Of a stretch of DNA of 64,000 nt, positions 1 through 64,000 are shown in pieces. The DNA is from Eledone cirrhosa. Its lineage: Eukaryota. The stretch is from the NCBI GenBank assembly GCA_964016885.1, contig OZ024748.1:47492001-47556000 (forward strand), given 5' to 3'. Below the pieces are notes generated by a model. That model worked only from the letters and a program-made list of their open reading frames with translations, was not told where the DNA came from and made no database searches. The stretch's first letter is position 1, and the number at the start of each line of letters is the position of its first letter. Made by a program: the position numbers and the translations under genes.

Positions 1-2781
1 GGTAATAATACTAGCGATAGACAGAACAACAACAACCACAATAATAATAATAATAGAAACGTTAACCACAGACACAGCAACAGTGACCACAGTAGTAATA
101 ACGGTAACAATACGAACAACAACAACAACAATAACCACAGTGGTAATAATGGAAATAGTACATGTAGCAACATCAACAAAAACAAGAAACATAATAATAG
201 TAACAACCACAATGGTAGAAATAGCAGTAACAACAACAATAACGGTGAAGTAAACAACAATACATCTAGCAATCATAACAATAATAATATTAATGCTAAG
301 GATAGAAACAACAACAACCACCATGATAACAATAATAGCAACACACACAACTATGACGATAGAAATAACGACAACCCCTTAGAGAAACTATTTTTCAACC
401 CAGCTGACAAAACATATAAGATGGGTAATATCTATCCTACGAGGTTACCCTTTAATAAAAGAGTTTGCATACCACAACAAATAGATGACGAGACGGAGGC
501 ACAGTTCACCATAGCTAGAAATAAGATTAGACAAGTAGTAGACAGGTACACTATGAGACAGAGCAGACCAGAGGCCCAACAACTTGGGATAAAACCTGTA
601 GAAGGCTTGGTTAGCCTCAAGCAGCGCACAAGGGATGGTGAGGTAGTGTGTCTACCCACAGATAAGTCTGGTAGGATGTCAATAGATAGCATGCCGAACT
701 ACATCGAGGCAATGCAACCCCACATCACCAACACGAGCGAAGTTGCACAACTAACACACGATGGGAGAGAAAAAATCCTCAACGCTCACATGATGATGTG
801 GACTGACATCCTAAAGCCAAGCAGACGCACTGCCAACAACTTCCAGGCGTCTAACAATGGCATACCACCCTTGTATGGGCTCCGCAAAGACCACAAGACA
901 GTCGACGACCCGACAATAGGACCACCAACAAGACCTGTATGCGGAGCTAATATAGCTAGCAACTACAGGATCTCCTACTTCCTCTCAATGGTTATACGCC
1001 CCATAATCAAGATGTCCCCAGATGTATGTGAAAGTACAGAGGACCTCCTCAGCAGAATCAGTGAGTGCAACAAAAACAGGAGCCTATCCAACTGCATAAT
1101 AGGCAGCATGGATGTGGTGTCACTGTACCCATCCATTAACATTGATTTTGCTGTGAAAAGATGTGTGGAGATGATCATTGAGAGTGAGGTGGAGTTCTGC
1201 GACGTCGACACAGACGAACTGGGCCTCCTACTTAGACTTACCTACGACACTGACTACCTAGACAGCCATGACCTTAGATGTTTCTGCCCTAGTAGACCTA
1301 TAAGAGGTAGACCCCCCACCATAACCTCAATGGCTAAAAAGACTCCCATAGGAAGGTGGATTGGGTGGACCAAAGCTATACGGACCCCCCAAAACACTGA
1401 TCAGGTAAGAAAAATGGTCGCACATGCAATAGGGGCTAGTATCAAAACTACCCTAAAGGGCCACATATTTAAGTTCAATGAGAAAATCTACACCCAAAAT
1501 GAGGGAGCAGCCATCGGCGTCAGCATAGCTGGCGATGTTGCCAACCTTTTCATGGTATGGTGGGAAAGGAGACTTAAAGATCTCCTTAATGAAAGCTCCA
1601 TAGACCTCATCATGTACTCTCGTTATGTAGACGATATCAATATAGTTATAAGAACACCCCCACTAGAGAGCACTAACAAGTTTGATTTAGAACGTAGCAC
1701 GATGGAAAGCATCCAGCAGATAGCTAATTCCATACACCAGAGTATAACTGTAACTATAGACTTCCCTTCCAAACACCCTAACAATAGACTACCTGTATTA
1801 GACACAGAACTCTGGATTAACACTATAGACGAGAGAGCCCAAATTCTCCACTCACACTATGCTAAACCCATGGCCTCCAAATACCTGATACTCAAAAACT
1901 CAGCAATGTCCAGTAGTGCTAAGTTTAATATTCTGATCGCAGATTTGGTACGAGTGATGAAGAATGTGTCCAGCATGTGCGACCCAACAGAAATGGAAGG
2001 ACACATCCAACACTTCATCAACCGCATGCAGTTCTCTGGCTACAACCAAAGAGACAGAGTCAGAGTATACGAAGGAGCCATGGAAAAGTATAAGACCCTC
2101 ATAGAACTGGACATGAAAGGAATTTGCCCACTATACAGGAGCAAATCATGGAATAGCTTAGATAGGGCTAGACATAAGATAGGGAAGGCCACATCATGGT
2201 ACGACAACCAGAGATATCAGAGTGTCATGTTTGTGGACGCCACCCCTGGAGGGAAATTAGCTAACCAGTGTAGAAAGGCCCTGAGAAAGACCCACTTAAA
2301 AATAAAGGTGGTAGAAAAGCCAGGAACCACCATAAAATCCCTGATCAGCAAAACCTACCCTTTTAAGAAAACCCACTGTACCAATAGGAAATGTATCATA
2401 TGTAAGGTGAACCCCCGGATAAACTGTAAAACTAGAAACGTAGTCTATAGCATAAGATGTACAGAGGGTACTTGCAGAAACACGACAACAACATACATAG
2501 GTGAGACAGCTCGTAGCATAGGTGAAAGGATAGACCAACACTGGGGGGAACTAAAAGGACGAAAAAACGGGTCAGTACTATACGAACATGCTAGACAACA
2601 TCATGACGGTAACATAGACAACATAGAAATTAGAATAATATCTAAACATAGGAATGACCCAGCAGATAGGCAAATCAGAGAGGCCAGTGAAATAGAAATT
2701 AGAAGACCAAAGCTAAACAGAAAGAATGAGTGGAACAACAACAACACCCAAACAAACAACACTGACCTAAGAGAAGTATAA
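1..2781 (+). CDS. Penelope-like retroelement ORF: RT plus C-terminal GIY-YIG endonuclease; 5'-partial (frame open from base 1)
   Basis: RT motifs GSMDVVSLYPSI, QNEGAAIGVSIAGDVANLFM and YSRYVDD; PLE-type TDKSGR and LYGLRKDHK...RPV motifs; Cys linker HCTNRKCIIC...C followed by NVVYSIRC...YIGETAR...EHARQHH...REASEI (GIY-YIG). I translated bases 1-420 in the same frame and found no stop; the region is Asn-rich. Confidence 0.95.
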   Translation, partial: GNNTSDRQNNNNHNNNNNRNVNHRHSNSDHSSNNGNNTNNNNNNNHSGNNGNSTCSNINKNKKHNNSNNHNGRNSSNNNNNGEVNNNTSSNHNNNNINAKDRNNNNHHDNNNSNTHNYDDRNNDNPLEKLFFNPADKTYKMGNIYPTRLPFNKRVCIPQQIDDETEAQFTIARNKIRQVVDRYTMRQSRPEAQQLGIKPVEGLVSLKQRTRDGEVVCLPTDKSGRMSIDSMPNYIEAMQPHITNTSEVAQLTHDGREKILNAHMMMWTDILKPSRRTANNFQASNNGIPPLYGLRKDHKTVDDPTIGPPTRPVCGANIASNYRISYFLSMVIRPIIKMSPDVCESTEDLLSRISECNKNRSLSNCIIGSMDVVSLYPSINIDFAVKRCVEMIIESEVEFCDVDTDELGLLLRLTYDTDYLDSHDLRCFCPSRPIRGRPPTITSMAKKTPIGRWIGWTKAIRTPQNTDQVRKMVAHAIGASIKTTLKGHIFKFNEKIYTQNEGAAIGVSIAGDVANLFMVWWERRLKDLLNESSIDLIMYSRYVDDINIVIRTPPLESTNKFDLERSTMESIQQIANSIHQSITVTIDFPSKHPNNRLPVLDTELWINTIDERAQILHSHYAKPMASKYLILKNSAMSSSAKFNILIADLVRVMKNVSSMCDPTEMEGHIQHFINRMQFSGYNQRDRVRVYEGAMEKYKTLIELDMKGICPLYRSKSWNSLDRARHKIGKATSWYDNQRYQSVMFVDATPGGKLANQCRKALRKTHLKIKVVEKPGTTIKSLISKTYPFKKTHCTNRKCIICKVNPRINCKTRNVVYSIRCTEGTCRNTTTTYIGETARSIGERIDQHWGELKGRKNGSVLYEHARQHHDGNIDNIEIRIISKHRNDPADRQIREASEIEIRRPKLNRKNEWNNNNTQTNNTDLREV

Positions 2782-3200
2782 ATAAATAAGTAAATTAAAT
2801 TAAATAAAATAAGATAAATAAATACATACACAAGCACATAAACACACACTAGTCACCCAGCAGACAACACTATACACACTAGTCACACATCACACATCAC
2901 ACATAACACTATACACACACGCAAACGCATGCGCAAAGAAGACAAAATAAAATAAGATAAACAAACAAGCAAATAAATAAATAAATATATAGACAGACTG
3001 AACAAAAAAAAAAAAAATGGCGTAGACATACAACACAACAGGAGGAACAATGAATATAACACCACTGACGATGTTGCAGATGTGCAACGAAAGATTTATG
3101 TAAACTATATATATATGTGTTTGTCTATATTGTATCTGTATTATTTTTGACCGCCGGTCAGTCAATGGCAACATTGAGGACCGAGTAAGTTAGATCGCAG
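2782..3200 (+). mobile_element. 3' UTR/pseudo-LTR of the Penelope-like element
   Basis: Directly follows the ORF stop, contains a hammerhead-like motif and ends at a (TA)n tract. Confidence 0.6.
3061..3101 (+). ncRNA. Minimal hammerhead ribozyme motif in the PLE pLTR
   Basis: CTGACGA-T-GTTGCA-gatg-TGCAAC-GAAA-GATT-TA: intact core, 6-bp stem II and a near-palindromic minimal stem III. Stem I is weak. Confidence 0.65.
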
Positions 3201-3354
3201 ATATATATATATAAAAGACAGCGAGAAGCGAAAACCAACCAAACAGTGAGTGTGTTCTGTTATTAATTCTGGCAATATTACGCAAATATGACCCTCCCCA
3301 AATATAACAATATCTGTTTCGACACACGATTTCATATAAAAAACCTCGCAAAAC

Positions 3355-4190
<836 letters not shown>

Positions 4191-4410
4191 TAAAATTATT
4201 ACAATATCAATATCTCGAGATATGAGAAATACACATATCATTATTATTATTGATATGACCATCTGTAAACGTGCCGTACATTCTACACCGTATTTTATTA
4301 ACTCCTCTCTTATTTGCTTCTGAAAATGACAGAAAGGTCACACTGCAGTTGCTTGTGAGACTACTACTACTACTATTTCCCCTTCTATTTATCTTCTCCA
4401 CCTTCTACTT

Positions 4411-4945
4411 CTTTTGTCATCTTAATCAAAATCTCATTCAAGGCTATGAACTTCAACGTAACATCCAAGGAGTTTGGTGACTTAGAGCCTTACAATTGCA
4501 CAGAAAAGATTTCCAATCCAGCAACATTTGTTTCCACTTCCCTGACGAATGTACACATACACAAAACCTGACCACTCAAAATCCCCAAAGAAACTTTTAT
4601 GTTTATATAATTTTTTCTACTTTTGGCACAAGACCAGCAATAGCCCAGTACATTACTGGTACTTTATTTTATCGACTTCTTTTGTCTTCTTAATCAAAAT
4701 CTCATTCAAGGCTATGAACTTCAACGTAACATCCAAGCAGTTTGGTGACTTAGAGCCTTACAATTGCACAGAAAAGATTTCCAATCCAGCAACATTTGTT
4801 TCCACTTCCCTGACGAATGTACACATACACAAAACCTGACCACTCAAAATCCCCAAAGAAACTTTTATGTTTATATAATTTTTTTCTACTTTTGGCACAA
4901 GACCAGCAATTGCCCAGTACATTACTGGTACTTTATTTTATCGAC
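4411..4945. repeat. Tandem duplication of a ~270-bp unit that includes a SINE 3' end
   Basis: 4411-4678 is nearly identical to 4679-4945 (cttaatcaaaatctcattcaaggctatgaacttc...ttttatcgac). Confidence 0.9.
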
Positions 4946-5061
4946 CCTGTAAGGATGAAAGGCAAAGTTAACCTCGGCGGGATTTGACCTCAGATCGTAA
5001 AGGGGCGTAACTACGCTGGAAAGCATGTGTGACCCTCTACCAATACTGCCAATTTACCACC
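4881..5061 (-). mobile_element. tRNA-derived SINE (Nin/Deu-like core; octopus-type)
   Basis: Reverse complement of the family consensus: A box TGGCAGTATCGG, B box GTTCAAATCC, core gcctttcatccttacggggtcgataaaataaagtaccag, tail gtgcctaaagtagaaacaatt. Confidence 0.9.
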
Positions 5062-5180
5062 CTCTTTTTATATTTATATAATAACATGTTACCTGGTTTT
5101 TGCATGTCTATAGAAGGTAATAGGTGCATCTACATCATAGTAGGGTTACATTACCATTTCAGTCATCATTATCATCATCT

Positions 5181-5369
5181 GATGGATTGGCAGTATCGGT
5201 AGAGGGTCAGACGCCATGCTTTGACGCATAGAGTTACGGCCTTTGCCATTTTTAGTTCAAATCCCGCCGAGGTTAACTTTGCCTTTCATCCTTACGGGGT
5301 CGATAAAATAAAGTACCAGTAATGTACTGGTTAATTGCTGGCCTTGTGCCTAAAGTAGAAACAATTATT
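5181..5369 (+). mobile_element. SINE, same family, full length
   Basis: A box, B box, core and tail all present. Confidence 0.92.
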
Positions 5370-5829
5370 TTTATTATTTATCACATTACTATACGATAAG
5401 ACACTGTATTCATCTCATATAAGGAAATATTGAACACTGCCTATCTTTGTTCCAGAATAACGAATCTATTATAATATATAGTATATACACGTACACACAC
5501 ACATATACAAATACACACACGCTCTCTCTCTCTCTCATACACACACACACTCTCTCTCTCTCTCTCTCCTCACATACACACTCACCCACCCTCTCACACA
5601 CACACACACACACACACACCCCATACATACTCTCTCTCCAACCTACACACACACCCTCACACACACCCTCCCCCAGACACACCCTCACTCACACACAACC
5701 TCACTTGTATATGTTTGTATGTGAGAGAGTGTGTGTGTGTGTGTGTATCTGCTTGTGTGTTTGTGCACGTATGTGTGCATATTTGTGCGTGTCTGGGCAT
5801 CATTTGATTCAGATAGACATTATATATAT

Positions 5830-5892
<63 letters not shown>

Positions 5893-6020
5893 TAGATAGA
5901 TATATTTATGTCTTTATTCTGTATTCATTATTTATTTATTAATAATGAATAAAAAATAAAGAAATAAAGAAAGATATATATCTATCATTCTCTCGATAGA
6001 TAGATAGATAGATAGATATA

Positions 6021-6101
6021 TTTCTTTTATTTGCCACTAGGGCATCAAAAGTGGGACAAGTACAATGGGGGGAGTTTACACAAAAAGGCGTCCTCAATAA
6101 G
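6021..6101 (-). mobile_element. 5'-truncated 3' end of a Tx1/L1-like LINE related to the 45.9-51.7 kb element, inside (GATA)n
   Basis: tttcttttatttgccactagggcatcaaaagtgggacaagtacaatggggggagtttaca aligns with tttctttatttaccataaaggcataaaaagaagggacaaatacaaagggggagtttaca at 45913. (GATA)n lies on both sides. Confidence 0.8.
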
Positions 6102-6150
<49 letters not shown>

Positions 6151-6154
6151 ATTT

Positions 6155-6232
<78 letters not shown>

Positions 6233-6666
6233 GGACAAATAAATAGATGTATATGTTTGTTTGTGTTTATAAATAAAAAATAAAGAAATATAGAAAGATA
6301 TATATCTACCATTCTCTTTCTCTCTCGTTAGATAGATAGAGAGATTGATAGATAGATAGATAGATGGACAAATAGATAGATGTATATGTTTGTTTGTGTG
6401 TATAAATATGTTTGTATTAGTATACATATGTATGTAAGTGTGTGTGACTCAGTGTGTCTATATGTATATGTGAGAGTATGGCACTAAATTGTTTTCATTT
6501 CTAAGAAGGCTTGCCAATCAAGCCTATAGCCACTAAAAAGTTAATAACATTCTAACAATAACACACTCTCTCTCTCCCTCTCTCTCCCTCTCTCTCTCTC
6601 TCTCTCTCAGTCTAATTATTTCTATCTATCCTTCAATATATGTATCTGTCTGTCTATGTCTTCCTC

Positions 6667-6700
<34 letters not shown>

Positions 6701-6868
6701 AAAGATATGTATAATAATCGAAGAAAAAACTATATCGAAAAAACTGATTGCATGTGGCTGTAAAAAAAAAAAAAATTATATATGTAAGTTATATATATAT
6801 AAAATATAAATATAATTATAAATATATGTTTATGTGTATGCATATATATATTCATAAATGTACATGTG

Positions 6869-6902
<34 letters not shown>

Positions 6903-6925
6903 TATGCATCCATGTATACCTGTAT

Positions 6926-7009
<84 letters not shown>

Positions 7010-7389
7010 GTGTGTGTATATGTATGTGTGTGTTTTATGTGTGTGCGTGTGTGCGTAATTATATTTAACACATCTGGCTGCTAAAAGAGACGACTAAGAA
7101 TTGGATGATAAAGAGACTAAGAGAGAAATAACAACAACAACAACAACAACAAAAAGACAAATAGAAAGTTAAAATGGCGGAAAAATACATATTTTGCCTG
7201 GAATCAAAGTTTATAATTAAAGAGAATATCAAAGGAAGGAAATATATATGTTCATACTTCTTATGTCTTTATTTCTTGAAGAAAATATTCCTTTCTTTCT
7301 CATTCTTATACTTTTTGTACGAAAGTTGAAAGAAAATATTTAAAAAAGACCCTTTATAGATTCATTTAAAATACATCACTATTCTTGGT

Positions 7390-7413
7390 GTTACGTATAT
7401 ATATATTATATAC

Positions 7414-7467
<54 letters not shown>

Positions 7468-7505
7468 CGTTTATATATAGATATATAGATATATATATTA
7501 TATAC

Positions 7506-7575
<70 letters not shown>

Positions 7576-7579
7576 CCTT

Positions 7580-7612
<33 letters not shown>

Positions 7613-7613
7613 C

Positions 7614-7651
<38 letters not shown>

Positions 7652-7652
7652 C

Positions 7653-7690
<38 letters not shown>

Positions 7691-7959
7691 CGTTTATAAA
7701 TATATATTATATACGTTTATATATATATATATATTATATACCTTTATATATATTATATACGTTTATATATATATATTATATACCTTTATATATATTATAT
7801 ACGTTTATATATATATTATATACGTTTATATATATATATTATATACGTTTATATATATATATATATACGTTTATATATATATATTATATACGTTAATATA
7901 TATATATTATATACGTTTATATATATATATTATATCCGTTTATATATATATATTATATA

Positions 7960-8005
<46 letters not shown>

Positions 8006-8023
8006 TATATATATATATATATA

Positions 8024-8109
<86 letters not shown>

Positions 8110-8275
8110 CATATATTATATATGTTTATATATATATATTATATACGTTTATGTATATATATTATATACATTTATATATATATATATATTATATACGTTT
8201 ATATATATATATATATTATATACGTTTATATGTATATATATTATATAGGTTTATATATATATATGTATATATATA
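7390..8275. repeat. Composite (TA)n with a recurring tattatatacgtt unit
   Basis: Direct inspection. Confidence 0.9.
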
Positions 8276-9079
8276 ATTTTACAATAACAGTAATGACAAT
8301 AGAAACAACACAAAGTAAACAACAAGAAAAAATATATATATATATATATACACACGCACACACACATGCACACAGACACATTAAACACATATATATATAT
8401 ACATATACACACATACACATATACACACACACATGTATATATTACAAACACACCGAGCATTAAAATAAATGTTTCGGTGAATCCATACATACATATATAT
8501 ATATGTGTGCATGTATGTATATATATATATACATACTAATGTACGTCTGTATACATATATGTATGTACGTATACATACTTATATTATATATACATATATA
8601 TATAGTTTTGTCTCTGTTGTCATTATAGTTGTTATAAAATTATTTTTTATTGTTATGTCCATAGTTAATTTTTTTGTTCTTATTGATATAGTAAATGTTG
8701 TTGTTGTTATTGTCGCCGTTGTTATTGTCGCTGTTGTTGTTGTTGTAATAGTGTTTTTTTTTATTGTTATGCATATACTAAATTTTGTTGCTCTTTTGTA
8801 TGAAGTTAGTGAGTTGTTGTTTTTGTAGATATTGTTGTAATGGTTATTGTTGCTTTATTGTTATATTGGTTGATGTTGTTGTTGTTATTGTTATATATAT
8901 ATATATTGGTTGAAGTCCTGTTTGTTGAAGCTGTTGTTGTTGTTGTTGTTATTGTTAATTTTGTTGTTGTACTTTTTGTTGATATAATTATTCTCTTGTT
9001 ATTGTTATAGTTAGTGGTGTTGTGTTTGCTGTTGTTGTTATAGTTATTGTTATTGTTTTTTAGTCTTAGTAATCTAGTT

Positions 9080-9111
<32 letters not shown>

Positions 9112-9199
9112 CATATGTTAAACTTTCTAGTATATATTGTTTTCTATCAATAACTAATTCTCCATTAATAGAACATCCTCCCAGGAGAGAGGGACAAGA

Positions 9200-9560
9200 G
9201 AGAGGTGGGGGGAGGGGTGAAAGCCTGAGACTGGGGTGGAGGGTGAAAGAGGGAGAGAGAGGTGGTGGGTGAAAGAGTGAAAACGTGAGAGAGGGGATGG
9301 GGGTGAAAGGGAGAGAGTGGCGGAGGGTGAAAGAGAGAGAGAGAGGTGGTGGGTGAAAGAGGGAGAGAGAGGTGGTGGGTGAAAGAGGGAGAGAGAGGTG
9401 GTGGGTGAAAGAGTGAAAACATGAGAGAGGGGTGGGGGTGAAAGAGTGAAAGTCTGAGAGAGGGGTGGAGGGTGAAAGAGTGAAAGTCTGAGAGAGAGGG
9501 GTGGCGGGTGAAAGAGTAAAAGTTTGAGAGAGAGGTGGTGTGTGAAAGAGTTAAAGAGTG
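9200..9560. repeat. Degenerate purine-rich minisatellite (gggtgaaagag...gagagaggtggt)
   Basis: Repeated gggtgaaaga anchors at roughly 25-35 bp spacing. Confidence 0.75.
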
Positions 9561-9674
9561 AGGGGGAGGGGACAGAGAGAAGCTTAGAAAAAGAGGGAAA
9601 CACAGAGAGGAGCGAAAGAAAGAAAGAGTGAGAGAGAGAGAGTAGGGGGTTGAGAAGGAAACAGAGCTATAGAG

Positions 9675-10237
9675 CAGGCATGTCAAACATACAGCCCGAG
9701 GGCAGCATGCGGCCCTTTACAAGTACAACTGCGGCCCACCAAAGGTTTTTACAGCGCGAGCATGTTTTATCTTCGTAATATAAAATATAAAAAAGGAGTT
9801 GTAATGTGCGCAGTTAGTTGTCGTCTGTGGCCCTCAGACAACACATATGTGACTCTTGTGGCCCTCAGACAACACATATGTGACCCATGTGACCCTCAGA
9901 CAACACATATGTGACCCATGTGACCCTCAGACAACACATATGTGACCCTTGTGACCCTCAGACAACACATATGTGACCCATGTGGCCCTCAGACAACACA
10001 TATGTAACCCATGTGGCCCTCAGACAAGATATATGTGACCCTTGTGGCCCTCAGACAACACATATGTGACCCATGTGACCCTCAGACAACACATATGTGA
10101 CCCTTGTGGCCCTCAGACAACGCATATGTAACCCAAGTGGCCCTCAGACAAAATATATGTGACCCTTGTGGCCCTCAGACAACACATATGTGACCCATGT
10201 GGCCGGCCCTCGGGGGACCCTCAGTTTGACATGCCTG
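9675..10237. mobile_element. hAT (Charlie-like) non-autonomous DNA transposon with an internal 30-31 bp minisatellite
   Basis: Perfect 14-bp TIR CAGGCATGTCAAAC / GTTTGACATGCCTG; subterminal GGCCC motifs; about 12 copies of gtggccctcagacaacacatatgtgacccat. The 8-bp flanks match poorly. Confidence 0.8.
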
Positions 10238-10773
10238 TCACAGACAATCAAGGTAGCTAGTCAAAGTAATCTAAGGTAATGTAGTAAACCCAGATGTTTT
10301 AATTAATTAAAATTAAACGTGTTGTAAGAGAAACATAAGCTTTATCTTAATGATTAATTCTGGCTAAAAGGTAAGAGGAGGTAACCCGAGATTCTTAAAT
10401 AACATCATCAATATAAAATATTATATAGTGACAAGGAAGAGGTGAGAAAGGTATGTAAATATGCTGATAGTAGGGTTGGTGAGTAGGTAGGTATATGTGT
10501 ATATATTATGTAGGTAGGTAGGTTGGTTGTAGGGTAGTAGGTATATGTGTATGTATGTATTATGTAAGTAAGTAGATAGGTGTGTGTGCATGTATGTATT
10601 ATGTAGGTAGGTAGATAGTTGTATGTGTATGTATGTATTATGTAGGTAAGTAGATATATTTGTTGGGTGGCTGGCTGGCTGGCTAGCTGGTTTGTAGGTA
10701 GGTATGTATGTAGATACGTAAACATGTATGTATGTATGTATCTATGTATGTATGTATGTATGTTTGTATGTAT

Positions 10774-11188
10774 GGGAGAGATGACCCCTTAGCCTTTGTC
10801 AAGGCAGAATTCTAGGAGAAGGAAAACTCTGATATAACACCTGAAACCCTGATGGTATCCAATGATGTTGACTTGTTCTTATTTTTGGTAAATATCATCG
10901 TGGTTAAGAGAGTGGGACTGGCTTTGTGCCGTGCCTTTGCTCACTATAAAAGCTTCACGGCACAGGCATTGCTTTATATCTAGAGATCGCTCTGCCCTTG
11001 TCGTCACATGGTACCATGGGCCCAGCACTATGTGTCAATAATTGTCACAAGTGTAGTGTTTGTACCAGAGTTTTCAAGTCGCTGGCTGGAGTAAAAAGTC
11101 ACACTCGTTCAGCGCACCGGTAGGGGTTCTCCTACATGGATATAAAGTAGTGGCCGTACTCGAAAACGAGTTGGCAGCCACCATGTAG
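10774..11188 (+). mobile_element. Non-autonomous bipartite RTE-LINE derivative (5'-truncated copy)
   Basis: RTE-type 5'UTR motif ctaggagaaggaaaactctga joined to a terminal C2H2-like coding remnant CSVCTRVFKSLAGVKSHTRSAHR*. Near-identical to 12918-13330. Confidence 0.7.
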
Positions 11189-11439
11189 GTAGGTATGTAG
11201 GTAGGTAGGTAGGTAGGTAGGTAGGTAGGTAGGTATGTTCTTCTGGTTATATAATTTCACAATTGTTTACCAATAGAGAGAGAGTCGGTTTCTAATATAG
11301 GCACAAGACTCTCTCATTGGAATTTACACAACATCAACTAGGTAGATATGTATGCATGCATGTGTAGATATAGATGTTATTGTATATGTGGATATGTATC
11401 TTTTGAGTTGTATGTGTGCATGTGTATATGCTTAGTGTC

Positions 11440-11808
11440 TGTACATGTGTATATGCAGTTATTAGATGCAAAATCTTTGGAATGTTTTACATATTTTTAC
11501 TGGATTTAGTGGATTGTACTTGTAGTTTCCTAACTAGTTGTGTTCTTTCTGTTCCTGTAAAGCCTAACTTCTCAAGATTTGTATTGAGGCAGTTGTTAAC
11601 ATACCCCAGTGCCCCAATAATCACAGGTATACATCTGAAGGTGTAATCAGGGTGGAGTATCTGCCGATTTCTCATCAGTTCTCCATAAATATTCTCCTTT
11701 TCACTAATCTTTGATATTATATTGGCATCTGCTGGGCAGCTAATTTCCACTACTGTGCATGCTTTCTTCTCCCTGTCCCATATCATAATATCTGGTCTGT
11801 TATGGCTA
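11440..11808 (-). mobile_element. R4/Dong-like RLE non-LTR retrotransposon 3' fragment (restriction-like endonuclease)
   Basis: HNRPDIMIWDREKKACTVVEISCP...KENIY...IPVIIGALG is the PD-(D/E)xK RLE domain typical of early-branching LINEs. Confidence 0.85.
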
Positions 11809-11814
11809 GTATCT

Positions 11815-12780
11815 CTACATGTGTATATGCAGTTATTAGATGCAAAATGTTTGGAATGTTTTACATAATTTTACTGTTCCATTAGTGGGTTGTACTTGTA
11901 ATTTCCTAACTAGTTGTGTTCTTTCTGTTCCTGTGAAGCCTAGCTTCTCAAGATTTGTATTGAGGCAGTTACTAACATATTCCAGTACCCCAATAATTGG
12001 GGTTTTTACTGGAACATTCCACCAGTACTCTTTTATATTATGTATATGTATGTCTTCCACATTGCTGTAGCTTTTAATTTGTTTATTATCGGTGCTATCT
12101 TTTCTACGGATTGCATTGTACAGTGTTTTGGCCACTGCATCATGCCTCATAGGTAGATAGTACCACGATGACATCTTTGGACAGCTGCTGATGACATGGG
12201 TGACATCTTTGATGTTAATTCTGCAGATTCTGCACTTGTTATTTCATATAGGTGTTTTACCTGCATCCGTATCTCTTTTGTGAATCGGGTATTTCGTGTT
12301 GATTTCCTGTTCTTGGATTGCAAAAGCGTATCCTTCAAAGTGGGAGCCAATATAGCGGTTGTTGGTCCAAGATAGACTACTTTCCTTATCTATATTACTC
12401 TCACTCTGGAACTTTCTGGCAACATTTCCATGCATGAATTTTTCCTGATAAGCATGCAGTTTTTCATCCATGGACTCACTGCGTTACTGCTGGGCAACTT
12501 CCCTGGGTGTGAGTTTTTGATTATCACACAGGGAATACCTCTCGAGGAGTTCCTTCCCAACTCTCATTATCTTATCTGTTTCATGCAGATAGACTTGCTC
12601 GAGAGACGGGACCTACGCTTTGAGGTTCGTAGATGTTGTCGGAGGGATAGGATGCGACATTCAAATGCTGTCTGGACTGATGTTAGGCCTCTGCCTCCCT
12701 GCTTACGTTTCAAGTGAAGGCGGTCTATGTCACTGTTGATGTGGAAGTTTCCGGTGTTGTTTAGTATTTTTCGAGTCCCA
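11815..12780 (-). pseudogene. Degenerate R4/Dong-like LINE fragment (RT C-terminus, CCHC finger, RLE with internal deletion)
   Basis: HINSDIDRLHLKRKQGGRGL (end of RT); FAIQEQEINTK; CRIC...HVISSC...RHDAVAK (CCHC); frameshifts present. Confidence 0.85.
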
Positions 12781-12817
12781 ACATATGTATGTATGCATGG
12801 ATGTATGTATATAGTTT

Positions 12818-13330
12818 CTTGGTGAGGAGGGTGACTTTGGACATCCTGCAGGACTAAAAACAAAACCTGTCAAAGGGCAAAGGAGCTCTTAAGAGTCAAT
12901 GGCCATCCAAAATCACCGGGAGAGATGACCCCTTAGCCTTTATCAAGGCAGAATTCTAGAAGGAAAACTCTGATATAACACCTGCAACTCTGATGGTATC
13001 CAATGATGTTGACTTGTTCTTCTTTTTGGTAAATATCATCTTGGTTAAGAGAGTGGGACTGGCTTTGTGCAGTGCCTTTGCTCACTATAAAAGCTTCACG
13101 GCACAGGCATTGCTTTATATCTGGAGATCTCTCTGCACTTGTCGTCACATGGTACCATGGGCCCAGCACTATGTGTCAATAATTGTCACAAGTGTAGTGT
13201 TTGTACCAGAGTTTTCAAGTCGCTGGCTGGAGTAAAAAGTCACACTCGTTCAGCGCATCGGTAGGGGTTCTCCTACATGGATATAAAGTAGTGGCCGTAC
13301 TTGAAAACGAGTTGGCAGCCACCATGTATA
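12818..13330 (+). mobile_element. Non-autonomous bipartite RTE-LINE derivative (longer copy)
   Basis: Starts cttggtgaggag..., carries gaaggaaaactctga and the same C2H2-like 3' remnant, and ends cagccaccatgta. Confidence 0.7.
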
Positions 13331-14580
13331 TAGTAATATGTATTTTGGTAGGTGGATTGTTAAGTAGCGTAAATAAATATCGATATAGATAGATGGATAG
13401 ATATATAAGTAGATAAATATGCGTAGAAAGGTAGGTAGACATATCTATGTACGTGTTTTGGCAGGTAGATAAGTATAGGTATGTGAAAAAAGAGATAGGT
13501 ATGTGAGTGTGTTGGTAAATAGATAGGTATTATAGGTATATTTTTATATTATAGTATTCAAATTTAGTTATATTTAATGTGAACAAATTATATTCACATA
13601 TGACTGCCTGAAGAAAATCTTACACAACAGGACAGACCTCGTCGTTATAGTCACTGAAATATTAAATAATAAAAGCTCTGTGCTTCATAGATAACTGCCT
13701 AGGTGACCCTAAAGACATAAAAGGGCAAGTGAGAAGCTATGATAAGAGATTATAGTTGAAGAATGGCGCGAAAGTTCCATTCTATTGAGAAAGGTCAAAG
13801 AACGAAACAAGAATTATGAAATCGATAGCAGCAAAAATATATAAATATATTTCTTTTTCTTCCTTACTATCATTTGGCACTGGCATCAAGTATGGAATTG
13901 TAACAAAGTAGACAACAGCGTTATGCCCTCTTGGAGAAGCTGTTTCTCTGTGGAAAGGTTTCATATAAATTTTGCGAAATAACAACCGAAAGGGAGACAT
14001 CAATAATACATTTAAGAAGGGACCGCTTCATAATTTGAAAAGACTTACAATGTGTGGACGTCACCTTTGCTGAGATGTATGCAATATTCCATTCAACAAA
14101 TGTCTTATGAATTGCAAATTTTCGATTTAGAGATATAGCAGTATATACATTCTAAGTTCTATCTTTGATCTCCGACTTTCTTCTGTGAATGTGGATTACA
14201 GTTTTACGTCTATTTTTTTCCATAGTTTGCACCGGTTGGACGATGCCTCTCGCTTATCGGGATTTTATGAGAGTTAACAGACCGAGAGCAAACTTTGTGA
14301 AATCTACTTCACGTACTGTACTTTCTAATCTAGCGTGCAATTCACATAATTAAACACACACACACACATATATATATATAATACTAGTACTACTACTACT
14401 ACTAATAATAATAATAATAATAAGACGATTTGTTATGTCTTCAATACGCTTATTGAGTGGCGACGCGCGTTTCGCAGTTGACCAGCTCAAGGTTCGATCT
14501 GTATCGATCTGGGCCCAACCCTGGAATCAGAAGTTCATCGAACCTCTGCTGTAATAAGATTTATATTATATTATATTTAT

Positions 14581-14751
14581 CGATAGAGGGTCGGACGCCA
14601 TGCTTTCCAGCATAGTTACGTCCCTTTACGATCTGAGTTCAAATCCCGCCGAGGTTGACTTTGCCTTTCATCCCTACGGGGTCGATAAAATAAAGTACCA
14701 GTAATGCACTGGGTAATTGCTGGCCTTGTGCCTAAAATAGAAACAGTTATT
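14581..14751 (+). mobile_element. SINE copy (5' end eroded)
   Basis: B box, core and tail present. Confidence 0.9.
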
Positions 14752-14807
14752 TAAGTTCATAAACAGAATAACGACGACCGCTACCATAGGTTTCAAGTCC
14801 CATTATT

Positions 14808-14917
14808 GAATCCCGCCGAGGTTGACTTTGCCTTTCATCCTTACGGGGTCGATAAAATAAAGTACCAGTAATGCACTGGGTAATTGCTAGCCTTGTGCCT
14901 AAAGTAGAAACAATTAT
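14808..14917 (+). mobile_element. SINE copy, 5'-truncated
   Basis: Core and tail present. Confidence 0.88.
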
Positions 14918-14986
14918 TGATCCAGATTGCAAGAGGGAGCAAAACTATGATCTAATCTTCAGGCAATTATACAGAGTTTCCCACCA

Positions 14987-15025
<39 letters not shown>

Positions 15026-15256
15026 GAAACACACAGATACATGCGGACACACACATACATACACGAATGCATCCGCACCCAACTGTGAGTTAAGGGTGCC
15101 AACTTCACCGATGTTGCTCAATGAATGACTGGGACAGACCAATTCAGTTTGAACCAGACTGAACCAGTATCAGAGTTAAAAATACATTATGAAGAGAGAA
15201 GAAACATTTAGATATAATTAGTAATAAAATGTATCATACCTATACTGCTCCTAAAT

Positions 15257-15344
15257 TCCTCGACTACGTAGTTTCGTGGCATAAACAAAAACAATATATC
15301 AAAGATATAGAGTCCTTGCGAGGTCTGCCAACTTATCAAGAGGA
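15257..15344 (-). ncRNA. Type I hammerhead ribozyme with a U3:A8 core variant
   Basis: Minus strand reads UCCUC-UUGAUAA-GUUGGCA...UGCCAC-GAAAC-UACGUA-GUC-GAGGA: 5-bp stem I, stem II, palindromic stem III and a GUC cleavage triplet. Confidence 0.75.
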
Positions 15345-15409
15345 TACCTCATTTTACTAGTCTCAAGAACGCGTCTACACGACGTATATATATATAAGTA
15401 TGTGTACGC

Positions 15410-15446
<37 letters not shown>

Positions 15447-15671
15447 TATATATATAAACACACACACACTCACATATGTAGACGATATATAATACCTCGT
15501 TAAGTGGGTAACATGTACTAATTCACACGTTTTAATTAAATAAACATACAATGAAGATGCTGCTTAACAGACACAACATCGTATCTGCATACACACACAC
15601 ACACGCACATACACACACACATACACACACATACACACACATACATATATATATAATGAGAGAGTGCGAGA

Positions 15672-15733
<62 letters not shown>

Positions 15734-15910
15734 TCTGGGCATGTGCGTGTGTATATAGTTATATATAAAGAGAAAGAGATATGTGTGTGTATGCACTTGT
15801 ATATATATAAAATTAAAGAGAGAGAAAGAGAGAGGGGGGGAGAGGGGGAGAGAGAGTGAGAGGGGGAGAGACTGAGAGGGGGAGAGAGAGTGAGAAGGAG
15901 AGGGAGACAA

Positions 15911-15954
<44 letters not shown>

Positions 15955-16359
15955 AGAGATATGTGTGTACGCATCTATATATAATTATATATATATAGTG
16001 AGAGGAAATTAAGAGAGGCAGGAGATTGTGCGATTGTTATGCCCACTCCTAGATAGAGCCATCAAACACACATGACTGACTTAACTTCTTCCTATTCGTT
16101 TAAACAACACCACATTCATCTAACATCTCTAATTATGTTAGACTAAATAAACTCATGATATTTCTCATCTAATTTTCTGCTTCAAATACGAAGTTTCACT
16201 TTGAAAATATGATAACCTCATTGAAACTTTAGTGGACTGTTTCACTATTCGACATTTACGATGAAACTCTTACTTTCTAGTTGGACATATCGTTGACTGA
16301 CTCAGAATATAGGCAGAATAGATGTTATATGTAATCCACGAGCTCCGCTGGTCTCGCTT

Positions 16360-16430
16360 CGAGATCCAGTCGGATCATTTGGGAAAATGTTGCTTCTGAC
16401 AGGACCAGCTGGAAGGAGTTTTTGAGGACT
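16360..16430 (+). mobile_element. Old RTE-like LINE 3' coding remnant
   Basis: Translates WENVASDRTSWK, resembling the RTE C-terminal WE..A.DR..W motif. Confidence 0.4.
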
Positions 16431-16739
16431 CTGCAAATTCTATAAAGACATATTTTCCTAGGTCAGATGTGAGAATTAGCTTTTTTTCTTTTGGGTTTTG
16501 TCGTTTATTTTATTGATTTTTTTCTTCCTTACTTTCAGAAAGTGGTGGTTTAGTTCAGTCTACAGTAGTTTGAATATATAGTGGAGAGTTTAAAAGTTGT
16601 CATATATCGCAGGCATTTTTGGCAATATTTATTCAATAAAGTTCAGTTGGATTATATTTTATTTGCATAGAAAAAAAGGAGAAAAAATGTGAATAAAATT
16701 AAATAGCAAAAGTAAAAGAACAGAAAAAAACCAGCGAGA

Positions 16740-17235
16740 GAATCTACACTCCAGTCTGGGTAGTATATCTAGCTAAGCCACATGGAGAAAATGGTGAAGG
16801 CATTATCGCAGATAACACCCAGTGACACCCACTACATCAGCCAATAATCCTGGCGGTGCTCCTTCCTCATGCGTGAATCACTATTCACAATTCTGCGGAG
16901 GAAAATGGCAGTTCAGTGACCGAGGACTCCAGAGGTCATTACGTTGACCCACTCTCTGAATGCGTTTACCCGAAATGAAGAACTGGTCTACTTCATTGGA
17001 TGCAAGCGTAGTCGCAGGTTTTATATTAAAGTGACCTTCTCCTAGAGAGACGTCTTAATGAAAACTCGGAGTCTCCCGCGTTGACGGTCCAGGGTTTCTC
17101 CGGCCTTTAACTGGTCTCGTTTTTCATCCCGCAGTGTGTCCGAAATAAGTCTCCTCACCAAGCAAGCTTGAGGGCGTTGCCGGTTTAGTCGCCAACAACG
17201 CGACCATGCACAGGTTGTACTGGGTTGCATGTTAC
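16740..17235 (-). mobile_element. RTE-related element 5' region with an HDV-like ribozyme remnant
   Basis: Minus strand has cttggtgaggag...ggaca..ctgc.gga..aaaaac and ctaggagaagg...atataaaacct, homologous to the 5' part of 12818-13330. Confidence 0.55.
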
Positions 17236-17555
17236 CAGTAGCGCTGAAGAGCGACCTAATATTATATATATATATAGAATAATTATTATTTTAATTATTT
17301 TACGTTACTCAGGAGTGAACAAACCAACCTGCGTACTTCGTCGAGTGCTCCAATCTGCATACTTAGGTGTCGGTAAATAACCAACATATACAACAAAAAA
17401 AATATATATACATATATATACATACATAAATATTTATATATATATATATATATACATACATACACAAATAAATGTATATATATATATATATATATATAAA
17501 TGAAAGGTATAGAAAGTATTGTAGCAAGAAGCCAACAGTATTCCATAATATATAT

Positions 17556-17810
17556 AGCAGCTTCTCTTACAACTAATACATGCTGATACACATCCTTATA
17601 TGAACATGCTTTTGCTCATAGCTTTGTACTTACATGCACACACACTCTTTTACTCACATATACACACACATTTCTTCATAGCTTCGTACAGACCTATAAT
17701 AACACACACAGACAAATACACACACACACATAAACACATGCTTACGCACGTGCTCAAGTATAGCTCTTTTTACAAAACGGTTTTATTTCCATTTCAGGTA
17801 GACGCGCATA
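17556..17810 (+). repeat. Pseudo-LTR copy 1 of a Penelope-like element (direct repeat of 19060-19350)
   Basis: agcttctcttacaactaatacatgctgatacacatcc...ttcaggtagacgcg occurs twice around the GIY-YIG fragment. Confidence 0.8.
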
Positions 17811-17871
17811 TATATATATGGAAAAAATGAAACGAAATTTCATTTCTCACTCTTAGCACGGCTGTTATATA

Positions 17872-18340
17872 AATATAAGTATGTATACGTACATACATAT
17901 ATGTATACAGACGTACAGTAGTATGTATATATATACATACATGCACACATATATATATATATACGTATGGGTTTACCGAACATTTATTATGATGCTCGGT
18001 TTCTTTGTAAACAAACAGCCCAAATTAAGCCGTACAGTGTTTAGCAAACATCGTTGTCCTTTTGTTCAACACTGAAAAAGGAACGATGTACTAGTTTCAA
18101 GGTTATTAGCTATCGTCAGCATCGTATACCCTTCTTTGTCAGTGTTGAACAAAAGGGCAACGATGGTTGCTAAACACAGCACGGCTTAATTCGAGATGTT
18201 TGTTTACAAACAAACCAAGCATTATAATACATGTTCGGTAAACTCATACGTACATATATATATGTGTGCATGTATGTATATATATACATACTACTGTACG
18301 TCTGTATACATATATGTATGTACGTATACATACTTATATA
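17872..18340. mobile_element. ~200-bp inverted repeat with a ~55-bp spacer (MITE-like/fold-back element)
   Basis: 17875-18078 is the reverse complement of 18136-18337; the same peptide appears on both strands in the ORF track. A related single arm lies at about 8445-8582. Confidence 0.8.
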
Positions 18341-18407
18341 TACTTTATATATATATATATATATACTACTGTACGTCTGTATACATATGTGTATGTACGT
18401 ATACATA

Positions 18408-18518
<111 letters not shown>

Positions 18519-18615
18519 TATATATATATATATATACATATATACATACATGTACGTATATATGTATTTATAAACGCACACATATCTCTCTCTCTCATAT
18601 ATATGTGTGTGTGTG

Positions 18616-19005
18616 TGTTGCAACACTTGTCCCTTTATTTCCACCCTCACTACTCTTACAGGCCCTAACGGGTCTTTAAGTATCCGCCATTCCTTCACCT
18701 GCACATCCACCCACGTTGTCTATGCCCTCCGGTGTTCCCTTTGCGGGTCTTTATATATCGGACAAACGGGACGCCGTACGGCGGACCGTTTTGCCGAACA
18801 TTTGAGGGACATCAGACTCGGTTTGGATACTCCTGTCGCCCGTCATTTCTGTTCTCCTGGTCATTCTTCCTTACATGTTTCAGTCCTGGGGGTCCTTTTA
18901 CATCATGGATCACAGGCCTCACGCACCAGGACTGAACAAAGTCTGATTCACCGCCTTGGGTCTTATTCCCCTATTGGACTCAACTCACCTCCCCAATTTC
19001 TCTAA
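18616..19005 (+). pseudogene. Penelope-like (Neptune-type) GIY-YIG endonuclease 3' fragment
   Basis: [41 protein letters not shown]...VARHF...EQSLIHRLGSYSPIGLN. Confidence 0.9.
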
Positions 19006-19059
19006 TACCCCGTCCATTAACACATCCCTAGATTCCTATCGCTTTCTCTTGATCATTAT

Positions 19060-19199
19060 CAGCTTCTCTTACAACTAATACATGCTGATACACATCCTTA
19101 TATGAACATGCTTTTGCTCATAGCTTCGTACTTACATGCACACACACTCTTTTACTCACATATACACACACATTTCTTCTTAGCTTCGTACAGACCTAT

Positions 19200-19284
<85 letters not shown>

Positions 19285-19350
19285 CTTACGCACGTGTTCA
19301 AGTATAGCTCTTTTTACAAAACGGTTTTATTTCCATTTCAGGTAGACGCG
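19060..19350 (+). repeat. Pseudo-LTR copy 2
   Basis: Direct repeat of 17556-17810 with an expanded (CA)n. Confidence 0.8.
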
Positions 19351-19414
<64 letters not shown>

Positions 19415-19421
19415 GTGTGTG

Positions 19422-19488
<67 letters not shown>

Positions 19489-19526
19489 GTGTGTGTGTAT
19501 ATATGTATATATATATATATACACAC

Positions 19527-19574
<48 letters not shown>

Positions 19575-19610
19575 GTGTGTGTGTATATATGTATATATAT
19601 ATATACACAC

Positions 19611-19706
<96 letters not shown>

Positions 19707-20165
19707 CATCCTGCCGGGCCTTGAAGTGTTAAAGTAAAATACAACCTGCCACTTTACCCACTGATATCTGGGGAGTATATCGATTACTTTGATTATGAAT
19801 TCGATCTCTAACAGAAACAATATTAGCACCGAATCTTTAGGGTTTGTATCAGAGACATCTCCCTTTGCTTTCTTGGGATTCATTCATTTCATTTATTCTT
19901 TCTTCCTCTCTTTCCTCATATTATTATTATTATTATTATTATTGTTGTTATTATTATTATTGTTGTTATTATTGTTGTTATTATTATTATTGTTGTTATT
20001 ATTGTTATTATTCTCCTTCTCATACAATCGAATGTAAATATAATAAACACACACGTATACACACACAAACTCACGTATATATACACACTCATACACTCAC
20101 ACACACAACACATATATATATATACACATATAGACAAGAACACAAAAACACACACATATATATAG

Positions 20166-20218
<53 letters not shown>

Positions 20219-20253
20219 GACAAGAACACAAAAACACACACATATATATATAG

Positions 20254-20306
<53 letters not shown>

Positions 20307-20392
20307 GACAGGAACACAAAGACACACATATTTAGACAAACACACACACACACACATATAGATAGGAACACAAAAACACATATATAGAGACG

Positions 20393-20429
<37 letters not shown>

Positions 20430-20432
<3 letters not shown>

Positions 20433-20828
20433 AACGCACACAATTATATATACACACATACACACATATATATATACCAACATACGCACAGAAACACGCA
20501 TATATATATATAATATACATTCATACACAAAGACACACACACACACACACATATATACACACACACACACACACATATATACACACACATACACATATGT
20601 ATATACAGACATACGCACAGAAACACGCACATATATATATAATATACATTCATACACAAAGACACACACACACACACACATATACACACATATATATATA
20701 TAAACGCACACAATTATATATATACACACACATACACATATATATATACAGACATACGCACAGAAACACGCATATATATATATAATATACATTCATACAC
20801 AAAGACACACACACACACACACATATAT

Positions 20829-20867
<39 letters not shown>

Positions 20868-20985
20868 TATATATATATATAAACGCACACAATTATATAT
20901 ATACACACATACACACATATATATATATACCGACATACGCACAGAAACACGCATATATATATATAATATACATTCATACACAAAG

Positions 20986-21026
<41 letters not shown>

Positions 21027-21110
21027 AACACACACAATCATATATATACACACATATATATATACCGACATACGCACATATATATATAATATACATTCAT
21101 ACACAAAGAG
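20430..21110. repeat. Tandem ~120-190 bp CA/TA-rich units (catacgcacagaaacacgca...cattcatacacaaagac)
   Basis: The anchor motifs recur about 5 times. Confidence 0.8.
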
Positions 21111-21627
21111 ACACACACACACACACACACACACACACAGCCAGACACAGTAACACACACAGCCATACACACATCCACACATACACATACACAATTATAG
21201 ATCTCTACCAGTAAGTGGGGAAAACAATAACAAATCCAGATTAGTTCTCGCAGAATTCCACTGGAATCAAATTCCAGCTTGAAATTGTTTTTCGAATTGA
21301 ATTCTTCAGTGATGAAGTGGTGTGTCTTATTAATACTGACAGTATCTCATAAATATGGATTTCATGTCCTTTTTCTGGTTAGATTTTGGTAAAGGAAGGA
21401 CGGGGAAGAGCTGGGTGGGATGAAATTACTTGATTGTTGTTTGTAGACAACCCCACATATATTACTGCTACATTATTTACAGAACTCTCAAATAGAGATG
21501 TAATCTATGAAGCAATTTTATTTGTTATGAAGTAATTTCACTTGTTGAAGCATACTAGTCTATAGTCAATGCTATGGTCCCTTTGTTTGTGAATGTATCT
21601 TAGGGGCGTTGCGGTGATGGTATTATT

Positions 21628-22001
21628 AGATTAGCTGTATCCGTAGAGGGTCGGATGCCATGCTTTTCAGCATAGAGTTACAGCCCTTTACGGTCTGAGT
21701 TCAAATCCCGACGACGTTAACTTTGCCTTTCTTCCTTACGGGGTCGATAAAATAAAGTACCAGTAATGCACTGGGCTAATTGCTTGCCTTGTGCCAAGAG
21801 TAGAAACAATTATTAGATTGGCAGTATCGGTAGAGGGTCGGATGCCATGCTTTGCACCACAGAGTTACGGCCCTTTACGGTCTGAGTTCAAATCCCGACG
21901 ACGTTAACTTTGCCGTTCATCCTTACGGGGTCGATAAATTAAAGCACCAGTAATGTACTGGGGTAATTGCTGGCCTTGTGCCAAATGTAGAAACAATTAT
22001 T
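21628..22001 (+). mobile_element. Two head-to-tail SINE copies (about 21628-21814 and 21815-22001)
   Basis: Two consecutive A box/B box/core/tail units. Confidence 0.9.
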
Positions 22002-22120
22002 GATATTATAATTATTTGAAACTTATTAGATTCTGCTTCTTTCCCAAATCATTCCTCGGGTGTCAGGCTGACACCCGAGGCATGATTTGGTAATACACAC
22101 ACTTTATAATCGACTGTCAT

Positions 22121-22309
22121 GGTGGATTGGCAGTATCGGTAGAGGATCGGATGCCATGCTTTGAAGCATAGAGTTACCTCCCTGTATGATCTGAGTTCAA
22201 ATCCCGCCGAGGTTAACTTTGCCTTTCATTCTTCTGGGGTCGATAAAATAAAGTACCAGTAATGCACTGGGTAATTGCTGGTCTTGTGCCTAAAGTAGAA
22301 ACAATTATC
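22121..22309 (+). mobile_element. SINE, full length
   Basis: ggtggattggcagtatcggt...aagtagaaacaattat. Confidence 0.92.
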
Positions 22310-22314
22310 ATTAT

Positions 22315-22520
22315 CTAAATACTTTCCATGTATCCAATGGAATCTTCTAGCTTCCATCTTCCCAATGGAAGCTTCTAAATACTTTCTATCTACCCAATGT
22401 AACCTTCTAGTTTCCATCTACCTATTGGAACCTTCTAAGTATGTTTCATCGACCCAATGGAAGCTTCTAGTTTCCATCTTCTTAATGGAACCTTCTAAAT
22501 AGTCTCCATTTACCCAATTT
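22315..22520. repeat. Degenerate ~30-bp minisatellite (ccaatggaaccttctagtttccatct)
   Basis: Direct inspection. Confidence 0.7.
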
Positions 22521-22776
22521 CACTCATACGGAATGAGTATATTTGGGGCTTTGACAAAAGAAACTTGCTCAACATGTCACGCGGTGGGATCAACCCCGTT
22601 GCATTATGATATTTGATTCTATAGACTTGAGAAAGGATCGATAAGATCCCAGACCTCGTTCGATTACAGAGTGTTCTGGAACTCGTCAAATCGGACCGAG
22701 GAAACAATGTTTCCATTGGTCTTACCATTGCTGATACTATTTATTGGTCGTAACTTCTGAGAAATAGAGCAACGGA

Positions 22777-22886
22777 AAATAAAGTGTCTTGCTTAAGGAG
22801 CTAACTGATCGGCTGATCCAGGAACCGAACTCGCAACTTCACGATTGCGAATCCAATTCTATAACCACTAGGCTACGCAACTTCAC
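22777..22886 (-). mobile_element. Head of a second tRNA-derived SINE family
   Basis: Minus strand: gcgtagcctagtggtta (A box)...gagttcggttcc (B box-like)...ccttaagcaagacacttta. Confidence 0.6.
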
Positions 22887-23394
22887 CCATATGTGAATTA
22901 ATATCCCTCAAATAACACATTACTGTCTTTAATTAATAAAATTTGAGTTGGATAATGTTTACTTAAATACAATCTGTGGTTAAAAGAAGAAAAAAAACCT
23001 GAAAAGCGTTGGCGTTGAGACAAGACGAGTCAGGACAACCTTTGATTAAATGTCCGTCTTGGGGTCAATCAAGACTGACATGAAGAGAAGGGAAGTCATA
23101 GAACAACATCGACATCTTCCACCTCTTCCCCATCAGCATCATCAGCAGCAGTGATAAAAACAGCATAACCAACAGCAGCAGCAACAACATAGATACAAAC
23201 CAAATGTAATTTTCAATGAAGAAACTGTAATAGATCTGTTCTTTGTTTAAATGTACGGATGGCAAAAAGTCAATGTGGGAATCCTACAGACTTAATGTCT
23301 CACAAATATTGAGTTTGATTTTGTTGTTGTTGCTCTTTTTTGTAATTGTTGTTGTTTTATCAATTCACAAGACATTAAGTACATGGAATATATA

Positions 23395-23698
23395 ACTGTT
23401 TCTACTTTTGGCACAAGGCCAGCAATTATCCCAGTGTATTACTGGTACTTTATTTTATCGACCCCCGTAAGAATGAAAGGCAAAGTTAACCTCGGCAGGA
23501 TTTGAATTCAGACTATAAAGGGCCGTAATTCTATGCTGCAAAGAATGGCGTCCGACCTTCTACCAATACTGCCAATCCACCGCCCTACTCATGGAATATA
23601 TAATTGTTTCTACTTTTGGCACAAGGCCAGCAAATACCTAGTGTATTACTGGTACTTTATTTTATCGACCCCATAAGGACAAAAGGCAAAGTTAACTC
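23395..23698 (-). mobile_element. SINE full copy (23395-23585) plus a truncated copy (23600-23698)
   Basis: Family consensus on the minus strand; catggaatatataa occurs three times at the boundaries. Confidence 0.88.
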
Positions 23699-23719
23699 AT
23701 GGAATATATAATGAATATG

Positions 23720-23945
23720 AAAAATAGCCGTTTTGGAAGCCTCAACAAAGCAGATGGGTAAATCTCCGGGTATGAAGATCAGGTGGCATTGATGAAGGGA
23801 GAAGTAGGAGGAAACGTAGAAAGCGAAGTAGAGAACGTAAACGAATATAAGAAAGGTGTAAAAAATAAAAAAGCGATAGAGTTACCTGGAAGCGATTTAA
23901 TAATCCCTATATTTCGGATTTCACATCCATCAACGAGGTTTTTCT
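23720..23945 (-). mobile_element. Penelope-like pLTR remnant with two degenerate hammerhead-like motifs (homologous to 42620-42880)
   Basis: Shares ttggaagcctc.aca..gcagatgggtaaatctccgggta and gagttacct...atttaa...ccctatatttcggat.tcacatccatc with the 42.6-42.9 kb copy. Confidence 0.55.
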
Positions 23946-24563
23946 TTGTGATAATGAATGCTGGTGGTGGTGTGGTGATGGGGGGAGGGTGTCGAAGGTA
24001 GTGGTGGTGGTGGTGGTGATGGTGGTGGTGGTGGCGGTAGTGATGATGATGGTGGCGGTGGTGCTGGTGTTTGTGGTGGTGCTGGTGGTGTTGGTTATGG
24101 TAATGGCGGTGGTGCTGTGCTGGTGGTGGTGTGCTGGTGGTGGTGGTGTTGGTGATGGTGGTGTGTTGGTGGTGTGGTGATGGGGGGGTCGATGGTAGTG
24201 GTAGTGGTGGTGGTGGTGATGGTGATGTCTATGGTGGTGCTGGTGGTAGTGTGATGATGGTGGCGGTGGTGGCGGTAGTGATGATGATGGTGGCGGTGGT
24301 GGTGGTGCTGCTGGTGTTTGTGGTGGTACTGGTGGTGTTGGTTATGGTAATGGCGGTGGTGCTGTGCTGGTGGTGGTGGTGTGCTGGTGGTGGTGGTGTT
24401 GGTGATGGTGGTGGTGTGCTGGTAGTGGTGGTGGCAAATGAAGAACTGAGATAAATATATTCTGACATCGTTCCTGAATTGTGCACATGCAACACGTTGT
24501 GCAGATTTACATGTATTCAAACGCACACACACACACACATATGCACGTACACAGACATATGTT

Positions 24564-24597
<34 letters not shown>

Positions 24598-24772
24598 AAA
24601 ATACTGCAGGTAGCACATGGATAACATGTAATAAAATAAGTCCCTCATCAGTTATATATATATATATATATATACACACACAAGTTGGCCCAAATAAATG
24701 TATACACACTTTGATTACCTGTACAGACAATATTTATTTGAATGATGCTGAAGTCTGTATACATTTTGGGGG

Positions 24773-24920
<148 letters not shown>

Positions 24921-24928
24921 CATACATG

Positions 24929-25000
<72 letters not shown>

Positions 25001-25003
<3 letters not shown>

Positions 25004-25206
25004 AAAAGTATGACCCCGACGGCAGAGATCAGGCCGTTTCGAGTCCAGAAATACCTCAAGCCGTTTCAAGTCCAGAAATAGCCGTCGAAACGGCTTGAGC
25101 TCTGCCGTCGGGGTCATACTTTTTCCCTATTACCCACTCTACTACCCTAAGTATTGAGTACTCTGGTGCGTTATGTTCCATCTGGTTCCTTACCACACAT
25201 CCTTCG
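25001..25206 (+). mobile_element. Short PLE-like terminal fragment with an inverted (fold-back) 5' end, in (TA)n
   Basis: gggaaaagtatgaccccgacggcagag...gccgtttcga is inverted relative to tcgaaacggcttgagctctgccgtcggggtcatactttttccc. The tail tacccactctactaccctaagtattgagtact is shared with 28343-28470. Confidence 0.6.
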
Positions 25207-26366
25207 TTTTATATATGTATGTATACATACACGTACACACATTAATATATGTATTGTGTGTATATATATCTATCTATATATATATGCCTACATAAATATA
25301 TATACACATACATAATCACATACATACTTGCATTCACACGCACACATACACAAACATAAACATACACACATCCATACATACACACACTTCCGCACGCACT
25401 CAGACATATGCATAAACACACACACATATTACATGCACACTCACGCACATGCACACACACACACGCATACACACATACACACGCACACACACACATACAC
25501 ACACACACACACAGAGACACACGCACACACACACACACACACACAAATAAACATGCATATACAGACACGCATATTACATACACACTCACACGCACACACA
25601 CACACGCACACAAACAAACATATACAAATTCACTCACGCATATTACATATACAATCACACACATACACAGACACAGACACAGACACACACACGCACACAA
25701 ACACACAAACATACAAATATACACACGCATATTACATACACAATCACACACATGCACACACACACAGACACACACGCACACGAACACACAAGCAAACATA
25801 TACAAACATATACACACACGCATATTACATACACAATCACACACCTGCACTCACACAGACATACACACACACGCACACGAACACACAAACAAACATATGC
25901 AAATACTCACACGCATATTACATATACAATCACACACATGCACACACACAGACACACACAAGAACACACAAACAAACATGCAATTACGCACACACATATT
26001 GCATACACACACACTCAGCCATACACACACACGCACACGAACACACAAACATATGCATACACACACACAAGAACACACAAACATTTGCATACACACACAC
26101 ACGAACACACAAACATATGCATACACACACACACGAACACACAAACATATGCATACACACACACACGAACACACAAACATATGCATACATACACACACGA
26201 ACACACAAACATATGCATACACACACACAGGAACACACAGAACGATATAAAAACACAGTGATATACACATACGCATATTACATACACACGCGCGCACATA
26301 CACACACACACACAGGAACACACAGAACGATATAAAATCTCAGTGACATACACACACACGCATATT

Positions 26367-26397
<31 letters not shown>

Positions 26398-26843
26398 TAC
26401 AGGAACACACAGAACCATATAAAATCTCAGTGACATACACACACACGCATATTACGTACACACACACACAAACACACAAACACACACAGGAACACAGAAC
26501 CATATAAAACACAGTGACGGTTGACTAGGTCTTCAAAGATAATTGGACAGCATCAATCATGGCAGCTCTGCAAATATCGCTTTTATTAGCTTTTCATCTG
26601 AATCTCAAGAGGGAAATGTTTGAAAACTGATCTAGCATTCTCAGTTGTTTGATAGCAACAGTAAAGTAGAAAGCAGCGATTTAAGCAAATAAAATGGCCG
26701 TTTTTTCAACGAGGAATTGTTTTTGTTCAACAAACAAGGTTTCATTTTAAGAATCACCACCAAAGATAACTCTATTTCGTCATTCAACCTTCTCATATTC
26801 TTAACAAAAATAACAAAAATGTTGGTTTTATTCATGATACTTT

Positions 26844-26874
<31 letters not shown>

Positions 26875-27093
26875 AAGAGAGAGAGGCATATATATATATA
26901 TATGCCTCTCTTTTTTTTCTCACTTACCATCTATCTATCGATCTCTCTCTATTTATCTATCTATATCCCTCTTCCTCTCTCTCTCTATCCCACTTACTCT
27001 TTCTTTTTTTCCTTCTCTAGCTCTATCCTTCTTACTTTCTCTCCCGTTCACTCTCTCTCCCTTTCATTCTCTCTCTCTCTTTCTCTCTTTCTT

Positions 27094-27124
<31 letters not shown>

Positions 27125-27986
27125 GCCTCTTTCCCTCTCTATCCCACTTACTCTTTCTTTTGTTCCTTCTCTAGCTCTATCTTTCTTACTCTCTCTCCCG
27201 TTCACTCTCTCTCCCTTTCATTCTCTCTCTCTTTCTCTCTCTCTCTATATATATATATATGCCTCTTTCCCTCTTTCTCATTCTTACTCTCGCCCCCTAT
27301 CATTCCCTTTCTCTATTTTCCCCTCATGCTCTGTCTCGCTCTCTGACTCCCATCTTTCACATCGTTCGTTTTTCATCAGATATATCAAATAATTCCTGCA
27401 GGTAAAGCTCAACCTTTAGAATCAATTATAGAAGTTTCATTCTCTTTGTTTTTGTATGCTATCTTATTATTGTTGTATTTTTTCTCCTCTTCCATTTCGC
27501 ACGTTTACTTCAATAATTTTCTTTATGCTTTACTATTTTAAACGTTGAAAATATGATAAATATCAGAAGATTTAATAAACTTTTTATTCTATTGGAAACT
27601 TCCAGACTTCATCATCGTCTAAACTATTTTTCCCTACTTTACAAAAACAAATAAACGTTACCAAAATTGGTAAACCTTTGATTAGCTATATTTTAACTTC
27701 TTTGATTTGTTTTAGCCAGCTCTGAGAAATGCACGGTTTTGATTCATAAAATGAATTTACTTAACATAAGGTTTAAACTTATTTAAATTCTACAGAGACA
27801 CACTTTCATTTTCACTGAGAAATCATAGATTATTGCAAGAGTAAATTAATTATGTTTTCTTATAAAAAAGATTCAATATAATTATTGCTGTCTGTCTTAC
27901 CGATTGCATTACAATTGTCAAAAGATAGATTTGAATAATGTTTATCTTTTATTTATTCATCTTTATATATTTTTCAGTTATCTACA

Positions 27987-28296
27987 TACGACGGTAGGCT
28001 GAAATATTCATAGGCTGACTATGAAGGAGTGACGCTAGAGCTGGGAAATCTTGCATGCGCCGAGGTTGACATTGCTTTTCATCGTTACGGGGTCGGTAAA
28101 ATAAAGTAACAGTCATGCACTATGGGGGGAGGGGGGGGATTTCCTGGCCTTGCGCCAAAAGTAGAAACAATTTATTACAACTCTTATTAATAACTGCATT
28201 GTTTCTTTCCTGGGACTATGTTGAAAAATAAACCTCATTTGGTCATTCCATGAGAGTATCTTGGTCAGCCTATGAACTTTTCAGCCAATACTCATA
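27987..28296. mobile_element. Mariner-like MITE with an internal SINE fragment
   Basis: TIRs TAcgacggtaggctgaaatattcataggctgac / gtcagcctatgaacttttcagccaatactcaTA with TA flanks; SINE core at about 28058-28172; another internal piece at about 29005-29066. Confidence 0.7.
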
Positions 28297-28342
28297 CATA
28301 TATATATATATATATATATAGGAAAAGATATATATGTATATA

Positions 28343-28470
28343 GGAAAAGACCCCGACGGCTGAGCTCCAGCCGTCGGGGTCCTGACTCTTTTCCGTTTAC
28401 CCACTCTACTACCCTAAGTATTGAGTACTTTGGTGCGTTATGATCCACCTGGTTCCTTACCACACTTTCT
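28343..28470 (+). mobile_element. Second copy of the short fold-back PLE-like fragment
   Basis: gaccccgacggctg-agctc-cagccgtcggggtc hairpin followed by the same tail as 25001-25206. Confidence 0.6.
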
Positions 28471-28472
28471 TT

Positions 28473-28514
<42 letters not shown>

Positions 28515-28729
28515 CGGAATATCAGAGGACAAAAAACAAACGCAGGAGTAGATGTTACAAATGTTATTAGTTTCACGCTTAGTAAAAGGTGGGGTGTGAT
28601 ATTTATATATATATATATATTCTACTTAGGAGGGTAGGGTGATAGGTGCATGGGGTGACTATGATGGAGTGGTGTGTCTGCTGTGACATCTTGCTTATAT
28701 TAATTTCAATTCATCTTGATAATATAATA

Positions 28730-28918
28730 TAATTGTTTCTACTTTGGGCACAAGGCCAGCAATTACCCATTACATTACTGGTACTTTATTTTATCGACCC
28801 CCGTAAGGATGAAATGTAAAGTTAACCTCGGCGGGTTTGAACTCAGACTGTAAAGGGACATAACTATGCTAGAAAGCATGGCGTCCGACCCTCTACCGAT
28901 ACTGCCAATTCACCACCC
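28730..28918 (-). mobile_element. SINE, full length
   Basis: Family consensus, reverse strand. Confidence 0.92.
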
Positions 28919-30042
28919 TATGTGTCTGTGTATGTCTGTGTTTGTGTATTTGTGTATGTGTGTGTATCTTTTTATATAATATAATAACTGTTAATATAAC
29001 TATATTGTTTCTTTCCAGGGACTCTGTTGAAGAATAAACCTCATTTGCTCATTATATGAGAGTATCACATACACACACACACAATGACACACACACTCAC
29101 ACACACATACACACACACACATAATGACACACACAATGACACACAATGACACACAATGACACACAATGACACACACAAACACACACACAAACACGCACAC
29201 AAACACGCACACAAAGACAACACAAACACACACAAAAATACGCGCACACATACTCATTCAAAGACACACATAAACACAGACAGACACACACAAAGACACG
29301 CGCATAAAAAACACACACACATACAAACACCCGCATGCACAAACACACATACAAAGACACACAAACACACACACATAAACATTCACTAAAAGACACACAT
29401 ACAAACACATACAGAAAGACACACAAACATACATAAACAACACGTACAGAAAGACACACTAACATACATAAACACATACAGAAAGACACATACACATACA
29501 GAAAGACACACAAACAGACACATACACATACAGATAGACACACAAACACACAAATACACATACAATAAGACACACAAACACACACATATACAAACACATA
29601 CAGAAAGACACACAAACACACACACATACATAAACACATACATAAACACATACAGAAAGACACACAAACACACACATACATAAACACAAACAGAAAGACA
29701 CACAAACACACACATACACAGACACATACAGAAAGACACACAAACACACACATACACAAACACATACAGAAAGACACACAAACACACACATACACAAACA
29801 CATACAGAAAGACACACAAACACACATACATAAACACATACAGAAAGACACACAAACACACACATACACAAACGCATACTGAACGACACACAAACACACA
29901 CATAAAGACATACAAACACACATACTTCCACACATAATAAAGACATACAAACACACATACACGCACACACAAAAGACATATAAACATCCACACACATACA
30001 CCAACACATAAAATGGCATATAAACACCCCACTCCCACCCCC

Positions 30043-30087
<45 letters not shown>

Positions 30088-30340
30088 AGACAAACACATA
30101 TATATAATAGAATTAATGTAACATATTCGTCATTTTATTTCCTTCTTCCACAACTACGTATTTCTATTCCACTGTATCTGATATTTTTTTTTTTTCTGAG
30201 GCTATCAATCATTGTTTTGTAAACAGATCATTCCATGAGTTCTCTTTAAAGCAACATATTACACAATCAAACATTTCTCCTTAAATAATATCGTTTACTC
30301 CAACCCAATCTCCTTTCCCCATTCTACTCCATACACCATT

Positions 30341-30419
<79 letters not shown>

Positions 30420-30515
30420 CTCCATACACCATTGTTTCATGAGTTATTTTTTAGCAGGACCCTTGTACGATTTCCCCCCGAAATTGTAAAACCCTTAGCG
30501 ATATGTTATAAACAA

Positions 30516-30701
30516 TAACTGTTTCTACTTTCGGCACAAGGCCAGCAATTACCCAGTGCATTACTGGTACTTTATTTTATCGACCCCGTAAGGATGAAAG
30601 GCAAAGTCAACCTCGGCGGGATTTGAACTCAGATCGTAAAGGGACGTAACTATGCTGGAAAGCATGGCGTCCGACCCTCTACCGATACTGCCAATCCACC
30701 A
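30516..30701 (-). mobile_element. SINE, full length, close to consensus
   Basis: Family consensus, reverse strand. Confidence 0.93.
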
Positions 30702-30904
30702 TTAGCAAAGTTCGCCCCACTGAATATATATGTCTAAAATTGTATAACCGACGCCACCATCACCAACACTACTACAACAACAACAACAACACCTTCTCTA
30801 CTACTACAGCACCACCACCACCATCACTCTGATGTTACTATTATCAGCACATCAACACTACCAGTACCACAACCACAACTACAACCAAAAGAACTACACT
30901 AGCA

Positions 30905-33150
30905 AAACACCACCATTAAAACCACTAGAATATTGAATGTGGCATCACCACAACACCGCCATTACAACTACTACAATATTGTAAACGCCATCATACAACA
31001 ACACCGCCATTACAATCACTACAATATTGTAAACGCCATCATACTACAACACTACCATTACAACCACTACAATATTGTAAATACCATCACCACAACACCG
31101 CCATTACAACCACTACAATATTGTAAATGTCTTCACCACAACACCACCATTACAACCACTACAATATTGTAAATGTCATCACCACAACGCCGCCATTACA
31201 ACCACTACAATATTGAAAATGTCATCACCACAACGCCGCCATTACAACCACTACAATATTGTAAATACCATCACCACAACACCGCCATTACAACCACTAC
31301 AATATTGTAAACGCCATCATACAACAACACCGCCATTACAACCACTACAATATTGTAAACGCCATCATACTACAACACTACCATTACAACCACTACAATA
31401 TTGTAAATGTCATCACCACAACGCCGCCATTACAACCACTACAATATTGTAAATACCATCACCACAACACCGCCATTACAACCACTACAATATTGTAAAC
31501 GCCATCATACAACAACACCGCCATTACAACCACTACAATATTGTAAACGCCATCATACTACAACACTACCATTACAACCACTACAATATTGTAAATGTCA
31601 TCACCACAACGCCGCCATTACAACCACTACAATATTGTAAATACCATCACCACAACACCGCCATTACAACCACTACAATATTGTAAACGCCATCATACAA
31701 CAACACCGCCATTACAACCACTACAATATTGTAAACGCCATCATACTACAACACTACCATTACAACCACTACAATATTGTAAAAGTCATCACCACAACGC
31801 CGCCATTACAACCACTACAATATTGTAAATACCATCACCACAACACCACCATTACAACCACTACAATATTGTAAACGCCATCATACTACAACACTACCAT
31901 TACAACCACTACAATATTGTAAATGTCTTCACCACAACACCACCATTACAACCACTACAATATTGTAAGTAACATCACCACAACACCGCCATTACAACCA
32001 CTACAATATTGTAAATACCATCACCACAACACCGTCATTACAACCACTACAATATTGTAAATGTCTTCACCACAACACTGCCATTACAACCACTACAATA
32101 TTGTAAATACCATCACCACAACACCGCCATTACAACCACTACAATATTGTAAATGTCTTCACCACAACACCGCCATTACAACCACTACAATATTGTAAAT
32201 ACCATCATACCACAACACCGCCATTACAACCACTACAATATTGTAAATGTCTTCACCACAACACCACCATTACAACCACTACAATATTGTAAATACCATC
32301 ACCACAACACCGCCATTACAACCACTACAATATTGTAAATACCATCACCACAACACCGCCATTGCAACCACTACAATATTGTAAATACCATCACCACAAC
32401 ACCGCCATTACAACCACTACAATATTGTAAATGTCTTCACCACAACACCGCCATTACAACCACTACAATATTGTAAATTTCATCACCACAACACCGCCAT
32501 TACAACCACTACAATATTGTAAATGTCTTCACCACAACACCGCCATTACAACCACTACAATCTTGTAAATACCATCACCACAACACCGCCATTACAACCA
32601 CTACAATATTGTAAATACCATCACCACAACACCGCCATTACAACCACTACAATATTGTAAATGTCTTCACCACAACACCGCCATTACAACCACTACAATA
32701 TTGTAAATACCATCACCACAACACCACCATTAAAACCACTACAATATTGTAAATACCATCACCACAACACCGCCATTACAACCACTACAATATTGTAAAT
32801 GTCTTCACCACAACACCGCCATTACAACCACTACAATATTGTAAATACCATCATACCACAACACCGCTATTACAACCACTACAATATTGTAAATGTCTTC
32901 ACCACAACACCGCCATTAAAACCACTACAATATTGTAAATGTCTTCACCACAACACCGCCATTACAACCACTACAATATTGTAAATACCATCACCACAAC
33001 ACCGCCATTACAACCACTACAATATTGTAAATGTCTTCACCACAACACCGCCATTACAACCACTACAATATTGTAAATACCATCACCACAACACCGCCAT
33101 AACAACCACTACAATATTGTAAATGTCTTCACCACAACACCGCCATTACC
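30905..33150. repeat. 46/48-bp minisatellite, about 48 copies
   Basis: Unit caacaccgccattacaaccactacaatattgtaaataccatcacca; 188-bp higher-order period around 31.2-31.8 kb. Confidence 0.95.
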
Positions 33151-36100
33151 ATCGTCAGAAACGCAGCAACAACCACAAGAAGAAGACTACCACAACACCA
33201 TCACTAAACACTACAACACCACCACAACTCCACCACCACAAAACCATCACTACACCACCACCACAACACCACTACCGGAACAACAACACTACTACAACCT
33301 CAACACCACATTACACCCAACATCACAACCAACACCACCATCATCGCAACCACCATCACACCATCATCATCACAACCAACACCACCACAACCGTCATCAC
33401 ACCCAACACCATCATCATCACAACCAACTCCACCATCATCACAAGCAACACCATCATCATCACAACCAACACCACCAGCATCACAACCAACATCACCAGA
33501 ACCACCATCATCACAACCAACACCACCATCATCACAACCCTCACCACCATCATCACAACCAACACAACCAACATCACAACCAACATCACCATAACCATCA
33601 TCATCACAACTAACATCACCACAACCATCATCAAACCCAACACCATCATCATCACAGCCAACATCATCATCATCACAACCAAAACCACCACAACCACAAC
33701 CAACCCCACAAACAACGTCACCATCATCACAACCACAACCATCACACCCATCACCACACACAACACCACCATCATCACAACCAACACCACCACAACCACC
33801 ACCACCACTACCACAACCAACACCACCATCACCACTACATCCAACACCACCACCATCACTATAACCAACAGACCCACATGTTGTTCCCCATGATAACATT
33901 GTATATTGTTGTTTTCATATTGTTGTTTTTATTAATTAATTAAAGAAGAAGAAGAAGAAGAAGAAGAAGAAGAAGAAGAAGAAGAAGAAGAAGAAGAAGA
34001 AGAAGAAGAAGAAGAAGAAGAAGAAGAAGAAGAAGAAGAAGAAGAAGAAGAAGAAGAAGAAGAAGAAGAAGAAGAAAGAGAAGTAAAAGAGGAGAGGAGG
34101 AGGGAGTGAAGAAGAAAAGAAGAAGAAGTGAAGGAGGAGGGAGTGCAGAAGAAGAAAGATAAGTAGAAAGAGAAGAAGGAGAGACTAAAGACAATATGAA
34201 GCCAGAGAAGGTATCAACGCGCTACGACATGGTCGCCATTTTGTAAAACAATTTCACGATATATATAAATACCCTTCAGTCATATTTCTTCTTTATGGGG
34301 ATTTTATGTGGCTTTTGTATGTACCACGGTTGTTGTTGTTGTTGTTGTCTTTATATATATTGTTGTTGTTGTTGTCTTTATATATATTGTTGTTGTTGTT
34401 GTCTTTATATATATTGTTGTTGTTGTCTTTATATATATTGTTGTTGTTGTTAATGTTGATGTTTTATTGTTGTTGTTGTCACTGTTACTGATATTGTTGT
34501 TGTTGTCGTTACTGTTATTGTTGTTGTTGTTGTCGTCGTCATTATTACTGTTATTGTTGTTGTTGTTGTCGTTACTGTTATTGTTGTTGGTGTCGTCGTC
34601 ATTATTACTGATATTGTTGTTGTTGTTGTCGTTACTGTTATTGTTGTTGTTGTTGTTGTCGTCGTCACTATTACTGTTATTGTTGTTGTTGTTGTTGTCG
34701 TCGTCACTATTACTGTTATTGTTGTTGTCGTCACTATTACTGTTATTGTTGTTGTTGTTGTTGTTGTCGTCACTATTACTGTTATTGTTGTTGTTGTTGT
34801 TGTTGTCGTCGTCACTATTACTGTTATTGTTGTTGTTGTTGTTGTCGTTGTCACTATTACTGTTATTGTTGTTGTTGTTGTTGTCGTCGTCACTATTACT
34901 GTTATTGTTGTTGTTGTTGTTGTTGTTGTTGTCACTATTAATGTTGTTGTTGTTGTCGTCACTATTACTCTTATTGTTGTTGTTGTTGTCACTATTAATG
35001 TTGTTGTTGTTGTTGTTGTCGTCACTATTACTCTTATTGTTGTTTTTCTTCTTAGCATTATTGTTATTGTTGTTGCTGATTTTGTCATTGTTACTGTTAC
35101 TGTTGTCATTGTTGTTGTTGCTGTTGTTGTTGTCATTGTTGTTGTTGCTGTTGTCATTGTTACTGTTGTCATTACAGTTGTTGCTGCTGTTGTTGTTGTC
35201 ATTGTTTTTATTACTGTTGTTGCTGTTGTTATTAGCGCTACCTTTTTGTTTGCTTTTGTTGTTATTTATGTTGCTATTCTTGCTGATGGCAAAGCTGATG
35301 GTGATGATGATGGTGATGATGATGGTAAAGCTGATGGTGATGATGATGCTGATGCTGATGGTAAAGCTGATGATGGTGATGATGATGGTGATGCTGATGG
35401 TAAAGCTGATGGTGATGATGATGGTAAAGCTGATGGTGATGATGATGGTGATGATGATGGTAAAGCTGATGGTGATGCTGATGGTGAAACTGATGGTGAT
35501 GATGATGGTAAAGCTGATGGTGATGATGATGGTAAAGCTGATGGTAAAGCTGATGGTAAAGCTGATGGTGATGATGATGGTAAAGCTGATGGTGATGCTG
35601 ATGGTGATGCTGATGGTAAAGCTGATGGTGATGCTGATTGTAAAGCTGATCGTGATGCTGATTGTAAAGCTGATGGTGATGATGATGGTAAAGCTGATGG
35701 TGATGCTGATGATGATGGTAAAGCTGATGGTGATGCTGTTGGTAAAGCTGATGGTAAAGCTGATGGTAATGCTGTTGGTAAAGCTGATGGTGATGATGAT
35801 GGTAAAGCTGATGCTGATGCTGAAGGTGATGATGATGGTAAAGATGATGGTGATGATGATCGTAAAGCTGATGGTGATGATGATGGTAAAGCTGATGGTA
35901 AAGCTGATGGTAAAGCTGATGGTGATGCTGATGGTAAAGCTGATGTGATGATGATGGCAAAGCTGATGGTAAAGCTGATGGTGATGATGATGGTAAAGCT
36001 GATGGTGATGCTGATGGTGATGCTGATGGTAATAATAATGCTGCTGTTGTCAAAGCTAATGACGTTTATATCATTGTCACATGATGTCGCTGTGGTTATT

Positions 36101-36745
36101 GTATGCAGTTGTTGTGTTTTTCCATGATGTCTTATTTTGTTCATTGTTGCTGCTGCTGTCATTGTTGTTGTTGTTGTCATTGCTGTTGATGTTGCTGCTG
36201 TTGTAGTTGTTGTCATTGTTATTGCTGTTGTTGTTGTTTTTGTCATTATTGCTGCCGCTGTTGTTGTTGGTGTTGTTGTTGTTGCTGTTTTATTGTTGTC
36301 ATTGTTGTTGTCATTGCTATTGCTGTTGTCATTGTTGCTGTTGTTTTGTTTTTGTCATTATTGCTGCTGTTGTTGTCATTTTTATTGCTGTTGTCATTGT
36401 TGCTGCTGCTGTTGTTTTGTTTTTGTCATTATTGCTGCTGTTGTTGTCATTGTTATTGCTGTTGTCATTGTTGCTGCTGTTGTTGGTGTTTTTATTTTTG
36501 TCATTATTGCTGCTGTTGTTGTCATTGTTATTGCTGTTGTCATTGTTGCTGCTGTTGCTGTTGTTTTATTTTTGTCATTATTGCTGCTGTTGTTGTCATT
36601 GTTATTGTCATTGTTGCTGTTGTTGTTGTTTTATTTGTGTCGTTGTTGTCATTGTTGCTGCTGTTGTTGTCATTGTTGTTGTTGTTGTTATTATTGCTGC
36701 TGTTGTTGTCACTGCTGTTGCTGTTGTTGTTGTTGTTGTTGTTTT
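33150..36745. repeat. Block of triplet-based simple repeats: (CAC/CAT/AAC), (GAA)~45 at 33944-34076, (TTG/TTA), (GATGGTAAAGCT), (TTGCTG)
   Basis: Direct inspection. Confidence 0.9.
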
Positions 36746-36835
36746 GTCTCTATCAACAATAATTTATTTCAGAGCAAAAACGATAAGAAACTTGTATATT
36801 TAATCAACGCTTTTATTACCAGATTGTGCATGTAC

Positions 36836-36895
<60 letters not shown>

Positions 36896-36924
36896 CGCTG
36901 TATGTGTGTGTAAATATCTGTGTA

Positions 36925-36975
<51 letters not shown>

Positions 36976-37053
36976 ATGTGTGTATCTGAGGTGCTGTATG
37001 TGTTTAAATATCTGTGTGGGATCTATGTGTATATGAGGTGGAGTATGTCAGTG

Positions 37054-37138
<85 letters not shown>

Positions 37139-37368
37139 ATGTATGTGTGTGTGTGTTTATAATTGCATGTGTATGTATGTATGATATTATGTGATAGCCT
37201 ATGTGTGTATGTGTTCGCCCGATTATGTATCGATACACACACACAAACACTCAAATATGTATAAATATATATATATATATATACGTTCCTTATATATATA
37301 TATTCTTTATATATATATATATATATATACGTTCCTTATATATATATATATATATATATATAAGGAAC

Positions 37369-37414
<46 letters not shown>

Positions 37415-37418
37415 AACG

Positions 37419-37456
<38 letters not shown>

Positions 37457-37566
37457 AGGAAGGAGCATGTGTATGCAGTGTCTGTCTGTGTGTCTACACG
37501 CCTAACTTTGTGAGTATTCCTTTATCTGAACTATTAATCACGTGGCAGTCAACAATAATACATAAC

Positions 37567-40500
37567 ACCGCCACCACCACTAGCAGCAGCACCACCACCA
37601 CTAGCAGCAGTAGTAGCAACACCACCACCACCACTAGCAGCAGCAGCACCACCACTAGCAGCAGTAGTAGCAACACCACCACCACCACTAGCAGCAGCAG
37701 CACCACTAGCAGCAGCACCACCACCACCACCACTAGCAGCAGCAACACCACCACTAGCAGCAGCAACACCACCACTAGCAGCAGCACCACCACCACCACC
37801 ACTAGCAGCAGTAGCAGCACCACCACCACCACCACTAGCAGCACCACAACCACCACCACTAGCAGCAGCACCACAACCAACACCACTAGCAGCAGCAGCA
37901 CCACAACCAACACCACTAGCAGCAGCACCACCACCACCACCACTAGCAGCAGCACCACAACCAACACCACTAGCAGCAGCAGCACCACAACCAACACCAC
38001 TAGCAGCAGCACCACAACCACCACCACTAGCAGCACCACAACCACCACCACTAGCAGCAGCACCACAACCACCACCACTAGCAGCACCACCACCACCACC
38101 ACTAGCAGCAGCACCACCACCACTAGCAGCAACACCACCACCACCACCACTAGCAGCAGCACCACCACCACCACTAGCAGCAACACCACCACCACCACCA
38201 CTAGCAGCACCACCACCACGACCACTAGCAGCAGCACCACCACCACTAGCAGCATCACCACCACCACTAGCAGCAACACCACCACCACCACCACTAGCAG
38301 CAACACCACCACCACCACCACTAGCAGCAGCACCACCACCACTAACAGCACCACCACCACCACTAGCAGCAACACCACCACCACCACTAGCAGCACCACC
38401 ACCACCACCACTAGCAGCAGCACCACAACCACCACCACTAGCAGCACCACCACCACCACCACTAGCAGCAGCACCACCACCACTAGCAGCAACACCACCA
38501 CCACCACCACTAGCAGCAGCACCACAACCACCACCACTAGCAGCACCACCACCACCACCACTAGCAGCAGCAACACCACCACTAGCAGCAGCACCACCAC
38601 TAGCAGCAGTAGCAGCACCACCACCACCACCACTAGCAGCACCACAACCACCACCACTAGCAGCAGCACCACAACCACCACCACTAGCAGCAGCACCACC
38701 ACCACCACCACCACCACTAGCAGCACCACAACCACCACCACTAGCAGCAGCACCACCACCACCACCACTAGCAGCACCACAACCACCACCACTAGCAGCA
38801 GCACCACCACCACTAGCAGCACCACCACCACCACCACTAGCAGCAGCACCACCACCACCACTAGCAGCAGCACCACCACCACTAGCAGCACCACCACCAC
38901 CACCACCACTAGCAGCACCACAACCACCACCACTAGCAGCAGCACCACCACCACTAGCAGCACCACAACCACCACCACCACTAGCAGCAGCACCACCACC
39001 ACCACCACTAGCAGCACCACAACCACCACCACTAGCAGCAGCACCACCACCACTAGCAGCACCACCACCACCACCACTAGCAGCAGCACCACCACCACCA
39101 CTAGCAGCAGCACCACCACCACTAGCAGCACCACCACCACCACCACCACTAGCAGCACCACCACCACCACCACTAGCAGCAGCACCACCACCACTAGCAG
39201 CAACACCACCACCACCACCACTAGCAGCAGCACCACCACCACCACCACTAGCAGCAGCACCACCACCACTAGCAGCACCACAACCACCACCACCACTAGC
39301 AGCAGCACCACCACCACCACCACCACTAGCAGCAGCACCACCACCACTAGCAGCAACACCACCACCACCACCACTAGCAGCAGCACCACAACCACCACCA
39401 CTAGCAGCACCACCACCACCACCACTAGCAGCAGCACCACAACCACCACCACTAGCAGCACCACCACCACCACCACTAGCAGCAGCAACACCACCACTAG
39501 CAGCAGCACCACCACCACCACCACTAGCAGCACCACCACCACCACCACTAGCAGCAGCACCACCACCACTAGCAGCAACACCACCACCACCACTAGCAGC
39601 AGCACCACAACCACCTCCACTAGCAGTAGCAGCACCACCACCACCACCACTAGCAGCACCACAACCACCACCACTAGCAGCAGCACCACAATCACCTCCA
39701 CTAGCAGCAGCAGCACCACCACCACCACCACTAGCAGCACCACAACCACCACCACTAGCAGCAGCACCACCACCACTAGCAGCAACACCACCACCACCAC
39801 CACTAGCAGCACCACCACCACCACCACTAGCAGCAGCACCACCACCACTAGCAGCAACACCACCACCACCACCACTAGCAGCAGCACCACCACCACCACT
39901 AGCAGCAACACCACCACCACCACCACTAGCAGCACCACCACCACGACCACTAGCAGCAGCACCACCACCACTAGCAGCATCACCACCACCACTAGCAGCA
40001 ACACCACCACCACCACCACTAGCAGCAGCACCACCACCACTAGCAGCAGCACCACCACCACTAGCAGCAACACCACCACCACCACCACTAGCAGCACCAC
40101 CACCACCACCACTAGCAGCAGCACCACCACCACTAGCAGCAACACCACCACCACCACCACTAGCAGCAGCACCACCACCACCACTAGCAGCAGCACCACC
40201 ACCACCACTAGCAGCAACACCACCACCACCACCACTAGCAGCACCACCACCACGACCACTAGCAGCAGCACCACTACCACTAGCAGCACCACCACCACCA
40301 CTAGCAGCAACACCACCACCACCACCACTAGCAGCAGCAGCACCACCACCACCACTAGCAGCAACACCACCACCACCACTAGCAGCACCACAACCACCAC
40401 CACTAGCAGCAGCAGCACCACAACCACCACCACTAGCAGCAGCAGCACCACAACCACCACCACTAGCAGCACCACCACCACCACCACTAGCAGCAGCACC

Positions 40501-40915
40501 ACCACCACTAGCAGCAACACCACCACCACCACCACTAGCAGCAGCACCACCACCACCACTAGCAGCACCACAACCACCACCACTAGCAGCAGCAGCACCA
40601 CAACCACCACCACTAGCAGCAGCAGCAGCACCACCACCACCACTAGCAGCAGCACCACCACCACCACCACTAGCAGCACCACAACCACCACCACTAGCAG
40701 CAGCACCACAACCACCACCACTAGCAGCAGCAGCACCACAACCACCACCACTAGTAGCAGCAGCAACACCACCACCACCACTAGCAGCAGCACCACCACC
40801 ACCAGCAGTAGCAGTACCAACACCACCACTAGCAGCAGTAGCAGCACCACCACCACCAGCAGTAGCAGTACCAACACCACCACTAGCAGCAGTAGCAGCA
40901 GTAGCAGCAGCAGCA
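37567..40915. repeat. 3.3-kb composite triplet array (ACC)n-ACT-(AGC)n
   Basis: Direct inspection; produces long low-complexity ORFs on both strands. Confidence 0.95.
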
Positions 40916-40987
40916 TAAGACATCCAATTGTCTGATCTGTTGATCACGTGGCACTCTAGAAACTGTAATATGTCGTTAAATAACGAC

Positions 40988-41730
40988 ATCATCACCATCA
41001 CCATCACCATCATCACCACAAACATCACCAACACAACCATCATCACCACAACCATCACCATCACCATCATCACCACAACCATCACCATCACCATCATCAC
41101 CACAACCATCACCATCACCATCATCACCACAACCATCACCATCACCATCATCACCACAACCATCACCATCACCATCACCACAACCATCACCATCACCATC
41201 ATCACCATCATCACCACAACCATCACCACAACCATCACCATCACCATCACCACCACAACCATCACCATCACCATCATCATCACCATCATCACCACAACCA
41301 TCACCATCACCATCATCATCACCACAACCATCACCATCATCACCATCACCATCACCATCATCACCACAACCATCACTATCACCATCATCACCATCATCAT
41401 CTCAACCATCACCATCACCATCACCATCATCATCACCATCACCACCACAACCATCACCATCACCATCATCATCACCACAACCATCACCATCACCATCACC
41501 ACCACAACCATCACCATCACCATCATCATCACCACAACCATCACCATCACCATCATCACCACAACCATCACCATCACCATCATCATCACCACAACCATCA
41601 CCATCACCATCATCACCACAACCATCACTATCACCATCATCACCATCATCATCTCAACCATCACCATCACCATCACCACCATCATCATCACAACCATCAC
41701 CATCATCATCTCAACCATCACCATCAACAT
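40988..41730. repeat. (ATC/ACC) composite triplet array
   Basis: Direct inspection. Confidence 0.95.
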
Positions 41731-41835
41731 TATTACGGCTCTCATCATAGCCACCACATCACTATCATCATCCCCATTCCCATCACGATGTCCATTATCA
41801 CGGACACCACTTCACTAATATAATTCTCCTTCTTG

Positions 41836-42028
41836 GGCGGTAGATTTGGCAGAATCGGTAGAGCGTCAGACACCATGCTTTGCAGCATAGAGTTACAACC
41901 CTTTATGATCTGAGTTCAAATTCCGTCGAGGTTAACTTTGCCTTTCATCCTTACGGGGTCGATAAAATAAAGTACCAGTAATAAACTGGGATAATTGCTG
42001 GCCTTGTGCAAAAAGTAGAAACAATTAT
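41836..42028 (+). mobile_element. SINE, full length
   Basis: A box tggcagaatcgg, B box gttcaaattcc, core and tail. Confidence 0.9.
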
Positions 42029-42425
42029 AACCAGCCTCCACACACCATCAACTTCACCACTACCACCATCATCACAACGATCCCTCTTATCTTCCGTCTT
42101 ATCAGACATCGCCCCCCATCTGAATCTTCCTGAGAACTACGTCATTGAAAGTGTTCAGTCATTTGCGCGTTGATTTGACGAGCAAGCTCTTCCGCTGTTC
42201 GTTCAACAACAAAAAAAACACACAAAAAAAACACCACTACTCGTCGCAAAAGACGGAGATCCGTCACAATTTCTAGATAGTTGGTGACCAGAGGATGGGG
42301 ATACCCTTTCTATTCACAAATAGATTTTTTTGTTATTCTGGGTTGATCCTGATTGATATACGAGGACAATAAGTAGACTCTTGGATTACAGACCATTATA
42401 CATATATACATACATGCATATATAT

Positions 42426-42498
<73 letters not shown>

Positions 42499-42559
42499 AG
42501 GGTGTAGATCGATATCCAGTAATTTCGATCTGGTTGTTTACAATTTGCTCAACAAAATC

Positions 42560-42900
42560 ATATATATATATATATGAGAGTATTGAAGTTTGCTTGAAGC
42601 ATTGTGAAATAATAAGGTAAATTTCTTTAAGTCGTTTGGAAGCCTCGACAATGCAGATGGGTAAATCTCCGGGTAACAAGATCCGGTGGTGGAGAGAGAG
42701 ATGTAAGTGGGTGTACGTTGAGATGCGTGGCGTGTATAAGACTGTAGCGTGTAGAGGAATTAAGGAAAGAGCGTAAAAGATAAAAATAAAAATAACAACA
42801 CGAGAAAGAGTTACCTTGGGAGAGATTTAATTGTCCCTATATATTTCGGATTCACATCCATCGACTGGGGGTTATTTTCGTGGGAGGGGGAGGTTGTCTG
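42560..42900 (-). mobile_element. Penelope-like pLTR remnant with two degenerate hammerhead-like motifs
   Basis: Homologous to 23720-23945; minus strand ccc-CAGTCGA-tggat-gtga-atcc-GAAA-tata-TA-ggg. Confidence 0.55.
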
Positions 42901-43104
42901 TCGGAAAGGTGCGAAACGTGTCCTCCGCTGTTCGTTGTTTTGAATATCTGAGGTATTCAGCAGAGCGCGCGTGCGAGTGATATGGGGTCGGTCGGTTAGG
43001 CAGAGGTCAGCGGCCGAAGTAGTTCTTTCAATTGTGGGAGTGGGGTGGCGCTAGCTGTCAGTCCATTCTCTGCCTGTTTGGTGAATGTTACTGTATGTGT
43101 GTGT

Positions 43105-43527
43105 GTGTGCGTGTGTGTGTGCGTGTGTTGTTGTCTCGCTTGAGTGTGTGTGTGTGTGCGTGTGTTGTAGCCTTGTTCCTCTGTATTGGCAGTGTAGTAT
43201 GATCATATGGTGGAATGCTACTGTGTGTGTGTGTGCGTGTATTGCTGTCTCGCTTGTGTGCGTGTGTGCGTGTGTTGCTAGCGACAGAAAGAGACGTCGG
43301 CACATTACGTATCAAGGAAGCACTTTGGATCAAACGCCTAGGGCCACAATTAAACAACCGATGCGAGAGAAGCGAAATGAAGTGGTTGGTTTAAGTTAAC
43401 AAACGATGCAGCAACACACGCACACACGCACACAAGCGAGACAGAAACACACGCACACACACACACCCAGTAGCATTCCACCATACGAACATACTACACT
43501 GCCAATACAGAGGAACAAGGCAACAAC

Positions 43528-43571
<44 letters not shown>

Positions 43572-43600
43572 AAGCGAGACAACAACACACGCACACACAT
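43105..43600 (+). mobile_element. Truncated Penelope-like element: GIY-YIG C-terminus flanked by an inverted pLTR
   Basis: 43277-43395 encodes ...TERDVGTLRIKEALWIKRLGPQLNNRCE (PLE EN end). 43105-43279 is the reverse complement of 43409-43598. Confidence 0.75.
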
Positions 43601-43899
43601 TAGAAAAATAAAGCTTTAGAGGGTGTCTTTAGAAAAATAAAAAATTAAGAAAAAAGAATTAAAGTATTTAAAAGAATTAAAATTAAAATTAGAATTATAT
43701 AGAATTACATAATATAGAAGTATATAAATATATATAAATATCTATACATACACACGTATATATTATATATTATGAGAAATGTTAAAGATATTATGATTTA
43801 GAGATATTAATATATTAAAAGTATTAAAAATATAAAATGTTAGAACAGATAAAATCATTTTGGAGATTAATAGGAATGTTATAAGTATATTATAAGTTA

Positions 43900-44330
43900 C
43901 ATATAGTTCTGAATGTAGAATTTCGGCGATGTCTGGAACAACTAAATATTTCTGTTCTAAGGTTAATAGAGATTTTACAATTAATTATATAAGACCGTGT
44001 TTCGGTAAGCAGGTGCTTTCGAAATCGTTTTCCACGATAATGAATAGTCTATATTCCTGCTTTTTAAGTTCCATATATGATGTAAGAGGATAGTAGAATA
44101 TTTTTGTCAGATCTTCTAAAAGAATAATTGTGGTTATTCCAGCGAGGTTTAAATTCTGTAGAAGTGGCACCCACATAGTTGAATATATTATCATTAGTTT
44201 TAACTGTACATTTATAAACTATGTTTTTATCTAAACACTTATTTTGTAAAGGGCAGTTTGATTTAATTCTACAGTTACATTTTGCGAAGTTGTTGTTGCT
44301 CGGAACGGAACTATTATACTGGATATTGGT
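43900..44330 (-). pseudogene. Penelope-like GIY-YIG fragment, frameshifted
   Basis: CNCRIKSNCPLQNKCLDKNIVYKCTV...YVGATSTEFKPRWNNHNYSF. Confidence 0.8.
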
Positions 44331-44364
44331 AGAAATATTATTATTACTATTATGGTTATATATA

Positions 44365-44412
<48 letters not shown>

Positions 44413-44697
44413 AACATATATACCTATAAACACACACAAATATATATACATACATTATATATATATATAATTACTCAAGAAAATCATATATATATACACA
44501 ACCATATATACCTATAAACACACAAATATATATAAACACACACATATATATGTATATCATACACATATATAATTGTATATGTATGTATATAGACATACTT
44601 GTAGCCAAACAAACCAACATAGATACATACATAAATATACATACATACGTACATATATACATACATACATACATACATACATACATACATACATACA

Positions 44698-44729
<32 letters not shown>

Positions 44730-45397
44730 CACAGATACATACATACATAGACATACATATACATCATATATATATAAATTGCGTACATACATGCATACAT
44801 ATATATATAAATATACGCACATTTATACGTGCATATAGACATATACATCATGTACATACATAATGCATACATACATGCATACATATACACCATGTACATA
44901 CATAATGCATACATATATACATACGTACATACATACCTACACACATGCTTTACATGCATATACACCATGTACATGCATGTACATACATAATGCATACATA
45001 CATACATACATATATACACACACACACACATACATACATACATACATACATACATACATACATACATACATACATACATACATACATACATACATACATA
45101 CACACCGTAGAACTATTTAGCTATTTTACCGCCAAATTTTAATTAATTTCTATCCAGAGATACAAATAAAATTTTCATTTTATTTGGCAATTTTTTTCTT
45201 TTCCTCCTTATTTCCCCCATTTCTCGTCCTTTTCCCTCGTATTTTCTGTCCCCCTCTTTTTCCCCTTCATTTTCCTCCTTTTCTCTTTCATTTTTGTCTC
45301 TTTTTTCGGATCTTCTAAAAAAAGTTGTTTTTTTTTCTTATTTTTGTTTTTATATTCCTCCAAAACTTTTCACTCGCCTGAAAACTATAATATATAT

Positions 45398-45452
<55 letters not shown>

Positions 45453-45488
45453 GGTGTGTGTGTATATATATATACATATATATATATG

Positions 45489-45539
<51 letters not shown>

Positions 45540-45564
45540 TATGTATATATATATATATATAGTG

Positions 45565-45650
<86 letters not shown>

Positions 45651-45665
45651 CATATATATATATAC

Positions 45666-45697
<32 letters not shown>

Positions 45698-45758
45698 GTA
45701 TGTTTATATATATATATATATAGTGAATGTATATATATATATATATACATATAGTGTG

Positions 45759-45789
<31 letters not shown>

Positions 45790-45855
45790 GTGTATGTATA
45801 TATAATGTATGCATATATATGTACGTATATATATGAATTTAAATTGCTATACAAA

Positions 45856-45913
<58 letters not shown>

Positions 45914-46127
45914 TTCTTTATTTACCATAAAGGCATAAAAAGAAGGGACAAATACAAAGGGGGAGTTTACATATAATCGAGTAAAAAGGGTGTAACATGA
46001 AAATAATCGAAAATAACCTCAAAAGGGAGGGGACGTGATGGGGGTTGCACACACCCCCGAAAAAGTGTGCAATCCTTTGCCCGGGGAGCACATGGAGAAG
46101 GTGCTCCCCTCTCCTTTACTTCTTTAC

Positions 46128-49100
46128 CTACAGGATGGTATACAGAGAAGGCCCATTTACACGAGCCATTCTCGCCACTATCACCCACCTTTCATAAAAC
46201 TGCCTGTGGCCAAGCACCTCTCTCTCCATTCTTATCCTTCTTCCGAAGTGATATCGGAAGAAGTAGACCAGACTATGGCCAGAGAGGAAGTTGCCTGACC
46301 TCAGACCTTTCAATCGTGTCCACCAAACAACCTCTTTCAACATGGCTATTACGCACAGAAAAACCGCCTTTGCTTCCTTTGTGAAGAGGGGAGGCGGTTT
46401 GATTGTCATCACGGACTCGGCGGTCAATTTAATCGGCGCCACCCGCGACAGCAGTTGTTCGGCGTAGCCCCACAGATCAGCCACGCCAGGACATTGCACC
46501 AATGCGTGCGCCACGGTTTCTTCGTGACGCACGCATCTAGGGCAAATCTTTTTTGAGGGATCCCTGCCCGGGCGCCCGTGTCTGTAGAGCCTCTCTCGAA
46601 CGGGTAGAGCCCCTCGGTAGCACTGCCAGGCCAGTGACTTCTGGAAGTTGTCCATTGGTCCTGGGCCGAAAGTCCTACCGAACAGGCTGGCCAGTTCGTC
46701 TTCTTCCATGTCCAGCGACTCTCCAAGGGTGTCATCGCCCCTGCTAGCCACCAGCCCTCTATAGAATGATGAGGTGGATTCTCCACCGATGGCCCGGCCC
46801 GCTTGCCAGAGAGCCCTGAGCGCCTGAGCACACTCAGTGTGCCAGTCTCCCAGTTTTCCGGATCTTTGCTTGACCCAGGACTGTAGCTCGGTGAGTGAGA
46901 CGAGTCTCGGAAAGGCTCGTTTCACGAACGGAGCCCACACCGGTTGACCAGTGAGGAATACCTGTAGGTGCCGTAGCCTTAATGCGTGCCTACGCATCAT
47001 CAACCACGGCATCCCCAGCCCTCCTTTCGAAGGTTGTTGGCAGCAGATGGATCTTCTCACCATAGGAGGACGCTTCTTCCAAAGAAATTGGAAGAGCATG
47101 CGTTCCATGGTGGTGAGTGTTTCCTTAGGGCAAGGCACGACAGTCAGGCGGTAGTAAGTGACGGACGCTATGTAAATGTTCGCCACCTCCGCCCGGCCTT
47201 TTAGGGACAGCTTACACTTGGCCCATTTCTGGGTTAGTGCAAACACCTTGTTCGTAACCTCGTTCCAGTTCTTTTCCACCTGGAGGTCCGGTCCAAACCA
47301 GACCCCAAGCAACTTTACCGGGCCCTCCGTCCAGTGTCCGACGACACCGTCAGGAGGCATCGGTTTGCCTCTCCACGTTCCGAGTTGCAGCCCGATGGAT
47401 TTTTCCAGGTTCAGTTTCGCTCCTGACAACCTTTCGTACTCCTCCAGTAAGGTACCGATCGCCTCGATCTCCGAGTCGGTTGATACCATTACTGTTACGT
47501 CATCGGCGTAGGCCGACACTGCTTTGCTCAATCCTGGTTCCAGGGGGATACCCTGCAACAACTCCAACTTCCTCAGTAAAGGCTCGAGAGTCAATACGTA
47601 CAGAAGGGAGGAGAGAGGGCACCCCTGTCGAATGGATCGTGTGATTTCGAACGGCTTCGAAAGGTAGCCGTTCACCTTGATCCCAGAACAGATGTGGTTG
47701 CTATGTAGGGCAGTGATCCAGCCTCTGAAAACAGGACCGAACCCAGCCGCCGCTAGCACCGCATCCAGGTAACCATGGTCGACCCTATCGAAGGCCTTAG
47801 ACTGATCCAAGTTGATCAGGGCTCCACCGAAGCCGGGTTTGTTGCCAACCCTCTCTATGATGTATCGCATGAGGTGGAGGTTATCGTGAATGGACCCGGA
47901 TGGGATAGCACATGTCTGCGCATCTCCCACCAGGCCACCCACGACAAGCGCCAACCTCTTTGCTAACACCTTGGCCAAAATCTTTAACTCTGTGTTTAGC
48001 AGGGTTATGGGCCGAAAATTATTTATACTATCCCCCTTGTTCTCGTCCTTCCTCACCAGCGTGACTACGCCCTTGGCTACAGAACAAGGAATTCTCCCGT
48101 TCTGCTGCCAATTGCAGTAGACCGCTTCGAGGAGTTCGGAGAAGAAGACCGGCATTGCTAAATAAAGTTCGTAAGGTATACCATCGAGACCTGGAGATTT
48201 GCGTCTGCTGCATTGGCTCAGCGCATCTCCGATCTCATCAGCCGAGATTGGTCCCTCGCAGGACTCTGCCTCTTTGTTCGAGAGACGCGGCAGGCCGTCG
48301 AGGTATGGACCGAAATCCACGCCCCGGCCCGGACCCTCGCCTCCCCCGAACAATCGGGCAAAGTGCTTTTGAAAGGCCTCGCACATCTGCTTAGGCTCCC
48401 GGATCACTCGTCCATCTTCGTCTTGCAACGACCGGATGGTGGATCGATTTCCACTTTTAGCTTCTGTCACGCGGGCCCATCCAACGGCTTTGGCCCCCTC
48501 ATTACCTAGAGCACGTATTTTACTTCGAATGACGCAGCCTTCATGCTTTGCATCGAAAAACTGGTTCAAGGCCGTCCTCGATGCCAGCACTCTGGCCACA
48601 TCTTCGCTCTTGATTGCCTCTTCTAATTTACCTGTTAATTCTTTCTCGTTTCTATTCCTATTGGCAGCTAACATCTTGCTATAACTTATTGATTCTGTTC
48701 TAATCTCTCTTTTGAGAGATGCCCACCATCGGTTGTTGACGATTGCACCCGTCAACCTCTCCTTAACTAATCTGCTAATCCGGTTTCTGTAAGTCTCTTT
48801 TGCCGGTAAAGACAAATTAAGTTTCCAGTAACCGGGACCCTGTCTATGTGTTTTCTCGAGATTGACCACGCAGGTCACTAATTTGTGATCCGTGTAGCCA
48901 ACCGTGCGCATTTCTGGACAGCTTAATATGTCCCTATCCTTACTTCTAACTAAGAATCTATCTAAGTACGATCTAGATTGACCACTGTGGTTTCTCCAAG
49001 TCCAGGTAGGCACAGTTGGAAAATCTAGTCGATATCTATCGACCAAGTTAAAACGGTCGAGTAACCCCTTGAGGCTGTTACACCCCCCTCTATTAGGACA

Positions 49101-49565
49101 TGCTCCTGCATAGTCCCAACGTGCATCCAGGATGTCATTCCAATCCCCCGCTAGAAGCAGGGAACGCGACGTTCCCAGAAAAGTCTCCAAACGCTGGAAG
49201 AAGTCGGGCCGTTCAGCTCCGAAAGGGGAGTAGACGGCGACCAGTCTCAAGGCCGCACTTTCACTACTGCCAACGTCTAGCACCAACAAACGACCCTCCG
49301 GGTCCGAGTGCACAACCTGTACGGCAAGACCCAGGTGTTTTTGCAGCAGCACGACAACCCCACCCCCACCTCCAGGTTGACAGAGAGATGCATGCACTTC
49401 AAAGTCATCGAAGGTGGGAGCCAGCTGCCGCATGACGCTGATTCGAGTCTCACAGATAACCATTACATTTATACTACATGACCTGAGGTCATTTAGAAGC
49501 TTTGCTTGCTTCCAAGTTGAGCCCAGGCCACGTGCATTCAAACATCCTACTCTTAACACATCCAT
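46128..49565 (-). CDS. LINE ORF2: APE endonuclease, RT and C-terminal zinc finger (Tx1/L1 clade)
   Basis: APE motifs LNARGL, ICETR, LAGDWN, SYLDRF and TDHK; Tx1-type GPGYWKLN; RT motifs KSPGLDG, FRPITLLN, LDQSKAFDRV, RQGCPLS and AYADD; CPRC...HALVQC. 1145 aa, uninterrupted. Confidence 0.97.
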   Translation of the reverse strand: MDVLRVGCLNARGLGSTWKQAKLLNDLRSCSINVMVICETRISVMRQLAPTFDDFEVHASLCQPGGGGGVVVLLQKHLGLAVQVVHSDPEGRLLVLDVGSSESAALRLVAVYSPFGAERPDFFQRLETFLGTSRSLLLAGDWNDILDARWDYAGACPNRGGCNSLKGLLDRFNLVDRYRLDFPTVPTWTWRNHSGQSRSYLDRFLVRSKDRDILSCPEMRTVGYTDHKLVTCVVNLEKTHRQGPGYWKLNLSLPAKETYRNRISRLVKERLTGAIVNNRWWASLKREIRTESISYSKMLAANRNRNEKELTGKLEEAIKSEDVARVLASRTALNQFFDAKHEGCVIRSKIRALGNEGAKAVGWARVTEAKSGNRSTIRSLQDEDGRVIREPKQMCEAFQKHFARLFGGGEGPGRGVDFGPYLDGLPRLSNKEAESCEGPISADEIGDALSQCSRRKSPGLDGIPYELYLAMPVFFSELLEAVYCNWQQNGRIPCSVAKGVVTLVRKDENKGDSINNFRPITLLNTELKILAKVLAKRLALVVGGLVGDAQTCAIPSGSIHDNLHLMRYIIERVGNKPGFGGALINLDQSKAFDRVDHGYLDAVLAAAGFGPVFRGWITALHSNHICSGIKVNGYLSKPFEITRSIRQGCPLSSLLYVLTLEPLLRKLELLQGIPLEPGLSKAVSAYADDVTVMVSTDSEIEAIGTLLEEYERLSGAKLNLEKSIGLQLGTWRGKPMPPDGVVGHWTEGPVKLLGVWFGPDLQVEKNWNEVTNKVFALTQKWAKCKLSLKGRAEVANIYIASVTYYRLTVVPCPKETLTTMERMLFQFLWKKRPPMVRRSICCQQPSKGGLGMPWLMMRRHALRLRHLQVFLTGQPVWAPFVKRAFPRLVSLTELQSWVKQRSGKLGDWHTECAQALRALWQAGRAIGGESTSSFYRGLVASRGDDTLGESLDMEEDELASLFGRTFGPGPMDNFQKSLAWQCYRGALPVRERLYRHGRPGRDPSKKICPRCVRHEETVAHALVQCPGVADLWGYAEQLLSRVAPIKLTAESVMTIKPPPLFTKEAKAVFLCVIAMLKEVVWWTRLKGLRSGNFLSGHSLVYFFRYHFGRRIRMEREVLGHRQFYERWVIVARMARVNGPSLYTIL

Positions 49566-49598
49566 GTGGGCGGCAGAGCCAAAGGAGAGTGTAGAGAC

Positions 49599-51479
49599 CT
49601 ACCTTTCCGCTTCCCGGGGTTCGGGTTGCACGACTTCCATGGGGTCGGGGGTGTTGGGTGAAGGGGTGTCTTGTGGTGGTGTGGGGTCGTCGGTGTGTGG
49701 TGGGGTTGGGGTGTTTGGAGTTGTGTTGGGGAGGGGAAGGGGAGGGGGAAAGCTTTTTAGTAGGACGCGGTTTATGGGTTTGACAGAGGGTGGTCCTACG
49801 TCCTCCTTAAAATCCTTTTTTAGTTTTTGGTAGAGGTTCATTGGGATTTTTATTAGTTTTAAATGTGGGTGGTTTTCTGATGAAACAAAGTTTACACCTT
49901 GGGTTTGTACCGAAGGATTATTGTATATGAGTTCATTTAATTTATTATTGTTTCTGTTGATGTAAGTATAGTGTAATGTCTTTTTTTCCGATGGTGTGAG
50001 TGTTTCGAAGAGGGGAGGGGCAGGTTTGGTTTTGTTTGTTGCTGGAGGGGTGTTTTCTGTTTTGTTAGATTGTGTTGCGATTTGGGTGGGGGTTGTTTGT
50101 CCTTGTGTGTTTTGCACATGTTTTCTTTTTTTCCTTTTAATCTGTCTGAAGGACTCCGTTTCTTCCTCCGAATTCGTTGGGTTATCTTCAGTGTTGGAGG
50201 GAAGAGGTATGTTTGCTGGTAATGTTTCCGTGTTGGTTTTCTTTGTGGGGGAGATGGATGTCACTATGTTAGACTGTGTTGTGTGTTGTGTCTGCGGTGG
50301 TTGTGTTGTTTTATTGAGTGAGAGGTTGGGTGGGCCTGTATTTTGTTTTGGGGTAATGTGTTGTGACTGTTTGTGTTGTGGTGGTGTTGTGGTGTTACTG
50401 AGGGACGGGTTGGGTGGGACTGAGTTTTGTTGTTTGTTTATCTGTTGTGGTGGTGGTGGTGGAGCTGGTGTTGGTAGCAGAGTTTTCTTTTTGTTGAGTT
50501 GTGGACAAGCGGCCTTCAGGTGCCCTCTGCCTGCACAGATATGGCAGGACGGCCTTCTCCCCTCCACGCTAATGTTTATATACCCGTGGTCCTCTAATAG
50601 GATTCTGTCGGGTATTTGGGCGATGCGTTCAGGCTTCATTTGTACTACCAGCTCTATACCTGTTCCACTGAACGCATTGCCTGTGGTTTTCCCAATGGAA
50701 ATCACGTTGTCATTCACTGGATCGATGAAGCCAGCTATGAGCCAGCAGTAGTCCACATCTGGCATCATTGCATCCAGCCATATGCGTTGAGTTTTTTTTC
50801 CCATATAAGATGGATAAAAGGTGAAATTTTTCGAACGAATCGGTGACAAAGCACATTTTTTTGCCGCCGATTCGTTCTTCATGATAATTGCTAGGCTTCC
50901 ATACAGTCTGTCTTTTCTTATGAAAGTTGTTTCATTCAGTACTTCTGCGAGTACTGTTTTGATATCTGCTTGAGAAGGCTGTTCAGGTTTTTTTGTACTG
51001 TTGTTGATGGTCCGAAACTTGACCGTTCGGCTTTCAATGTCTTTCGTGAATTCTTGAGGCATTTTTACCAATAAAATACCATTCTCACCTTCACTTATGT
51101 ATTGTTTTGCGTCCGTGATCCTTCGTACCACATCTGAAATGTTTTCCGCTATATAAGTCAAAGATTTCTTTGTTTTCTGTGCAAATGAAATCTGGTCGTC
51201 TGCTTTGTTTTCTGATATGATGTTATTTTCAACTGTTATTTTTTTGTTTGTTGTGTCTTTGTTTGTGTTATTAGTATTGTCATGCAATTTTTCAAATTTT
51301 TTTTTTTCGTTGTTTTCGTCATTTAATTTTTTTTCCTCCGCAGATTCGTCCGTTTTTATTTTCATTTTTCCTTCCTTCTCTATGACGTTAGTTGGGAAGG
51401 AAGGGAGGACTAAAGCGTGCGAGCTTACAACTCTTACCGCTGTCCCCCCACCACTATTTTCGTTCGCTGCGTTTAACAT
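49599..51479 (-). CDS. LINE ORF1: gag-like protein with a CCHC zinc knuckle and a Pro/Thr/Gln-rich C-terminus
   Basis: VEGRRPSCHICAGRGHLKAACP (CX2CX4HX4C); lies upstream of ORF2; 626 aa, uninterrupted. Confidence 0.92.
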   Translation of the reverse strand: MLNAANENSGGGTAVRVVSSHALVLPSFPTNVIEKEGKMKIKTDESAEEKKLNDENNEKKKFEKLHDNTNNTNKDTTNKKITVENNIISENKADDQISFAQKTKKSLTYIAENISDVVRRITDAKQYISEGENGILLVKMPQEFTKDIESRTVKFRTINNSTKKPEQPSQADIKTVLAEVLNETTFIRKDRLYGSLAIIMKNESAAKKCALSPIRSKNFTFYPSYMGKKTQRIWLDAMMPDVDYCWLIAGFIDPVNDNVISIGKTTGNAFSGTGIELVVQMKPERIAQIPDRILLEDHGYINISVEGRRPSCHICAGRGHLKAACPQLNKKKTLLPTPAPPPPPQQINKQQNSVPPNPSLSNTTTPPQHKQSQHITPKQNTGPPNLSLNKTTQPPQTQHTTQSNIVTSISPTKKTNTETLPANIPLPSNTEDNPTNSEEETESFRQIKRKKRKHVQNTQGQTTPTQIATQSNKTENTPPATNKTKPAPPLFETLTPSEKKTLHYTYINRNNNKLNELIYNNPSVQTQGVNFVSSENHPHLKLIKIPMNLYQKLKKDFKEDVGPPSVKPINRVLLKSFPPPLPLPNTTPNTPTPPHTDDPTPPQDTPSPNTPDPMEVVQPEPREAER

Positions 51480-51712
51480 TTCTGTTAGACGATTGAAATT
51501 TTTTACACAAAATTTTTTAAAACAGGTTTTTCACCTCTAGGAGGGGTAAAGATGAGCTGACCCACCGCCTGACAGTTCAGACGGAGGGTCAAGCTACACA
51601 ATTGTATCAAAATTAAGTTTGAACTCACAAAATTTCCTCAATAAATTTGAACAAAACTTCTGTGCGAAGTGAATGACATCCACACTGTAGAACAGACGAC
51701 AGCTAGATTAAT

Positions 51713-51764
<52 letters not shown>

Positions 51765-52019
51765 GTTGCGGGTGAGTATGTATATTTGAGTGTAAACAAA
51801 ATAAAATAATTGAAAATGTCATTACAGTTGCAGCAGTGCACAACTGAAAATGAAGAGTTTATAAATTTAGATGGTGTGGATGGTGATCCTGAAGAGGGTG
51901 GTGGTGGTGGTGGTGGTGGTGGTGGTGGTGGTAGTAGTAGTAGTAGTGGTGGTGGTGGTAGTAGTAGTAGTAATAGTAGGAATTGTAGTAGTAGTAGTAA
52001 CAGTTGTGGCAGTAACAGC

Positions 52020-52075
<56 letters not shown>

Positions 52076-52171
52076 CAGCAGCAGCAGACTCACACTTTCA
52101 GAGTTTCACACAATTGTGTCTCACACTGTCACATGTATACACAGTCACATTTCGACATCCTCAACCTGACA

Positions 52172-53245
52172 CAGCTACACTGCCTCCGTGTCACACTCTC
52201 TCAGGCAGTCACGCTGTCACATAGCAGTGTCTCATTTCTACATACTCTCACTATGTCACAGTTACACTGCCTCCGTGTCACACTCTCTCAGGCAGTCACG
52301 CTGTCACATTTCAGTGTCTCATTTCTACATACTCTCACTATGTCACAGTTACACTGCCTCCGTGTCACACTCTCTCACGCTGTCACGCTGTCACATTTCA
52401 GTGTCTCATTTCTACATACTCTCACTATGTCACAGTTACACTGCCTCCGTGTCACACTCTCTCACGCTGTCACGCTGTCACATTTCAGTGTCTCATTTCT
52501 ACATACTCTCACTATGTCACAGTTACACTACCTCCGTGTCACACTCTCTCACGCTGTCACACTGTCACATTTCAGTGTCTCATTTCTACATACTCTCACT
52601 ATGTCATAGTTACACTGCCTCCGTGTCACACTCTCTCAGGCAGTCACGCTGTCACATTTCAGTGTCTCATTTCTACATACTCTCACTATGTCACAGTTAC
52701 ACTGCCTCCGTGTCACACTCTCTCAGGCAGTCACGCTGTCACATTTCAGTGTCTCATTTCTACATACTCTCACTATGTCACAGTTACACTACCTCCGTGT
52801 CACACTCTCTCACGCAGTCACGCTGTCACATTTCAGTGTCTCATTTCTACATACTCTCACTATGACACAGTTACACTGCCTCCGTGTCACACTCTCTCAC
52901 GCAGTCACGCTGTCACATTTCAGTGTCTCATTTCTACATACTCTCACTATGTCACAGTTACACTGCCTCCGTGTCACACTCTCTCACGCAGTCACGCTGT
53001 CACATTTCAGTGTCTCATTTCTACATACTCTCACTATGTCACAGTTACACTGCCTCCGTGTCACACTCTCTCAGGCAGTCACGCTGTCACATTTCAGTGT
53101 CTCATTTCTACATACTCTCACTATGTCATAGTTACACTGCCTCCGTGTCACACTCTCTCACGCTGTCACACTGTCACATTTCAGTGTCTCATTTCTACAT
53201 ACTCTCACTATGTCATAGTTACACTGCCTCCGTGTCACACTTACT
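52172..53245. repeat. 87-bp minisatellite, about 12 copies
   Basis: Unit cactgcctccgtgtcacactctctcaggcagtcacgctgtcacatttcagtgtctcatttctacatactctcactatgtcacagtta. Confidence 0.95.
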
Positions 53246-53659
53246 CACGCTATCACACTGTCACACAGTGTCACATTACCACATGCTGTCACACAGTGTT
53301 ACACTCCCACATACTCTCACTGTCACACATGTTTACTGCCTCAGTGCCACACTTACACAGTGACACATCATTAAAACATGACACTTACACAGAATCACAT
53401 AATGTCACCACACACTACCCCCCCCCACCCAGCCTCGCTCACACATTGTCACACGGTGTCAGAATGCCAGACAATGTCACTCTTTACGACAGTTTCACAC
53501 TGTCATACAGTATTTCACCATTACAACGTCACACTTCCTCACACTGCCGCTCAGTCACCCTTACACATTGTCACACTACCACACAGAGTGTCAGACAATG
53601 TCACATAACGCGAAACAGCCATCCTGTGTCACACATTTCCACATCATTACAATGTCACA

Positions 53660-56600
53660 CTTCCACACCCTACGGCCCCGAGTGACAGGCAATGTCACAC
53701 AATGTCAAACAGCCATCCTGCGTCACACATTTCCACACCCTACGGCCCCGAGTGACAGGCAATGTCACACAATGTCAAACAGCCATCCTGCGTCACACAT
53801 TTCCACACCCTACGGCCCCGAGTGACAGGCAATGTCACACAATGTCAAACAGCCATCCTGCGTCACACATTTCCACACCCTACGGCCCCGAATGACTGGC
53901 AATGTCACACAATGTCAAACAGCCATCCTGCGTCACACATTTCCACACCCTACGGCCCCGAGTGACTGGCAATGTCACACAATGTCCAACAGCCATCCTG
54001 CGTCACACATTTCCACACCCTACGGCCCCGAGTGACAGGCAATGTCACACAATGTCAAACAGCCATCCTGCGTCACACATTGTCACACCCTACGGCCCCG
54101 AGTGACAGGCAATGTCACACAATGTCAAACAGCCATCCTGCGTCACACATTGTCACACCCTACGGCCCCGAGTGACAGGCAATGTCACACAATGTCAAAC
54201 AGCCATCCTGCGTCACACATTGTCACACCCTACGGCCCCGAGTGACAGGCAATGTCACACAATGTCAAACAGCCATCCTGCGTCACACATTGTCACACCC
54301 TACGGCCCCGAGTGACAGGCAATGTCACACAATGTCAAACAGCCATCCTGCGTCACACATTGTCACACCCTACGGCCCCGAGTAACAGGCAATGTCACAC
54401 AATGTCAAACAGCCATCCTGCGTCACACTTCCACACCCTACGGCCCCGAGTGACAGGCAATGTCACACAATGTCCAACAGCCATCCTGCGTCACACATTG
54501 TCACATCCTACGGCCCCGAGTGACAGGCAATGTCACACAATGTCCAACAGCCATCCTGCGTCACACATTTCCACATCCTACGGCCCCGAGTGACAGGCAA
54601 TGTCACACAATGTCCAACAGCCATCCTGCGTCACACATTTCCACATCCTACGGCCCCGAGTGACTGGCAATGTCACACAATGTCAAACAGCCATCCTGCG
54701 TCACACATTGTCACACCCTACGGCCCCGAGTGACAGGCAATGTCACACAATTTCCAACAGCCATCCTGCGTCACACATTGTCACACCCTACGGCCCCGAG
54801 TGACAGGCAATGTCACACAATGTCAAACAGCCATCCTGCGTCACACATTGTCACACCCTACGGCCCCGAGTGACAGGCAATGTCACACAATGTCAAACAG
54901 CCATCCTGCGTCACACATTTCCACACCCTACGGCCCCGAGTGACAGGCAATGTCACACAATGTCAAACAGCCATCCTGCGTCACACATTTCCACACCCTA
55001 CGGCCCCGAGTGACTGGCAATGTCACACAATGTCAAACAGCCATCCTGCGTCACACATTTCCACACCCTACGGCCCCGAGTGACTGGCAATGTCACACAA
55101 TGTCAAACAGCCATCCTGCGTCACACATTTCCACACCCTACGGCCCCGAGTGACAGGCAATGTCACACAATGTCAAACAGCCATCCTGCGTCACACACTT
55201 CCACACCCTACGGCCCTGAGTGACTGGCAATGTCACACAATGTCAAACAGCCATCCTGCGTCACACATTTCCACACCCTACGGCCCCGAGTGACAGGCAA
55301 TGTCACACAATGTCAAACAGCCATCCTGCGTCACACATTTCCACACCCTACGGCCCCGAGTGACTGGCAATGTCACACAATGTCAAACAGCCATCCTGCG
55401 TCACACATTGTCACACCCTACGGCCCCGAGTGACAGGCAATGTCACACAATTTCCAACAGCCATCCTGCGTCACACATTGTCACACCCTACGGCCCCGAG
55501 TGACAGGCAATGTCACACAATGTCAAACAGCCATCCTGCGTCACACATTGTCACACCCTACGGCCCCGAGTGACAGGCAATGTCACACAATGTCAAACAG
55601 CCATCCTGCGTCACACATTTCCACACCCTACGGCCCCGAGTGACTGGCAATGTCACACAATGTCAAACAGCCATCCTGCGTCACACATTTCCACACCCTA
55701 CGGCCCCGAGTGACTGGCAATGTCACACAATGTCAAACAGCCATCCTGCGTCACACATTTCCACACCCTACGGCCCCGAGTGACAGGCAATGTCACACAA
55801 TGTCAAACAGCCATCCTGCGTCACACACTTCCACACCCTACGGCCCTGAGTGACTGGCAATGTCACACAATGTCAAACAGCCATCCTGCGTCACACATTT
55901 CCACACCCTACGGCCCCGAGTGACAGGCAATGTCACACAATGTCAAACAGCCATCCTGCGTCACACATTGTCACACCCTACGGCCCCGAGTGACTGTCAA
56001 TGTCACACAATGTCAAACAGCCATCCTGCGTCACACATTTCCACACCCTACGGCCCCGAGTGACAGGCAATGTCACACAATGTCAAACAGCCATCCTGCG
56101 TCACACATTTCCACACCCTACGGCCCCGAGTGACAGGCAATGTCACACAATGTCAAACAGCCATCCTGCGTCACACATTTCCACACCCTACGGCCCCGAG
56201 TGACAGGCAATGTCACACAATGTCAAACAGCCATCCTGCGTCACACATTTCCACACCCTACGGCCCCGAGTGACAGGCAATGTCACACAATGTCAAACAG
56301 CCATCCTGCGTCACACACTTCCACACCCTACGGCCCTGAGTGACTGGCAATGTCACACAATGTCAAACAGCCATCCTGCGTCACACATTTCCACACCCTA
56401 CGGCCCCGAGTGACAGGCAATGTCACACAATGTCAAACAGCCATCCTGCGTCACACATTGTCACACCCTACGGCCCCGAGTGACTGTCAATGTCACACAA
56501 TGTCAAACAGCCATCCTGCGTCACACATTTCCACACCCTACGGCCCCGAGTGACAGGCAATGTCACACAATGTCAAACAGCCATCCTGCGTCACACATTT

Positions 56601-57092
56601 CCACACCCTACGGCCCCGAGTGACAGGCAATGTCACACAATGTCAAACAGCCATCCTGCGTCACACATTTCCACTCCCTACGGCCCCGAGTGACAGGCAA
56701 TGTCACACAATGTCAAACAGCCATCCTGCGTCACACATTTCCACACCCTACGGCCCCGAGTGACTGGCAATGTCACACAATGTCAAACAGCCATCCTGCG
56801 TCACACACTTCCACACCCTACGGCCCCGAGTGACTGGCAATGTCACACAATGTCAAACAGCCATCCTGCGTCACACACTTCCACACCCTACGGCCCCGAG
56901 TGACAGGCAATGTCACACAATGTCAAACAGGCATCCTGCGTCACACACTTCCACACCCTACGGCCCCGAGTGACTGGCAATGTCACACAATGTCAAACAG
57001 CCATCCTGCGTCACACACTTCCACACCCTACGGCCCCGAGTGACAGGCAATGTCACACAATGTCAAACAGCCATCCTGCGTCACACATTGTC
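53660..57092. repeat. 70-bp minisatellite, about 49 highly homogeneous copies
   Basis: Unit ccacaccctacggccccgagtgacaggcaatgtcacacaatgtcaaacagccatcctgcgtcacacattt; the ORF track steps by 70. Confidence 0.97.
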
Positions 57093-57424
57093 ACTCATTA
57101 CAACGTTACACATCCACACACTACCACCCAGTCACCATACTTCATCCTACCACCCCGAGCAACCAACCTGTCACCATACTTCACCCTACTACCCGAGTGT
57201 CAAGCAATGTCACCCAATGTCACACAGCCACCATACCAACGCTAGCTCCTCACTGTGTGTGTGGTTGTCAATGAATGTCTATCTAGGGAAATTTACGAGT
57301 CAGTTTTATCACATGGACCAAATTATTGAATCATTAAAACATCAAATCATTCTAATTGTTATTTCTACATTTTGTCACTAATTATTATTATTGGTCAATA
57401 AATAATATACTGAAGGTACTGATG

Positions 57425-60400
57425 GAATAACAACAACAATAACAACACAAACAACAACAACAAAGGCAACAACAAAAACAAGAACAGCAAAACAACAATG
57501 GCAACAATGAAAAAACAACAGCAGCAACGACAACAACAAAAACAACAAATACAACGACAAAAACTACAACTACATCATGAACAACAACAACAAAACAACA
57601 ACAACAACAAAAACAAAAAAACAACAACAACAAAAACAACAACTACATCAACAACAACAACAAAAACAAAAAAACAACAACAAAAACAACAACTACATCA
57701 ACAACAACAAAAACAAAAAACAAAAACAACAACAACAACAACAACAACAACGACGACGACAACAACATCAACAACAACAACGACAACAACAACAACTACA
57801 ACAGCAGCAAGAACAACATCAACAACAACAATAATAACTAGTAGAATGTTGTTGTTGTTGATAATAGAAATAACTACAGCAACAAAAATAAAAGAACAAA
57901 GAAAAATCAGTAGAGGATGGTGATGGTGGTGATGGTGGCCATGATGGTGGTGATGGTGATGGTGATGGCGATGATGGTGATGGCGATGATGTGGCCATGA
58001 TGATGGTGGCGATGATGGTGATGGCGGTGATGGTGATGGCGGTGATGGTGGCGATGATGGTGATGGCGGTGATGGTGATGGCGGTGATGGTGGCGATGAT
58101 GTGGCCATGATGGTGGTGGCGATGATGGTGATGGCGGTGATGGTGATGGCGGTGATGGTGGCCATGATGGTGGTGGCGATGATGGCGATGATGGTGATAG
58201 TGGTGATGGCGATGATGGTGATGGCGGTGATGGTGGCCATGATGGTGGCGATGATGGTGATGGCGATGATGGTGATGCTGATGATGGTGGCGATGGTGGT
58301 GATGATGGTGATGGCGATGATGGTGATGGTGATGGCGATGATGGTGGCGATGGTGATGGTGGTGATGGTGGTGATGGCGATGATGGTGATGATGGTGATG
58401 GCGATGATGGTGATGGTGATGGTGGTGGCGATGATGCTGATGGTGGTGATGATGGCGATGATGGTGGCGATGATGATGATGGCGATGGTGGTGATGGCGA
58501 TGATGGTGATGGTGGTGATGATAATAGAAACAATAATAACAACAATAAAAATAGAACTAACAAAAATCAGTAGATAATGATGATGATGATGATGTTGATG
58601 AGGGTGGTGGTGATGTTGATGTTGATGAGGGGGGTGATGATGATGATGTTGATGAGGGTGGTGGTGATGTTGATGTTGATGAGGGTGGTGATGTTGATGT
58701 TGATGAGGGTGGTGGTGATGTTGATGTTGATGAGGGTGGTGGTGATGATGATGTTGATGAGGGGGGTGATGATGATGATGTTGATGAGGGTGGTGATGTT
58801 GATGTTGATGAGGGTGGTGGTGATGATGTTGATGACGGTGGTGATGATGATGATGTTGATGAGGGTGGTGATGATGATGATGTTGATGAGGGTGGTGATG
58901 ATGATGATGTTGATGAGGGTGGTGGTGATGATGATGTTGATGAGGGTGGTGGTGATGTTGATGTTGATGAGGGTGGTGATGATGATGATGTTGATGAGGG
59001 TGGTGATGATGATGATGTTGATGAGGGTGGTGATGATGATGTTGATGAGGGTGGTGGTGATGTTGATGTTGATGAGGGTGGTGATGATGATGATGTTGAT
59101 GAGGGTGGTGATGATGATGATGTTGATGAGGGTGGTGGTGATGTTGATGTTGATGAGGGTGGTGATGATGATGATGTTGATGAGGGTGGTGATGATGATG
59201 ATGTTGATGAGGGTGGTGATGATGATGATGTTGATGAGGGTGGTGATGATGATGATGTTGATGAGGGTGGTGATGATGATGATGTTGATGAGGGTGGTGA
59301 TGATGATGATGTTGATGAGGGTGGTGATGATGATGATGTTGATGAGGGTGGTGATGTTGATGTTGTTGATGACGGTGGTGATGATGATGATGTTGATGAG
59401 GGTGGTGATGATGATGATGTTGATGAGGGTGGTGATGATGATGATGTTGATGAGGGTGGTGATGATGATGATGTTGATGAGGGTGGTGATGTTGATGTTG
59501 TTGATGACGGTGGTGATGATGATGATGTTGATGAGGGTGGTGATGATGATGATGTTGATGAGGGTGGTGATGATGATGATGTTGATGAGGGTGGTGATGA
59601 TGATGTTGATGACGGTGGTGATGACGATGATGTTGATGACGGTGGTGATGATGATGATGTTGATGAGGGTGGTGATGATGATGATGTTGATGAGGGTGGT
59701 GATGTTGATGTTGTTGATGACGGTGGTGATGATGATGATGTTGATGAGGGTGGTGATGATGATGTTGATGACGGTGGTGATGATGATGATGTTGATGACG
59801 GTGGTGATGATGATGATGTTGATGAGGGTGGTGATGATGATGATGTTGATGAGGGTGGTGATGATGATGATGTTGATGAGGGTGGTGATGTTGATGTTGT
59901 TGATGACGGTGGTGATGATGATGATGTTGATGAGGGTGGTGATGATGATGATGTTGATGAGGGTGGTGATGATGATGATGTTGATGAGGGTGGTGATGAT
60001 GATGTTGATGACGGTGGTGATGACGATGATGTTGATGACGGTGGTGATGAGGGTGGTGATGATGATGATGTTGATGAGGGTGGTGATGATGATGATGTTG
60101 ATGAGGGTGGTGATGTTGATGTTGTTGATGACGGTGGTGATGATGATGATGTTGATGAGGGTGGTGATGATGATGATGTTGATGAGGGTGGTGATGATGA
60201 TGATGTTGATGAGGGTGGTGATGATGATGTTGATGACGGTGGTGATGACGATGATGTTGATGACGGTGGTGATGAGGGTGGTGATGATGATGATGTTGAT
60301 GAGGGTGGTGATGATGATGATGTTGATGAGGGTGGTGATGATGATGATGTTGATGAGGGTGGTGATGATGATGATGTTGATGAGGGTGGTGATGATGATG

Positions 60401-61320
60401 ATGTTGATGAGGGTGGTGATGATGATGATGTTGATGAGGGTGGTGATGATGATGTTGATGACGGTGGTGATGATGATGTTGTTGATGAGGGTGGTGATGA
60501 TGATGATGTTGATGAGGGTGGTGATGATGATGTTGATGACGGTTGTGATGATGATGTTGTTGATGAGGGTGGTGATGATGATGATGTTGATGACGGTGGT
60601 GATGATGATGATGTTGATGAGGGTGGTGATGATGATGATGTTGATGAGGGTGGTGATGATGATGTTGATGACGGTTGTGATGATGATGTTGTTGATGAGG
60701 GTGGTGATGATGATGATGTTGATGACGGTGGTGATGATGATGATGTTGATGAGGGTGGTGATGATGATGTTGATGACGGTGGTGATGATGATGATGTTGA
60801 TGAGGGTGGTGATGATGATGATGTTGATGAGGGTGGTGATGATGATGTTGATGACGGTTGTGATGATGATGTTGTTGATGAGGGTGGTGATGATGATGAT
60901 GTTGATGACGGTGGTGATGATGATGTTGTTGATGAGGGTGGTGATGATGATGATGATGTTGATGAGGGTGATGATGATGATGATGATGTTGATGAGGGTG
61001 GTGATGATGATGATGTTGATGACGGTGGTGATGATGATGATGTTGATGAGGGTGGTGATGATGATGATGTTGATGAGGGTGGTGATGATGATGATGTTGA
61101 TGACGGTGGTGATGATGATGTTGTTGATGAGGGTGGTGGTGATGATGATGTTGATGAGGGTGATGATGATGATGTTGATGAGGGTGGTGATGATGATGAT
61201 GTTGATGAGGGTGGTGATGACGATGGCTATAACGATAATAACGATAATAATGATGATGGCGATGATGATGTCGGTGATGACGATGTCTCGGTGATGACGA
61301 TGATGATGACTAAGGGGATG
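57425..61320. repeat. (CAA)n tract followed by two GAT-based arrays (57915-58520 GATGGCGAT type; 58575-61225 GATGATGTTGATGAGGGTGGT type)
   Basis: Direct inspection. Confidence 0.93.
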
Positions 61321-61372
61321 ACGATGATGGGGATGATGGGGATGAAGTTGACTATGATGACAGCAATAATAA

Positions 61373-61564
61373 TAATTGTTTCTTCTTTTGGGCACAAGGC
61401 CATCAATTACCCCAGTGTATTACTGGTACTTTATTTTATCGACCCCCGTAAGGATGAAAGGCAAAGTTAACCTCAACGTGATTTGAACTCAGAATGGAAA
61501 GGGCCGTAACTCTATGCTGGAAAGCATGGCGTCCGACCCTCTACCGATACTGCCAATCCACCGC
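61373..61564 (-). mobile_element. SINE, full length
   Basis: Family consensus, reverse strand. Confidence 0.92.
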
Positions 61565-61594
61565 CATATCTGCCAAATCACCAATGGCTTCTTA

Positions 61595-61790
61595 TACAGG
61601 CACAAGACCAGCAATTTAATTTAAGGGGAAGGGGAAGTCGATTAAATCGATCTCAGTACATTACTGGTACTTTATTTTATCGACCCCCGTAAGGATGAAA
61701 GACAAAGCTAACCTCGGTGGGATTTAAACTAGGCACGTAAAGGGCCATAACTCTATGCTGCAAATCATGACGTCTGACGCTCTACCAATC
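61595..61790 (-). mobile_element. SINE subfamily variant with a longer 3' segment (gtcgattaaatcga...)
   Basis: Same core, with an extra ttaaggggaaggggaagtcgattaaatcgatctc between the core and the tail. Confidence 0.8.
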
Positions 61791-62194
61791 ACTAGGGTAT
61801 AGAATAAAGGAGACATTAATGGTTACAGAATAATATATATTTTATTTCTGGTATTATTGGGATTCTATCATTGGGTTGTGTTTTGTCTTCCATTTTATAA
61901 TTATTGCTTATTTTACATTTTGAATGATGCTAAGTTTTATATATTTATATATACTTAGATATAGTTATATATAGTTATATATATATATTATATATAGTTA
62001 TATAGTTATATATATATTATATATAGTTATATATATATTATATATAGTTATATGAAGGTTTGGTGCCATGCAGTCTAAGGCTTCACATAGATATTGCTAT
62101 GATCACATACAGGAAAAAATACACAATGTGTGTGTATATATATGTATATATATATATATATGCGTGTGTGTGTGTGTATGTATTTATGTGTAGC

Positions 62195-62228
<34 letters not shown>

Positions 62229-62427
62229 GGGGGGTATTTATGTGTAGCTATATATATATGTGTGTGTGTGTGTCTGTGTGTGTGTGTGTGTCTGTATGTG
62301 TGTGTGTGTGTATTTATGTGTAGCTATATATATATATATGTGTGTGTGTGTGTGCGTGCATGTGTGTGTATAAAAGACATCCTTGGCGATTATATACCTA
62401 TGTATGTATATATCTACAGATATAGAA

Positions 62428-62476
<49 letters not shown>

Positions 62477-62987
62477 CAGATAGATAGATAGAGAGAGAGA
62501 GGGGAACAGGTAGATAAATATGAAGCACTATAAGCAACAATGTATGTATGTGTGTATATATATATATATATATGTATTCACGTATGTATGTAATTATTAT
62601 GTATGCATCCATTATATACATACACACATAATTGCATACACACACGCCTATATACATATAGACATTCATACTTGCGTGCATACATAGATACACATATACA
62701 TACATAGATGCAAACAACCCTACATACCTACATATATACATCGATACACGTATGCATGCATACACACATACATACATATCTACACACACACGTACGTGCA
62801 TACATATATATATATATATATACATAGATGCAAACATTCATACCTACATAAAAACACACACATAGATACACACATACATACACACATACACACATACAGG
62901 TACACACACACATACATACACACACATACACATACACACACATACACATACACACATACACACACACACACATACACACACACACAT

Positions 62988-63055
<68 letters not shown>

Positions 63056-63104
63056 CTAGGCTGGCGCCCGGCTACCATTGGCGTGTTCTACGGCATCCAT
63101 ATAT

Positions 63105-63171
<67 letters not shown>

Positions 63172-63224
63172 GCTGACGTACCTAGCTTCGCTTGGATAAA
63201 CAGACGATAAGCCGTATGTGTAGT

Positions 63225-63852
63225 ATGGTATACTATTACTGTTGAAAATATATAGTATAGTATTACTGTTGAAAATATATAGTATAGTATTACTGTTGAA
63301 AATATATATAGTATATTATAGTATTACTGTTGAAAATATATAGTATAGTATTACTGTTGAAAATATATAGTATAGTATTACTGTTGAAAATATATATAGT
63401 ATATTATAGTATTACTATTGAAAATATATAGTATAGTATTACTGTTGAAAATATATAGTATATTATAGTATAGTATTACTGTTGAAAATATATAGTATAG
63501 TATAGTATAGTATTACTGTTGAAAATATATAGTATAGTATAGTATAGTATAGTATTACTGTTGAAAATATATAGTATAGTATAGTATAGTATTACTGTTG
63601 AAAATATATAGTATAGTATAGTATAGTATTACTGTTGAAAATATATAGTATAGTATAGTATAGTATTACTGTTGAAAATATATAGTATAGTATTAATGTT
63701 GAAAATATATAGTACAGTATTACTTTTGAAAATATATAGTACAGTTCAGTATTACTGTTGAAAATATATAGTATAGTATATTATTAATGTTGAAAATATA
63801 TAGTACAGTATTACTGTTGAAAATATATAGTATAGTATTACTGTTGAAAATA
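63225..63852. repeat. Minisatellite tattactgttgaaaatata(tagta)n, about 19 copies of variable length
   Basis: Constant core plus a variable number of TAGTA pentamers. Confidence 0.92.
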
Positions 63853-64000
63853 TGTACACGAATATATAATTATATATCTTAACAATAATAAAGAAAGGAG
63901 TGCGGGACTGCGTCCAGAATATTTTTTTTACCCCGTTTGTAAAATAAGTTAGAATACTTTGAATAAATAATGAATGAATCTTACATAATTTATGTGCTAA

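Follow-up and report, generated by a model that had tools for sequence, protein, structure and literature searches.

A young L1-group LINE, likely of the Tx1 clade, with a strong preference for TCTAT(C/A)T sites in (TATC)n/(GATA)n repeats

The window, a stretch of 64,000 nucleotides, contains a LINE that lies directly between two (TATC)n arrays, which raises the question of whether this repeat is the insertion target or a tail made by the element itself. The element, at 45913-51712 on the minus strand, is an intact 5.8-kb L1-group LINE with a CCHC-bearing ORF1 and an APE-RT-CCHC ORF2. As the initial annotation stated, it is full-length, both ORFs are uninterrupted, and the repeat abuts both ends. 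There are 13 TATC units at the 3' end and 12 at the 5' end. Its features are as follows.

45859..45912, minus strand: 3' flank, reading (TATC)13 in the element's orientation; derived from the target, including a target-site duplication that is unmeasurable there
45913..46127, minus strand: 3' UTR of 215 nt, with the terminal sequence AATAAAGAAA and no poly(A)
45917-45922, minus strand: AATAAA in the 3' UTR
46128..49565, minus strand: ORF2, 1,145 aa, with APE endonuclease, reverse transcriptase and C-terminal CCHC
46491..46544, minus strand: C-terminal CCHC knuckle of ORF2 (aa 1008-1025), a CX2CX8HX4-type motif
47301..48032, minus strand: reverse transcriptase core (aa 512-755, YADD at aa 686), Pfam RVT_1 at E 2e-26
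48846..49565, minus strand: APE endonuclease domain (aa 1-240) with intact catalytic motifs; its beta6-beta5 hairpin loop is at about aa 190-199
49566..49598, minus strand: pyrimidine-rich spacer of 33 nt from the ORF1 stop to the ORF2 ATG
49599..51488, minus strand: ORF1, 629 aa, with one CX2CX4HX4C knuckle (aa 315-328)
51489..51712, minus strand: 5' UTR, whose initial 4-6 nt differ among copies
51713..51763, minus strand: 5' flank, reading (TATC)12 in the element's orientation

The CCHC region of ORF2 matches Pfam zf-RVT at E 8e-6, just under the curated cut-off. In ORF1, a likely RRM region lies upstream of the knuckle and a long P/T/Q/N-rich tail downstream. The end of the 3' UTR has only a weak predicted fold (-9.2 kcal/mol, calculated without a control). 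The ORF1 stop codon sits within a splice-donor-like motif; no spliced retrocopies using this motif occur among the first 100 of 884 matches, and one internally deleted copy, L294, has its break elsewhere. Read-through at the only in-frame TAG that separates the two ORFs was rejected, as sister families do not keep the frame.

The 3-Gb genome holds 1,571 exact 3' ends of the family, corresponding to about 1,500 copies. Fifteen copies are >99% identical over 5.7 kb, and both ORFs are open in 10 of 46 full-length loci. These figures support the view of a young, multi-copy retrotransposon that has been active recently, in line with the earlier proposal of potential activity. Among 78 scored copies, 42 are 5'-truncated, the second of the two scored sets (38 copies) being enriched for truncated ones. 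The family and its relatives are present in contigs of three organisms (four contig sets), and a metagenome scan returned three distant loci (24-34%).

Sequence comparison places the element in the L1 group of non-LTR retrotransposons. ORF2 matches L1 ORF2p at E 9e-51 over aa 8-855, versus E 1e-19 for R2, and the 11 best fold matches of an alignment-based endonuclease model are all L1-EN, a coarse test given a PDB poor in other clades. The N-terminal APE with an L1-like RT, the C-terminal CCHC of ORF2, the target-site duplications and the 5' truncation are all features of this group, while two vertebrate-type L1 features, a Transposase_22 ORF1 and a poly(A) tail, are both absent. ORF1 has no Pfam match, Transposase_22 included; its atlas neighbours, zf-CCHC clusters (0.92) and ZCCHC3 RNA-binding domains (0.89), serve as a lead only.

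Within the L1 group, Tx1-clade membership is likely. The ORF1, which is probably of type I (RRM plus CCHC) and lacks Transposase_22, is consistent with Tx1 in non-mammalian animals (PMC5203782), though this type is not exclusive to it. Additionally, the available text of PMC13282606 reports 80 L1-Tx1 families in Octopus vulgaris, and gastropod L1-superfamily elements have been classed as Tx1 (PMC11203168). A rather unlikely alternative is that the element works as described here but represents a separate invertebrate L1-group branch outside Tx1, in which microsatellite targeting evolved independently from that in Kibi and Koshi. The RT tree points this way, since the lineage joins, with support 97, a set of unnamed proteins about 50% identical to it, apart from turtle and fish proteins, and full-length identity to anything beyond that group is about 30%. 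The hairpin loop, with 9 residues as in L1, also differs from the eleven given for Tx1L in the accessible part of PMC1950540, and the known microsatellite-targeting Tx1 families described in the available text of PMC4494074 use polypyrimidine repeats. Set against these points, the tree is quick and midpoint-rooted, its relatives are unnamed or 'hypothetical', and it includes no named Tx1 reference; protein searches, cluster look-ups and the atlas likewise returned no named Tx1 protein among the relatives.

Junction analysis indicates that the repeat is a target. TNTATMT stands directly after 1,513 of the 1,571 exact 3' ends, which run straight into it and therefore carry no poly(A). On the 5' side, among 40 copies sampled without regard to their flanks, 31 show a TATC run of at least 8 nt in the 30 nt before the junction, against a background of 0.24% of 57,000 positions (binomial p ~1e-73). 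The second set gave 25 of 38 (L184 and L193 lie outside this count), and the two sets together show a 5' (TATC)n run in 56 of 78 copies; all 78 come from one chromosome, and the pairs L001/L002, L062/L063 and L189/L192 share junctions and are not independent. TATC is also found at the 5' break of 23 of the 42 truncated copies, and a single copy of the 78 has the opposite orientation. Although (TA)n is about 150 times commoner than (TATC)n in a random sample, pure (TA)n flanks both sides of just one of the 78.

The other flanks are more varied. An 8-nt run is missing at the 5' side of 22 of the 78 copies, some of which are short-motif sites with duplications, and about a dozen copies (e.g. L023, L069, L071, L075, L081, L172, L194) show neither TATC nor a duplication. 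(TC)n follows the 3' end in two of the 78 (L167, L195). The initial annotation, which took the repeat for a target and not a templated tail, had named mostly non-GATA 5' flanks beforehand as the result that would speak against it; the tabulated flanks are mostly TATC, in both sets and at truncated ends, and its reading stands. The proportions of 56/78 at the 5' side and 1,513/1,571 at the 3' side also exceed the mark of one sequence type in >20% of flanks that the available text of PMC4494074 uses for a target-specific LINE, alongside cleavage of the target by the endonuclease itself.

Twenty-seven sites with a readable duplication, hand-picked from 88 scored in a way that favours imperfect arrays, show that the core site is short, TC^TAT(C/A)T, or about 7 bp. 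The tally is T 26/27 and C 24/27 before the cut, followed by T 27, A 27, T 27, C 23 and T 26. Duplications measure 13-23 nt in 25 of the 27 sites, with a median of 17, a length similar to that of human L1 duplications. Single-unit sites are used, which implies a strong preference and not strict array specificity: L183 is flanked by an array at its 5' end alone, and arrays are lacking altogether at L166, L175 and L198, which shows that the repeat was not added as a tail. The proposed targeting of GATA repeats thus holds as a preference for TATC/GATA, but what is recognised is a short motif, in use outside arrays as well. Because this ~7-bp motif occurs outside arrays, the element would be a poor single-site tool, contrary to the earlier hope of a site-specific insertion tool.

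The most probable interpretation, which we hold with considerable confidence, is that this young L1-group (likely Tx1-clade) LINE inserts in one orientation at TC^TAT(C/A)T, for the most part within (TATC)n/(GATA)n; the likely reason is recognition and nicking of the GATA strand at these sites by its own APE endonuclease. Sequence-specific nicking is established for the Tx1L endonuclease, according to the accessible part of PMC1950540. Insertion leaves TATC on both sides of the copy together with duplications of 13-23 bp. ORF2p would nick the GATA strand within the motif's TAT, most likely at the TpA step. The transcript may extend a few bases beyond AATAAAGAAA into the flanking repeat, and its UAUC end could then pair with the freed GATA-3'OH and prime reverse transcription, which would account both for the absence of poly(A) and for the single orientation. 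The second nick, as its outcome shows, falls about 17 nt away without a sequence requirement. Each insertion would duplicate its own target, so that new copies of this and sister families would stack head to tail, and insertions may also seed new arrays.

A shorter 3' end elsewhere in the window belongs to a sister family.

5995..6020, minus strand: 3' flank of the short copy, two bases and then (TATC)6
6021..6101, minus strand: 81-nt 5'-truncated 3' end of sister family B, young, 98.8% identical to five family-B loci
6102..6149, minus strand: 5' flank of the short copy, (TATC)12, extending to about 6248

The initial annotation correctly described this sequence as a second 3' end with TATC on both sides in the same orientation, but it is a young family-B copy and not a diverged one. 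It is 98.8% identical to the family-B 3' end (80/81 nt), which rules out a decayed copy of the window element's own family, and blastn finds no match to the full element at E 1e-3. Family B has an ORF2 83% identical to that of the window element. A TATC target is common to at least five sister families, and the endonuclease tree contains four TATC families (its row G is a second family-I copy). Another sister, with 6,936 copies and an endonuclease 60% identical to the window element's, inserts in (ATT)n. Scored by eye, its 5' flanks are (ATT)n in 17 of 20 copies (L267 is other, L276 short and L269 unresolved) and TATC in 0/20, which provides an internal control for targeting within the same genome. 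A further family uses a fixed site in a 72-bp repeat in 332/334 copies.

These families also bear on how the site is chosen. A loose endonuclease that accepts any TpA in AT-rich DNA is possible, but in our judgement unlikely; under this model, base pairing between the read-through UAUC end and the nicked strand would be the main determinant of the site, and a family would keep its target because the flank is inherited from the site of transcription. In its favour, an RNA end would pair with the three to five target bases immediately following the cut, and these are nearly invariant; all families also share a 3' end motif and differ in the sequence after it. Moreover, no more than 6 fixed endonuclease positions separate the 72-bp-repeat family from the TATC families despite its different site; their hairpin loops are nearly identical, which means that site choice cannot depend on the loop alone. 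The (ATT)n family, in contrast, has 32 fixed endonuclease differences, the hairpin loop included. TC is also kept left of the cut in 10 of 12 copies whose junction starts with TA and in 4/4 sites outside any repeat (L082, L166, L175, L198); these bases cannot pair with the RNA, and their conservation points to protein read-out. That (TATC)n is a tail added in reverse transcription, with 5' arrays arising by insertion beside older copies or by passive accumulation in repeat-rich DNA, is highly improbable: many copies do adjoin an older lineage member at its 3' end, and RTE elements are known to generate microsatellites from their tails (as cited in the available text of PMC9115989), but the reading is largely refuted by the unique-duplication copies L166, L175, L183 and L198, which have no tail beyond the duplicated bases, by TATC at truncated 5' breaks, by the fixed orientation and by the (ATT)n sister.

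With endonuclease recognition of TC^TAT(C/A)T as the preferred reading, a broader picture can be offered tentatively, at somewhat less than even probability. The lineage may have split the host's repeats, with at least five families on (TATC)n, at least one on (ATT)n and a single family on the fixed 72-bp-repeat site, and a few endonuclease residues plus the read-through RNA end may switch the target. Since every insertion makes a second copy of its target, the long GATA arrays of this genome may also be built and occupied chiefly by this lineage. About 32,000 lineage 3' ends lie in the genome, and of 21 long GATA arrays sampled, 14 adjoin the lineage.

Among other microsatellite-targeting elements, Dong belongs to the R4 type, whose endonuclease is different. 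It is listed as Dong-R4 in the available text of PMC13282606. The available text of PMC3812793 gives Waldo on (ACAY)n, Mino on (AC)n and Dong on (TAA)n as non-LTR elements of this kind; Dong and the (ATT)n sister share the TAA/ATT repeat class, and Waldo and Mino are of the R1 clade, unlike the L1-group element here. Closer in type are the teleost Tx1 elements Kibi and Koshi, likewise APE-RT L1-group LINEs in microsatellites (available text of PMC3812793 and PMC4494074). Their polypyrimidine targets, (TC)n and (TTC)n, differ from TC^TAT(C/A)T, and their hosts are teleosts, whereas the host here is likely an octopod. Crocodilian Tx1 elements on (TTCC)n/(TTTC)n share the tetranucleotide preference and the presence of several related families per target, but on a different repeat, and the lineage here also has siblings on (ATT)n and the 72-bp repeat (PMC4494074, as available). 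Tx1L of Xenopus has a sequence-selective APE and one target site in a DNA transposon, with AGTT given for it compared with AGAT after the predicted nick here (PMC1950540, accessible part). Human L1 ORF2p (PDB 8sxt, 1vyb) is the best solved match by sequence and fold and has the same catalytic motifs, but the present element has no poly(A), a probable type I ORF1 and a TCTATCT target rather than TTTT/AA.

A TATC target for a LINE was not found in the papers searched, and relative to these papers (GATA)n is an addition to the known targets. Microsatellite-targeting APE LINEs are known, and their targeting mechanism was described in 2013 as not well understood (PMC3812793, as available). The genome offers a natural set for testing how such endonucleases choose their sites: the intact young families have 66-85% ORF2 identity and three different targets, so swaps of endonuclease and RNA end between them could separate protein read-out from RNA-primer pairing. 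Moreover, the findings suggest that one LINE lineage shapes the locations of GATA and ATT microsatellites in a repeat-rich cephalopod-type genome, which is relevant to users of such markers.

Both reading frames of the element are open, as stated in the initial annotation.

45913-51712, minus strand: the studied element, an L1-group LINE of 5,800 bp, ORF1 and ORF2 both open

ORF1 spans 629 aa and ORF2 1,145 aa without interruption, and the repeat originally described against both ends is present, with 13 TATC units (read on the element strand; GATA on the opposite strand) directly at the 3' end and 12 at the 5' end. Pfam searches of ORF2 identify an endonuclease (E 6e-8), a reverse transcriptase (RT; E 2e-26) and a C-terminal CCHC region (E 8e-6), with the catalytic motifs in place. 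By sequence, human L1 ORF2p is its nearest relative of solved structure (E 9e-51; R2, E 1e-19), and an alignment-based model of residues 1-240 (pLDDT 95) returns L1-EN as its first structural match (TM ~0.8). ORF1 carries a single CX2CX4HX4C knuckle and has no match in Pfam. The closest named relative is an Argonauta hians protein, at 67% across the RT region, which makes an octopod host likely.

Flank counts bear on whether the repeat is a target or a tail. Genome-wide, TNTATMT directly follows 1,513 of 1,571 exact 3' ends, so there is no poly(A). The 5' side was scored for a perfect TATC run of at least 8 nt within the 30 nt preceding the junction. Among the best 40 of 962 candidate matches to the 3' UTR, chosen without using the flanks, 31 have such a run (full-length 20/20, 5'-truncated 11/20) and none shows the opposite orientation. 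A second set of 40 loci, drawn from the first 100 exact 3' ends listed and enriched for truncated and odd copies, gave 25 of 38 scored (full-length 13/16, truncated 12/22), with one in the opposite orientation. The same score has a background of 0.24% in 20 evenly spread 10-kb stretches and 0.66% in the window; mostly non-GATA 5' flanks, the pattern that the initial annotation had set against its own claim, are not what these counts give. All ten copies found through their 5' end also carry the run, in a biased sample. The 78 scored copies come from one chromosome and include three pairs with a common junction. The 8-nt threshold is missed at the 5' side by 22 of the 78, and about 12 have neither TATC nor a duplication there; most of these are truncated copies whose target DNA may have been lost. 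At the genomic level, TATC targeting is real and well supported.

The target itself was defined from 27 sites, chosen by eye among 88, whose duplication includes non-repeat bases. These duplications measure 4-23 nt (median 17; 25/27 within 13-23 nt), and their pre-insertion consensus is T(26/27) C(24) ^ T(27) A(27) T(27) C(23)/A(4) T(26) A(20) T(27), where ^ marks the cut. Three loci (L166, L175, L198) have perfect 17-18 nt duplications in surrounding DNA without an array, and a fourth (L183) has an array at the 5' side only. The flanking repeat is therefore host DNA, and one TATC unit is sufficient as a target. The proposed specificity for (GATA)n thus holds as a strong preference for the TATC sequence, which the flanks uphold, rather than as a strict requirement for an array, since single-unit sites are used. 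In a random sample, (TA)n is about 150 times commoner than (TATC)n (12,032 versus 80 bases, both strands), and it is the outright host of only one of the 78 copies (L185).

The junctions suggest how insertion may proceed. Directly after AATAAAGAAA stand two bases, TC or TA, that can differ from the target and hence derive from the RNA; A is tolerated at the fourth target position, which is therefore copied from the host. Together, these two points make a first nick within TAT likely. A nick at the sole TpA step would cut the GATA strand with AGAT on each side; excerpts of PMC1950540 give TTTT/AA as the L1 cut site and AGTT after the Tx1L nick. Pairing with the nicked-strand primer would then be possible for a transcript that extends slightly into the flank, by a few bases. 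TC lies left of the cut in 10/12 copies with a TA junction and at 4/4 sites outside repeats, and because RNA pairing cannot choose these bases, their retention argues for recognition by the protein. Since the ends of the duplications vary freely, distance probably sets the position of the second nick.

Exact 22-mer searches of the 3.0-Gb genome yield 1,571 occurrences of the 3' end and 754 of the 5' end, so about half of the copies extend to the 5' end. Over 5.7 kb, fifteen retrieved copies match the window copy at >99% identity, and both ORFs are open at 10 of 46 full-length loci (two of the ten being tandem duplicates), a count that assembly indels may have lowered. Judged from these copies, the family is recently active, and to that extent the initial view of a potentially active element is borne out. 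Contigs from sequencing runs of three organisms contain near-identical pieces of the element (word shares 0.87-0.26), and related species may thus have the family in common.

On the largest chromosome, 14 of the first 21 arrays with at least 7 TATC units adjoin a member of the lineage, which comprises the studied family and its sisters; 13 of these members have the expected orientation and one is inverted, as scored by eye at one chromosome end rather than at random. Copies often lie directly against older copies, forming head-to-tail runs, and runs of at least three full-length copies occur at L062/L063 and L078/L079. L062 and L063 have identical junctions, which suggests that the pair arose by unequal exchange and not by two insertions. 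A palindromic, MITE-like element of ~400 bp, whose end adjoins the LINE-holding TATC array, is seen at 8 of the first 100 loci and at L156 (L073, L083 and L215 are among its loci), and is also met in (TA)n.

The 81-nt piece at 6021-6101 (minus strand), initially taken for a second, diverged copy, is indeed a LINE 3' end but belongs to a sister family, to which it is 98.8% identical and whose ORF2 is 83% identical. Flanks reveal at least five TATC families, with ORF2 73-85% identical to the studied element, and these form one clade (support 99 in a quick tree). A pattern for the common 3' end of the lineage has 31,934 matches genome-wide versus 124 for a control; by hand count, the first 100 matches continue with TATC (~31), ATT (~40), a third sequence (~12) or otherwise (~17).

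L258-L277: ATT family loci, (ATT)n on both sides, at least two types of 5' UTR
L278-L289: third-family loci
G000:C1:4228981-4259405 (contig C1 of the searched genome): third family, which includes a six-copy head-to-tail run

The ATT family (ORF2 66%, endonuclease 60% identical to the studied element) has 6,936 exact 35-mers in the genome, about four times the studied family. On the 3' side, ATT follows almost all of the first 30 matches listed; on the 5' side, 17/20 copies have ATT and 0/20 have TATC (background 0.46%). The third family, 79% identical to the studied element, falls inside the TATC clade and occupies a fixed position in a 72-bp tandem repeat (ACTC then TATAT), with the repeat on both sides at 12/12 loci and an identical junction at 332/334 3' ends. 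About 60 bases of the unit stand at its 5' side, which may mean that the repeat moves, in part, along with the element. On contigs C1-C3, nearly all listed copies lie near contig ends. Fixed endonuclease differences number 32 positions between the TATC and ATT families, the hairpin loop among them, and 6 between the TATC families and the third; excerpts of PMC1950540 tie this loop to the choice of target. Two further loci, L290 and L291 (G000:C1:10448544, 17247871), show lineage-type 3' ends followed by non-repeat sequence, with no ORF match within 6.5 kb upstream; they may be short elements of a non-autonomous kind or represent another class of target. A large group of ORF2 relatives (~50% RT identity) also appears in ENA assemblies (P0077-P0147), some clusters having hundreds of members on long contigs.

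In every lineage family, ORF1 ends inside a motif resembling a 5' splice donor (G then GTRRGT) that contains the stop (TAA, TAG or TGA); a pyrimidine tract comes next, and the context of the start is similar as well. The motif is missing in L105, a more distant relative, and no spliced retrocopies were found among 100 of 884 matches checked. The window also holds long minisatellites, with no relation to the LINE as far as compared: a 46-bp unit x48, 12/36-bp units, 24-51-bp CAC/TAG-rich arrays of >3 kb, and a further array near 52.1-53.0 kb that was noticed through its repetitive frames.

49595-49604 (window) and L208, L210, L218, L219, L221, L226, L269, L278: splice-donor-like motif at the ORF1 end
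30906-33149, 35282-36030, 37566-41726, 52076-53685: long minisatellites

The element shows the features of L1-group membership, and its family exceeds the >20% level for target specificity given in the available part of PMC4494074. As described in excerpts, Kibi (TC) and Koshi (TTC) (PMC3812793, PMC4494074) and the crocodilian Tx1 families (TTCC, TTTC; PMC4494074) work like the studied element. Its ORF1 type is consistent with Tx1 according to parts of PMC5203782, and an excerpt of PMC13282606 reports 80 L1-Tx1 families in Octopus vulgaris; both points agree with membership in the Tx1 clade, which is likely. In an RT tree built without a named Tx1 protein, the lineage clusters with unnamed proteins and is separate from its turtle and fish relatives. 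The open literature searched showed neither a LINE that targets TATC/GATA nor any analysis of target choice in cephalopod Tx1; a Repbase/Dfam entry or a subscription paper may exist. Within that literature, TATC/GATA is a new target for a known type of microsatellite-targeting LINE, and the sister families with other targets make the studied family more useful.
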